Source: Lytechinus pictus (Eukaryota). Taken from it: 60,000 nucleotides of DNA. The translations under genes and the position numbers were made by a program. Of this stretch, positions 1 to 60,000 are shown in pieces. Where the stretch lies: NCBI RefSeq assembly GCF_037042905.1, contig NC_087245.1, positions 14,262,001-14,322,000 of the forward strand, in the 5' to 3' direction. The notes under the pieces were generated by a model that saw only the letters and a list, made by a program, of their open reading frames with translations, was not told where the DNA came from and searched no databases. Positions within the stretch are counted from its first letter, which is position 1. Each line of letters opens with the position of its first letter.

Positions 1-327
1 CATTTACAGTATATCTCTCTCTCTCTCTCTTCTACTTACTGTATCTCTCTCTATGTTTCACTCTCTCTCCGTCTCTCTCTTTCTCTTTTTCTCCATTACT
101 TCTTTTTGGTTTTCTAATATTTGCCTTTTCAATATATCTATCTTTGTGTTTGCATTCATCTTGTGTATTTATATAACTGTTCTCTATCAAATCTACACTA
201 AATCTTTCCATCCTGTCCCCATTTTCTCAATCTGACTCAATTTCCTTATGTTTCTGCATTTTCCCCTTCTCTATTGTCTCTCTGTCTCTGTTTGTCTGCC
301 TGTCTCTTTCCATTTCCCTTACCCCAG

Positions 328-496
328 GTGAACCAGCTAGTGTTGGACGATGAGGACGACCCTATCAAGTTTACACTAAGAGCCAAGGCCAAAGATGGTC
401 TAGTGCTCAACTGCCAGGCAACTACCCCAGAGAGCAAGATCAACTGGGTCAAAGAGATCAGCCAAGTCGTTAATCAGCAGCAAAACCTCCTGAAAG
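328..496 (+). CDS. TRIO: Trio/Kalirin exon: C-terminal part of second PH domain
   Basis: cccag|GTG acceptor; VNQLVLDDEDDPIKFTL...WVKEISQVVNQQQNLLK; G|gtgggt donor (phase 1) joins CA to give ALQSPIAYQ. Confidence 0.88.
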
Positions 497-3400
497 GTGG
501 GTTTTTGTTTCCGCGTGACCATTGGCCCCCTCCCCTTACATTTTCCAGGGTCCTGATGATTTACCAAATTGTAAATTGTGAAGTCAAATTTGCAGTTGAC
601 TCCACATCTAAAAGTCAATAGAGAAATGCAATACCTCATAAGGGGCATGATGAATCGTCAAACAAAAGTTAGTCAAAATAAATGTTCTTACATAAATATT
701 GTGACAATGTTAGATGTTAAACTCTTTATTTACCTTTATATTCCATCAGCACTGCAATCACCAATTGCTTACCAGAAAGGACTAGAGGGAGGACAAAGTT
801 TAGGATTGGATCCTTTTGGAGCCCCAGAGGGCAAATCTCCTGGTCCATCCCCTGCACCGTCCCCTACCTCGCCAAGTGCGGACAAGTCCACCAAACTGCG
901 CAAGGCTGTATCTCAAAGCAGTGAAGCCCCAACGCAGCTCCAAAAACAACATAACCTCTTCAGCAGCCTCAAGAGCCGCAAGAACCAGACTGCTCCAGCA
1001 GCTATATCTCTTAACGAACTCAGAGAGACCAAGAACAATGCCAAGAAAAATGACGCAAAGTCTGGTACGCCCACCCATGATGAAAAAGGAGAAAAAGGGA
1101 AGGACGATAAGAAGGACAACCAGGCAGGGTCGCCATCTATCCGTAGGAAATTTTTTGATGGATTGTTTCATTCATTTCGTCCAAGCAAGTCAAGGGATAC
1201 GAGCCCGATGGGAAGCAAGGAGAGTTTGCAGAAGGGCAAAGAGCACAAAGAAGTACCCAGCACTCCTAAAGAGACTGTGGAGAAAGGAAACAAGTCAGTA
1301 CCGGTGTCAAGTCATTTGGATTTAGTGACGACTAACAATTCAACGACGGAGAACGCTTCGGCGGAAAGTCCGAAGACTAACGCAGCTAATAAGAGTCCGC
1401 TAATGCGGACGCAAAGTGCAAATATTGGAACTGCTGTTATCAGCAACGAGAAGATGTCACCAGGGTCAGTTTCAGCCGGCAATGGTAGTGGGGTCACAAT
1501 TGATAACAAAGCCAAAGGGAGTCCATTACATGTGATAAGCTCCTCCAGCCCGTCTAAAGACAGTGGCGTTTCCGTACGCTCAAAGCGTGCATCCACAGGT
1601 TCGCTACAGAAAGATAGCGAAATGAATGGAAAGGACAGTACAGAATCACCGTCCAGTCAGAAGAAAGAAGGTCAAACCTCATCTCCTGCGCGTTCGCAAA
1701 TTCCTCATGGGGTCATAAATCGAGATCAGGCAGGCTCACCCTTCAATCGATCAAGCTATACATCAGTTTCCAGTTCAGAACTTGACGATGGAACGTTTGT
1801 GAGTTTATCATTTTTTGCACGCTTGCAATGTTTACCTTTATTAATCCACCTCCAATGAATATATGAATGCATTTATTTCAAGCTATATCAAATTTCTTGC
1901 TAGTCCAAATTTGTTCCAATGATAAATATCTAAAATATATTTCAAGTGTGATATTCCAAGGATGAGCCACAAAGAATCTGTAAATTTTGTTGTCCTATTC
2001 TTTGCATCAGAAAATACTCTGAGCACTTCTCTTGATCCTTTTCTGAAAAGAAATGATTGATTTGAACAAATGTTAAAGCAAGAGTTGATTGATATCTTTG
2101 ATTTTAACAATTAAATCTTTTCATTAATGATTTCTGTGATTCATGTACTTGTAGGCTTCATGCAGGGGCCTCTGGTTGCTGGTGAATGTGATTCATGGTT
2201 CATCAGATCCTGTATTCAATGACTGGTTGGTCCATGTTCATCTTCTGACATTTATTCCAAGCTCTTTTCCCTGAAGTCAGAATGACAAGATATTGTGCTA
2301 CCGTATAACTGAGAGATGGAATAAGGAAATGTATTAATGCGTTGACATTATTTTTTCTTTCCTGATGTGTCACGTTTGAACAGAGCGATCACTGCATGGC
2401 TCCCATTGTAGAGGACTATTCAGCAGAGAAAGAGGATGAGATCTGTGTTTCCAAGGGTGAGGTTGTTCAGATCCTGGCAGCCAACCAGCACAACATGTTC
2501 CTGGTGTATCGAGCAGCGGACAAGCAATCCCCCGCAATGGAAGGATGGATACCGGGCGAGGTCCTCAACTTCTCCGGCCCCACCCAACACCAGAGCAGGG
2601 GAGGGGATTCACCCGCCCCCGGAGCCGTCGCTGCGACGTCAGCCAAGGACAGCCCCAGCAAGTAAGACCCCACAAACTACCACACCATAACCACACTATC
2701 ACTGCTACTTCAACTACTGCTGCTACTACAAATACTACCATTTTACTACTTCTACTACTTACATGCATTGACATCTGCATACTCATCAACATTATTCTTT
2801 CATTTTATTCTTTTATAATCACCCACTGGCTTGTCATGGAGATGGTCATTTATCTCGAATCCTTTTTGGAACTAACACCATATCACCAACCCTTATTACT
2901 CAGGATGATATGTGGGTTATTTTTTCATCCCCACGATCCTCAGACAAACTGCTTGATATATAAGAATCATCGCCATGCAGGAACACTGACGTTAAGTGGG
3001 ATTTGGTTGGATGCAATCATACATAGTGGGAAGACTTCAACTCTTGAAACATTTCTTGGGATTGTTTCACTGTTTGTTTCTTGTTGCATCTTTACCATTG
3101 TTTGCAGTTCAATAAAACACCTGTAGCAGTTGAGTTGGACATCACTCTAACTATTCTGACCTTGACGATAGGTAGTCTTATTTGTGTAATGGTAGATCAT
3201 CGGAACTTCTTTCATTGTGGTATATGTTTTTGGACCAAATGTAAATGCCCATTCATTTAAATCCCTGTAAAGCTACAGGGTGCAGGAGATTATTTGTTGT
3301 AAAATATGCATTTGGTGAGCTAAAGTCTTCACGGTATATTTTTATTATTTTTATTTTAACATTTTTCCATCTATTTCTTTTGTTGAATCATCTGTTTTAG

Positions 3401-6400
3401 TCATAAGGATAAAACACTCTCTAACACAGAATTGATGCCCTCCACAGATGATTTATCCTTTTCAATTTGAATTTGAATATCACTAATGGTTTGGTCATCA
3501 CATGTCATATTAAATTCCATGTGCTATTTCAACTTGACAGCCCCTTTAAATTTGTGTTACTTCATGACAATCAACAGGTTTTATCACATAATGAGCATTT
3601 GTCTTGTTTCAGCATTTCATTTTTTGGGTGGCAAATACAGGAACATGCAGTATATAAAATACAAATTATATTTTAATATTTAGTTAAAAGATTTGATGCC
3701 AATTTTTCTTCAACTTGGAAGAAAGTATTTTCTGTAGCTATACATGGGTGATTTGGTAAGCAATAATACAAGGAAGCATAATGGATGTTGTATTTTGGGG
3801 GTAAGTACAGGGTTTTTTTTTCTCTTGACATTCACTATGACTTTCAACTTCATTCTTGATGAAAGCGATAGCTAGCAAGAAACATGATTTGACAACTTTA
3901 ACCTATCGTCTACTGGAGCTGGGTGACCCCTGTGCAAATGTATATGTGCATGGGGATTACAAAAGTTCAGTATTAAGGAATATCCTACATATACACCATT
4001 TTACTGCTCAAAATCATGCGTTATAATCTACCTAAGACCTGTTTGCTCTACAACATTATTCTTGGTGAGCATAACTTGTGTCTTTCTTTGCAAGGTAATG
4101 ATACTCATAAGCATGACTGATTTAAAGGGAGAATTTTTTGAAGCCTCATTGCGTGAAGATTTACATGCATCTCTCTCTCTGTTTACTTCTTCTGGTGACA
4201 AAACATTTCCCTATTGGGGAATTCTCCCTATGTAAAGGCCCGGTCCCACTGCACTTAAGGATGCAAAGAGGATGTGAGACAGAAAAGAATCTTGCCACCC
4301 ATTGGAAAACATTATGTATCCATTGTGTACTCTTCGCATACATGTTTTCATTTGCTCTATATCCATCGAGCATCCATCCACTGTGATTTCATTGTTAGCC
4401 CATTTTGTCCATTGTCTGGAGCGGATGAAAACGGATGGAGCCCCCCCCAAAAAAAAAAAATTCTTGTTATGAATATGTTTTGTGTCCGTCAGCCAGTGGG
4501 ACCAGGCCTTGAGGGAACTAAAAAAGAGATAATTAGAATATGTATTGATTATCCAAGTAATTTTTAAATAAAGGTTAGACATTTAATATCTGGTGTTTTT
4601 TCCACAATGAACCTTGAGTAAAATAACTCTGAAATGGTGAATTAACATCATATATTTTCTTCTATTTTCTTGTCAAGGCTGACCTTTGCCCTTATATTGT
4701 ATATGTAAAATACTTCGTCACAACTAGACATTATCAATAATGTTTTGTCATTTTCTTTCCCTCAATTTCTCTGCTTTTGCGTGCTTTGGATTATCATGGT
4801 ATAGTAATTGTGGTTTTGTTTACAGTTCTGAGGAGGAAATTAGGTCACTGAGTTCAAGCTCAGATCCTCATGATATTGGAACTGAGTTGCCAAATTCTCA
4901 CTCAAATCTCCAAAATATTGAAAATGAGCCATTGACTTCTTGCTCAGATCCCCTGCATGCCAGAACTGAGTCCCCAGGCTCTTACTCAAATATTCAAGAT
5001 ATTGAAATTGAGTCACTGCGTTGTTTGAATCACCAAGATACCGAAACTGAGGTGCCAAATTCTTACTTAAATTTTCAAGAAATTGAAAATGAGCCACTGA
5101 GTTTTTGCTCAGATTCCAAACATGTTAGAAATGAGTCCCCAGGTTCTTGCTCAAATCACCAAGATATTGAAAGTGAGTCATTGAGTATTAGCTCAGATTC
5201 CATACATGTTAGAATTGAGTCCCCATGTTCCTGCTCAAATCATCAAGATATTGAAATTGAGTCATTTGGTTCTTGTTCAAATCAGCATATACCAGATTTT
5301 GATACTGAGCTACTGAGCTCTTGCTCAAATCTCAAAGATATAGAACTTGAGACACTAATTTCGTGCTCAAAACTTCAAGATATCAAAATTCAGTCATCAA
5401 GTTCTTTCTCAAATCTCCAAGATATTGAAAATGAGTTAATGAGTTCTTGCGCAAATCTCCCAAACATTAAAACTGAATCGGCAAGTTCTTGCACAAATCA
5501 CCAAGACGTTGTAACCAAGTCCCAATATTCTTGTTCACATTCTCACGAGATCGCGGACTTCTTGAATAAATTCCAAACTGAGGACGTAATGTCAAAGCCT
5601 GTAGGGTCGGTCCGACTCAGCAGAGCCAAGAGAGGATCGTTGCCAAATTTTTCTGAGGTTACACCACAAGATCACGACATCCTTCATGATACATATTCTC
5701 CCCTGTCACCCTATGGCCACAGTATCAGTTTTGAAGAGTTGTTCAGTCCAGATTTCTACCAAAATTGGAATTCACGTAGTTTGGGGTTGCCTGCATTTGA
5801 CTCTCCTAGGGCTAAAAGTCAGGAGCTTCCTCGCTCTGAAGAAAATGCAAAAGAAAGACACTTTGATGAACAGGATACGAGGGATATTTGTGAAAAATTT
5901 TGTTGTGAGTCTCAAAGCAGTAAAGAAAGTGTAGAAAGACAATCATATACTGATCATGTAGATCGCCATCCAATAGAAAATTTGTACCAGAATTATATGA
6001 AAGAATATCTGTACTCCTCTTTCGATGTAGAGACATCATCTTGTGAAGACGAATTAAACACTGGCGAGAGTTGTATTGAAGAGATGGGGAAGGAAACCAC
6101 TTTCTTGCTTACTAGTGGCAACCCGAAAGAACTAGTAATGCCTGTCCAGGAACTAATTCAAACCGGTTTTGATCTAGAACCAGAGGACTCGATATCTGAA
6201 AACCAAGAATCCAAGAAAAGTTGTTTATCTAATAGACCAACAGAACCTGAAGACTCAATGTCTGAAACCCAAGAATCCAAGAAAAGTTGTTTATCTAATA
6301 AACTAACAGAACCAGAAGACTCAACATCTGAAAACCAAGAACCTAAGAAAAGTTGTTTATCTAATAAACTAACAGAACCAGAAGACTCAATGTCTGAAAC

Positions 6401-9400
6401 CCAAGAATCAAAGAAAAGTTGTTTATCTAATAAACTAACAGAACCAGAAGACTCAACATCTGAAAACCAAGAACCTAAGAAAAGTTGTTTATCTAATAAA
6501 CTAACAGAACCAGAAGAATCAATATCTGAAAACCAAGAACCTAAGAAAAGTTGTTTTATCCAATAGATTGACAGAGTCTACAAACAGTGAAGAAAGTTTT
6601 GCACTGGTATCTCACACTACCCTAAGATGGAATAAAGCAGTTTTAATTATCCAAGAACAAATTCAAACTACTTTTTCATTTCTGAGCAAGAACCAAAGGA
6701 CTTGATATTCAAGAAATAATAATCATGGAAGGGTTGTTTTATCCAATATAGTTATTGAGAAAATCATTGCATTTTGGAATGTGATACGGTAGATTGACAT
6801 TCCAAACCTGAATATTTCATGTATATCGATTTGGTGGTGAGAATTATGTTCACCTTAATGAAGATGAACAAAGATATATTCAATGTTCACCATATGATAT
6901 AACTTTTCTATGATTTTATGATTTTTTTATCATCGGTAACATACAAAATTGCTGGAAACTATGAGGGTTCATGTGATGTAATCCATCTGTATAGTACAGT
7001 TATTCATATATCCCCCTAAATAGCTTGGGCATTAAGAAAAGGCAAAACATTTGCTTTCAATAGGTATTGGGCATTTCAAAATATGTTGCCCCATTTTAAT
7101 TCACATCGTTCCATTTCGAAACATGATGTGGGACTACTCATGATGATATATTTTTGAATTCATCCTTATTGGAGATTTACTATCACCGGTTCCATTTTGT
7201 TGTCTTTTTTTTTTTGTTTTTTTTTTGTTGTTATGTTATGTAATGTTTTTGTTTCATCTATCAGAGTCAGTCAGTTATTCCATCCGGATCTGCAATATAC
7301 GAATGTAGATTATTGGTCATGTTCATGCTTATGATTTATCCCAGTTAACCATGAAATATTGATATTTCTTTTCTGGCCACCATAGATTTGTCAGAGTTAA
7401 TGGTTGGGTGGTGGTAGATCATTTGGTCACAATTTCATCCTCCATTTACATGATGTTCGGATATTCAAGTTGAGTGGAGGGATATTATTTAGAGCATCAG
7501 TTTAACCATTCAAACTATAGCATATCTCGGTCTATAGTAACTGGAGTGAAATTTTCTCCCATTTTATTACCTTTTTAACGTGTTCTTATACCTATGGAAA
7601 ACCTAGATGAACAAAACCAAAGCATTTTTTTTTCTTCATGCGTCACCTTTTCACATAAAAGGTTCCTTGGTAAATATCATAACAACATGAATGTCTACAT
7701 TGAAAAAATTTACCAACATAGTTACATAGTTCACTAAATTATCAACAAAATCGCAGCATGGGGAAATCTGAAAAAAATGACACAAGGAATGAAGATATTT
7801 CAATTTCATCAGGTGATGGATGGATCATTCAATTTGATATGCTTACAATCATCTAACTTCATATGGAAGATGAACAACTTTACATTTTCTGATGATTTCT
7901 ATACTTATACAATGAGAGTCAAAAATGAATTCTAGTAGCTGAAATAGTAATCTCATTCATCATTCAAATTCTCATATGCTCCTTGCACTCAAAGAAATAC
8001 TGATTTGATGAAAGCACTGCTGGTTAATCAGCCATTCAAAATATATATGCACTCATCTGTTTTTACTTTATTTAGGGATCCTTGTGATATTTTATAGTGT
8101 GTATAGCAGAGGAAATATACCCTTTCATTTGAATAATTCTATCTTTAAATTGATAATCTTTGATGAATATTGTTCTTGCTCAAAAAACAGTAAAGCAAAC
8201 CTTTTACAACTGTTTCCACTCATTGTGTGTTGATTGAAATGTACATGTAACTGATTAACTTTTTTTGTGGAATATGGTCTCACCAAAATTGTGAAAAGGG
8301 GCACGTGTCTAAGATGGCAAAAACGTATTAAAAACAAACCATGTATGTTGCACTCAAACAAGTAAGAACAACTTTTATGTGTGATGTATCAACATGAATA
8401 TATCTGCACTGTAGATTATCTGATTGTACATACTTTGATGTATTGGATTTAGTCTAGATATAAAATATGTATTATAGGATGTACAGACCCTCTTTATTTG
8501 ATTAGAACATTCTTTATATCCCTAGATGGGTTTTCTCTTAATCGTACTGTCGGGTGATTTTAAGAGAAGTTTAGAGAAGAAATTTGGTATGCCAGCATTG
8601 ATTTGTTCCTCACTCTGGGCCATATTTCAAGACATTTTAATCTGTACAGAATTTGAATCAAAGCACTGTCTTTATTGTTGAGTTGCTACACATTAGCACC
8701 AATGGCAAACTGTTTGGTACATGTAGGTAATCAATGAATATGTCATTGTTCTCCTCCGTTGATGGGATTTTTCTTTTCATTTTTTGTTTACCAGCTTAAT
8801 AATAACATTTCATCACACCTTGGTGTATACAAACTATTTAGGGATTATTGACTCCCTTTTACCAGTTATACAAACAATATTTGGTATACTTGGAGAATGA
8901 TTTCTGGGAGAAAAGCATTTCATTCGTTCAGTGTAAGATTCACTAACTGTTTAAGTCATTATCAAGAAGCTGTTAACCAATCAAATTTCTGGAAATTGAT
9001 TTTAATCTCACTTGTAAATGATTTTAGCTGTTAGTGATCACTCCCAGACTACCAGAATTCTTCAATTTATAATAGTTATACTTGTAGACATTGGAAGGGA
9101 TGAAGGAGCATGCTCTCTTTGTTTAAGTATTGTTCCATTAAAGATTCTTATTGTCAAAAAGGCCCAGCCTTGATGCTTGGTGCAAGAAATACACAGCTTC
9201 AAACAGAACAAAATAAATCTAATATATTCATTCTTTCACTTTTGTATATTTCACCTTCATCAAAGGTGATGTATGGTAATAGCGTTCAGACTGAAAATAT
9301 TATACTTTTTAGGTATAAGAGCTCTTGCACTATACTTTTGTTTTTTTGGTAATTTGTTTGGCAATTGTAAAAAGTTGAAATTTGCCCAGCATGAGTTACT

Positions 9401-12400
9401 CGCTATATAGTGAATGGAACTTAATCATTATATATCATATTGTAGTGCAAGAATGAGAGTACTGAGAGACTGGATTTATTTTTACACTTTATTTATATCT
9501 AGCATATACATATGATCATACTATTAGCTAAATATTTGTAAGCATGTTACATAGTGTGTGCTAATATTTCAGTCCCTTTATGCTAGTACTACATATTGAG
9601 AACTAGATAACGGAACTTTCATTGCAAAAAAAGGAAAAAAAATCTTCTTAAAGGTTTGCCGAGTTTGTTACTCAAATACGAGGTATTGTCATTTTTATTT
9701 TTCCTCTCTATCACTTTATATACATAATCTCTTGTTGACTTTCTTGTACAAAATGTTAATAAGGTACAAAGCTAGATTAAAAAGATACTGTGACAAAGTG
9801 TGTACAATAATGAAAAATACTATGTAAAAGAACATAAGTACAAAAAAATTAATGTGAATTTTAATTGATACTTCTATGGCTATCTCTCTTGTTATATTCA
9901 ATTGATTGTAACTTTTTTTTTCTCTCTTGTGTGTTCAAGATTAATTAATTATATTCTGTGAAATGGCAGAACTGTTGTGTTTTTTTTCTTCTCTTTATGA
10001 CGATACAAAAATGATGGAGACATGCAGAGTTGTAGATGAATTTAAAGTGGAGATGATGGTGACAAAGAGAAAGACATATTATGATGATTATTGTTATTAT
10101 AAGTTTGACACCAATCGTAAGATTGTGTATTCAATGTCTGGATGCAAAAAAATATAATATTATTGGAAAAATAAAGATGGAAAAAAAATGATGAGCTGAT
10201 TGGTTGTGGTTATGAAATTTGTTTGTACTTTGATTGCCATGTAAGAACAGCTCTCTCATTGTAAGAACTTGCTCTCTTAAAATAAGCAAAATCGTAAATT
10301 AACATACATGTAAGGGACATGAAATCGATGGTTGATTCATCTGCGCATGCTTCAACTCTGGAGATTTCGTTGGTCCTCCAGTTCTTTACTGCTGGTTGAT
10401 GGTGAATCTGTGTTGTGCTAAAAAAATAATAGCTTGACAAACTTTTGGTCATGTGAGTATTTCTCCTGAATATCAGAATGATTCATTTGCAAGAGGGAAA
10501 TGGCACAGATGTAGTTCTCGGCCTTTGTAGAAGCATCCGTCATCCAAGACAAAAACTTCTTGTTGCCTGCTCTACAGGGACATGGTTGAAACTATTGCCC
10601 TGGAAGGTTATTTATAAATCAGTTTGTAACATCCAGAATAAAATGGGCAGAGTATAGTCACATTATCACTATGCTGAGGAGCGTTTCATCAACATTTCTG
10701 TCCGACGTGTCACATCTGACAACTTTCCTTGATTTTGATTGGATGACAAGCACTGTTCCTACGGTAATTGCCTAGTCTAATTAGACAGGACTTGTCAGAT
10801 AAAATGTCTGACAAGTCCTTTCATTAAAGTCTCCCCTTATTGATATAAAAAGTAATTTAAAAGCAAAGGGAATACAATGAGAGAGCCAGAGAAAAAAATG
10901 CAGGGGGGGGGGTCTTGGGGCAATTTAGCCCCGGAAATGTTCAAAAGAGCAATGAAAGCTAATAAAAAGGGCCCTGGAAATCCCCATTTATTGCAATGTT
11001 AAAGCTTACCCCATGTTGCAGATTTAGTCTGTAAGTTGTGACAAGTGGCCCCAAAAAATATATATATATATATATTATTTTGCCTAGAGAGAGCTAAGAG
11101 TTCAGCTAGAGAGATTAAAAATTATCCAAATCATATATCATAAATACATTTCTGAAATGTCAAGGGGGTCAATGAAGATAAAATACATGCATATATGGAA
11201 CTAGTGAAATGCAACTTATTGACATTTTTTAGGAAAAAGGTAATTTCCGATATACTTGAGGAATAGGTCTCCATGAACCTTTTCAATATGGGGTATCAAA
11301 CCTTAATGTCTCTTTAATCAATTAGTTTGCTTATTGTGATTGCGTAGGTGTATATGTGGGGGGGGGGATGGGTGAATCAACATTGGTTATTGTGTATGGT
11401 GGGGTCGTGGTATATAGTTTGACAACAACAATAATAATAGTCAGTTCATGTATAGCGCATAACACATTATGAATAAGGTCTCTATGCGCTTCCAAAGGAC
11501 TTGGATATTGTTACCCCGGCTGTAGCTCAAGCAGCCTTTCTAGCACTCGGCATTTCAAGGAATAAATTCCTGCCAGGTACCCATTCACCTCACCTGGGTT
11601 GAGTGCAGCACAATGTGGATAAATTTCTTGCTGAAGGAAACTACGACATGGCTGGGATGTGAACCCACGACCCTCTGTTTCAAAGTCCGGAGACTAATCC
11701 ACTGGGCCACAACGCTCCACACTCCACAATCTTGGAGCAACATTTGATTCAGCATGTCTGAAGAGACAGTATTGCACCCATGAATCCAGAATCCATCAAT
11801 AAATGGACTACATGTCATCAATGCCCTGGATGCAGCATTGCATGCAACATCAAGTTTGATTCACGCAACCTCCTGCCATCTCAGCATTTGGTGAGTTGCA
11901 TGCACTACAACTCAATGTTATGGAGTCCGCTCAAGCTAGCTGCCAGAGGTCAGTCTGATGACGCATCCATTTTGTGGAGTCCTTAAGTGTTTTTATGATG
12001 CTTATTGGTGTCAAAACTTAATTGTATGTAGTGCTTGGTGTTTAGTAATAGTTTATTTACATTAATCTTTCTTAAGCACAAAGGATGAAAATAAAATTTG
12101 TGTTGTATTTGTAATGATGGCTTTGCTCTTTATGTATGTTGTAATTCTGCGTGTTGCATTCAAGCTAAGTGGAAAATATGAAATGGTTTTAAAATAAATG
12201 TTCTTATTCTTTATACTTGTGTAAAGGTTTTATATTCCCTGTCTCTCTTTTTGTGCATGATATATTTTCTGCCTTAGTCCAGACTATGGGTTTGCATGTA
12301 GAATTCATATCCCAGAGTTACGTATATTAAGTAAATTTTCGTGTCGTTCAGCCTGCATATGCATTGAGTCTTCTTTCCATGTCAGAAGAAAATAAGCATG

Positions 12401-15400
12401 AAATCAAAATATGGTTTTGGAAATTTGGTTGCATGTTTTTTTGGGGAAAAAAAAGACTTCTGTCACAGGTTCGTGTCAAATTTTACAGCACATGTCTCCA
12501 GACAAAAACTGATTTTTTTTTTGGTCGGAGGTGTATTTTACGTTTTTCCCTTCTACATCACCAATATATATATATGTATTGGAGATCTTTTGCAAATATA
12601 AGTAATTGGTATTTTTTTTACATTTTGGTATGACTTCTAGCCCCTTTTTTATATTTTTCTATGCACATTGGTAAACCTTAGATTTAAACATGGATTAATT
12701 TTTCTACCCCTGGTGAAAATATTGGCATTTCTCTATTGGTACTACTACTGTTTGTTATTCATTTCACTCATGTAAACTTGTATATTTTCTATGTCTTTCT
12801 TTACTCTGTGTGGAAACTAAAGCATCACCCCATTTCTTCTTCTTTAATCCAGCATGTATTTGTTCATACAGCGCAATTATAGGAGATACCTAATAAAGAA
12901 GGTTTATTCTCTATCAATAGCTCGCTGTCTGTGTGTAGACAATCTTACACTTCAAATCCACAAAAGCAGTCGTGTTTTATAAACCAAGTATTCCCCCAAT
13001 TTTTCTTGCGATACTGCTCCTACTCCTACTACAGACACCCTACATATCTGATTTAAAAGCTTATGTATTCTTTGCCTTTATCCTTCTATTATTTTCCTTC
13101 ATCCTTCCCCTGTTATATCCAAGCCGTCTTTTCGTCTTTCCTTGGTCATCTTTCCTCTCCTGTTTTCTTTGGTATTTTCTTTGTAGCTGCATCCTTTGCA
13201 CGCATGTCAACCAATATCTTCTCATTTGTGTTGTGCCAAGTCAGTATAGTCTAGTACTCTGTTTCGTATGAACTCTGAAAGAAACTTGTCCCTCTCCTTG
13301 ACTTTGCTCAAATCTTTTTTTCTATCGTAGTCTACTAGTTTGCATAGATAAGAGAACAATTGTCACTTATTTGGGTAACTGGAAGTATTATATTCTATAG
13401 CAAAATTACCCTTTATCTTGCTGCTTCAGATGGAGGACAGTGGATGATTTTCAAGATAGGTGTTGGTATCGGAAGCACATTTTACATTGCCTTCCCCAGC
13501 TCAATCCGAGTTCACTGAAATTATTCAATCACAATATTGATAGTTTCAATACTGTCCAAGGACCTGCCTCTTTTAAGTTTGATGCTGTGTTAATATAGCA
13601 ATTAGCCATACACCAGCACCAAATTTTCAACAACGAAATTAAAAAAATCACTGTATTATTTCACTCATTACCCCAAATTTCCAGCTGGAATCAACTGGTC
13701 CATGTTTAAAGCCTATGAGAATTCAGAGTTCAATAGTCAAGTTTTGATAAAATCGGATTCATTATTGTATGTGGTTTTCAGTAGCATGCTTGTGTAGTTG
13801 TATGAATTTTCCTTTCACATTGATTAAGGCAATCAGGATTAGAGGAAGGTATGGTTATCATTGTATTATACTTTTTGCTCTGCAGAGATTTTAAGTCTAG
13901 CCCAAGTCTTACGGATAGAAATGGGACATTTATTGTCTAATTAGATTCAGGGGCATGTACCACAAATTGTCATCTTTGATATCCCCCAGAAATGCGTGCT
14001 ATGAACTGTTTTTATTGGATATCAATAGTGACGGTCTTGTCACTCTTGTGAAACCCACCTCATATAAGCAGTATGATTTATCTCATTATTAGTAGTTATA
14101 AAATTGAATATTTCCCTTTGACCTAACATTCATACTTTTGACGTAAAATATGGTCCTTATGAATCAATTACATGCTACCCATATTTATCACAATCACACC
14201 TTTGCAGTGGATATCTTTTTTTTTTCAGAATTATTTTCAAAATAATAGCCCAGGTTCTCTTTGCACCTCTTGTGAAAGTATGCTTGTGTCTCTCTTTATT
14301 TATTGTGTATGTATCGGAAGGATACCAAGTCTTAATAGACGGACAAACCAAATGGTGTCCTCTCAATTTTCTTTTTTTTTATTCCTAATCTATTTAAGAT
14401 CCAAGTGTATTTTGTCTGCTTGAAATAGTTATTATAGGAGAGTAATTCTATAATAATTATGCTTGTTTCTAGGAAATCATGGCAGGGATCTCTTCGACTA
14501 AAAGGTAAAATGGGCAAGTCACCGGGAAGCAAGAAGGAGAGTAAGATACCCCGTCCTAGACGACGAGCATCAGGGAGGGGTCTTGAGGATGGAGAGTTAA
14601 AGAAACCAGGCTCTAAAGGTCATGGAAAGGTAAAATTATACATATGTGTTGAAGAGACATTGTATCATTGTTGATATTTTAATCGGCCAAAGTAGAATTA
14701 AAAAGGAATAATTTTGCCCCCTCTGCCCACTGCCACCCATACTTCACCTACTCCCATCCTCCAAACCCTCATCTTTTCCTCCTTCTCCTCTACTTCCTTG
14801 TCCCCTCTCCTTTATATTAAAGATAACTTTCTGATAATTAAGTGCTGTATATCAAAATGGAATGTATTTATTGTTATGCATTCTCTCCTGGGGCCCGTTG
14901 CAGAAAGAGTTGCGTTTAAACGTAAGTCAAAAAATCAATCGCAAGTCCCAAATGCGCGCTGTTGATTGGTTGAAAATCAAGTTGCGCATGATTTTTAGAT
15001 TTGCGATTGATTGCAACTCTTTCTGCTACGGACCCCTGGATTGTAAATATCTATGTTTTGACAAGATTTTCAATTTCTTTCTTATTCTCAGCCTGTAAAT
15101 GCTTCACTGTATCAACCTGGTAAGTTCATACTTTTATGTCTGTACTGAAATTTTATTGGAATATGTTAACAATATTGTTATTACAGTCATTCACAATCAA
15201 GTTACTTATATGTGTTCAATCTGTTGGCTAACAAACTTGGGTGATCCTAGTACAAAACCAATAGAAGTAAGAAAGTTCAGTTGTTAACACATTTACTGTT
15301 TCTTGTATAGTATCATGATATGATACTTGATTAGTATTTGCCAGAAATGAAGTTATATTTCTCAGGATGAATCCTACAGTAGGATGTGACTTTTTGATAC

Positions 15401-18400
15401 TTTGATTTAATACATGCCTTTATTATATCATATAACATAATTGGATGTAGTTCATTGATTCATCAGATTTGTAAAATAGTTCAATATCATGACTAGACTG
15501 ATACATGTATATACACGTTTAATAGTTCATTTGATTCTGATCCAGCTTTTGAAAGATGGTTTTATACATGTAGTTGCCTGCCCACAAATCCTAGTGCAGC
15601 CCCTCTAACATTTGAAACTAAGAACAGTATGATTTTCTACAAAATAAAATCCAATTTATCGATTTCTTTGCATTTTCAACAGCTGCTCCTGCCTTCACCC
15701 TACCCTTGATAAACCAATCCAGTCACTTGGGTACCACCGCCACACTTTCCTGCCAGGTGTGTGGCCGGCCACGCCCCATCGTCACCTGGAGGGACCCACA
15801 GGGTGACATCATTACCCCTTCTACCAGGACCAACGTCTGGGAGAGGGACGATGGTATGGTGTTTCTAGAGATCCGGGGGAGCTGTAAGACGGATAACGGT
15901 GTCTATACGTGTACAGCGAGTAACGATGCAGGTTCTACGGAATGTAAAGCTCTTCTCAGGATAATCTGTGAGTTCTAATTGCATAGGTTTCAAAACAAAA
16001 GTGATAGGTTTCCATCTTTGAAGTTACATAATCATTTTGATTTGTTTTTATAGTAAGAGGTATAAGTTGGTTAGAAGGTACAGATTAATGATTTCTCTAC
16101 ATTAAAAGAAGTGTCATGTAAACTTGTGGTGGAGTGAGCCAAGGATATTATACCTTAATCAAAGTCTGACCCACGTTCATTAGGATTCTCCTGCCCCTGT
16201 CTTTTCCTGCAGGAAAGGTATTGTCAAAGTCATCATTATCTTTGTACAAATTTTAGGACCCAAATGGAAAAGAGAGAGTAAAAGTCATGAAGTTTTTAGT
16301 CTATGTCTTGATTTAAGAGGAATAGAAATGTACATGTATATCACATATACCAAAAGTTTTGTTTCTTATGTTGTTTCATCTGTTTTGTGCATGAATACTT
16401 TTACAAATATCTTTTTTCCTCACAAACCTTACAGATCGTCCAGGTCCACCAGGCATTCCCATTATATGTGAAAGGAGACCACACTCTGTGATATTGCAAT
16501 GGGAACCCTCACATAACACAGGCAATGCAGAAAGTGTTACATACAACGTTGATTATGCACAAATCAGTGAGTATCAATACTGATAAATAATGTCTTAGAT
16601 TTTGTAATTCTCACAAGTATATTATAGAGATAGGGACATTAGGACATTAGTCAAGTAGAAGTGTCGTGGTGTAGCAGCTTTGACTCCCGCCTTGTAATCA
16701 GAGGGTTGTGTGTTCGAATCCCACCATGGCCTAGCGCCCTTTGGCAAGGCATCAATCCACACTTTGCCACTCTCACCCAGGTGCTAATTGGGTACCAATA
16801 TGAAAAAAAACGTCAGAGTGGTTGGTTTGGCAAGTGTGCACCTAACAGACTGCCAGAAAAACTTTGAATCCAGTGACCAGTTAATAATATTGTGAAGAAC
16901 TTTGAGCAATCATAGACTGGAATCGCGCTACATGAAAGCCAATTGTTTGGGGGTTTTTTGGGAGGGGGAGGAGAAAGCAATTATAACGTTTAATGAATAT
17001 AAGTACTTATTTTTGTAAAAGATCGTCTCTGGTAGTTTATGGGAATTCAAGAATCTAGGGCCTGTTTCACAAAGAGTTACAACTATGGCAACTCGTATAG
17101 AAACCTTGATTGTGATTGGCTGCTGGGCCATGTGACGATTTTATTTACCTTTGTTTTCATATTTTCATCCTTCCTTAACTCAGTGTTAATCATTTTTATT
17201 CTCATATTGCATCTTCTTTCTATCTCCCTCTATTTTCAAACTTTCGATCTGTATTACTATTCCATCTTTCATTCTTACTTCTGACCTTTCCTCCTTCTCT
17301 CTGTCTCTCTGTTTCCTTTCCTTATCTTTCCCTTTTATATTTTTCATGGTACATGTAGTTTCACCTCTCCCTCACTTCACCCATCTTACGAAGCCTGACA
17401 AGTTTCACTCAAGGATTTTTTTTTATTTCTTCATTCTTCAGCCCACAGTACCGTTCACTGGCAGACCTCCTGTGCTAACATCGCTCACACTACTCATAAA
17501 GTGGACGGGCTGTCAGCAGGGGGATCTTACAAGTTTAGGATCACGGCTCAGAATGATGTTGGATGCAGTGATAAGGGCGAGACCACACCTGCCATCACTC
17601 TCCCAGATGATACTGGTAAGGATGATTCATTCTCTGCAGTTGACAAGGATTTCAATCTTTAAAAACAAAAGCTCCTGTTGTAGAAAAATGAATATTTTTA
17701 TTGATAGTGTTGAGTACGTTCATACTATTTAGGAAATATATTGAAATCAATAGATGCATTATAAATTATTTCATCTGTAATGCTTTGACAATCATGCAGT
17801 GACCTAAAACCGCTTAAATGTACAGGCTTAACATTTGTGTAAATATTCACATACATGCATACATACATTTCTGTTTAGAGTGAGTATGATTAACAACAAA
17901 ATAGAGTTAATTTTTTATCATTATAGTGATTTCAAAATATTACAACATACACAAATTTGTAGTTGCATTATAATAAACATTACCCAGTCATTTTGAGCAA
18001 TTTTTGTCTCACCTGCATAGCAGAGTGAGACTATAGGCGCCGCTTTTCCGACGGCGGCGGTGACGGCGTCAACACCAAATCTTAACCTGAGGTTAAGTTT
18101 TTGAAATGACAGCATAACTTAGAAAGTATATGGACCTAGTTCATGAAACTTGGCCATAAGGTTAATCAAGAATTACTGAACATCCTGCCTGAGTTTCATG
18201 TCACATGACCAAGGTCAAAGGTCATTTAGGGTCAATGAACTTAGACCATGTTGGGGGAATCAACATCAAAATCTTAACCTAAGGTTAAGTTTTTGAAATG
18301 TCATCATAACTTAGAAAATATATGGACCTAGTTCATGAAACTTATACATAAGGTTAATCAAGTATCACTGAACATCCTGCTTGAGTTTCACATCACATGA

Positions 18401-21400
18401 CCAAGGTCAAAGGTCATTTAGGGTCAATGAACTTTGGCCGAATTGGGGGTATCTGTTGAATTACCATCATAACTTTGAAAGTTTATGGATCTGATTCATG
18501 AAACTTGGACATAATAGTAATCAAGTATTACTGAACATCCTGTGCAAGTTTCAGGTCACATGATCAAGGTCAAAGGTCATTTAGGGTCAATGAACTTTGG
18601 CCAAATTGGGGTATTTGTTGAATTACAGCCATAAATTTGAAAGTGTGTTGGTCTAGTTCATAAAACTTGGACATAATAGTAATCAAGTATCACTGAACAT
18701 CCTGTGCGAGTTTCAGGTCACATGATCAAGGTCAAAGGTCATGTAAGGTCAATGAACTTTGGCCAAATTGGGGTATTTGTTGAATTGCCATCATATCTCT
18801 ATAAGTGTATTGGTCTAGTTCATAAAACGTGGAAATAAGAGTAACCAAGTATCACTGAACATCTTGTGCGAGTTATAGTAGTTTTCAAAATCAGCACTGC
18901 TGCTATATTGAATCGCGTGATGCAGGTGAGACGGCCAGAGGCATTCCACTTGTTCAATCTCATTACCACAATCCATTATCTATAAATTTGAATAGATCTG
19001 CAAAGTAATTAAAGAATTGTGTGAGCATGGCTATGAATGGGAAGATTTTTCAGGCTTATTGAAGGATGCAGACCAAACCTCTTCACTACCGAATTCTGTA
19101 ATTACCATAGGCATTGAACATGGTCAACGTGGTTCCAATATCTAATGGGTTAATCAGCAGAAGAATATGAAAAAGCATAACATATATTTAGAGGAGGAGA
19201 TTTACTAAGAATGTCAGTTTCACAGGACATGGACATGTATGTGTATAATTCTTTGTTTCCTCTCACAGCCCTTGCACGGAGAGAAAGCAACCTCTATTGG
19301 CAACATACTTGGAGTACAGATTTCAACATTACAAGAGAGCTGGGAAGGTATGATATTGAAGTGTATCAAACTCTTTACTTTTTTTCATTAGATGATTCAT
19401 TTTTATCATCAGCATCATCATCACCACCATTATCAGCAGCAACACCATCATCATCAACATCCTCTTCTACATCATCCTTATTATCACACCCACAGCCACA
19501 TTACCATCAGCATCGTTATCATCATCAACAGCACCATCCTCTTCCTCCTCCTCCCCGATCATCATCAGAAAAGCGTCACCATCATCATCACCATCCTCTT
19601 CTACATCATCCGCATTATCATGCCCACAACCACATTACCATCAACAGCACCATCCTCCTCCTCCTCCTCCCCGATCATCATCATCACCATCGTCTTCTAC
19701 ATCATCCTTATTATCACACCCACAACCACATTACCATCAGCATCGTTATCATCAACAGCACCATCCTCTTCCTCCTCCTCCCCGATCATCATCAGAAAAG
19801 CGTCACCATCATCATCACCATCCTCTTCTACATCATCCGCATTATCATGCCCACAACCACTTTACCATCAGCATCGTTATCATCAACAGCACCATCCTCC
19901 TCCTCCTCCTCCCCGATCATCATCATCACCATCCTCTTCTACATCATCCTTATTATCACACCCACAACCACATTACCATCAGCATCGTTATCATCAACAG
20001 CACCATCCTCCTCCTCCTCCTCCCCGATCATCATCATCACCATCCTCTTCTACATCATCCTTATTATCACACCCACAACCACATTACCATCAGCATCGTT
20101 ATCATCAACAGCACCATCCTCCTCCTCCTCCTCCCCGATCATCATCATCACCATCCTCTTCTACATCATCCTTATTATCACACCCACAACCACTTTACCA
20201 TCAGCATCGTTATCATCAACAGCACCATCCTCTTCCTCCTCCTCCCCGATCATCATCATCACCATCGTCTTCTACATCATCCTTATTATCACACCCACAA
20301 CCACATTACCATCAGCATCGTTATCATCAACAGCACCATCCTCCTCCTTTTTCCCCCCACCTCCTTTCCCCCTCATCATTATCATCATAACCCCAACCCT
20401 ACACCCCTCAAAATCCTTATTCTTATTATCCCAACAATCATTGTCATCATTTCAGAAGTATTCATTCAAACATTGTGCATGCTTTTCATGATGAAGTTTT
20501 ACTTCCAACTCTAAATTATAACATAAATAGATGTAATAAATTTTCGAAAATCAAACTAAGCCATGTGTAATAAACACCATATTTGTGGGGAGCAAGTGTC
20601 GATCTGTGCCCTCCTTTTTGTGAAAGCAGAACGTTTAGATATTCTTCTTAAAAACCTATTTCCACTTATAGGGGAAGGTTTTCATCCACACATGCCTGCA
20701 CCCGGTCTCAACAACAGAGAGTGCTAGCAGCAAAGTTCATCAGCAAGCGATTGATGGATCTTGAGCAGGTTCAGCATGAAGCGTCCATGATGCAGCCCCT
20801 TCAGCACCCGTTAATCTGTTCATTACATGCTACTTATGAGACTCATGGGCAGTATATCTTGGTCTTAGATCTGTGAGTATCTTGTCATTATGATACTAAA
20901 AATTAAATACATAGAATGCTTGAAGCGATTCAGTGCAATTTACAGAAAAACAAATAAATTGCAGGTTAGAGTTCCCTCAGGGTTGACCCTGCTTGAGCAA
21001 AGGCCCGCTCCCCCCCCCCCCCCATTTTATTTCTCTGACAAATTTTCTTTCAACCAATTAGATGCAAGGATATCTGTAGCATATCACAGTTGTTGGTGAC
21101 AATCGCTGGCAAAGAGCTTTGTGAAACAAGTCCTTCAAAAACTGTACTCTATGACTATTATTACAGTGGAGTAGATTGTTCTGAAGCTCATTTCAAAGCT
21201 CTAATGTTACTAATGTTGAAACTAATATGAGTTCTTATTTGCTAATCCGACATTGCAATGGAAATTTAAACTTTCACTTATTGTCATTGCTTCCTATGGA
21301 ATCAAAACGAAACTTGTGAATTCAATAATTAGTTAATATCCAACAAAGTATATATTTTTCAATAATTATAATACATGCCATTATAATTGAATATTGTACA

Positions 21401-24400
21401 TGAACTGATTCCCTCTTATATTGTATATTCCACTTTGTTAAAATTGTGCTTATGGCCAGATAAGTTTAGAGCATTTTATAATAGAACTTGTCTGACATTT
21501 TATCCAACTGTTGCCATAGTAATACAGTGCATCTGATAATCTAAGTCACGGGAATTTTATGATTACAAATATGATGAATTGCTCCCCAGATTGAAAAAAC
21601 CCATCCCCTTTTTCCCCAAATGATACAATTTAAATATTATGAATATGTTCTTATCATATCTTTAGAATTCCTGATGGTAAAATTTTGGAGTACCTGGTGA
21701 GCCTGTCTCAGGTGACCGAGAGACAGATCATTGGCTTTATTAGACAGCTGGTACAGGCAGTGAACTATCTACATTCAAATGGAATAGTCCACCTTGACAT
21801 TAAGGTTGGTATAAGGTTGGACTCATTCAGAGCCCTTCAACTTACTCCTAGTGTTCAGACATGGGGTCTGTTTCATCAAGAGTTACAACTATTGTAACTT
21901 TGCCATTATTTCAAACTGGCATGGAAACCTTGATTCTGATTGGCTGCTGATGTCTGTTACCATGGTTGTTGCCATAATGGCAAAGTTACCATAGTTATAA
22001 ACTCTGCATGAAACATGCCCTAGGTGACAAAAATTACCCCTGTTAATGAGAGAGGTCTTCAAAAAATGTCCAAGGTCACATGGACAAACCCAAGACATTG
22101 TTATGACTTGTGTTGAATAACATCACTATGATTTCATTGGGGACATGCATAATTTTCATGATGACTTATACTCATATGACTTTGTACACAAAAATATTGT
22201 TTTGCATTGTTGTGAACAAGTCTTGTGATACTCTTTATTTTCTTCATACTTCAACACAATTCCTTTTGGCATGTATCTGTCTTTTTTAGATATACCAAAG
22301 CTATCCTGTGACATTTAAATGAAATATCAACATCAGAATGGTGTGAAATTTTGAGAAAAGTAACCATGATTCTGCCTGAAACTGTCTTGTGTTATGCATA
22401 ACGTATGGGGATAGGCTCTAATTCATGTGAGAATGAGCAAGAGTTTATGATTTGGAAATCTTACACTAAGAGACTTGGCTTGTCTGATGAGGTGCAAGAT
22501 TTATACATCAAACATTATTTCTATTTGTTTGACAGCCTGAGAATGTTTTGATGGAGGTAGCATTGGGTCGAGCTCAGATTAAACTGATTGACTTTGGTGA
22601 TGCAATGGATCTTTGGTCTTCCCCACCGCCTTTCTACCATGAACTCAATGCTAACCCAGAATTCTGTGCACCGGAGCTCCTCAACGGAAATGAAATTGAT
22701 TATGGCACAGATGTATGGTAAGTCAAAGACCTTGAATTCCTAGCCCCCTCACCATGTTCCCAAAATGTTCTATTCAGTTTTATTATGAAATGCTAGACAG
22801 CTAGACTTATATATTTTTTTTGAAATATTTTTTATTTTTAAACATCAAGATGAAAATGGTAGGAATTTCACTGTCTTTCATCAAACAAAATATCTTTATG
22901 AAGAATAACTAGTTTGTAATTGGTTTTGTGTCTGATTACATGGAATAAGACTATTATACTTTGCAGGAAGTGCTTGGATACCATTATACAATATGTATAC
23001 TTTGTTGGAATAAAATATATATGTTCATGCTCATTCTTCTTGTTTAATGGAAATATTTTCATTTCTTTGATTGTAGTATTTCACTTTCTGTCTAGATTTC
23101 TTAGTATGTTTGATATTTTTTTAATAATCATATTTTCATTTCTTTTAAATTTGCAACTTTAGGAGTATTGGAGCTCTTTCCTATGTCATGTAAGTATCTT
23201 ATTACCACAAAAATCAGGAAAATGGCATTATCAGACTTCAAAGGGATTTCTTAATGTGTAAAACTGCAGAAATGTATTGCATTTTACAATCAGAGCTATC
23301 ACACAAAGAAATGATACACTTCTTCTGCCGTTACTGAATTCTGGTCATTTCCCTATTAAAGCATGTGGGAGAATTGACCTTTAATACATGTATATCTTAC
23401 AGTATTTCTCATCTATTTTTGTCTTGAGTAAAGTATTACTGTACATTGTACTTTAAGTAATTGGGATGTGCTTCCTAACTTCATTTTAAAAGAGTACAAA
23501 ACCAAATAGAAGTACCTACTTATATGGCTGTATTTGAAGTAAAAATTTGAGGGATGTACTGTATAGGGGAACACTTTTATCCCTTTGAAATAAAATTGTC
23601 TTCATTTTTCACTATGCTTCAAAGTATGGGTACCCGTGCGAAGTCAAAATTAATTGTATTTAGCTCAGAATGGTGTCTCCAAATAGTATGGGATGGAATA
23701 CTACGGGGGGTGGTATTATCCAAATAATAGTGGTAATAGATGCAAAGTGGTTAGATATGTCACTGATAAAAGTGAATTGTTGTATGTTACTATTCATAAC
23801 AATCTTTGCTTTTCACTTGTTTATTTGATTATCACAGGTTGAGTGGCGTCTCCCCGTTTCTTGATGAAAGTCTGGAGGAGACCAATATGAACATCATCCG
23901 AGTTGACTACAGCTTTCCAGATGAGTACTTCAAGAATGTCAGCCAGAATGCCAAGCATTTCATCACGGGACTGCTCCAACCAGAAACTAGGTAGGAATCC
24001 AATCTCATCGATTAACTGAGCTTTTTTTATTTTCTTCTTAAAAAATGAAGACCCACTACCAAATAGATTTATATTACACATTGTATCAAGACATAAATGA
24101 TAGTTTCTTGAATGGATGGATGATGATGATTTTCAGGAGGAGGAAGTGAAGATGGAGTTTGTATAGTAGGCAGTTTATGATGTGCTTAAACCGGAAGAGA
24201 TATTGAGATTACCAGATACTACATACTTCTTTCATTATCTACTCAGCATTCTCTCCATTAATTTCATATTTCAAGTTTGAAATGGAAGTCCAGCATTTCT
24301 GTTATGAGTTTTTGGCTTATCTTTAAGTGAAAAAATATAAGGAACTATGTTAAGAGCATTAATGATGCCATTCATCTTCTGGTTATTTTTTATGTTTTGT

Positions 24401-25328
24401 TGATATGACTGAAAGACATCATTTGCTTGATCAAACCTCATGTACTGTTTTCTCATTTATAGTGAAAGGAAGACTACATCAGAATGTTTGATGAACCATT
24501 GGTTTGCTCAGACGTACTCTTCCCAAGATGACCCCACCCTCATGCACAAAACCAGGCTAGAAGATTTCATACACAGAAGAAAAACACAGGTAATTACTAC
24601 CTAATTCTAAATAGGAAGGGAAAGGGCAGCCCCCCCCAAAAAAAAAATAATAAGAAGAAATGAATAAATGAATGAATGGATGAGATAGATAGATAGAATG
24701 AATAAAAAATTGTGCCTAAATTGCAGAAAGGGGTTGCACTTTGTAAAGAATAAAATCTTGCAAATATTTCCAGCCAAAATTTTGACCTGAGCCACGGTGA
24801 AGGTTATTTCTAAGGGCAGTTTGTGCAAAAGAAAATTAGCAAAAATAGAGATATTTAGTAGCAATAGTTGCAACTATTTTGCTTGATATAATAAGTGACT
24901 TAGAATAATTATAGTATGGAAAATGCCCCCATGTATAATTTATTCTCCCTGTCCAAGCAAGAGGGTTAAAAAGTTTTGCAACCAATATATGTAAATATAA
25001 ATCATGGTTTTTCACTTAAAATCATAATTAAAAAAAAAGATATTTTGGATTATTTCATTTGGGATTTTACTGACTGAAATATGAAGATATATACATGAAA
25101 CATAAATGCTTTAAATCTGTAGAAGCTGTAAACAATTGTAATGTATTTTCTGAAGTGTTTTGGTTTTAATGAAGATTAATTATTCTTGACGTTTTTTTTT
25201 TTGGTACCACCAGAACATATTTCAAAACTTTCCTCTTTGATTTTGTTGGTTTACATACCTTCACTTTTCGCTCTCTCTTTCTCTTATCACAGCACAACTT
25301 TGTATCAGTGAAAGTAAACAGAAGATAA
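328..25328 (+). CDS. TRIO: Trio/Kalirin-family RhoGEF-kinase gene, 3' half (5' part upstream of window); 15 spliced exons: PH2 end, linker, SH3, Ig, FN3, Ser/Thr kinase
   Basis: Exons 328-496, 750-1798, 2384-2661, 14473-14629, 15092-15119, 15683-15967, 16435-16566, 17442-17615, 19269-19347, 20672-20872, 21666-21804, 22536-22717, 23163-23189, 23838-23990, 24463-24589, plus the terminal coding segment 25293-25328. All are GT-AG with matching phases. Motifs ALQSPIAYQ, EDEICVSKGEVVQILA..EGWIPG, CQVCGRP, ELGRGRFS, HLDIKPEN, IDFGDA, LSGVSPFLDES are characteristic of Trio/Kalirin. Confidence 0.93.
750..1798 (+). CDS. TRIO: Trio/Kalirin exon: ALQSPIAYQ motif and long Ser/Lys/Pro-rich linker
   Basis: catcag|CA acceptor; open frame inside ORF 578-1858; TTT|gtgagt donor. 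Confidence 0.88.
2384..2661 (+). CDS. TRIO: Trio/Kalirin exon: second SH3 domain
   Basis: aacag|AGC; PIVEDYSAEKEDEICVSKGEVVQILAANQHNMFLVYRAADKQSPAMEGWIPGEVL; AA|gtaaga donor (phase 2). Confidence 0.93.
4826..6566 (+). CDS. Putative alternative terminal exon of Trio/Kalirin (~580 aa, acidic Ser/Cys-rich, repeat-built)
   Basis: 1.7-kb stop-free frame in AT-rich intron; ttttgtttacag|T acceptor at 4825/4826 has the same phase (2) as the SH3-exon donor. Confidence 0.55.
4860..5545 (+). repeat. Diverged 42-bp (14-aa) tandem repeat, consensus ~NLQDIE(N/T)ESLSSCS
   Basis: Recurring tcaaatc..caagatattgaaa..gag at ~42-bp spacing, roughly 15 units. Confidence 0.75.
6177..6566 (+). repeat. 66-bp (22-aa) tandem repeat x~6, EPEDS(M/T)SE(T/N)QE(S/P)KKSCLSNKLT, alternating A/B variants
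   Basis: Visible in DNA and translation. Confidence 0.9.
11422..11720 (-). mobile_element. tRNA-derived SINE
   Basis: Minus-strand head with A box (TGGCCCAGTGG) and B-box-like GGTTCACATCCC; body cacctgggttgagtgcagcacaatgtggataaa shared with the copy at 26624; (TAT)n tail. Confidence 0.8.
14473..14629 (+). CDS. TRIO: Trio/Kalirin exon: basic linker KKSWQGSLRLK...
   Basis: tttctag|G phase-2 acceptor; resembles the Trio post-SH3 SW..LRL segment; AAG|gtaaaa donor. Confidence 0.85.
14891..15035. mobile_element. Small MITE (PIF/Harbinger-like)
   Basis: TIR GGGCCCGTTGCAGAAAGAGTTGC ... GCAACTCTTTCTGCTACGGACCC, flanked by CTG on both sides. Confidence 0.7.
15092..15119 (+). CDS. TRIO: Trio/Kalirin 28-nt micro-exon (PVNASLYQP)
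   Basis: cttattctcag|...G|gtaagt; needed to convert phase 0 to phase 1 before the Ig exon. Confidence 0.8.
15683..15967 (+). CDS. TRIO: Trio/Kalirin exon: I-set Ig domain
   Basis: APAFTLPL..TATLSCQVCGRPRPIVTW..DNGVYTCTASNDAGS; caacag| acceptor and T|gtgagt donor. Confidence 0.93.
16435..16566 (+). CDS. TRIO: Trio/Kalirin exon: FN3 domain, first half
   Basis: RPGPPGIP..SVILQWEP..YNVDY; ttacag| and A|gtgagt. Confidence 0.88.
16658..16935 (+). mobile_element. tRNA-derived SINE
   Basis: Head gtgtcgtggtgtagc...gtgttcgaatcccaccatggc; related to the minus-strand copy at 41261. Confidence 0.75.
17442..17615 (+). CDS. TRIO: Trio/Kalirin exon: FN3 domain, second half
   Basis: W..S..NI.HTTHKVDGLSAGGSYKFRITAQNDVGCS; ttcttcag| and G|gtaagg. 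Confidence 0.88.
18001..18954 (+). mobile_element. Non-autonomous Helentron-like (HINE/DINE-type) element with internal 160-190-bp tandem units
   Basis: T-run, then GTCTCACCTGCA (18006-18017) inverted subterminally as TGCAGGTGAGAC (18921-18932); 4-5 internal units with tcacatgaYcaaggtcaaaggtcat; ends ...cacttgTT. Confidence 0.65.
19269..19347 (+). CDS. TRIO: Trio/Kalirin exon: start of kinase domain
   Basis: LYWQHTWSTDFNITRELGR; tcacag| and AG|gtatga. Confidence 0.88.
19400..20400. repeat. CAT/CCT-rich minisatellite, ~111-bp unit
   Basis: cctcttctacatcatcc recurs at 19933, 20044, 20155; intronic. Confidence 0.9.
20672..20872 (+). CDS. TRIO: Trio/Kalirin kinase exon (subdomains I-V)
   Basis: GRFSS..LAAKFISKR..QVQHEASMMQPLQHP..YILVLDL. 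Confidence 0.92.
21666..21804 (+). CDS. TRIO: Trio/Kalirin kinase exon (to HLDIK)
   Basis: IPDGKILEYL..AVNYLHSNGIVHLDIK|gttggt. Confidence 0.92.
21863..22020. mobile_element. Small MITE
   Basis: Imperfect TIR GGGTCTGTTTCATCAAGAGTTACAACT ... AGTTATAACTCTGCATGAAACATGCCC; partial related copy near 17058. Confidence 0.6.
22536..22717 (+). CDS. TRIO: Trio/Kalirin kinase exon (PEN, DFG, APE)
   Basis: PENVLM..IKLIDFGDA..NPEFCAPELL..TDVW. Confidence 0.93.
23163..23189 (+). CDS. TRIO: Trio/Kalirin 27-nt kinase micro-exon (SIGALSYVM)
   Basis: ctttag|G...AT|gtaagt; completes DVWSIG...YVMLSG. Confidence 0.9.
23838..23990 (+). CDS. TRIO: Trio/Kalirin kinase exon (LSGVSPFLDES...)
   Basis: LSGVSPFLDESLEETNMNIIRVDYSFPDEYF..AKHFI..LL. 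Confidence 0.93.
24463..24589 (+). CDS. TRIO: Trio/Kalirin exon: kinase end and tail
   Basis: ERKTTSECLMNHWF..TRLEDFIHRRKTQ|gtaatt. Confidence 0.88.
25293..25328 (+). CDS. TRIO: Trio/Kalirin last coding segment (HNFVSVKVNRR*)
   Basis: Strong pyrimidine tract + cacag|; TAA at 25326-25328; candidate AATAAA at 27649. Confidence 0.7.
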   Translation, partial: HNFVSVKVNRR

Positions 25329-26623
25329 CACAGACATCCACCTTGGCAATGTCGATTGCAATTAGAACTTTACTCTCTCAAACCAAGCTGCAATATCAAC
25401 CCACCTGGTAATTGGACTCGTCGCCAATTGTAAGCAGCTGGTTCCTCTCCAAAGCCCATGGGAGTAATAGAATTCAGTAGTCTATGCGTTCATGTACGAT
25501 TCTCTGATGATGATGATGATGCATTCTGGGACTAGTAGTGAGTTTTTACGTGCATCCTCCCTTGCAATTTCTCTGCAGAGCATTCTTTCATGTGGAGTAC
25601 TGCTCTTTGATGAATATCAAGCCACAAGGAATGTGAATCGATTGTTTTCATAACTTAAGATATTGGACATTGTGAAGGATAGCTGTGATGATGATGTTGC
25701 GCTTGGGACTAGGAGTGAGTATCCTCTCTTCCAATTGCTCTGGAGAGCAGCTCTGGAAAGCATTCTTTCATGTGGAATACTGCTCTTTGATGAACATCTA
25801 GACACAAGGAATGTGGCTGGGTTTGTTTTCAGAACTACTGTATTGGACTTTGTGAAGGATAGCTCATTCGATAAAGGAGTGGGTTTTGTCATCTCACGAA
25901 CTGGCTTCAAGATCTGTGCACTTTGACAAGGGATTTTATTCATCTTCAATAATCAGGCTCCTCGGAAAGGAGGCAGAGGTATAAATCCTGTTATGCTTAG
26001 TCACGCTAATGAAACCAATTTATTTGAGTCGTGATACACAGTGAATTATGAACTTATACAGTAGTTAATACTTTTTTCTGTGCTATGCTGCAATATTATT
26101 GTTAGTTTGGAAAAAAATAGCAAGATTCCCTTGAAATTCTTCTCTCTGCCATTATCTGTATTTTTGTAATATTGCATGATTTTTTTTTTTTACATTCAAT
26201 ACACAGTAGTCTCATTATTTGTGTAGGTTGTGGTTTAGCCTGCATATCAAACTTGTTAAAAGCTATTAGAGTAATTTGTATTATAGGAATACAAGAAACT
26301 ATGCACACCAATTTATTTTGAGGTACATGTAGTTCTTATCGTTATCCATATCCATCACGATTACCAAAGAATTTTTATTTATATATTATATCTTCTGTAT
26401 CCAATAAATGTAATTATTTTGTATTTTTTTAATTAAGTTATGAATGCAAAGCACATCCACCTATTCTTGTGAGAGAAGTTGGCCATGTTTTCAGTAGTTC
26501 TCCCACCATTCCCCATGGAAAACCAGGCCACATTAAATGATTATACTGCATATTTTATCACTGGCTGGTTGTACTTTGTTTGGCACCTTCCCAGCAAGAA
26601 TTCTCACATTCATCTTCCTTTTA

Positions 26624-26845
26624 TGATAATAATAATAGCGGCATATTTACCCAGGGTAGCCACTTCAGTTCCGAAAACTGTTCTCCCAGCGGGCCATGCT
26701 ATTATTACCCCGGCTTTAGCATGGCTACCTTTATCGGGCGCTCGAGCATTCGAGGAATTTCTTCCTACCGGGTACTCATTCACCTCACCTGGGTCGAGTG
26801 CAGCACAATGTGGATAAATTTCTTGCTGAAGGAAATTACGCCATG
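26624..26845 (-). mobile_element. Head-truncated SINE, same family as 11422 copy, in putative Trio 3'UTR
   Basis: Shares attaccccggct...cacctcacctgggtcgagtgcagcacaatgtggataaatttcttgctgaaggaaa with 11510-11640. Confidence 0.75.
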
Positions 26846-28669
26846 GTTTTTATGCCATGATGAAATGGGATGATTGAAATTAAAGGTTGGCTTCCTACTA
26901 AGAGGGTCACTGACTTCAGTTATGGAGTCTTACAAGTAATCTTCTAATGAAAACAATCGTCAGAAAGAGAGGGAATGTTTTGGTAACCATTGTTCCAATG
27001 CTTTATGCAATGATTTTTATCAATTGATGAATTTATCAGAATAATTCATAGTATAAACAAAACCATAAGTAAGCTTGAAATTTACCGGTATTCTTTATTG
27101 CATTATACATGTATACACTGCTTGTACAAGTATAATATATGAAATTGAAACCTTGTCAGTAGTAGATGTTTCTTAAAGCTTTTGCTCCATTTTGGGGAAC
27201 AAAATACTGCCAGTTTCATGGAAACATTTGCACCAAAAAAAATATATGTAATAGGACCTTCAAAAGTGGTAGTAAAATACACTTTCACACAGAAATACGA
27301 GTTTATTGCTAGAAATAATATTGTGCTGTTTACAATGTTGTAATCCCAGATTGATGGATATTTTCTCCATACGATATTCATTATTTTGTTTGTATTTTAT
27401 GTCCAATCATGTAGCATCACATTTTCAACATTTTCTACATAAATTATGCTCAGGTTTTCTCTGTTTCTTTTTGTATTTACTTTTTGTTGATAACAGTTTA
27501 TGTATGTGCCATGTACATGTTATCAATATTAAGTGAATGTGCACATGTTGACCCCAACAGTATGCAAACACAGGGCCTCTAATACCATTATATTGCAATA
27601 TTTTTGTACAATTGTGTAATATTGTCAATGCTGTCCTATGTGTGTACCAATAAACAAGGGTTCTATTTCATGCTGATAGGGCCTCAATTCAATGTACTAA
27701 ACCATTTCAAGATTGTCTATTTTTATATGGGAATAAAAGGTAGCATTGTATGATTTAATGACATTATAATGAACTCTTAGAATATGCAATTAGAATACAA
27801 AAATGTCTATTTCTTCATTTTAAGATAAGAATGGAGTCTGTCACCCCCATTCATGTGTGATAACTTATGGATTGAATATACAATGCATAAAAATATATTA
27901 ATTTGCCATCAATTAACATTTTGTTGGTAACTTTATTTGCTGACCTTTGCAGTGCTATACACATGCCCCCCCCCCCCCATGTGCTCATGATTAGCTCCAA
28001 TTAAATAGAATGTTATATTTGTAGGGGGGTGGTGACAAAGACACAATATACTTATGATTTATTTAGACAGGGTATATAATATATCTTCATATAATTTCCT
28101 GATAGAACTAAACAACTTTAGAAATGAAAACTGCATGTATGCTTGTTATGCATCAACACTTTAACTTGCCTTAATTAAGAGTTCAAATCAAACTTGAAAT
28201 TACAGTTGTCTTGTATCTTACATTAGTTATTTTTTACTATACAAATGGACTAGTTGATAATAAGTTTGTTATGTTAATGTTTGTATATGAGATTGTATAT
28301 TTCCTGTAGATGATGAAACCCAACAATGAATAAGTGAAATATACTATGAAATATGAAAGTGTCTTTTAAAGTTTCTTTCTGTTGCTTAATCTATTCCATT
28401 GTACACCCACACATATCCCCTGCTCTCACCCACATACTTTTTCTCAATATCGTTGTGTCGGTGCAAGGATGCCTGTGGAAAAACTTTTTCACGCACCGCG
28501 TACTTGTGCAATGCACTTATGTGTGCTGCTAAGGGCGTCCTTGCACCGACACAACGATATATGCTCTCCAGCCACCCACACTTTTAATTTATGCTCTATT
28601 TCACCCACACCCACATTTCATCATTCATGCTCCCTTTCACACACACATGTACATTTTTTTTTTAGTGAC

Positions 28670-29095
28670 GAAAGGGAGAGGAAAGGAAGGGGAAAAGAGG
28701 GAAAGAGATATAGATAAAAGAGAAGAGAGAAAAGATATGGAATGGAAAGAAAGGGGGAGAAATAGAAAGGGAAAAGGAGAAGAAATGAAAGGTGAATAGA
28801 GAAAGGGTGGAACAAAGGGGAGAGCAAAAAAAGAGAAAGGGTGAAGAGCAAGTAGAGAGGAGAAAGAGGGAATAAAGGAAAGGGGGAAAAAGAGAAAGAA
28901 AAAAGACAATGCAATGGGAGAGGGGAAACAAAAGGAAAAAAAGAGAACGAGAGAAGGAAAAGGGGGAAAGAGAATGGAATGGGAGAAGGGCAATAAAGGG
29001 AAAGGAAGAGTGGAGAGGAAGAGAAAGAAATGAGACGAAATTAAGTAAAGAAAATAGATGGGGGAAGAAACAAGAAGGAAGAAAAGTGACGAAAA
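28670..29095. repeat. Purine-rich (GA) low-complexity tract
   Basis: Almost exclusively A/G. Confidence 0.85.
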
Positions 29096-29484
29096 TGATA
29101 ATGTGAATGTTAAATCAAAATGTAATATAACAAAAATACTTGTCTGGTTTCCTTCCGGGTCAGTCAAACAATTTCAGTTCGCGCTTAGCGCTCGCATTAA
29201 TTGTTCATTTAGATACACAGAATGTTCTTTATTTCCAAACGTGCTTAAAATGCCCAATTTTTTTTCAGAATGAAACACTAACAATTTTCTGCTCGAGCTT
29301 CACGCACGCATATTTTATTTAGAAAAATATGCATCTATTTCATGATAAAAACAAATTCAAAAAATGTTCTTGTTTTAGGTCTTAACTAAAACAAAATTAG
29401 CTCGCGATCGCAATTATTGTTTATTGAGATGAATATCTTGTTCTTCATTAGAAATGTGCTTTAACTGTCTAGTTTTCGGAATAG

Positions 29485-30088
29485 TAAAGGGATGGTCCAG
29501 GCTGGAAATATTTATATCCCAATAAATATAGTAAAATTCACAGAGCAATATGCTGAAAGTTTGATCAAAATTGGATAACAAAGTTATTGAATTTTAAAGA
29601 TTTGCATTATTCCGGTGAAACAGATCTAGGCATGTTTTTATGAATATTCATCAGGTGGGCTGATGATGTCATATCCCCACTTGTTCTTTTGTATTTTATT
29701 TTATGAAATTAGGTTTATTCGAAATTTTTCTACCAAGAATTAAAACAAGTGGATTGACAACTGATTAAGTGCATTAGTTATTTATTGCCACAATTTATAT
29801 CATCATAATGGAGACACATCATTTACACATGTATGAAACAATGAAACATTTATGATTTCATGTAATAACATAAGAAAAAAGAAAGTGGGGATGTGACATC
29901 ATCAGCCCACCTTATGAATATTTAAAAAAAAATGCCTAGAACTGTTTCACCGGAATAATGCAAATCTTTAAAATTCAATAAGTTTGTTATTTGTTATCCG
30001 ATTATGATGAAATTTTCAGCATCCTGCTCTGTGAATTTTACTCTAGTTATTGGGATATAAATATTTTCGGCCCGGACTATCCTTTTAA
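29485..30088. mobile_element. Palindromic MITE with long TIRs (TTAA/AGG-ended, Kolobok- or piggyBac-like)
   Basis: taaagggatggtccaggctggaaatatttatatcccaataa... mirrored by ...ttattgggatataaatattttcggcccggactatccttttaa; arms ~200 bp. Confidence 0.75.
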
Positions 30089-30359
30089 GCCTTTTTAAAT
30101 CAGGCTTCGCGCTCACATCAATTGTGTAGTAAATAAGATACTATCCTTCTCATTGTATAACTAAGATGCTTGAATGCCCTGTATCCGGATAGGAAAAACA
30201 AAACTTTTCAGTAATTATCATATTACATGCCCATCTTGTTCAGGATCCCAAACATTGCCCAGAATGTTCAATTTTCAGGACAAAATACATGAAATTTCCA
30301 CACACAAAAAAATTAGCTCGCACTTCGCGCTCTGAATATTTAGATAGGGCTTGAGATTA

Positions 30360-33300
30360 TAATATACTTAATAAGTATATATATTGTTTTAAAATGTGAG
30401 AGGAATGCGGGATAAAACGAAAAAAAGCAAAATTACATCGTGGCTTCGTGCACAAAAGACAGATAGTTTGTTTACAAGAAACTTACTGGACGAAAGAACT
30501 AGAACACGAGATTTCATCACAAAGGAATTGTGCATGTTTTTTAGTAATGGGTCTAACCACTCTAAATATTATATAGAAATTACCTCTAGAAATTGTAAAC
30601 GTCTATGCCAGAAATGATGGAAGGACCGTTGCTCTTAGATTAATGTATAACAATTGCTGTTATTTATTATTGAATTTTTATGCGCAAACAAAGTATTCTG
30701 ATAAAGTCATATTTTTTAAAAACCTGCTCCGAAATTAAGAAACCTGAAGATATATTAATTTGTGGAGGTGATTGGAATACTACACAAACTTATTTAGATT
30801 CTCGTGGCACATCTTGTGTCTATAAATCACCCAATCATTTCAAGAAATTCATTCAAAAAATGAATTGGTTGATGTTTGGAGAAAATTGTATCCCACGAAG
30901 AAACAATTTTCTTGGCGACAGAGGTTTTTTGGTGTCTATTCTAGATTAGATTAAGATTACTGGCTAATTTTAACAACACTATATCCTTCAATGTACAGCA
31001 CTGATATACGCCCAGCACTAGCTTAATTGTGATCATAATGCCATTTCGCTAAAGTTGAATTTGAGTGGTATTGGGAAAGGAAAAGGTTATTGGAAAGTAA
31101 ACAATTCACACTTACTAGAACAAGACTTTATAATCTGTATTAAACATGTGATTAATAAAGTAAAAATGGAATTCATGAATGAAAGTCCACTGCTTTTATG
31201 GGAAATGTGTAAAATTAAAATAAAAGAGGTCACTGTGAAGTATTCTAAACAAAAATAAGAAGAAAGAAAATGTTATTTTACAAAGTAACAAGATGAGTTC
31301 AATAAACAGAGTGAAAAGGCCGATGAAAATCCAACCAAGAAAGAAATTGATAAGTTAGAAACAATCAGAAATGAATTAGATAAACTTTACACATATAAGT
31401 GCAAAGGTGTGTATATTAGAGCTAGGGAGAAATGGATGGAGTCTGGCGAAAAGTCGTCCAAGTATTTTTTTTTTAAAGAAACCATAAATGGCATGAAAAA
31501 AAGAGATTAACTGTATTGTACAAAACGGTAAAACATTTACAAAGAAAACAGAAATTTTGAAGATTATTAATAATTATTTCAGTAAATTGTACAAAAATAG
31601 CTATAACGATAATGAAATGAACATCAAATCATACTTAAAAATATTGAATTGAAAGTATTTGATGAGAAGGATGCACTAAGTTGTGAGGGACTGGTAACCG
31701 AAAATGAGTGTTATAAAGCTTTGCTTTCAATGCAAAATAACAAGGCACCTGGTTGCGATGGATTGAGTTCGGAGTTTTACAAATGTTTTTGATTTGCTAA
31801 TCGACAGTCTAAATGAAGGATACGTTCAAGGGGGTTTGACAGAAAGTCAAAGACAAGGTATACTCACACTGTTATTGAAAAAGGGGATAGTAGATTATTA
31901 GACAATTGGAGGCCAATCTCATTATTAAATATAGACTATAAGATTTTAGCGAGAGTTTTTTCACAACGACTTCAACGAGTAATCCATAAAATTGTTTCGT
32001 TTTGACCAAACAGGTTATATTAAGGGGCGTTCAGCCTCAGATAACTTAAGGTTGGTACAAGATGTTATTGATTATTGCAAAATTTTGGAACAAGGATTGG
32101 TACTTTTTCTAGACGTCAAACAAGTATTTGATTGTGTGAGACATAGCTTTCTTTTCGAAACCCTGTCAAGATTAAAATTTCAAAAATTCATTTATCCAAT
32201 GGGCTAAAGTATTTTATAAAAACGCTGGAGGCAAAGTAATAAATAATGGTTGGATTTCAAAACAGTTTAAGATAGAAAAGGGTGTAAGGCAAGGGTGCCC
32301 TCTACCGGCTTTGTTATTTGTTTTAGTTGTTGAAGTAATGGCGTCACAGATAAGGTCAAACAAGATAGTCAGTGGTATTAAGATTCCATTCCACAAAATA
32401 CCATTTTCAAAAGAATTAAAGATCTCACAGTTAGCAGACGACACCGCTCTTTTTGTTAATTCCGTCCAGGCAGGAAATGTCGCAATTCATGATGTTATTA
32501 AGTTCGGGGATTATTCTGGCTTAAAACTTAATTTAGACAAAACCAAAGTTATGCCACTTAATATAAATTATAATCAAACAAATGGTATATGCAGCTTGGA
32601 ATGGTCTGATGAACCAATTAAATATCTTGGGGTTGTATTATGCAAGAACACAAATGACTTTAATGTCCTTAATTGGTCTGTAAAGATAGATACAATTAAA
32701 CGTATTATAAATCTTTGGAAGATGAGTAATTTGACATACTATGGGAGAATAGTTATTATAAAAATGTTACTTGTATCACAGTTAATATACTTATGCACAT
32801 GCTACATCATGCCCCAAAATTATATCAAAGAACTTAATAAAATAATTCATTCATTTTTATGGAATTCTAAAAGAGAAAAAGCGAAAAAGAGCTTCCATTA
32901 TTAATTCACCCCAATATGGGGGTTTGGGTATGATTGACATAAATTCTAGATTAAAATCACTCACACTTTCCTGGTTACCAAAAATTGTAAGAGGTGATGA
33001 ACCACCATGGAAATATATTTGTGAGTTTTGGTTACATAAATTAGGCGGTATACCATTATCCATTCAATTTAATTGTCCTCCAGTAGACATGATCAAATTA
33101 TGCAAAAAAATATTCATTACCTACATTTTATACAGACTCACTTCATGGGTTGAACTTCACTATCTTAATATATTCGAAGTAACTCAATTTGAAAATGAAA
33201 TCATATGGAATGATTCAAATGTAAAACCTGAAAACAAGTTATTGTATTTCAGAAAATGGTACGATAAGGGTATAGTAAAAGTACATCATTTAATTGAAAA

Positions 33301-34980
33301 TGGATCATGGAAAAACTCTGAAAGTATTACAGACATACTGTCGATGAATTCTCTTTGTATCTTATTTCAATATGCTAAAATTAAAACCGCTTTTCCAAAA
33401 TATTGGTTCGATAAGTTGAACACTGCTCAGCTTGAAAATCACGGTGATCAACGAATGCGAAACGATACATTTATTCAAATTAAAACCGGTGACTCAATTG
33501 ACATTACAATATAAAAACAAAACAATTCTACACATATTTTGTATATTTAAAAAAGAATTTACACCCAACGGTGTTATATTTTTGGCAAGATAGGCTATCA
33601 CTTGCAGAAGATTATGATTGGAGCAAATTGCTAAAATTTAAGTTTGGAAAATTATTTAATAACAAAGTTAAACAATATAATTTCAAATTGCTGCATCAGA
33701 TTTTGCCGTATAAAGAGAATTTAGTTCGATGGAATATCACATCAGACATGACTTGTAACCTGTAACCATTGTAAACAAATTGAAACTCTAGATCATGTTT
33801 TGTTGCATTGTCCACATGTGAATTTATTTTGGCAGAAACTACGGTATTTCATTAAGATCCAATTTAATGTGAATATTCAAATTAATGAGAAACATTATTG
33901 ATTGGCCACGATGTTGAAAATGAAAACATGGCTTTTCTGAATGTAATTTTGGTTTTCGCACAATATACGATTTACTTTTTAAAAATTCAGTTATTTTTCT
34001 ATGTTGTCAGATTTCAAGAGAGAATTAGTCATTAAATTTGAGATTTCTTGAAAAGAGTAATAAGATAAGATTAACAGAAAAACAGTACAATGAAATCAAA
34101 AGCTTGTGAAATGTGAAACCAATTGTATATATTGTTTGTGTTTGTTTATTGATTGCAATGTAAAAGAGTAATAAGATAAAAATAACAGAAAAACAGTACA
34201 ATGAAATCAAAAGCTTGTGAAATGTGAAACTAATTGTATATATTGTTTGTGTTTGTTTATTGATTTTAATGTAATAATACATCTGATGAGGACAAACAAA
34301 ATCGTCACTCATTTCGGATTAACTAATAATGAAAAGTTAATGGTGGTGCATGATAATAGCAAGTTAGGTTATGGTATCTGTTGAGAAGAAGAAATACTGT
34401 TAATATGAAATGTTGATGTTATACAACTTCTGTCTTTCTTGACTTTATATACATACAGGCTGAGAATTTATTGCCCAGCAGTAGAAAAGGGGCTCTTTAT
34501 TTTTTTTGGGGGGGATTGCCCTATATACCCTTCCAATTAACTGTAAGAGAGAGAGATGGTTTATGTATCCAATTAAATTTTAAATATGCATAATGTAAGT
34601 ACATTAAGATTATTATTATTTCATGAGACAAGGGTATGTTAGAGATTAAGTAAGAAATATTCAACTTTGAAAAAGTGGCTGGATATGATTTGATGATCAA
34701 TTATGAAAAATAACATTATTTAAAAAACAATATTCATATATCTATTGTTTGTTATTAAGCTATATTTTTTGCATTTTATATTATTGCAGTATATTTTTTC
34801 TGAAATTTCATCATGTTCTATTTCGTGTCGTTGTTTTCTTGTAATAGAAGTCAATGTATATTTATTTTGCAATGTAATAGTGTGATCATTTAGAGATTGA
34901 TTCATTTTTTTGGTGTAAAAATATGTCAGTGGGATTTGTTTTGAACCCGTTAACCATGAGTAAATTCAACAATTAAAAAA
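30360..34980 (+). mobile_element. Decayed L1/Tx1-clade non-LTR retrotransposon (ORF2: AP endonuclease, RT, C-terminal Cys/His motif) with AT-rich 3' region; ends approximate
   Basis: Frameshifted fragments NVRGMRD, ILICGGDWNT, DHNAISL, GKGYWKVNNS, KAPGCDGLSSEFY, NWRPISLLNIDYKILA, DQTGYIKGR, GVRQGCPL, QLADDT, KYLGV, ETLDHVLLHC. Confidence 0.9.
34051..34272. repeat. 111-bp tandem duplication in LINE 3' region
   Basis: aaaagagtaataagataa...gtttgtttattgatt at 34051 and 34162. Confidence 0.85.
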
Positions 34981-36032
34981 ACTATTAATGATATGAATAA
35001 GAACTTATAGGCTAGTAAAGAGGGATAATTATTAAAAGGATCTGTACGAAATAAGGTTTTTGCACTGTTATTTTTATTCTTGTAGTTCTTATACCAAGGA
35101 GATCCGCGATGAAGTTGAATGTATCACGTCAATCGATAATTTTTATTTTTTATAGTTGGTGAAATTGTGACTATATTATTTCACATAATAAAAATATGGC
35201 AGCTTGCATAGTAAAAAAAAATATTGTTTTTAAACAATTAACCCAAGAAGTGACTGTTATAGACTTCCCCTTCAAAGAAACCACACCCCAAAAATCAACT
35301 TTGAGGTGCCAATCGGGGAAAATATGGGTGAAAAACCTTTTCGGCCCTCCTCCCCTATTAGCTAAAGATGGATCCGCCCCTGAATATTCGAGTATGTACT
35401 TACTAAGATCCTTTATTGCTCTCAGTACAAGATAGGCTATTGACAGTAGGGCGATTACATAAGTGTCGTACGGAACATTTTGATAACAATTTATAGTCTC
35501 TTAGCCGAATGCTTGACCAATAAAACTTTCTTTTTTTGTCAATGATAAAGTTAAAGCGGGTAATGATGTGAAAACTGATAACCAACAAAGAATGTTTGGG
35601 TACGGGTGAATTAAAGATGAAAATGTTGTGTGTCGTACAAGACTCAGCAATGTCCCATACGACACGCAATATTTCGACCTATAATTCACCCATACTCTAA
35701 CATATTTTTGTTGGTTGTCATAACTTTACATAATTACCCAGTAGTACTTTAATATGACCAGAAAACAAATTGAAGTTCCTCGTTTGTTTGGACACCAGGT
35801 TGAAAAGTGTTGTGAAAATGGAAGATTTTTCTAGCGTGGAATCGTCCAGTAAGACATAATGCCTTCGGATCTTAGTGGAGCTAAGCTCCATGCTATATCT
35901 GTCGAGTTGCTTCCTTGTCTCATAAATTCTGCTGCAGACTGCATTCAAAATAATGAATAAATACTAAATGAAAAAATACAAATGATCAATCAATATGGGG
36001 GTCAGTAGTTATGGGTTAGACCTCATACCAAT

Positions 36033-36330
36033 TTGACCTTTGACCTACTTAACCTTTGACCTTTGACCCATGACCTTTGACCGCATGACCTTTGACCCCA
36101 ACTTCCGGTCACTGTTGACCCCGTGACCCCACCTTCCGGTCAATCATGACCTTTGACCTTTGGGTACGCGGTAAACAGGAAATTGGATAATGGAGCGCGG
36201 GAAGCGATTTTAATTGGATAATGGAGCGCGGGACGCGATTTTAATTGGATAATGACTCCGCGTGGGGACGCCATCTTAATTGGATAATGAAGCGCAGGAC
36301 GCGATTTTAATTGGATAATGACTCCGCGTG
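36033..36330. promoter_or_regulatory. Subterminal motif array: TGACCTTTGACC repeats, CTTCCGG x2, five 31-35-bp AATTGGATAATG units (mirrored at ~40609-40906)
   Basis: Read directly; motifs match nuclear-receptor half sites/DR1, ETS core and CCAAT box; function inferred. Confidence 0.5.
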
Positions 36331-37418
36331 TCGACCTTATCGCACGATGCAGCGACGTTGCACGGGCATATGATACGATGCACAAAACAGACGTATGATT
36401 TATACATGCAGTTTCCTATCGAAAAAAGTTGTCTTTCTCCGCCTACCGGCGGATATGTCAAGTGCCGCGCATGACGTCACCTGCTACGTAAGCACCGTGA
36501 TGTCATCCCAGGGAATTACCCTTTACCCGGTATTGCACCACCGTGGCGCAATCGTCACGTATAGGATACGATGCACAAAATAGACGTATGATTTCTATAC
36601 AGTTAAAAAGTGAAAAGTTATCTTTCTCCGCCTACCAGCGGATATGTCAAGTGCCTCGCGGTTCACGAATCGATCGCCCCATGCACGGCCAACGCGCGTC
36701 ATTGAACTTGGGATATCCTATTCAAGGTGAAAGCCGGCTCTCTCTGTCTCTTATTACAACAATTATTGGTAATCCAACATGTGATTATAATCATGACATC
36801 TCAAGCTCTACTCATTCCAGACTTTCCCCCATCAAAACTCTCTGACTTTTCCATACCGTTTTGTACATACTTTTCATTTAACTCACATGACCTGCACGGC
36901 TCTCTGACCCGCAAAAGTATGTATATTGAAACCCGCAGACGACTCCTTTCAATCAACTTCATTCATCCGCAGTACAGATGGTGATAACATGAAACACTAT
37001 ACAGTCAAGGATGATTCTTTATTATTACTATCATTTATTCTATTCCATTTCAATGTAGATAGGTTCAATTAGTGTATAAACAGCAGATTTTGATACAAAG
37101 GTAAAAATAATGTAAGATATGTTCTCAAATTACGTTGTCACAACAAAATAATTAACTGTTCATTGTTAATATTAAAGTGAAGTTCTCGTTTTTTTCTTTT
37201 CCTTCGCTTAACTTATTGGATTGTAACACATGTCTATGGATGGCATTCAGAAAATATGAACACAATGAAGTTCAAACTGTCATTTATGCCCGCATTTATG
37301 TTGACGGCGTTTTCTTGGATTATTCGACAAGCTGATGTTTGTGCCTTTAGTTGTAGGTTCCATCTTCACCCTCCGTTTCTTCTCCACCATCATCATTATC
37401 GTCATCGTCACCTTGATA

Positions 37419-37997
37419 CTAGAATAAACCATCGAATTGTGAACCATGCCTGGCTAACACTCTCTGTACGGCTTTCCGGAATTCCATGCCATTCTCTAAT
37501 CTTTCCGTGAGATCGGACACGATTTCACGATTGATGTCAGCGTCTTCGAGGTACACGTTCTGCTGCAAGAACTGAGAGTACAGATCGAAAAAGATGCGTT
37601 TGACTGCCCACATTAGTTTCACGTGAGCCTTTGCTTTAGCGTCTTCTTCTTCCATTCCTTCTGAGATGTATTTCTGATATTTTTCGTCTCTCAAGTCCTT
37701 GGTGGCCGTCATGGCTTGCTCTAACCATCCTCGATAAGCGAGGTTGTCTTCAGTTTCTTCCATGTTTGCTGTCATTGACGATTCGTGTCCATCGCTTTCT
37801 GATACGCTCGTTTCGGAATCACCGTTGGATTCTTCAACATTTTGCATTTGAGAGGATGGGTCGGATTCTTCATCTTCACTCGTTTCTTCTCCAGTATCAT
37901 GCTCAATTTGTTCATGCCTCTGCATGTTATATTTCCTACTAAAAGTTTTATCGCATCGTGAACAAGCGTAACGGTTGGACATATCCAATATATTCAT
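37419..37997 (-). CDS. C2H2 zinc-finger + acidic linker + helical-domain protein (192 aa), left-arm copy
   Basis: ATG MNILDMSNRYA-C-x2-C-x12-H-x4-H (CSRCDKTFSRKYNMQRHEQIEH); intronless; identical to right-arm copy. Confidence 0.75.
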   Translation of the reverse strand: MNILDMSNRYACSRCDKTFSRKYNMQRHEQIEHDTGEETSEDEESDPSSQMQNVEESNGDSETSVSESDGHESSMTANMEETEDNLAYRGWLEQAMTATKDLRDEKYQKYISEGMEEEDAKAKAHVKLMWAVKRIFFDLYSQFLQQNVYLEDADINREIVSDLTERLENGMEFRKAVQRVLARHGSQFDGLF

Positions 37998-38090
37998 GCT
38001 GACTCGATGATTATTTGTTGGGAAATGAAGAAAATTAACGTTCAAACTTGTAATTATACGTAATCATGAAACGCGCGCGAAGGTACTTTG

Positions 38091-38410
38091 ATTCTTACGG
38101 ATTTTTACGCATTCTTACGGATTCTTACTCATTCTTACTCATTCTTACGGATGTTTACTCATTCTTACTCATTCTTACGGATTCTTACTCATTCTTACGG
38201 ATGTTTACTCATTCTTACTCATTCTTACGGATTCTTACTCATTCTTACGGATTCTTACGGATTCTTACTCATTCTTACGGATGTTTACGGATTCTTACGG
38301 ATGTTTACGGATTCTTACGGATGTTTACGGATTCTTACGGATTTTTACGGATTCTTACGGATGTTTACGGATTCTTACGGATGTTTACGGATTCTTACGG
38401 ATTTTTACGG
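38091..38410 (+). repeat. 10-bp satellite x32 (ATTCTTACGG / ATTCTTACTC / ATGTTTACGG variants)
   Basis: Exact 10-bp phase in the listing. Confidence 0.97.
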
Positions 38411-38428
38411 ATTAATCAATGCTTTCAT

Positions 38429-38561
38429 ATAATCTCAAGGAAAATATGTTCATCCACGCTGGAATGACCCATGCAGCATGGGTCATTCCAAATAATCTCA
38501 AGGAAAATATGTTCATCCACGCTAGAATGACCCATGCTGCATGGGTCATTCCAACGTGGAT
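38429..38561. repeat. Central 63-bp direct repeat x2, each ending in a 31-nt hairpin
   Basis: ataatctcaaggaaaatatgttcatccacgct(g/a)gaatgacccatgc(A/T)gcatgggtcattcca starting at 38429 and 38492. Confidence 0.95.
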
Positions 38562-38842
38562 CCGTAAGGATCCGTAAACATCCGTAAACATCCGTAAACA
38601 TCCGTAAGAATCCGTAAACATCCGTAAGAATCCGTAAAAAATCCGTAAGAATCCGTAAGAATGAGTAAGAATCCGTAAGAATCCGTAAGAATGAGTAAGA
38701 ATCCGTAAGAATGAGTAAGAATGAGTAAACATCCGTAAGAATGAGTAAGAATCCGTAAGAATGAGTAAGAATGAGTAAACATCCGTAAGAATGAGTAAGA
38801 ATGAGTAAGAATCCGTAAGAATGCGTAAAAATCCGTAAGAAT
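38562..38842 (-). repeat. 10-bp satellite, inverted copy (~28 units)
   Basis: ccgtaagaat / gagtaagaat / ccgtaaacat units. Confidence 0.97.
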
Positions 38843-38935
38843 CAAAGTACCTTCGCGCGCGTTTCATGATTACGTATAATTACAAGTTTGAACGTTAATT
38901 TTCTTCATTTCCCAACAAATAATCATCGAGTCAGC

Positions 38936-39514
38936 ATGAATATATTGGATATGTCCAACCGTTACGCTTGTTCACGATGCGATAAAACTTTTAGTAGGAA
39001 ATATAACATGCAGAGGCATGAACAAATTGAGCATGATACTGGAGAAGAAACGAGTGAAGATGAAGAATCCGACCCATCCTCTCAAATGCAAAATGTTGAA
39101 GAATCCAACGGTGATTCCGAAACGAGCGTATCAGAAAGCGATGGACACGAATCGTCAATGACAGCAAACATGGAAGAAACTGAAGACAACCTCGCTTATC
39201 GAGGATGGTTAGAGCAAGCCATGACGGCCACCAAGGACTTGAGAGACGAAAAATATCAGAAATACATCTCAGAAGGAATGGAAGAAGAAGACGCTAAAGC
39301 AAAGGCTCACGTGAAACTAATGTGGGCAGTCAAACGCATCTTTTTCGATCTGTACTCTCAGTTCTTGCAGCAGAACGTGTACCTCGAAGACGCTGACATC
39401 AATCGTGAAATCGTGTCCGATCTCACGGAAAGATTAGAGAATGGCATGGAATTCCGGAAAGCCGTACAGAGAGTGTTAGCCAGGCATGGTTCACAATTCG
39501 ATGGTTTATTCTAG
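38936..39514 (+). CDS. C2H2 zinc-finger + acidic linker + helical-domain protein (192 aa), right-arm copy
   Basis: First ATG at 38936 (the ORF track starts at an upstream TTG); candidate AATAAA at 39894. Confidence 0.75.
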   Translation: MNILDMSNRYACSRCDKTFSRKYNMQRHEQIEHDTGEETSEDEESDPSSQMQNVEESNGDSETSVSESDGHESSMTANMEETEDNLAYRGWLEQAMTATKDLRDEKYQKYISEGMEEEDAKAKAHVKLMWAVKRIFFDLYSQFLQQNVYLEDADINREIVSDLTERLENGMEFRKAVQRVLARHGSQFDGLF

Positions 39515-41260
39515 TATCAAGGTGACGATGACGATAATGATGATGGTGGAGAAGAAACGGAGGGTGAAGATGGAACCTACAACTAAAGGCACAAACATCA
39601 GCTTGTCGAATAATCCAAGAAAACGCCGTCAACATAAATGCGGGCATAAATGACAGTTTGAACTTCATTGTGTTCATATTTTCTGAATGCCATCCATAGA
39701 CATGTGTTACAATCCAATAAGTTAAGCGAAGGAAAAGAAAAAAACGAGAACTTCACTTTAATATTAACAATGAACAGTTAATTATTTTGTTGTGACAACG
39801 TAATTTGAGAACATATCTTACATTATTTTTACCTTTGTATCAAAATCTGCTGTTTATACACTAATTGAACCTATCTACATTGAAATGGAATAGAATAAAT
39901 GATAGTAATAATAAAGAATCATCCTTGACTGTATAGTGTTTCATGTTATCACCATCTGTACTGCGGATGAATGAAGTTGATTGAAAGGAGTCGTCTACGG
40001 GTTTCAATATACATGTACATACTTTTGCGGGTCAGAGAGCCGTGCAGGTCATGTGAGTTAAATGAAAAGTATGTACAAAACGGTATGGAAAAGTCAGAGA
40101 GTTTTGATGGGGGAAAGTCTGGAATGAGTAGAGCTTGAGATGTCATGATTATAATCACATGTTGGATTACCAATAATTGTTGTAATAAGAGACAGAGAGA
40201 GCCGGCTTTCACCTTGAATAGGATATCCCAAGTTCAATGACGCGCGTTGGCCGTGCATGGGGCGATCGATTCGTGAACCGCGAGGCACTTGACATATCCG
40301 CTGGTAGGCGGAGAAAGATAACTTTTCACTTTTTAACTGTATAGAAATCATACGTCTATTTTGTGCATCGTATCCTATACGTGACGATTGCGCCACGGTG
40401 GTGCAATACCGGGTAAAGGGTAATTCCCTGGGATGACATCACGGTGCTTACGTAGCAGGTGACGTCATGCGCGGCACTTGACATATCCGCCGGTAGGCGG
40501 AGAAAGACAACTTTTTTCGATAGGAAACTGCATGTATAAATCATACGTCTGTTTTGTGCATCGTATCATATGCCCGTGCAACGTCGCTGCATCGTGCGAT
40601 AAGGTCGACACGCGGAGTCATTATCCAATTAAAATCGCGTCCTGCGCTTCATTATCCAATTAAGATGGCGTCCCCACGCGGAGTCATTATCCAATTAAAA
40701 TCGCGTCCCGCGCTCCATTATCCAATTAAAATCGCTTCCCGCGCTCCATTATCCAATTTCCTGTTTACCGCGTACCCAAAGGTCAAAGGTCATGATTGAC
40801 CGGAAGGTGGGGTCACGGGGTCAACAGTGACCGGAAGTTGGGGTCAAAGGTCATGCGGTCAAAGGTCATGGGTCAAAGGTCAAAGGTTAAGTAGGTCAAA
40901 GGTCAAATTGGTATGAGGTCTAACCCATAACTACTGGGGTCTTTCATTTTACGCCATTTTATCTTAATATTGAGTTATTTTGAACACTGCAGGGGTAGAC
41001 TTGTTAAATCCTGTGTCTTATTAGAAATGATACGACTCCTTTTCTGTCTAAAAATGGGTGGCACTTTTTCCCACTTTATACGATGTACAGTTTATAATAA
41101 AGAGGGATGAGATGAGTTTGATTGAATTGTACTAACAGACATCATTATAGAGAGATGAAATGGATATAAAATCGATCACGTTAATGGCTGCTTTAGTTGG
41201 GCAATTAAGGGCGTTACCAGGTTTTGTGCACCATCTAATACATATTACATAGAGATAATT

Positions 41261-41607
41261 TAATAATAATAATATTCCGCATTTATATAGCGCTTAACAC
41301 ATCGGAACGACGTCTCTAAGCGCGTTACAGATATATTATTACCCCGGTCATCGGATCCTTGCATGCCCGCATACAATGTATGCACCTTCTCCACTCCCTG
41401 GGGAGCATTCCAACAATAGTTCCAAGACTCAATTGCTAGGCATACTAGGCTTTCGCATCCTACCGGGTACCCATTTAACACATGGGTGGAGAGTGGCAAA
41501 TTGTGGATTGACGCCTTGCCGAAGGACGCTAGGCCATGGTGGGATTCGAACACACGACCCTCTGATTACAAGGCGAGAGTCAGAACCGCTACACCACAGC
41601 GCTTCCG
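41261..41607 (-). mobile_element. tRNA-derived SINE, near full length
   Basis: Minus-strand head gcgctgtggtgtagcggttctgactctcgccttgtaatcagagggtcgtgtgttcgaatccc; (TAT)n tail. Confidence 0.82.
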
Positions 41608-41846
41608 CTAATTTCCGATAAGGATTTTTGTTATCGTACAGTGTCTACAAGAATTATTTGTACACTACATACAGCGATTCAAAATGAGAAGATGAACTAT
41701 GTTGGAACCAAAAAATTCATAAGTTGTCCATCATGAAGTATAATGAATTATATATCATATGAAAGAGGGAAGTTTAGCAATTGTTTTGCACCTAGTTGAA
41801 AATTGTGATCGGTCACGCATGAACGATTATGAATTATGAAATGCAA

Positions 41847-42207
41847 TAATGCATATTTTCAGACCTTGCTGTGATTATTGAAGCGTAGCGTGCAACGCTT
41901 CATTGATCATGATTTCTTACTTTTTTATCAGAGAGATAAGATGATATGCTTTCATTTGACATACAATTCTTAATATTTCAGTCGGCTGTACGGATTTCGT
42001 TAACGATTTAAACAAATTGATGTCTGACTGCTGTTGCCTCATTGACTTTTGTCAAAATGACTAAAACAGATCTAAATGATCTTAATTTTATATGAAATGG
42101 AAGCATGTCATCTCATCTCTCAGAAAAAAAGAAAGAAAATAAGTCATGATCATTGAAGCATTACGACTTACGCTTCAATGATAATAAAATATGAAAATAT
42201 GCATTAT
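41847..42207. mobile_element. Internal part of a palindromic MITE
   Basis: ataatgcatattttca...attgaagcgta...gcttca.tgatcatga mirrored at 42140-42207. Confidence 0.55.
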
Positions 42208-42498
42208 CACACTTCAATATAAATAGAGTGTCCCGTTTTTAGGTCTTAATATTTTTTTTCCGCTCGCGCTTTACGCTTGCATTGTTTATCTATATACCTA
42301 TATCCTGTTCATGATCGCAAAAAGTGATTAGAATGTCAATTTTTAGGTCGGAATGTTACAAATTTTCAGCCTTATTCATTGTTGACATATCGTCTTGATG
42401 GCTAACTGCAAATAGCCCTTAACAGGTCCCTTTTCGATCAGGCCAGAATGTATATAGAAATTTCTGCTCGCGCTCACAGTAATTGTATCGTTACATCT

Positions 42499-42906
42499 TA
42501 AGACCACCGCACACCTTACGACTGTTCGCGATCCGATTTTGGAACAAATCGCATTTTGCTCATTTTCTGAAAATGTGAATGGAACATATAATTTTATTTG
42601 AGGTTAAAATTAATTGAAAGAATACTAATATAACCATTTTGAAAAATTGCAAGCCTTTATTTTGGAGTAAAGGCCAAATTAGTTTCAAATCGTAGCCAAT
42701 CGTACGACTGCTATGACGTCATTACGACTAGATATTAATTTCGCTTTTATTCTCAGAAGGATGATAGCATAGTCAAAGGTATTCGTTCGATGATTTAAAA
42801 CATTACACAGTAAGATATTCCAAGTCTCATTATTAGCATCAAATTCTACTACATTTTATTCTGAAATCGGGTCGCAGACCAATCGTAAGGTGTGCGGTCG
42901 CCTTTA
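42499..42906. mobile_element. MITE (Harbinger-like, TAA/TTA flanks)
   Basis: ccgcacaccttacga...gcgatccgattt / aaatcgggtcgc...tcgtaaggtgtgcgg. Confidence 0.7.
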
Positions 42907-43080
42907 TTCTTCTTGTTCAGGATCACAAACATTGCCCAGAATGTTAAATTTTCAGGAAATACATGAAATTTCCAAACATTTTAGCTCGCGCTTTGCGCTC
43001 GCTCAAGGGGGACGCGTCCTCCTACCCAAAATAGTAGGGGGGACCAGGGGCGGAAATATCTCCCAAAAGGTAGGGGGACA

Positions 43081-44943
43081 CAGGGGCGGATCCAGCCTTC
43101 GCCAATAGGGAGGGGGGCGGAAATTTGTTTCAGCCATATTTTCCCCGATCGGCAGCTCGAAGATGATTTGTGTTTGTTTCTTTGAAGGGGTAGTCCTCAT
43201 AAGTCACTTCTTAGCTTTATTCTTATAAATTCATATATAATATCATAATCCTTATTTATAGGATGCGAGCGCGAAGCGCGAGCTAAATTTTTGGAAATTT
43301 TATGTATTTTTTCCTAAAATTTAAACATTCTGGGCAATGTTTGTTATCCTGAAAAAAATGTGTATGCAACTTAATAATTACTACAAACGCAAAGCGCGAG
43401 TAGAAATGAACTGATGGAAAAGATACCTGTTAAAGACTGCGTGCATTTAGCATTTAACAATCAAATAATGCGAGCGCGAAGCGCGAGCTGATTTTTTTTT
43501 TACATTTTCACCTAAATAATGGAAATTCTAAGCACTTTTTATAACTCAAACAGAATAGGTATATAAGTAGACAATTGATGCGAGCGCGAAGCGCAAGCGG
43601 AAAATTTCGAGATTTAGTCCTATAATATTTACTGAACGAGACACTCTATTCATGTTTTGTAAATCATGAAAAGGATGAGTATTAATAATGCGAGCGCAAA
43701 GCGCGAGCAGAAAATTTTTATACACGTTTTGAACTGGTACCTGTTAAGGACTGCTTGCACTTAGCCATGAAGGCGTTACATATATCAATAATCAAAAAAT
43801 GCGAGCGCGAAGCGCGAGCTGAAAATTTTAGAAAATTTCTAAAAGAATAAATATGCGCGCGCGTTTCATATTTAGACCTAGAATCTAGGCATTCTAAATA
43901 CATCTTTAATCATGAAACTTTGATATTCCGATCTGAAAAAAGAGTCAATTACAGCTTTATATTTCAAGCACTTTGTAGGAAAATTGTAAGGTGGATATGG
44001 ATTGCACCTAAAAAAAAGAGCTAAAATTTTCATTATTATTACTTTGAGTTTTAACATAGGACCGGGACATCCTTACGACATGTCATGAAAATGATGACTA
44101 TCTTCCTATTCCTCTTGCTAAGCGCGAGATGAAACAAAAGGGACAATTTAATTATTAAATTAATATCATATTTATTCATGCCTAATGAGGGCGCGAAATC
44201 TGATGATATTATGGCATAAAAACTGAACATTTCACTTTTGTAATTATGAATAGGATGCATCAGTTAATATATTTTTAACCATTAATGCGAGCGCAAATCG
44301 CGAGCTAAATTTTTTTATAAACTGTCATAAGGGGATTTTAATTAGTTTGTTGTATAATCAATATTGAAACATAATTTTATTTACATAACTCGCCGATCAA
44401 AATGCCAGCGTGCAGCGCTAGCTGATCGACACGTCTTGACAATCAGACCTGAAAAGGGATATTTTGAAAACTTTATGGAATACACGAAAATAATAGGTAC
44501 CTGATAAATCAAAATTTGCGAGCACGCAGCGCAAGCAGCAAATGTTAATAAAATAATCAGACCATAAAACCATTTTTACAGAGCACTTTTTAAAAATCAA
44601 TTTGTAAATCACACAAAATAATGAAAGTTCGATTTCCGAGACGAAATATGTTTTGTATATTGACTTCCAAACTTGATATTTGAGCTCCATATTGAACAAG
44701 ATATGTAAATCACCTAACAGGCAATGCGAGCGCGAATCGCGAGCAAAAATTTCGTATAGTGGCACGAAAGGTTCTTTTTATTTTCAAGTCTTCCCCTCAT
44801 CTTATTTTATGCACTCGTCATCCTTCTCTTCTTTTTCTCCTCTCTTTTCCCTCCTTTTTCCTTCTTTCTTTCCCTTTTTCTTTTTTTTGCTCCGCCAATA
44901 GGGGGGGGGGGGGGGCCCTCGGCCTCCCTGGATCCGCCTATGG
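43081..44943. mobile_element. Non-autonomous DNA element (hAT-like ends) with many GCGAGCGCGAAGCGCGAGC motifs
   Basis: caggggcggatccag ... ctggatccgcctatg ends; motif recurs more than 10 times, also at 29170-30330 and 45870-46680. Confidence 0.55.
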
Positions 44944-46810
44944 GGACAAGGGGTGGGAAAATTTGACAAGCAAAAAAAAAGGTTATCATCCCCCAAAGTA
45001 CGGTCATCTCGTCCCAACTCATCCAAAAATACATGTTTTATTTCGATTTAGAATGATGTATTTCTTACCATCATAAAAGACAAAAAATAGTAGGGGGGAC
45101 ATTTGATATTGTGTCCCCCCTACTATTTTGAGTAGGGGGGACACGTCCCCCATGTCCCCCCTGGGATTTCCGCCCATGGGGGGGACACAATATCCCATGT
45201 CCCCCTTACTATTTTTGGTCTTTTATGATGGAGAAAAATACATCACTTCACAATCGAAATAATACATGTATTTTGGACTAGATGATCTTACATTTTGGGT
45301 GAAAACCTTTTATTTTTTTTGGCTTGTCAAATTTTCCAGGCCCTGGTTACCCCTACCTTTGGGGATAGATTTCCGCCCAAGCCTATTAAAGCTGGACCCG
45401 CCCCTGATAATTACAAAAAAAAATGAATATCAGAAAATTTTCAACTCGCACTGAGCGCTTGCTTTTTGATTAGAAAGGTATTAGAATAAAGGTGGTTTTG
45501 CTCGAAGAAAAATTTGACAAGCAAAAATTAAAAAAGGTTTTCATTGCAAAATGAAGGTGATTTTAGTTACATTTCAGCTCTTTAGCATACCTTCCAGATA
45601 TCCATGGGTGCTGCGTATGGCGAACAACACACGAAGCACCACAGCATCCCCGTTTCCCAGGGTCGTGCCCATGTCAGGTTTCGCCAATAGGGGGGGTGGT
45701 GTTCAAAAAAAAATATTTCTATCCACAATTTTCCCGATCAACCGCTAAAAGCCGATTTTTGTTGTTTATTTCTTTGAGGGGATAGTCGAAACTAAAGACA
45801 TATTTTAAATTTCATGTTTGCTCATTCTTACAAACAAAATAAGGTATCTCATAAGACTTAAACAAATAATGCCGAGCGCAAAGCGCGAGATGAATTTTTA
45901 AAATTACGATCTGAAAACTCGATATTCTTCGTGCTTTGTAATAATGAACAGGATTAGGTATTTAAATAAACAATTGATGTGTGCGCGAAGTGCGAGCTGA
46001 AGATTTTTGATAATTCGGTTAGAAAATTTGACATTCTCAGCAATATTCTTTGTAATCATGGACAGGATATGTATCTCACTAAACAATTGATGAGAACGCA
46101 AAGCATGAGGTGAATCTAATCTGAAAACTGGGCATTTATTAAAGCGTTCCTTGTAATCAGTAAAATGATACACTATCTTAGCACGAACCTACAATTTTTT
46201 ATATTCCGATATGCAAACTGAGCATTTTAAAGCATCAAAAATTTTGCGCAAAATTCATATTTGAAATATTAGATTTTTTTCATTAATGTGATTTAAAGTC
46301 TCCTATAATAAGGTTAAATTGTAAAGTGTGTGGGAATTTTCTGTCCTGTGTTTCATTGACGGCAATATGAGTTAGTGCATCATCGTACCCTTAACCTGAA
46401 GTATAGGGCATGCCTATGTTTTTTGTACAAATTATCCTCACTGCCATAAAGATTCCAGGGTATGACACCCCCCCCCCCCACTCGCACACACATTCACGCC
46501 AGTGTATTAAAATGTTTTAATTCGATATTATCAGTTATAACTATATCTAAAGGTCATTGGTGTCATACAATTCATAAAATGGGCGTATTACTCTCATGAA
46601 TCAGCGGATTACAATATTCGCAATAAGCTAAACGTATAGGGATTTGTCATAGCCAAATTGTGTGAGCGCGTAGCGCGAGCAGAATTTTGTTATATTCACA
46701 ATTTTTTAGTAAATAGGAACATGATTCTTATCTCGCTATGAAACAAAATAAGAAAAACTCGAATCTGGAGCAGAATAAGTTTGAACATATCGACTTTAGA
46801 TCTACTATAT

Positions 46811-47406
46811 TTAAAGGACAAGTCCATCCCAACAAAAAGTTGATTTGAAGAAAAAGAGAAAAATCCAACATAACACTGAAAATTTCATCAAAATCGGATG
46901 TAAAATAAGTTATGGCATTTTAAAATTTCGCTTAATTTCACAGAACAGTTATATGAACATCCTGGTCGATATGCAAATGAGGAGACTGCAGACGTCATCC
47001 ACTCACTATTTCTTTTGTATTTTAGTATATGAAATATTCTAATTTTCTCCTCATTGTCAACTGAAACAACGATCAATTCCTCTCTGAACATGTGGAGTTA
47101 ACATTGTTTAATACTATATAGTTCAGTCAAGTTGGTCCTTAATGTCGAATCTGTAAAAAATAAAATATTGTATAATTCAAACAATAAAAAACAAAAGAAA
47201 TAGTGAGTGATGGACATCATCGGCTGTCTTATTTGCATGTCACTGAGTTGTGCATATCACTATTTTTTGAAAAATAAGCGAAACTTTAAAATGTCATAAC
47301 TTTCTTATTTTACATCCGATTTTGATGAAATTTTCAGCGTTATGGTACTTTGATTTTTCTCTATTTATTCAAATCAACAATTATCTGGGGTGGTCTTGAC
47401 CTTTAA
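46811..47406. mobile_element. Palindromic MITE with TTAA ends
   Basis: TTAAaggacaagtccatccca...tggggtggtcttgacctTTAA; internal mirror aaatttcatcaaaatcggatgtaaaataag / cttattttacatccgattttgatgaaattt. Confidence 0.8.
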
Positions 47407-47409
47407 AGA

Positions 47410-47650
47410 CCCGTGTTAATAGGAAGTTTTCGCATTTACCACGGCAAAACTCTACAACGCATTGATTCCTTTGAAAATGCAATTAAAATCACAATGGAGA
47501 GCTGACAGATTCCGATGCGTTTCCGGTTCACCAACTTTCGACAAAAGCCTCTCAGCTCTCCACTGTGATTTGATTTGCATTTTCAAAGGAATTGTAGGTT
47601 TTAAGAGAGTTTCTCCGTAGTAAATGCGAAAAGTTCCGATTATGCCACTC
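47410..47650. mobile_element. Small inverted-repeat element
   Basis: ttttcgcattta..ttcctttgaaaatgcaa..tggagagctga mirrored by tcagctctcca..ttgcattttcaaaggaa..taaatgcgaaaa. Confidence 0.65.
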
Positions 47651-48386
47651 GACAGGCAATGCGCGAAGCAAAATTTGTATTCTTTTTTAATATATATTCA
47701 AATTATCCCCCTCCCTTTATTTTGTTTACTTATATTTCTCTGCTTATCTCTCTTCACCTTCCCTCATAGGAAATTTCTTTTTTTTTGCACCGCTAATAGG
47801 AGGGTGGGTAATGCCTAATGGGCGTGTCTGCTCAGTGCTCATGGATTAATGAGTAACACATTTAAAGACAGAGTGAAATTTAGTCTGCATGTTGATAAAA
47901 CAAAAATACATTAGATTTATTTTAAATAGTAAAACTAAGTTTCTACATTGAACGCGACAAGCCTTTAAAGGATATTTTCTTGAAACAAACTTTGACTTCT
48001 TTAATCGCAATTCAATAAAAAACGCATTTTCTTCAATCAATGTATACTAATTCAAACATAAACTACTTGCTTTCTTTTCTCCCACAGTACGACTGATATT
48101 CCCTCTATAATCTTAGCAGGATATAAAAATACCAAACTACTTACAGTGACTTGAAATTAGCGTTAGAAATATATGAGCCAAGAAATGGCTGTGCTGACCG
48201 TCGATCACCAAAGATGCTGAAGAGTGTGTGTCACTATTATTACCAACAAGCCTCTCTCTCTCTTCTTTCTCACAAGCCCAAGGCACTGCAATCTCAATTA
48301 TTCACATTCATGTTCACTCAGCCTCGCACTCTCATTTACATTACAATAGTCATTACAGCTTCTAGAGAAGGAATGAGAATGTGAAG

Positions 48387-48562
48387 TAATACCTCAGTCA
48401 CATTTGCTCTATGGTGCGGCGGCCGTACGGCGAGTAGAAAACAATAGTTTTATTCATTTTTATTCAAACCATCTATGTGTAGCTATTGCAAAGAAATATG
48501 TTAAAACGGCTGTTTTCGACTCGCCGTAGGGCCGCCTTAAAGCAAATGTGACTGAGGTATTA
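48387..48562. mobile_element. MITE (Harbinger-like)
   Basis: TAATACCTCAGTCACATTTGCT ... AGCAAATGTGACTGAGGTATTA. Confidence 0.75.
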
Positions 48563-48981
48563 TTTACAGGTTGAAAATCATTCAGATCGAAAGAGTAAAA
48601 ATTTGAGTCAACACATTGTATATTCACGAAGACGTGCATAAAACTGTTTTATGACATAATGCTAAACATTAAATGTCACATTTTCGTTATTTTCATCCAA
48701 ATTTTATGAAATATTTAGCATTGTTTTTATCTGATTATACTCCTATCTATTTCATCATAATATTTTCAGCCTGGAGCCCATGCAAATCTCTTTCAAATTT
48801 GTCCTGCATGAATGTAGTCCTATGTTATGAATAAACCAGATAATCAGCTAAAATTATTGTGCACCAAAATGATCCATGTATAAATTAACCATCTTTACGA
48901 TTATGAACGTCGCTTTTTTATATTCTTATGAATTTAAATTTGAGGTCACATGTTCTCATACGTTAGGTCTCGGCCATAGTG

Positions 48982-49998
48982 TTATTCAATGCACTCTCTC
49001 TCAAGATAGGTGTGCTCGATTGTTGAACTACTTGAGACCGATTCTCTCACCGAATATCTTATAGGAGACGAATCGAGTTCATCTGACGTTGTCCAATCAT
49101 CGCTGCTGCTAGCACGGTAACGTAATTTTTCGTCACGGTTGGACGTAAGTTGCCGAAATCCACCGCTTTTCGGTGTCGACGTTTCGCAGATGAGGTAGCC
49201 GAATTCGTCAATGTCACAATGTGAGAATCTCAAATCCTCTGTCGACATTATTGATGTTTTTGAGGACGACAATTCCCTAACCTTGGAAGGAGGAAAGTTA
49301 CAAGACTCATCTGATTGTAACCATCCATTACTCTGTAAAGAACAACAACAACGGTTGGCATTAGATGATTCACTTAATCTGCTTCCACCAAGTCCTGACG
49401 TGCACGACATCACACTGAGAGAATCGTCATCAGATTTCGAGGTAGCACCGCGTGAGACGATAAAATCATCTTTACCATACCTATCGTTAGGTCTTACACG
49501 TCTTGGTGATGAATGTCCAGGACATCCCTCTCCAGATCCATACCTCTTAATTTGACTGTCGTCAGCTGCCGACCAATCATATTGGACCTTCTCAAGTCCA
49601 CATCTCCTACATGTGGCACGAGGTTTAGGGCCAGACACCTCGTGTACATCATAATATGCTCGTGAAACAGGCCTATCAAACCCGAACTTGTCAATTTCTT
49701 CACTTTCATCGAAAGTATACTTGCCTAGGGGATCGGGTACGCAGGCGTACGCGCCATCGTTTCTTGAGGACTCAAATGCAACTTGTTGACTCAGATAAGG
49801 GGTGTATATAACCTCGCTAAAAACTTCATCTTTCAAAGCATGACTGTTCTTTAACATATCATTGGTGCTGTCACTTTCGTCATCTAAAAACGCGTGTCTG
49901 TGAACGTCGGGTGGGGAGGCAGAGAGTAGAGACGCGTGTTTTCTGATGAATCTACGAGGGGGCAATACTGGTGCCGAATCTGTGACAGTGCAGTATAT
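48982..49998 (-). CDS. Last exon: Ser-rich cytoplasmic tail with Tyr motifs
   Basis: cttcag|ATA phase-0 acceptor inside 369-aa ORF; IYCTV, PVLPPR, AYACV, YYDV, GYLI. Confidence 0.8.
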   Translation of the reverse strand: MYCTVTDSAPVLPPRRFIRKHASLLSASPPDVHRHAFLDDESDSTNDMLKNSHALKDEVFSEVIYTPYLSQQVAFESSRNDGAYACVPDPLGKYTFDESEEIDKFGFDRPVSRAYYDVHEVSGPKPRATCRRCGLEKVQYDWSAADDSQIKRYGSGEGCPGHSSPRRVRPNDRYGKDDFIVSRGATSKSDDDSLSVMSCTSGLGGSRLSESSNANRCCCSLQSNGWLQSDESCNFPPSKVRELSSSKTSIMSTEDLRFSHCDIDEFGYLICETSTPKSGGFRQLTSNRDEKLRYRASSSDDWTTSDELDSSPIRYSVRESVSSSSTIEHTYLERECIE

Positions 49999-52900
49999 CT
50001 GAAGGACAAGAAATAATGATATAATGAAATGAATTGAATAAATAATTGCGATATTCTTTAAATCGCATTTACATTTAGTTGGAGCAGACATATAGCCTGC
50101 ATGATTCTATTAAAGATAATACATATTTATTTCTCTTGCGCTAAGTAGAACATTACACTCTTGTTTTTTGTTTCTATTTTGCATTTTCATATTAGCTATT
50201 ACATTAATTTTTTTCGTAATTAGAATTATGAATTCTACTTACAAGATGCAATACGCATAGTTGGAACCATGCTTATACCATAAAGCTTTCATCACAAAAG
50301 AAAATCCCCATTTCATCAAACTTACCATGATAACTCCGCCGTTAATTGTACCGTCCGAATTCTTGATTATTATTGGCTGTTATAAGCCCGTTACAAAGTC
50401 AGTTAAATCTAAATGACAAACTGACCATACCTTGGGTATTTATTCCTATATTTTCTCAGTTGTAACGTTGACTCTCATTTTGATATTATTCTTCTTTTTG
50501 ATATTTTTCTCAACTTTTCTTTTCACTACATGACCCCCCCCCCCTCCCAAAAAAGGGGGGCGTTCGCCCATACCCCCCTCCTGTAGCACAGCCGTGATCA
50601 CGGCAGTAACTTTTATCAAATGTATTTACCATTCCTTCTGTCTGTGTTAAGTGATCATGGTGGCGTCGTCTAAATTTCACCCCCACATAACGCAGGAAGA
50701 TCACGAGCAAGATGAGAAAGAATGATGCAGAAAGAGCACCGAAGATTATTGAGAACTTACGAGAAATGTTTGTCCATTGCATGTTCAGTACTAGAAATAA
50801 AATAGGTGGAACTTAAAGTTGTAAGTAGGTCTAAAAATTATTCCAACGAGGTATCAAAACGAAAAAAGGAAATAAAGGATGTATTACATGATGAAAAAGC
50901 TTTAAGAATAATTAATTGCAAAGGCAATATTATAATAATACTCGTTCAAAACGCACATTAAAATCAGGATTTCATCACCATAAATGCGTTATATCACATG
51001 TATATAAAGTGTGACGGGCTTTGTTGCATATGACCCTACACCCTTAAAAAAAAACTACGACCAAGAAAACAAAATAAATAGGAGAAACGGAAATAAAATG
51101 GAAACGGATGAAAATGAAATACATGTATGTCAAAAATCTCTTACAAAATTGGATTTTCGTTTTCTAAAATTAAAAATGCTAGAATTTTCGCCTTCTCACG
51201 ACTTTTGTGAAATTGTCCTCTATGTGCCATGGTAGTTCCTTTATTTTTTTTTTGGGGGGGTGAGGGGGGGGCTCATCATGCCACTGTTTGAGTGAAACAT
51301 TTTTTTTTATTTATTCCCATATTGTCAATCCTTATTCTTATTATTTTTGGTGAGCGCCCTCTTAAAAAATACCCAGCACAAGAAGCAACAGTAAAGACAT
51401 TATTTTTTTTTAGAGAGTGGTTTGAGAATTGTTTCAATCAATAGCGGATCCAGGGGGAGGCACATCTGGCTCCCTCCCCCTTGAGAGTCATAGTCAATAT
51501 TTTTAATGTAAATATGCCGGTAATACACAAGTGTGCCCCCTTTTTAGAGCCACAGGAAGACAATGAGGATCATTTGCTTCTCAAAATTGACGCGGGACAA
51601 AAATGACCTTCATTTTTTACTGAAAACCTTTTTTTCTTTTCCTTTTTTGCTTGTTAAATTTTCCTAGGGAAAATGTGCCCCCTCCCTCTTTTGAAAATCC
51701 TAGACCCCCCCCCCTTTGTTTTAACAAAAGTACGAAGGTTTGCTATGCAAGTAGGCCTAATACAAAACTGATAACAGACAGTTACTTACTCGAAAACGAT
51801 TTCTCTTTGGGGGCGTGAGTAAAAAGTTTTACCTCTTTTCTACTCACAAGATAAAGTATCTGTCTAACATACCCCCATTTATTGTTGTTCCTGGATGTAC
51901 AGCACTGCTTTCCAATGTAATGACGTCATTGCTACCCCGTTCCGATGGGGATGAAGATATTGGTATGGTAGTTACACTTTGAAGTAGTGTAGACTGAGCT
52001 GTAGGTAAGAAATAAAAAGAACAATTTTATGAAATCTTTTGGCGTACACGCAAATTATGATGGGAGGCAAGACGGTTACAAACTAGACAGTGCTATTCCA
52101 TACACTCTAAATTCCAAGGATTTACAATAAATCCGGATCGGCTGTGAATAGTGTCCGGTCGAATTTTGAATTTATTTTAAATCTCAAAAGATTTAAATTC
52201 AAATCTTTTAGATTTATATTTAAATCAACAATGTTTAAATCTAAATCTAAAATTCGGCTGGTCAATATTCACAGTCGATCTGAATTTATTTTAAATCCTT
52301 GGAATTTATAGTGTATTTTTAATTTTATAACAGGAGTAATATACACGACACACACCTCTTTTTATACTCTTCCTTCTTCTATCTTCCGTTTTTTCTTCCC
52401 CCTTTTTTTTTTTTTTTTTTTTACACTTCTCGCAAAATCATGGTGGCTGTAGCACCCTGCTATCTATAGCACCCTGAACACAAGTGATATTCATACAAGG
52501 AATTGCGGATACTATTATCCAGGCATCCCTGGCCAAGGGAAACTCGCATCAGCATGAGGGTACTTCTTCCTTCAGGTTCCTGCCAATACAACTGGCGTAC
52601 TGAAGTGCTACTGCTGCTCCCAATCCCCTACACTCTTAAAAAGGTTGAGCAAAAAAAGGCAAAATTTTCAATCATCACTGGGTAACATACTGTTCACACA
52701 ACTATTGATTAAAATCTGTCCAAATTTGGTAATAAACACTAATAATTGGGTAAAAAATTTGCTCAATTGGATAATAATTACCCACAATATATATTGTGTT
52801 TTAAACAACATACATTACCCAACACAGTGGACAGTATGTTGCCCAACATTTTAAGTGTGTATAAAAATGTGTAATACCTGATTTAACCATTATTGATTGA

Positions 52901-55900
52901 TTTTCTTTGGTAGTTTATATATGTATTATTTCACATTTTTATTTGATGAGAATAAAGTAAATTAGAATTTGAATATCGAAGTTTAAAATCATCTAATTTC
53001 TTTAAATATCATTCCAATTTGACATTTTACTCGCCAAAGTTATGACAAAAGTAATGATTAATGATATAAAATGCTATTTTGTAATTTTTCGCTTTGCCCC
53101 TTGCAATTTTCAAAGATATTTCTCTATATTGAAAGCCTCAACCACAAATTTATGCCTCATAACGTCCATGGACCTATCCACGGAGGATTATCTATTGTTA
53201 CTGGGGGTGCTGTGACAATGCTCAGCACCCCCAGTAACAATAGACTAATCCTCCGTGGATAGGTACATGATAACGTCACTGCTTAATGCGATCATACTAA
53301 TTACTGATTTTACAAGTGAATAATTATTAAGACATTTTTTAAAATAAAATATGATAATATGATGACGCGTTTCATCATCATTTGTCATCTAAGAAGTTGG
53401 CACGTTGAGAACTTTGTTTTGAGTGGTCGATATGTACAGGTATCCGACTGTCACTATAGTTATTATTATGTCCGTTTACTGAGGCATTTTATCTCCATTA
53501 CTTTCTTTCATACATCGAATAGACAGCGTTTATGATAAAGCACACGTTTAATGGTGCTTCAAAGAAAAAAAAAGTGTTTTAATGGCCTAGCAAGGGTTGT
53601 TAAAACTTGCTTAGATTTTAACCTTAAAAACACAAGCAGTTGGAATCTCAACTGAAAGGTAAGGAATATCTTCATCTAATTTTTAAAACGTTTAATACAT
53701 ATTTTTATATTTACAAATTCAAATTTTACGAAAATTTTTCTCTATCAAAAGCAACATGAAATACATAGACAAATCGCTTGTCATATATATCTCCCATATT
53801 TCCCATCCTCATTAGTGGCAAACATCAAATTTCTTATATGATTTCATTACAAGCCTGGGAATTAATCTGCAATATAGCAATAACAACGCTCAATGTTAAC
53901 AAAATCTACACAATAGAACCACAACACTGGGTATTTACGAAACTGCATAGGCCGCCTAGCTGCTCCGACTGGACAATCATAAAACGTAAAAAATACGTCA
54001 TAGTGACATCATTATGACGTTAACATTACAGTCATGGAATCGTGAAATTATTTGTTTCTCACCAACTTGTTCAATTGCCCGCAATTCTATCCGAAAACCG
54101 GATTCGGCGGTGACGAAATCCGTAGTGAATATGATCAGTACCGAGGACCGGAGAGAAATAAAATATCTATACTCGCTGATTTCGATCAAATTCCCAGTTA
54201 GATCGTGCCAGCTATCCATCTGGTTTGAGAACCTTTTTACACCATCGCCGATGTAGAGATGGTCCCTATTGAACTCGAGATCGAAGTGGTGAACGATGAC
54301 GGATACGACGAATCCATCGACGGCTTGGAATTTCCAAAATCGGTAGCAGTTTTGGGGGTATTCGGTGGGATAGCTTGAAGACTGAATGAAATAACTCTCA
54401 CTTGCATCAAGGGTGATTTCATCTGGAAAAAAATACAACGAAGTCGCTAAAATTGAAGCGAGCAACACAATCAATAATGAAAATTCAATTCATGGCCTAT
54501 CTTTAGTTTTACTAAATCCTCCTAACGTACATATCACTTTTCCAATTGATTGCTAGATTGTTTGAATGTATGTGCCCTAAAACGGCAGTGATGACTGTGA
54601 CGAAAATAGAATAAGAATGCATTTTATACACTCTAAAAAATATTGGGTAAAAATGCTCCATGAGGGTAATTGTGTGTCCAACCAACATTGGACATTTCTT
54701 TTGGGCATTTTTATTTATCCAGTGTGATTAACAATTTTGCCCATTCTAAAGTAACTGCTGCTTATTTTCTAACCTTACTGGGCAATATGCTTCCCGCATT
54801 GGGTAAAATACTGCCCTAAATTGCAACCGCGTAGCCAGGATTTCATTTTGGAGGGGGCGGTAAATGCACGCGAAGCGTGCCAACACTTACAGAGCGCGCG
54901 AAGCGCGCTCCCTAGGGGGTGGGTGCAGGGAGGGGGAGTTTCCCCCTCCCGCGCGAAGCGCGAAGCTTTCGGTGTTTCATAAATTGAAATAAAAAGGAGC
55001 CGCCTCCCTTGTCTCTAGTACCTATATCAGCTCCAATTCATTTGACTACTTGTGATTTTGAACCTTGTTTTCAAAAGTGATTTTAAAACGAACAAAAAAG
55101 GGATAAAATGGAGGAAATTGAAATAATATTAACCCCGCGCGAAGCGCGGAAGCTAAAGCGTTTTTTAATTTTTTTTGCAAAGAAAATGATCCCGAGAAAA
55201 GGTTATTTTCTAAGTTGTATTGCTAGTACTTCCCTTGGAAAGATCAGGTTTGATTACAAACAATTTAGCGACAGTGCATATCTTAACTCGCAAAACAGAG
55301 GAGAAGAAGGATATATGCCGGGAGGAAGATATTCCTCCCCGCTCAGAGCAATGAAACTCTGAAATTTCAAACGGGCGGACGTTTCATCAAATGTAGATAT
55401 CTCTAATTCAGTTAATTTTCTAAGATTATTGAACTTCATTACAAGGAAAATAGTGCGCAAAAAGTTGAAACTTCTGTGATTATTGAAATTATATAAAACA
55501 CGATGATGTATAATTTATTTCACTTATCCTGATGCGCTTCACTTTGAATGATAAAGAAATTTAAGTGTCATTCAAAATTTCAAACTGAGGGCGCAAAACA
55601 GGACAGGAGATGAATGTGCTGGGAAATGACATGAAGTTGAATAGAATTTGATAAAAAAATATTGCACTTTTTTTTATTTAATACGACACGAATTTTATAC
55701 CTTCCTCTTTTTCAATTAGAAACCTGTTTGCCCCCAAATTACGGTTGTTTAGTAATGAGCTGAAAAGCGGGAGAAGTTGCCTATATGGAGGTGACGGCAG
55801 AAATTGAGATAAAGATTTTACCCGCCAAGGAGCCGACCCGACCAGAAGTTGCGCGATCAATTAAAAAAAAAAGATAAATTCATATACTTCGGCCTAACCT

Positions 55901-56912
55901 TACTCTAATTCCATGCCCTAATGTATACGTTTGAACTTTAACGGGCAAGAAACACATATAGCTGAGGTGGAAAAACAGGGTTATAGAGAAAGGGTGAGAG
56001 AAACAAAGGAGAACTGCAATATTGTCATTTAACCGCGGAAGCAAAATTCATATATATAAATTTAGAGCAAGAGTTAAGGAGTTTCTTTTTTGAGAAAAAA
56101 AAAAGAATAAAAAGAAAAACCCACAAAGCTACCTTTCTTCCCTTTCCTCTCTTCGCTTTTCCTTTTCTCCTCTCTTTTTCCCCTTCTTTTTTTTTCTTTT
56201 TGGGGACGTTTTGGGGGGGGGGCGACCGCCCCCACCGCCCCCCCCCCCCTGGCTACGCGCCTGCTATTGGTTGGACACATAATTACCCTCGTGCTGGTTA
56301 AAATTTTGCCCAATGTTTTTTACAGTGTAGTATGTAGAGGAGGAAAATAGAAAGGTAGAAAGAGGAGGTGAAGAAACGGGAAAAATATAATAAGATAAAA
56401 GACACAGAGAAGAACAAAACGAGGGGTAAGCGGGCGGAGGAAATTTATAAACAAGGTACAGAGGACAATACCACAGTCCCTTTTTTATATTCTTAGACAA
56501 TTGTTTAATCAAACATATATATTTATATCTCTTTTTTTTTTCTTGTTATGACTACCTGTTTGATTGACGACTGTGATCTCCAGTGAAAAGGATGCTGATA
56601 TTGAATTAATGTAAAAACCTATCCAGACTGCATTCCTGAGAGAAGTTACTTGACTCGTCATAGTGCGTCCGCTGAACTTTGCCAAGGTGGTGTACTTTCC
56701 GTCACTTGTAAACATTGCATTATGGGTACTATCTGGTTTGAGTCCATCGCCGATGCTGATGAAATCAATACCGGGTACCAGGTTGAAAGAAATGAATTTG
56801 ACCCGGATCCGAAAATGTTCGGACGTATTGAAAGAAAGAGTTTGCCATTGTCCATGATTTACCTGACCGGTTGACAGACGTCTTACTGAATCTGTTGATA
56901 AAAATGAATGCT
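48982..56912 (-). CDS. CUB-domain type I membrane protein, 3' part (CUB, CUB, Ser/Thr stalk, TM, long cytoplasmic tail); 5' exons extend beyond window
   Basis: Exons 56556-56912, 54063-54422, 51873-51998, 50630-50790, 48982-49998; GT-AG, phases 1-1-1-0 consistent. Confidence 0.8.
50630..50790 (-). CDS. Transmembrane exon
   Basis: FSIIFGALSASFFLILLVIFL followed by RYVGVKFRRR; ttctag| and ATG|gtaaat. Confidence 0.85.
51873..51998 (-). CDS. Ser/Thr-rich stalk exon
   Basis: ctacag|CT...G|gtatgt, 126 nt symmetric phase 1; QSTLLQSVTTIPISSSPSERGSND... Confidence 0.65.
52101..52315. mobile_element. Palindromic MITE, TA-CACT ends
   Basis: tacactctaaattccaaggattta ... taaatccttggaatttatagtgta. Confidence 0.75.
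53167..53269. mobile_element. 103-bp hairpin MITE with 8-bp TSD (hAT-like)
   Basis: ~46-bp near-perfect arms; ATAACGTC at 53159-53166 and 53270-53277. Confidence 0.85.
54063..54422 (-). CDS. CUB domain exon
   Basis: IQSSSYPTEYPQNCYRFW..FDLE..DHLYIGDG..FTTD....SGF; 360 nt, symmetric phase 1. Confidence 0.9.
54628..56330. mobile_element. TA-CACT MITE interrupted by a nested ~1.44-kb element (54824-56263)
   Basis: Outer mirror tacactctaaaaaatattggg..gagggtaattgtgtgtccaaccaa / ttggttggacacataattaccctc..ttttttacagtgta; inner ends cgcgtagccagg / cctggctacgcg. Confidence 0.7.
56556..56912 (-). CDS. Divergent CUB domain exon
   Basis: IRVKFISFNLVPGIDFISIGDG..FSG...VTS..NAVWIGF; 357 nt, symmetric phase 1. 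Confidence 0.8.
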
Positions 56913-59419
56913 CTGAAATAAAAAGAAAAATATAAGTCATAATAAACAGTTAGGATGTTGTGATTTTCGTAATGATTATTAATCATCTTCATAAACAAGC
57001 GGAATACATGGAAATGCTTTATCACCCAAATACATACAATATATTTGGAAGGAAATGGACAGAAATATCCAAATGAAGGTAATTGTCTTTTACACGTGGA
57101 TTTTTGTTCTTACAACTTGTTGTTATATCGGCATACATGGCTATTTTACGATTTTGCGGTACCAAACACTTGTCTGTATAATATGCTCTCATGCCCGTAA
57201 TCTGAACTCGGGTTTAAAGTTGTGGTTTAACTATGGAGAGCCGATTGGAGCACAAATCCCCGGAACAACACACATTCGATTTATTAACTCATATGACACC
57301 CAAATTGTTCATAATTGTTTGGGAATGAAAACTGAAGTATTTTTCTTCATAAATGAAAGCAAAATGAAACAAAATAATAAAAATAAGAAATATACAATAT
57401 AAACAGAATTTTTGAACTTTTGGCTCCCCATAATTTTAGCACAGAGTTAGAGACCGTGGTCTAAGTTAAACCTGACTTTAGAATACGGGCCTATGGGTTA
57501 AGATTGAAAAAAGGATGTAATAAGTACACCAATAAGGTCAATGCGATCCCGCTGTCAAAATACTTGCTAATTTGAATCATTTTTATTAACGTCAATATTC
57601 CAATTTGCATGCTCTTTTTGTATGAGTGCCAGAAACCGATGACCAATTACGACTATCTGCCAAGGGCTTACACTATCAATTGCCATTATTACAGTGGCAC
57701 TATTATACTTTGTACCAATATTACACTTGTCCTATACAAGAAGCCCTAGTCGATATTTGTTGTACTTATATGGGCTTTCCTCAGAATATGACAGGGGGTA
57801 GAATTTAACGTTTGTGCGAGATACCATGCCAATTCACATAGATCAAATAATTTCATATTATGTTCTGAAGCCCAGACCAACCTATTGTGTGAAAATACGA
57901 TTTAGGAGGCCACTTGAACCGTTCTTTGATATCAAGTGGATTTGTTTTAATCATGTACTTGAGTTATCCCTTTCTTTTCCTGTAACCAGTGGCAACACCA
58001 ATCTAATACAAGTAGGGGATAAGTGGATTGCAAAACAAAATGTTGGCCAGGGTATGGGCGGACAAGAACAAAATGCGTGTACCGCGAATCGAGCGCGAAG
58101 CGCGAGAATCATATCTGGTATATATGCAAAAGAAAGCTTCCTAAGAACGAGTGAGGAAAACTTTAAAAATTTACAAGAAAAATAATATTATTTGTCTTTG
58201 CACCTTGAATGAGAAGCTTATGTCAGAATTTAATTCCTATTTACAAATTGCTAAACAAAATTGTCATTTTTTTTTTATTTCTGGGGGTAGGCAATTGTCC
58301 CTATATGCCCCATTGGTTCAACGGCTTGCTGTTTTTTTTACTCCCTTCACAATTTGTTTATTTCTGTTATATGGGGGCTAATATCCTTCTACCTCCTTCA
58401 TCTCGTATAAACGTTACAACAAAACTAAGTATCTCTGTACACAAAACTAACAGGGAACTCTGTAAAATTTTCAACTTTCAGTTTCTGGTCAAAACTATTA
58501 CACTTTGTATTCACACAAAATATAGTCCTACACTAAACGAGGAAACAAAATGTATTTTGTGGAAGGCAATGCTATTTGGGATATAGAGTTTTACACTATA
58601 TATGAAGATGAAATAAGTAATCGTGAAAACCAATGTGTTTGTTTTCAGCTGAAATATCACTTCAGAGAAATGCAATCAAAGTCTGTAGAAGCATCGGAGT
58701 TCAAAGGGAAATGTGAGAACGAAACGAATTAAACAATACATGTCAAATTTGAAATTAATAAACGGAACAATTTAAAGGCAGCAAAGAAATATGATGACCT
58801 AGTAGTGCAAATTGCATCTCTCAATAAATTGTCATTACAAGCAGTTCATAGTTGCCATGTATTACTATGATTCAATTATATATTTATTTTCACACTTTGA
58901 AAACACATTGAAATATAACGCAACATAGGTAACAGCATCAATATATTATCATAAGAAAAATATCTTGGCTTGTCAGAGATGACTACCTGACATGATTAAT
59001 CTCAAATCCGTCTTGAAATCACCGATTATGCTATTCATTTGGATTATGTTCTAATGGAAATAAATATAAAATTATGAAAATGAAAGAAATGAAGATAAAA
59101 CTGAAGGCTTGAATCACGCCTGATATTAGGCATGCAGCAATACACAGTGTCGGATGCATATTTGAAAATAAAATGTTGATTTGACTAATGAGCCCCTGAT
59201 ATTATACATGTATCTGTAGAACTAGTCGATTTACGGTGAGAATAGTTAGCATTGCTCTTTGATACTGGATTAGTATCACTTGATTTCCCTCATAATATGA
59301 TTATAAATCAATTTCAAAATCAAAGCAATTAAACTAAAAATACAAACTTTCTCTCATACAAACCCATGTACGAAATAAATTGCATTACTAGCGTTGTTAT
59401 TGATTTATCATTACCATTC

Positions 59420-59630
59420 GGGCCTACCATTGTCATCAGTGTCATCATTGTGATCATAACTTTTAGGAATGATCATGATGGTCATCATTGTCATAATGAA
59501 ATTATTTATTTTGTTATCAAAGCCATCATGGCCGTCGTCGTCATCATCATCATCCCCGTCATCATCGTCATCACCACCACCACCACCATTGTCATCATCA
59601 TCGTCCTTGTCGTCATCATCGTCATCAACT
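59420..59630. repeat. (CAT/CGT/CAC)n microsatellite
   Basis: Direct reading. Confidence 0.85.
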
Positions 59631-59648
59631 TTATAATCGGACATGATT

Positions 59649-59830
59649 GTGGGCTCAATCGGTTGAGCGCCCGCCTCATAGAGATTTGGGTTCGATCTCT
59701 GCTGGCAGAGTGATACCAACACTTTTAAAATGGGACACTCAGCCTTCCTGCCAAGCGATCGACATTTCAGAATGAAAAAAGGCTGGGATTTGTGAGATGA
59801 CGACAGCATGGTTATTGTTACGCATGACAA
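59649..59830 (+). mobile_element. tRNA-derived SINE fragment
   Basis: A-box-like GGCTCAATCGG and B-box-like GGTTCGATCT, followed by a non-tRNA body. Confidence 0.55.
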
Positions 59831-60000
59831 ACTAGAAAAAAGAAGGTATCATTGTTATTATCAATGTCATTATCATAAACAATATTGTTATCGCGTTCAC
59901 TGTGTTAACCATTAGGTACTAATCCGAACCTTATTAGTCACAGAAGCAAATATCGGCTCAACTGAAAACGAAATGAAAGTGAACTTACTTCCTCCAGAGC

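Follow-up and report, generated by a model that had tools for sequence, protein, structure and literature searches.

The window considered here, the whole 60,000-nucleotide stretch of Lytechinus pictus DNA that was analysed, contains a palindrome at positions 36004-40935 that is close to perfect and has GGGGTC on either side as an exact 6-bp duplication. The features of this element are given below, with the evidence for each in brackets.

35998..36003, no strand: left target-site duplication GGGGTC, the same as 40936-40941 (read directly)
36004..38296, plus strand: left palindrome arm, 100% complementary to 38637-40935 except for one 6-bp indel
36004..36330, plus strand: left terminal repeat, beginning AGTAGT and homologous to a Polinton terminal inverted repeat (TIR) (BLAST to the C17 Polinton ends, TRF)
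37419..37997, minus strand: zinc-finger gene, left-arm copy, 192 aa owing to a premature stop (ORF list; Pfam zf-C2H2)
38090..38413, plus strand: 10-bp satellite in the left orientation, ~32 units, the unit being about GATTCTTACG and the core TTACGGAT (TRF, repeat search)
38423..38548, plus strand: two tandem 63-bp units on the symmetry axis (repeat search; DNA fold)
38560..38843, plus strand: 10-bp satellite in the inverted orientation, 28.3 units of ATCCGTAAGA (TRF)
38637..40935, minus strand: right palindrome arm (repeat search)
38936..39514, plus strand: right-arm copy of the zinc-finger gene, which shares the premature stop (ORF list, copy comparison)
40010..40017, no strand: TACATGTA in the right arm where the left arm has TA (36922-36923), the sole indel between the arms (read directly)
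40609..40935, minus strand: right terminal repeat, ending ACTACT (repeat search, direct reading, BLAST)
40936..40941, no strand: right target-site duplication GGGGTC (read directly)

The repeat search returned two inverted-repeat blocks of 100% complementarity, 36003-36926 against 40013-40936 (924 nt) and 36919-38296 against 38637-40014 (1378 nt), and the arms are therefore ~2.29 kb each. Inverted repeat makes up ~93% of the 4.9-kb element, and no chance model explains a perfect inverted repeat of 2.3 kb. The 6-bp indel accounts for the two blocks being out of register, and the longer version in the right arm, TACATGTA, looks like a scar left by the later excision of another transposon. The single substitution between the arms was read directly at 36936/39997, and one site differs across the 1,723-bp non-satellite stretch (36368-38090 against its mirror). 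Mirror symmetry enters the central array for ~20 satellite units, ending at 38296, which leaves 340 nt between the arms. The initial annotation had described 36004-38090 and 38843-40935 as reverse complements differing only by a 6-bp indel and one substitution, with symmetry through the first 19 satellite units, and these measurements agree with it. Its reading of the tips as AGTAGT...ACTACT and of the GGGGTC duplication was confirmed directly, and its claim that the element integrated as a unit, with a 6-bp duplication, is supported. It was also right about a non-mirrored centre, but not about the length, put at about 370 bp.

The left terminal repeat is itself composed of repeats, with TRF reporting nine copies of TTTGACC (36032-36097), 1.9 copies of a 31-bp unit and 4.4 copies of a 31/66-bp unit. 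Beyond the terminal repeat, each arm consists of ~1 kb of non-coding DNA and a conserved 216-aa gene which reads outward from the centre. The central array, which surrounds a short hairpin, totals ~60 copies of the TTACGGAT-type 10-bp satellite. Both 63-bp axis units contain the short perfect hairpin GAATGACCCATGC-N-GCATGGGTCATTC, and positions 38414-38560 fold as DNA with -43.4 kcal/mol (z = -9.7). The same hairpin core lies no more than ~60 bp from the midpoint in 7 of 15 copies. Apart from the two zinc-finger copies, the open reading frames of at least 60 aa either derive from the satellite or are short and unconserved; as previously claimed of the Polinton genes, the ORF list holds no pPolB, integrase, ATPase, protease or capsid gene, and it holds no transposase either.

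In the protein encoded in each arm, a single C2H2 finger (PF00096, residues 10-33, E=1.7e-5; 25.5 bits, cut-off 25.2) is accompanied by an acidic linker, and the C-terminal domain is helical. Its full length in other copies is 216 aa, and the open reading frame is intact in 21 of 23 arms. C12, C15, H28 and H33 show little or no variation among 10 homologues, and homologues at 48-72% identity retain the C-terminal domain; no fold or family match was found for the protein beyond the single finger. One cluster of homologues contains RefSeq-style proteins, which we take from the style of their accessions to belong to another echinoid. Between deep subfamilies pN/pS is 0.32-0.50 (for example, 11 synonymous differences at 123 sites against 16 non-synonymous at 525 sites), and the gene is under moderate purifying selection. 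Individual copies decay: the 1-5 differences among the reading frames of closely related copies are all non-synonymous, and the gene in the window is truncated by a premature stop that is found in both arms. RNA coverage is very low, at a depth of ~0.3-2.5 with ~6% of each run read, and the reads over the gene are mostly antisense if the libraries are of the first-mate-antisense type. A neighbouring SINE on the minus strand points to this usual library type.

The ends of the element are shared with a larger one. At C17:12792967-12809161 of this genome lies a 16.2-kb element with the same terminus, a 295-bp TIR and a 6-bp duplication, ATCATG. It encodes pPolB (PF03175, E=1e-17 and 1e-15), an rve integrase (PF00665, E=1e-10) with a chromodomain (PF00385), and a Pox_A32-like packaging ATPase (E=2.6e-8; 34.1 bits, cut-off 22.8). 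Among its ORFs of 189-300 aa, Pfam recognised neither protease nor capsid, the profiles used including none for Polinton capsids. This element, to which we refer as the helper, is of a Polinton lineage that occupies only three loci, with integrase matches 99-100% identical. The ends of the window copy match those of the C17 Polinton at 82-84% over 327-358 columns (BLAST), the differences being mostly repeat-number indels. The homology extends for ~295-400 bp and includes the exact tip; over ~330 bp the two have in common the tip AGTAGT, the iterons of TTTGACC and the 31-bp repeats next to them. The element was thus correctly recognised as having Polinton/Maverick ends, and an autonomous element that shares its terminus, of the sort that the initial annotation proposed to look for, exists.

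The remainder of the arm is absent from the helper. With blastn against the C17 Polinton the terminal region alone was shared, and arm positions ~365-2087, including the zinc-finger gene, had no match. When the C17 Polinton and the right 9.7 kb of the C6 Polinton were searched with the zinc-finger protein of the arm (tblastn), no match was better than E=1.2, and none of the 150 best zinc-finger hits was at a pPolB/integrase locus. Because the rest of the arm is missing from the Polinton, the element is not a deletion derivative but a satellite that has a gene of its own. The initial annotation had offered two origins, copy-back from one end of a Polinton or internal deletion of a Polinton with long, gene-bearing TIRs. 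The latter fails, as the helper repeat is only ~295 bp and the gene is not in the helper. As to copy-back, the process finds support in one subfamily (see below), whereas the single accidental molecule gives way to a lineage of many copies.

The terminus pattern occurs genome-wide at 92+81 = 173 matches, against 11+8 = 19 for a reversed control. There are other palindromic copies with different duplications, which the initial annotation had proposed to look for: dozens were found, and 13 of the 14 independent copies examined in this family (family 1) have perfect 6-bp duplications, all different, the fourteenth (L042) matching at 5 of 6 positions. That the copies are segmental duplicates of one locus is excluded by their different flanks. 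The duplication is 6 bp long in every copy examined in this and a second family, and the palindromic design is common to all subfamilies. Divergence between the arms of a copy is 0-0.26% in 10 of 11 copies, compared with a median of 2.8% and a maximum of 6.4% between copies, the closest of which are 0.06-0.25% apart. L048 and L050 are at least 2.9-3.2% from every other sampled copy, yet their own arms are 0.06-0.26% apart. The two arms evolve in concert. An exception is L040, the arms of which are 5.5% apart with different tip variants; its 6-bp duplication is nonetheless perfect, and a copy can therefore integrate without having identical arms, nor must the arms always be homogenised.

Helper-derived DNA amounts to 0.3-1.4 kb per arm across copies. 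In the window copy it is the TIR only, which is alike at both helper ends. In L049, whose duplication is TGAAAT, both arms contain Polinton positions 14782-15900 at 98.6-98.8%, and in the helper these positions lie outside the TIR, at the right end only. In L042 helper right-end-specific sequence is partly present in both arms. For the L049 subfamily, an origin of both arms from one end of the parent is supported by this right-end-specific DNA.

A second family (L052-L061) has a zinc-finger gene only ~75% identical in DNA to that of family 1 and an unrelated tip, AGAGAATAATG. It begins AGAGAA, that is, with 5'-AG tips, and its arms are palindromic over 2,174 bp with 5 mismatches. Its central satellite shares the ATCCGTAA core with family 1, and a perfect 6-bp duplication, TAGGTC, is present. 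Judging from these sequences, the palindromic design persists across two diverged families.

Several known systems share parts of this design. Fold-back transposons include Drosophila FB, Galileo and Tetris and the sea-urchin TU elements; these groups are associated with transposases of the Mutator or P type and with 7-9-bp duplications. Like the element, they are non-autonomous and have very long inverted arms with tandem sub-repeats and only a small spacer between them, but the ends and 6-bp duplication here are of Polinton type and each arm has a conserved protein gene. Membership of the Mutator/P fold-back group is rejected, as the duplications are 6 bp rather than 7-9 bp and the ends belong to a pPolB/integrase element. 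Incomplete adenovirus particles hold inverted-duplication DNA, and linear viruses produce snap-back defective genomes. These have both halves derived from one end (here seen in L049) and arms that are identical by construction. However, they consist of parental sequence and arise repeatedly, whereas the present lineage is heritable and has a gene of its own; a defective genome of parental sequence only is rejected, with arm positions ~365-2087 unmatched in the helper.

Polintons are described as 13-25 kb long, with TIRs of 100-1,500 bp and target duplications of 5-8 bp (PMC10748475), those of sea urchins including Polinton-1_SP (PMC3014272), and as encoding by definition pPolB and an integrase (PMC5499653). 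The window copy is like them in its 5'-AG...CT-3' tips, TIRs, 6-bp duplication and helper-homologous ends, but unlike them it is 4.9 kb long, almost entirely inverted repeat, lacks Polinton genes and has a gene missing from the helper. It is not an autonomous Polinton, since it encodes neither pPolB nor integrase. Terminal reiteration serves slide-back priming in known protein-primed systems, and by analogy we infer that the AGTAGT reiteration may have this role. Transpovirons and virophages of giant viruses exploit the replication or packaging of a helper and have genes of their own, as described in PMC5499653. Like them, the element is small, linear in design and helper-dependent, with terminal inverted repeats and its own conserved gene; it differs in that its helper is an integrated animal Polinton, and in being chromosomal, with target duplications and a fully palindromic body. 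No published description of such palindromic Polinton satellites was found in the literature.

Taken as a whole, the element probably belongs to a lineage of palindromic, non-autonomous satellites of Polinton/Maverick and was inserted recently. The helper integrase, and probably also its protein-primed polymerase, would act in trans, recognising the ends that the element has in common with the helper and moving or copying it. A linear or single-stranded replication intermediate would fold back at the centre, and one arm would then serve as the template for the other, which would be made anew by copy-back synthesis or corrected by mismatch repair in a snap-back hairpin. The arms would in this way stay identical as lineages diverge, and any newly captured DNA would come to be mirrored in both. 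Regeneration of one arm from the other during helper-driven replication is inferred from comparison of the copies. Since the inner ~340 bp, including ~20 satellite units, are unmirrored in the window copy, which is young, a turn-around exactly at the hairpin in the last round is not seen. The zinc-finger protein would be an element-specific DNA-binding factor, its most likely target being either the terminal iterons or the 10-bp satellite of the element, in which each unit spans one helical turn; this binding is the most speculative step, and the DNA target is a guess.

Ordinary gene conversion between the inverted repeats in the chromosome could alternatively account for the concerted arms. 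The element would then be a conventional non-autonomous Polinton derivative with long TIRs, moved as double-stranded DNA by the integrase alone, and its arms would be alike only through such conversion or because every copy sampled descends recently from a palindromic master, without fold-back replication. Arm differences are no smaller than the distances between the closest copies, and therefore many copies are simply young; L040 integrates normally with unequal arms, and the non-mirrored 340-bp centre fits conversion tracts that stop where satellite homology breaks. Against this, lineages 3-6% apart and the second family all hold arms at least 99.7% identical, so homogenisation must recur along every lineage, and the 1.1-kb one-end block in both arms of L049 demands conversion across a 1.1-kb heterology. 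We consider this derivative unlikely. That a single accidental copy-back genome was made once from one Polinton end would fit a perfect palindrome with Polinton ends and the one-end sequence of L049, but is very improbable given that dozens of copies, spread over several subfamilies, share the design and differ in their target duplications, that the helper supplies the terminal ~330 bp only, and that the arm has a gene not present in the helper.

Target duplications of 6 bp are not unique to Polintons and also occur in IS3EU and Dada types, so that a fold-back transposon of another superfamily, of one of these types or of the Mutator/P type, might merely resemble Polinton ends. This has an extremely low probability, as ~295-400 bp of end, down to the tip itself, is held in common with a pPolB/rve/A32 ATPase element and no transposase is encoded. 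Long-read assemblers are able to create palindromes, and no piece running from flank to flank was found in four runs (~6% of each read). However, the arms are separated by a discrete scar and a substitution, and a fold-back assembly artefact is excluded, its likelihood being negligible, because of the exact target duplication at the outer ends and 13 further copies of the same design elsewhere, each with its own duplication.

On the reading as a lineage of palindromic satellites, a further and more tentative possibility is that animal Polintons have long-lived satellites that maintain a heritable half-genome, made up of a helper-type end, one zinc-finger gene and a turn-around formed by the satellite. 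Whenever the protein-primed polymerase of the helper copied such an element, copy-back at the central hairpin or satellite would restore the second arm, and the zinc-finger protein, by binding the 10-bp satellite, would recruit the helper or divert it. To our knowledge, a single-stranded snap-back replication intermediate of Polintons has never been directly observed. If this proposal is true, the identical arms would be a sequence fossil of such an intermediate, and the same strategy would have emerged or lasted in other animal genomes.

The insertion at 36004-40935 belongs to a heritable, gene-bearing palindromic satellite lineage of a Polinton. Polintons are regarded as viruses that have become integrated and that use a protein-primed polymerase for their own copying. 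To our knowledge their replication cycle has never been seen in animals, and we know of hardly any description of non-autonomous relatives. No palindromic or gene-bearing non-autonomous Polinton was found in searches of the full-text literature, although Repbase may hold such elements.

An inverted-repeat search of 35000-42000 returned two blocks with 100% complementarity, 36003-36926 with 40013-40936 and 36919-38296 with 38637-40014, and the extents of these blocks give arms of ~2.29 kb around an unmirrored centre of 340 nt. The sole indel between the arms is 6 bp, seen as the offset of the two blocks, with TA at 36922-36923 in the left arm and TACATGTA at 40010-40017 in the right. This difference suggests that a TA-targeting transposon inserted here at a later time and was then excised. 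A single substitution separates the arms at 36936/39997, and mirroring of the central satellite is restricted to the outer ~20 units on both sides. The palindrome had been described accurately in the initial annotation, as the repeat blocks, the ends and the GGGGTC duplication all confirm on the sequence.

Features of the window copy
From 36004 (AGTAGT) and up to 40935 (ACTACT): element ends, read from the sequence
35998-36003 and 40936-40941: 6-bp duplication GGGGTC, read from the sequence
Near each end: TTTGACC (9 copies), a 31-bp unit (1.9 copies) and a 31/66-bp unit (4.4 copies), TRF
37419-37997, minus strand: 192-aa ORF of the left arm, reading outward from the centre
38090-38413, with an inverted copy at 38560-38843: central 10-bp TTACGGAT satellite, TRF
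38429-38554: two 63-bp units, TRF
38936-39514, plus strand: 192-aa ORF of the right arm, reading outward from the centre

Each arm also carries a tandem pair of ~190-bp units with a TGACGTCA motif (36368-36659 and its mirror). In another copy (L031) this pair makes a 236-aa open frame; the frame is broken in the window copy, and is therefore probably not a gene.

The 812-Mb assembly was searched for further copies. The element's initial 397 bp match at 110 places genome-wide. Allowing up to one mismatch, the tip pattern AGTAGTTANGGNNNAGACCT was found at 92+81 sites (reversed control, 11+8), mostly as plus/minus pairs spaced 2.5-7 kb apart. Twelve loci and then eight more were retrieved, from which 14 independent full copies were delimited, the window copy included; a further 17 listed copies lie outside this examined set, as do long terminus pairs at C5:48689700-48727774 and C8:29707589-29756382. 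Left out of the 14 were L032 (a near-twin of L031), L041 (an end of the helper Polinton described below) and the L045-L047 cluster of nested copies. Perfect 6-bp duplications flank 13 of the 14, no two alike (GGGGTC, GTCGTG, AAATTG, ATTTAT, TGGCGT, AACACT, ACACAG, TATATA, GGTATG, GTTATA, AACATA, TGAAAT and AGCGAC), and the remaining copy, L042, has an imperfect one (ATCATC/ATCATA). The zinc-finger module is present in both arms of 12 of the 14; L034 has lost one arm by deletion and L033 consists of short arms only. The palindromic copies with differing duplications that the initial annotation had called for therefore exist, and its picture of a one-off snap-back molecule gives way to a heritable multi-copy lineage, on the strength of the tip counts and the distinct duplications. 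Four sequencing runs searched over the window copy yielded no flank-to-flank piece and no empty-site joint, but flank cover was near zero and the result therefore carries no information on polymorphism.

Several loci have more complicated structures. The 26-kb terminus pair on C6 (L045-L047) was considered as an autonomous element and rejected, being several nested or adjacent palindromic copies. A 47-kb cluster at G000:C17:8134560-8181441 (L011-L013, L017, L020-L030) holds ~20 complete or partial units, many 4.1 kb apart, in which the element tip is fused to internal arm positions, with one junction found five times; a flank with an ATACGC duplication is also repeated. The arrangement suggests that the element integrated into itself and was afterwards amplified in tandem.

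An autonomous element with the same terminus, looked for in the range of 15-25 kb, is present at C17:12792967-12809161, where the termini lie 16.2 kb apart. We refer to it as the helper. It has terminal inverted repeats (TIRs) of 295 bp plus an ATCATG duplication, and its features agree with the Polinton descriptions in published accounts (PMC3014272, PMC10748475, PMC5499653).

Coding frames of the helper
pPolB: 894-aa and 286-aa frames (PF03175, E=1.1e-17 and 1.3e-15)
rve integrase: 380 aa (E=1.2e-10)
Chromodomain with the integrase: weak and sub-threshold (22.8 bits, cut-off 25.1)
Pox_A32-type ATPase: 247 aa (E=2.6e-8)
Frames without assignment: several, of 189-300 aa

The helper ends and the first ~330 bp of the window copy share one layout, comprising the tip, TTTGACC iterons, 31-bp repeats and AATTGGATAATG repeats, and differ chiefly in repeat number. 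By BLAST, identity to the helper ends is 82-84% for the window copy and reaches 97% at the right end of another copy, L049. With its pPolB, integrase, ATPase and homologous ends, this cognate element bears out the earlier assignment of the termini to a Polinton. Genome searches with the helper polymerase and integrase placed the helper lineage at three loci only (C17, C6 and C21), where the integrase matches are 99-100% identical. At least 10 other Polinton loci have a polymerase and integrase 40-52% identical to those of the helper lineage, several with long open frames (e.g. C14:847211-854819, C8:34649708-34679562, C5:36883881-36895208, C3:55087386-55100006). Inside the helper, 3.8 kb is duplicated in tandem (99.8% identity), and a second left tip there adjoins an internal position in the integrase region; L049 has a similar partial triplication at its right end.

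Helper-type ends, Polinton-type duplications and a lack of mobility genes are established for the element. Past approximately position 330, nothing in the helper matches the arm of the window copy at the nucleotide level (BLAST), and the zinc-finger protein gives a best E of 1.2 against the helper and the right 9.7 kb of the C6 copy (tblastn). At least 150 sites in the genome match the zinc-finger gene, most of them arranged as divergent inverted pairs with 1-2 kb between partners, and among the best 150 none lies at a pPolB/integrase locus. An internal-deletion derivative of a Polinton with long, gene-bearing TIRs, as had been proposed for this element, is at odds with TIRs as short as those of the helper and with a helper that does not have the gene. 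Judged from these comparisons, the element is a separate lineage bearing the helper's ends, and neither a deletion derivative nor a helper fragment, because both the arm beyond ~330 and the zinc-finger gene are missing from the helper.

The element also has its own conserved gene, arms that evolve in concert and a mirrored capture of helper DNA. Arms were compared over a 1.1-1.76-kb non-satellite segment in 23 arms, dropping those shorter than 1,100 bp and with them L042. Within a copy the arms differ by 0-0.26% in 10 of 11 copies; between copies the median difference is 2.8% and the largest 6.4%; L048 and L050 are at least 2.9-3.2% from all other sampled copies, yet their own arms are 0.06-0.26% apart. 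The exception, L040 (G000:C17:29772646-29778828), has arms 5.5% apart that belong to different subfamilies and carry two tip variants, within a perfect GTTATA duplication, and is on these grounds a hybrid element; one of its two zinc-finger copies contains a stop codon. In the most telling copy, L049, helper positions 14782-15900 are present in both arms at 98.6-98.8% identity. That stretch lies outside the TIR, at the right end of the helper only, and its presence in both arms shows that helper DNA was recently acquired and mirrored.

How the arms are kept alike could be explained in two ways. The helper integrase and protein-primed polymerase may work in trans on the common ends, whose AGTAGT reiteration would be suited to slide-back priming, which occurs in other protein-primed systems. 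A single-stranded or nascent form could then fold back at the centre, after which one arm would serve as the template for copying or repairing its partner. A single-stranded Polinton intermediate is reportedly part of the racket model of Kapitonov and Jurka from 2006, under which a fully palindromic element would snap back into a nearly complete hairpin. The leading alternative, also compatible with these data, is homogenisation of the arms by gene conversion within the chromosome. L031 (G000:C5:41084010-41089619) and L032 (41109311-41114921), which lie 25 kb from each other, served as a test case for such in-situ conversion and carry no signal, because there are 0 substitutions between them; they differ by one 10-bp satellite unit, and the left tip of L032 is truncated by ~9-12 bp. 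Their right flank is common and their left flank is not, and they are a duplication or rearrangement with its breakpoint at the element end.

Close to the midpoint, within ~60 bp, 7/15 copies have a perfect short hairpin, GAATGACCCATGC-N-GCATGGGTCATTC, carried by either a single 63-bp unit or two of them; 4/15 have lost part of the hairpin and 4/15 lack it. The predicted fold of the window copy's centre as single-stranded DNA has an energy of -43 kcal/mol (z=-9.7). The only Rfam match in 35000-42500, to mir-8489 on the hairpin, was sub-threshold (31.8 bits; gathering score 99) and was dismissed as chance.

Each 192-aa ORF of the window copy encodes one C2H2 finger (PF00096, E=1.7e-5). The ORF is 216 aa long in other copies, the window copy having a premature stop at the same position in both arms; 21 of 23 arms keep the ORF intact. 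Comparisons across deep subfamilies give a pN/pS of 0.32-0.50, and between close copies all of the 1-5 ORF differences are non-synonymous. Across 14 database homologues (48-94% identity) a helical C-terminal domain is strongly conserved. The closest named proteins are from Lytechinus pictus, and one homologue cluster contains RefSeq-style predicted proteins which, from their accession style, we take to be from another echinoid. An AlphaFold2 model built from 10 homologues has a mean pLDDT of 63 and is confident only in the helical part, 78-192. Foldseek against PDB and BFVD gave no match at E<=0.001 and the ESM Atlas generic C2H2 clusters only, so that neither provided a fold or family match outside the finger. 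More speculatively, the protein may bind the element's satellite, since protein and satellite are co-conserved in both palindromic families (see below), a 10-bp period corresponds to a single helical turn and the satellite array adjoins the start of the gene.

In two raw-read RNA runs under the same species label, with ~6% of each run read, depth over the element was ~0.3-2.5; the strand bias is a mirror image in the two arms, numbers being small and reads from other copies indistinguishable. A neighbouring tRNA-derived SINE (41290-41605, minus strand), with an A- and B-box-like tRNA head in the reverse complement, reaches an RNA depth of ~2,300, nearly all on one strand; ARAGORN reported no tRNA in 41000-42000, SINE included. 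Cover of this minus-strand SINE comes almost exclusively from plus-strand first mates, which suggests that first mates run antisense to their RNA. If so, reads over the zinc-finger gene are mostly antisense, running inward from the element ends.

A database protein (P0002) 71% identical to the zinc-finger protein led to a second, diverged family, its gene also occurring in inverted pairs in the genome (L052-L061, including G000:C6:6116576-6121768, C2:46628210-46634276 and C5 from 26310277). The C6 copy, L052, is a palindrome with 2,174-bp arms, 5 mismatches and a 185-bp spacer. The central satellite of this family has a 21-bp period and the same ATCCGTAA core as the first family, the subterminal repeats are 55 bp, and the tip, beginning AGAGAATAATG, is unrelated to that of the first family. 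Flanks differ among four copies, and the C2 copy has a perfect 6-bp duplication, TAGGTC. About 1 kb of the outer arm, with a diverged tip, also lies 3 kb upstream of pPolB in a second Polinton lineage at C17:10.52 Mb (73-87% identity), which suggests that these two form a second helper-satellite pair.

The first family outnumbers its helper, with ~80 termini pairs against three helper loci. Arms kept identical over millions of years of divergence offer a concrete handle on mechanism, since the pair is a built-in recorder of whether copying passes through a fold-back intermediate, a question on which the mirroring of freshly captured helper DNA also bears. Perfect palindromes of 5 kb are especially prone to assembly error and to genome instability, and annotation at the level of the family is advisable. 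The gene and satellite together make a testable protein-DNA recognition system, and the lineage provides an animal case of a parasite on a virus-like transposon, with a conserved gene of its own.

Follow-up and report, generated by a model that had tools for sequence, protein, structure and literature searches.

A nearly palindromic Polinton-type element of Lytechinus pictus with a duplicated central hairpin and a putative copy-back origin

Flip and flop hairpins are known from the termini of parvoviruses, and a giant palindrome seeded by a short inverted repeat is known from the rDNA of Tetrahymena. The other systems closest to the present locus are cited here from excerpts of the papers. In the flip/flop telomeres of vaccinia virus, an imperfect hairpin lies beside tandem repeats and forms the centre of a head-to-head junction (PMC8956199). 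The linear plasmid pELF1 of Enterococcus has one protein-capped end and one hairpin end, the latter appearing in the assembly as a perfect inverted repeat about a 4-base loop, and this design is backed by physical evidence (PMC6863802). In yeast, template switching inverts the spacers of inverted repeats with arms over 9 bp, so that the loop of a perfect inverted repeat is turned to its complement without a dedicated enzyme; these spacers are 2-5 bp long and lie in chromosomal genes (PMC8604942). Copy-back or snap-back defective viral genomes, described mainly for negative-strand RNA viruses, carry one end copied twice through re-annealing of the nascent strand, are almost completely self-complementary and depend on a helper (PMC13506859). 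Polintons (Mavericks) are 15-20 kb long, with (AGT)2//(ACT)2 or (AG)3//(CT)3 termini, a 6-bp target-site duplication (TSD) and long terminal inverted repeats (PMC8097293, PMC4196379). The racket model of their replication, in which a single strand folds into a racket and is copied by a protein-primed polymerase, was proposed from sequence alone and is summarised in PMC4196379.

A multi-kilobase Polinton palindrome has been reported before in an animal genome. The Polinton-1-like insert upstream of the Chinook salmon gh1 gene is about 20 kb long with a 10-kb palindrome, and the available part of that paper mentions it in passing, without centre anatomy or mechanism (PMC2584663). In the literature searched, much of it available in part, we found no account of the centre or junction of a palindromic Polinton; Repbase, the original Polinton papers and supplements may describe such families. 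Nothing on such a centre was found in the accessible portions of 10.1101/2022.07.12.499685, 10.1101/2024.01.15.575659 and PMC3014272, and the accessible portion of 10.64898/2026.07.28.741278 concerns palindromes at termini rather than at a centre. A palindrome-containing Polinton insert is therefore already known, as far as the excerpt from the salmon paper goes, and the addition made here is a candidate turn-around point, located by means of a non-mirrored relative.

In the window analysed here (the whole 60,000-nucleotide stretch of Lytechinus pictus DNA), an insertion was found that is nearly all palindromic, and both hairpins of interest sit in its loop (Table 1). The element starts with AGTAGT, finishes with ACTACT and is flanked on each side by GGGGTC, and the DNA outside is unrelated. 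It is a real insertion with Polinton termini, a TSD and near-identical arms of about 2.4 kb; both hairpins fall in its asymmetric centre, which measures 146 bp (38414-38559). The termini and the 6-bp TSD bore out the original prediction that the host element has a Polinton end. The unique arms differ by only one substitution (36936/39997) and one 6-bp indel (40015-40020). The left and right 10-bp arrays match over their outer 19 units and diverge beyond.

The element differs from described Polintons in its size of 4.9 kb and in an inverted repeat that makes up about 97% of its length. None of the pPolB, integrase, ATPase, protease and capsid genes of an autonomous Polinton was found among its ORFs, and the ATG-started ORFs of at least 100 aa are a pair encoding a 192-aa protein and two frames traversing the arrays. 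Since this gene set is lacking, the element was classified as a non-autonomous derivative and not as an autonomous member. Among its ATG-started and stop-to-stop frames, and by Pfam search, neither a nickase nor a resolvase ORF was found. Foldback (FB/TU-type) transposons have 8-9-bp TSDs and termini of the cut-and-paste type; this identity was rejected, because the TSD here is 6 bp and the termini are of the Polinton type.

Table 1. Coordinates of the element and its parts in the window.
Feature	Coordinates	Strand	Remarks
Target-site duplication, left copy, GGGGTC, 6 bp	35998..36003	+	20 bp outside not mirrored
Palindromic non-autonomous element, (AGT)2...(ACT)2 termini	36004..40935	.	4,932 bp; sequence comparison
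Left unique arm, 2,086 bp	36004..38089	+	mirror of 38844-40935
Subterminal TGACC-rich repeats	36032..36158	+	mirror 40781-40907; 9-mer in common with central hairpin
Subterminal 31/66-bp repeats	36181..36330	+	mirror 40609-40758
Mirror copy of 192-aa ORF	37419..37997	-	DNA identical, early stop included
10-bp array, left, 32 units	38090..38413	+	outer 19 units as in right array
Putative fold-back junction, GATT common to array unit and lead-in	38410..38413	+	within 8-bp palindrome 38410-38417
Non-mirrored lead-in, 15 bp	38414..38428	+
Unit 1	38429..38491	+	31-bp spacer, 31-bp perfect hairpin H1 (38460-38490, centre A 38475) and 1 base
H1:H2 stem	38452..38561	.	38452-38490 with 38523-38561, 37/39 paired, A38475 opposite T38538
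Unit 2	38492..38554	+	like spacer and hairpin H2 (38523-38553, centre T 38538); only in present copy
Imperfect palindrome about H2, 47 bp, two mismatched pairs	38515..38561	.
10-bp array, right, 28 units	38560..38843	-	sequence comparison
Right unique arm	38844..40935	-	sequence comparison
192-aa ORF: C2H2 zinc finger, acidic linker, helical domain of no named family	38936..39514	+
Target-site duplication, right copy, GGGGTC	40936..40941	+	sequence comparison

The 63-bp unit occurs twice in direct orientation, as had been predicted, and two of its 63 positions are not the same in both copies: G at 38461 corresponds to A at 38524, and A at 38475 to T at 38538. The descriptions of H1 as a perfect 15-bp stem about a central A, and of H2 as the same stem with one mismatch, a central T and a longer reach, were also confirmed; the extension of H2 contains a second mismatch that the earlier account lacked. 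H1 and H2 are the only hairpins with arms of at least 13 bp and loops of 0-3 bases in the 60 kb, and 10 block-shuffles of the window yielded none. The duplicated hairpin is a real, non-chance feature. Two miRNA-precursor matches were obtained from Rfam, both below threshold (31.8 vs 99 and 28 vs 83 bits), and this identity was set aside since such scores arise with any hairpin.

The hairpins had been placed at the palindrome axis. They do lie within the central loop of the element, but the symmetry about their apices fails to extend into the arms, as mirror symmetry reaches outward for 15 bp from the apex of H1 and for 23 bp from that of H2. The spacer is on the left of both hairpins, and there is a one-sided insert of 41-46 bp. 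The hairpin apex is thus not the axis of a head-to-head junction of the kind found in poxvirus and parvovirus telomeres.

The best local symmetry in this region is between H1 and H2. The predicted fold of the H1:H2 stem has an energy of -42.3 kcal/mol, compared with -33.8 kcal/mol for the halves apart, and a pair probability of 0.998. Because A38475 stands opposite T38538 in a stem with 37 of 39 positions paired, the A/T difference renders the two hairpins mutually complementary. Two substitutions within 63 bp have p = 0.0004 at the arm-to-arm rate (0.009 at the upper 95% rate), and the chance that one of the two differences is central and complementary is about 1%. These values favoured a templated change over random substitution. 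They also count against slippage that duplicated the unit in tandem, with two independent point mutations thereafter, one of them central by chance. That sequence of events would accommodate the second difference (38461/38524) within the same 63 bp, and a single-stranded loop, which escapes the homogenisation seen in the arms, may have a higher mutation rate, but we consider it rather unlikely. The central A/T difference probably arose by templated correction or loop inversion, since H1 and H2 pair mutually. The comparable inversions in the yeast excerpt concern spacers of 2-5 bp (PMC8604942), whereas the element has a 1-bp centre and a duplicated, mutually pairable pair. The idea that A and T merely reflect the mirror symmetry of the two arms was dropped, because the spacer is directly repeated and the relatives have a single unit.

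To compare the centre with that of relatives, sequencing runs were searched, and 20 of 24 contained part of the half-element, with shares up to 0.50; none of these 20 is listed as RNA. Four runs were aligned to 38400-38510 and gave five records, three of them contigs, which drop rare variants. One contig came from run X1, two contigs from X11 and two raw reads, possibly of one fragment, from X23, while X3 (share 0.47) gave no record on this interval, which is no proof of absence. In all five records the alignment listing omits differences near the ends of the aligned pieces, the central base included. Depth was 0 at 38492-38510 in all four runs, and the second unit was entered by none of the four records that reach the hairpin.

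One X11 contig (38419-38491, with 3 other letters) contains the lead-in, the spacer, one full hairpin, the right junction and the right array. The other is aligned at 38410-38447 and continues leftward for at least 255 letters unlike the array. Of this unrelated stretch 30 letters are visible, the visible end resembling by eye a degenerate lead-in repeat, and a 20-letter piece of it had no match in the window at 3 mismatches. The two contigs overlap by 29 aligned bp and have similar depths (37.5 and 33.9), suggesting one continuous non-mirrored form. Since the lead-in is joined there to non-mirrored DNA, the turn-around was placed at 38410-38413. On this comparison it likely lies 46-50 bases from the hairpin, at a 4-nt match to the 10-bp array. 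The non-mirrored form may be that of an autonomous Polinton, and it may be the older form.

The 130-bp X1 contig consists of left array, lead-in, spacer, a hairpin broken at 38482 and right array, and its lead-in carries a local 12-bp duplication. Its right loose end is the reverse complement of 38395-38413 (19 of 19 letters). It may represent a second palindromic centre with one damaged hairpin; its depth is 8, the library is possibly RNA and a polymerase jump is possible. The X1 and X11 relatives are thus in the single-unit state, truncated in X1, and since the four records that reach the hairpin show one unit, the 63-bp unit was tandemly duplicated in the present copy or lineage. With at most one unlisted difference each, neither the X1 nor the X11 contigs have both letters of copy 2. 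One X23 read spans exactly 38452-38488, the range that an arm of copy 2 would match in mirror alignment; this single read hints at the right junction and the G/A variant in other members of the family. The hairpin is retained in the window and in two labelled organisms, and such persistence would also fit a function. The exact 27-letter hairpin pattern was found at no locus in the viral contigs and none in the metagenome contigs, and a protein-based locus search of the contig collections gave 356 and 410 pattern matches, none confirmed.

Hairpins provoke polymerase slips and mis-mapping, and the 63-bp duplication, or its two differences, might be an artefact that assembly or polishing created in the middle of so large a palindrome, given that none of the four other records reaching the hairpin has the duplication. 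However, the element has a TSD, unique flanks and small differences between its arms, its junctions recur in other runs, and genuine tandem duplications are made in the family. An artefact is in our judgement very improbable. The short tandem duplications in the family are the 12-bp one in X1, the 6-bp arm indel and a 107-residue repeat in the homolog P0002.

Taken together, we think it fairly probable that copy-back gave rise to the element as a defective, non-autonomous derivative of a Polinton and that the hairpin pair is a secondary, copy-specific feature of its loop. One terminus is present twice, inverted, and the interior is lost, as in a copy-back genome; the junction at 38410-38413 fits as well, on the evidence of one non-mirrored contig. 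The identity of both arms over the ORF, early stop included, counts for this origin. Judging from one relative, the parent end would have had the order terminus, zinc-finger gene, 10-bp array, one 31-bp hairpin, spacer, lead-in and interior. Synthesis from the parent terminus would have halted about 46-50 bases beyond the hairpin, and the nascent 3' end would have re-annealed to a finished array unit via the 4-nt match and been extended back as far as the terminus, so that both ends of the product were the same. Copying and insertion of the element may then be carried out by the protein-primed polymerase and integrase of a helper Polinton, following the published Polinton model; helper dependence is suggested by the lack of replication genes together with the TSD. 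Each displaced strand would snap back on itself into a giant hairpin tipped by the small one, and the arms would thereby be kept identical. The 63-bp unit would later have been tandemly duplicated in the present copy or lineage, after which H1 and H2 would have paired and the central base been altered by mismatch correction in the H1:H2 stem. Alternatively, the templated step could be inversion of the loop via template switching, with no nicking or resolution of a hairpin telomere.

Copy-back and recombination between two parent molecules would lead to the same product. The idea that the short inverted repeat itself seeded the palindrome was rejected, as the element has retained sequence lying past the hairpin. 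The element shares with copy-back genomes, as the excerpt describes them, the doubled end and the near-complete self-complementarity, and differs in being DNA, in its TSD-flanked integration and in carrying a gene in each arm (PMC13506859). Wholly palindromic derivatives with a mappable turn-around are the kind of error product that the racket model predicts, so the junction and the homogenisation of the arms may provide an indirect, testable record of Polinton copying. They also suggest that defective-interfering satellites accompany Polintons. Hairpin pairing probably produced the A/T pair as a minor side effect, whose import would be greater if true flip/flop isomers exist.

The original prediction had read the A/T difference as flip and flop forms from the resolution of a hairpin end, and the palindrome as a hairpin-ended molecule turning at the hairpin apex. 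Neither claim found support. The limited symmetry about the apices, the like-sided spacers, the single-unit relatives and the non-mirrored relative, which puts the turn at about 38410-38413, speak against this reading. A more detailed version posits a molecule of half length, capped by protein at one end and closed by a hairpin at the other, in which nicking flips the central base, the window holding a flip and a flop form joined by unequal exchange. The A/T difference does fall exactly at the axis, which has a probability of about 1% by chance, and a nick within the 15-bp stem would flip the central base alone. A single-unit centre would presumably put the hairpin at the tip of the folded strand. 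In addition, tandem repeats lie between the hairpin and the first ORF, like those of vaccinia in the part of PMC8956199 available, and pELF1 shows that a replicon can combine a hairpin at one end with a protein cap at the other (excerpt of PMC6863802). The hint from the X23 read that G/A is a family variant means that the two units could derive from two variant molecules.

Several observations weigh against such a processed tip. Not only does the symmetry end at 15 and 23 bp, but the asymmetric bases flanking the stem (38459/38491) are also unflipped. Cuts at the apex would regenerate perfectly symmetric junctions, whereas the window and the X1 contig retain the one-sided spacer. The lead-in and spacer were found in a non-mirrored context, and the hairpin is shortened in one contig. 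Strand-switch joints were listed in none of the four runs, a weak point given the few records. Resolution of the vaccinia type needs a resolvase and a symmetric junction; no ORF for a nickase or resolvase was found in the element itself, and, compared with the telomeres described in the excerpt of PMC8956199, it has two hairpins in direct repeat, a one-sided spacer and one inverted base. The pELF1 plasmid has the design originally proposed for this locus, but it is bacterial and has physical evidence behind it in the excerpt (PMC6863802), whereas the element is known here only from its sequence. We therefore regard a processed tip as unlikely. It is likewise doubtful that palindromic Polinton satellites are hybrid replicons, with one protein-primed end borrowed from the helper and, opposite to it, a conserved 31-bp hairpin that undergoes nicking or resolution. 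That their mobile form is a 2.5-kb hairpin-ended molecule with a flipping tip, both isomers being caught in tandem here, is not likely either. If true, adenovirus-like and parvovirus/poxvirus-like end chemistry would be united in one animal mobile element.

The hairpin contains two opposed TGACCC half-sites, and it could chiefly be a symmetric protein-binding site. The factor would be the one bound to the subterminal TGACC repeats and would serve either packaging or the zinc-finger gene promoter, the central base being unconstrained and drifting. A 9-mer common to the hairpin and the terminal repeats occurs 6 times in the element and not once in the remaining 55 kb, and retention of the hairpin in two labelled organisms would agree with such a role. 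The motif test was post hoc and weak, as a 9-mer in common with the terminal 200 bp was also found for 260 of 20000 shuffled hairpins (p ~0.013). Moreover, a binding site concerns the purpose of the hairpin rather than the origin of A/T and is compatible with the copy-back explanation. On these grounds we consider it quite unlikely as the account of the feature. The subterminal region at 36100-36480 (mirror 40460-40840) also contains recurring ATTGG boxes, two CCGGAAGT/CCGGAAGG-type sites and one TGACGTCA palindrome, which we take to be reminiscent of host-factor sites in the terminal repeats of adenovirus. A direct repeat of 47 bp is present at 36424 and 36613.

The 192-aa ORF stops about 30 residues earlier than its full-length homologs. 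Since the early stop is common to both arms, one arm served as the template for copying or correction of the other. Pfam matches of the protein were to zinc-finger models only. Comparison with PHROGs gave best E values of 0.003-0.07 and no clear family, and the Atlas was blank. The predicted model has a mean pLDDT of 79.9; it had no viral structure match at E <= 0.001, and its best match (Z 7.3) was to generic helices. The helical domain had no family or fold match in these searches, hence no tie to Polinton genes. The closest named relatives of the protein are Lytechinus pictus proteins.

A sister subfamily of the zinc-finger protein, with a full length of 225 aa (the cluster of P0004), comprises 5 near-identical proteins under 6 Lytechinus pictus accessions. 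Two of its loci, LOC135157286 and LOC135157287, adjoin each other and have records of equal length, a pattern that the two arms of a further palindromic copy would produce. In P0012, P0013 and P0067 the first 43-92 residues of the ORF are fused to unrelated gene models, two of which carry names (hydroxylysine kinase-like and sialyltransferase-like); these fusions reflect either exon capture from element copies or annotation joins. The homologs P0005, P0006, P0009 and P0171 are on contigs of 10.6, 16.7, 15.0 and 25.9 kb, sizes within or near the range of autonomous Polintons. The 107-residue repeat of P0002 is internal.

Other repeats were observed elsewhere in the window. Long ORFs traverse minisatellites at 4740-6566 (42/84-bp and 66-bp units) and 19211-20491 (111-bp units), and the protein of the former had no match in a Pfam search. 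At 32338-33514, two adjoining ORFs, the first with a reverse-transcriptase fragment (Pfam RVT_1), are probably a decayed LINE. A short repeat with GCGAGCGCGAAGCGCGAGC as its core, followed by A/T runs, is scattered over 43251-46705 in about 11 copies, with a spacing of about 110 bp upward.
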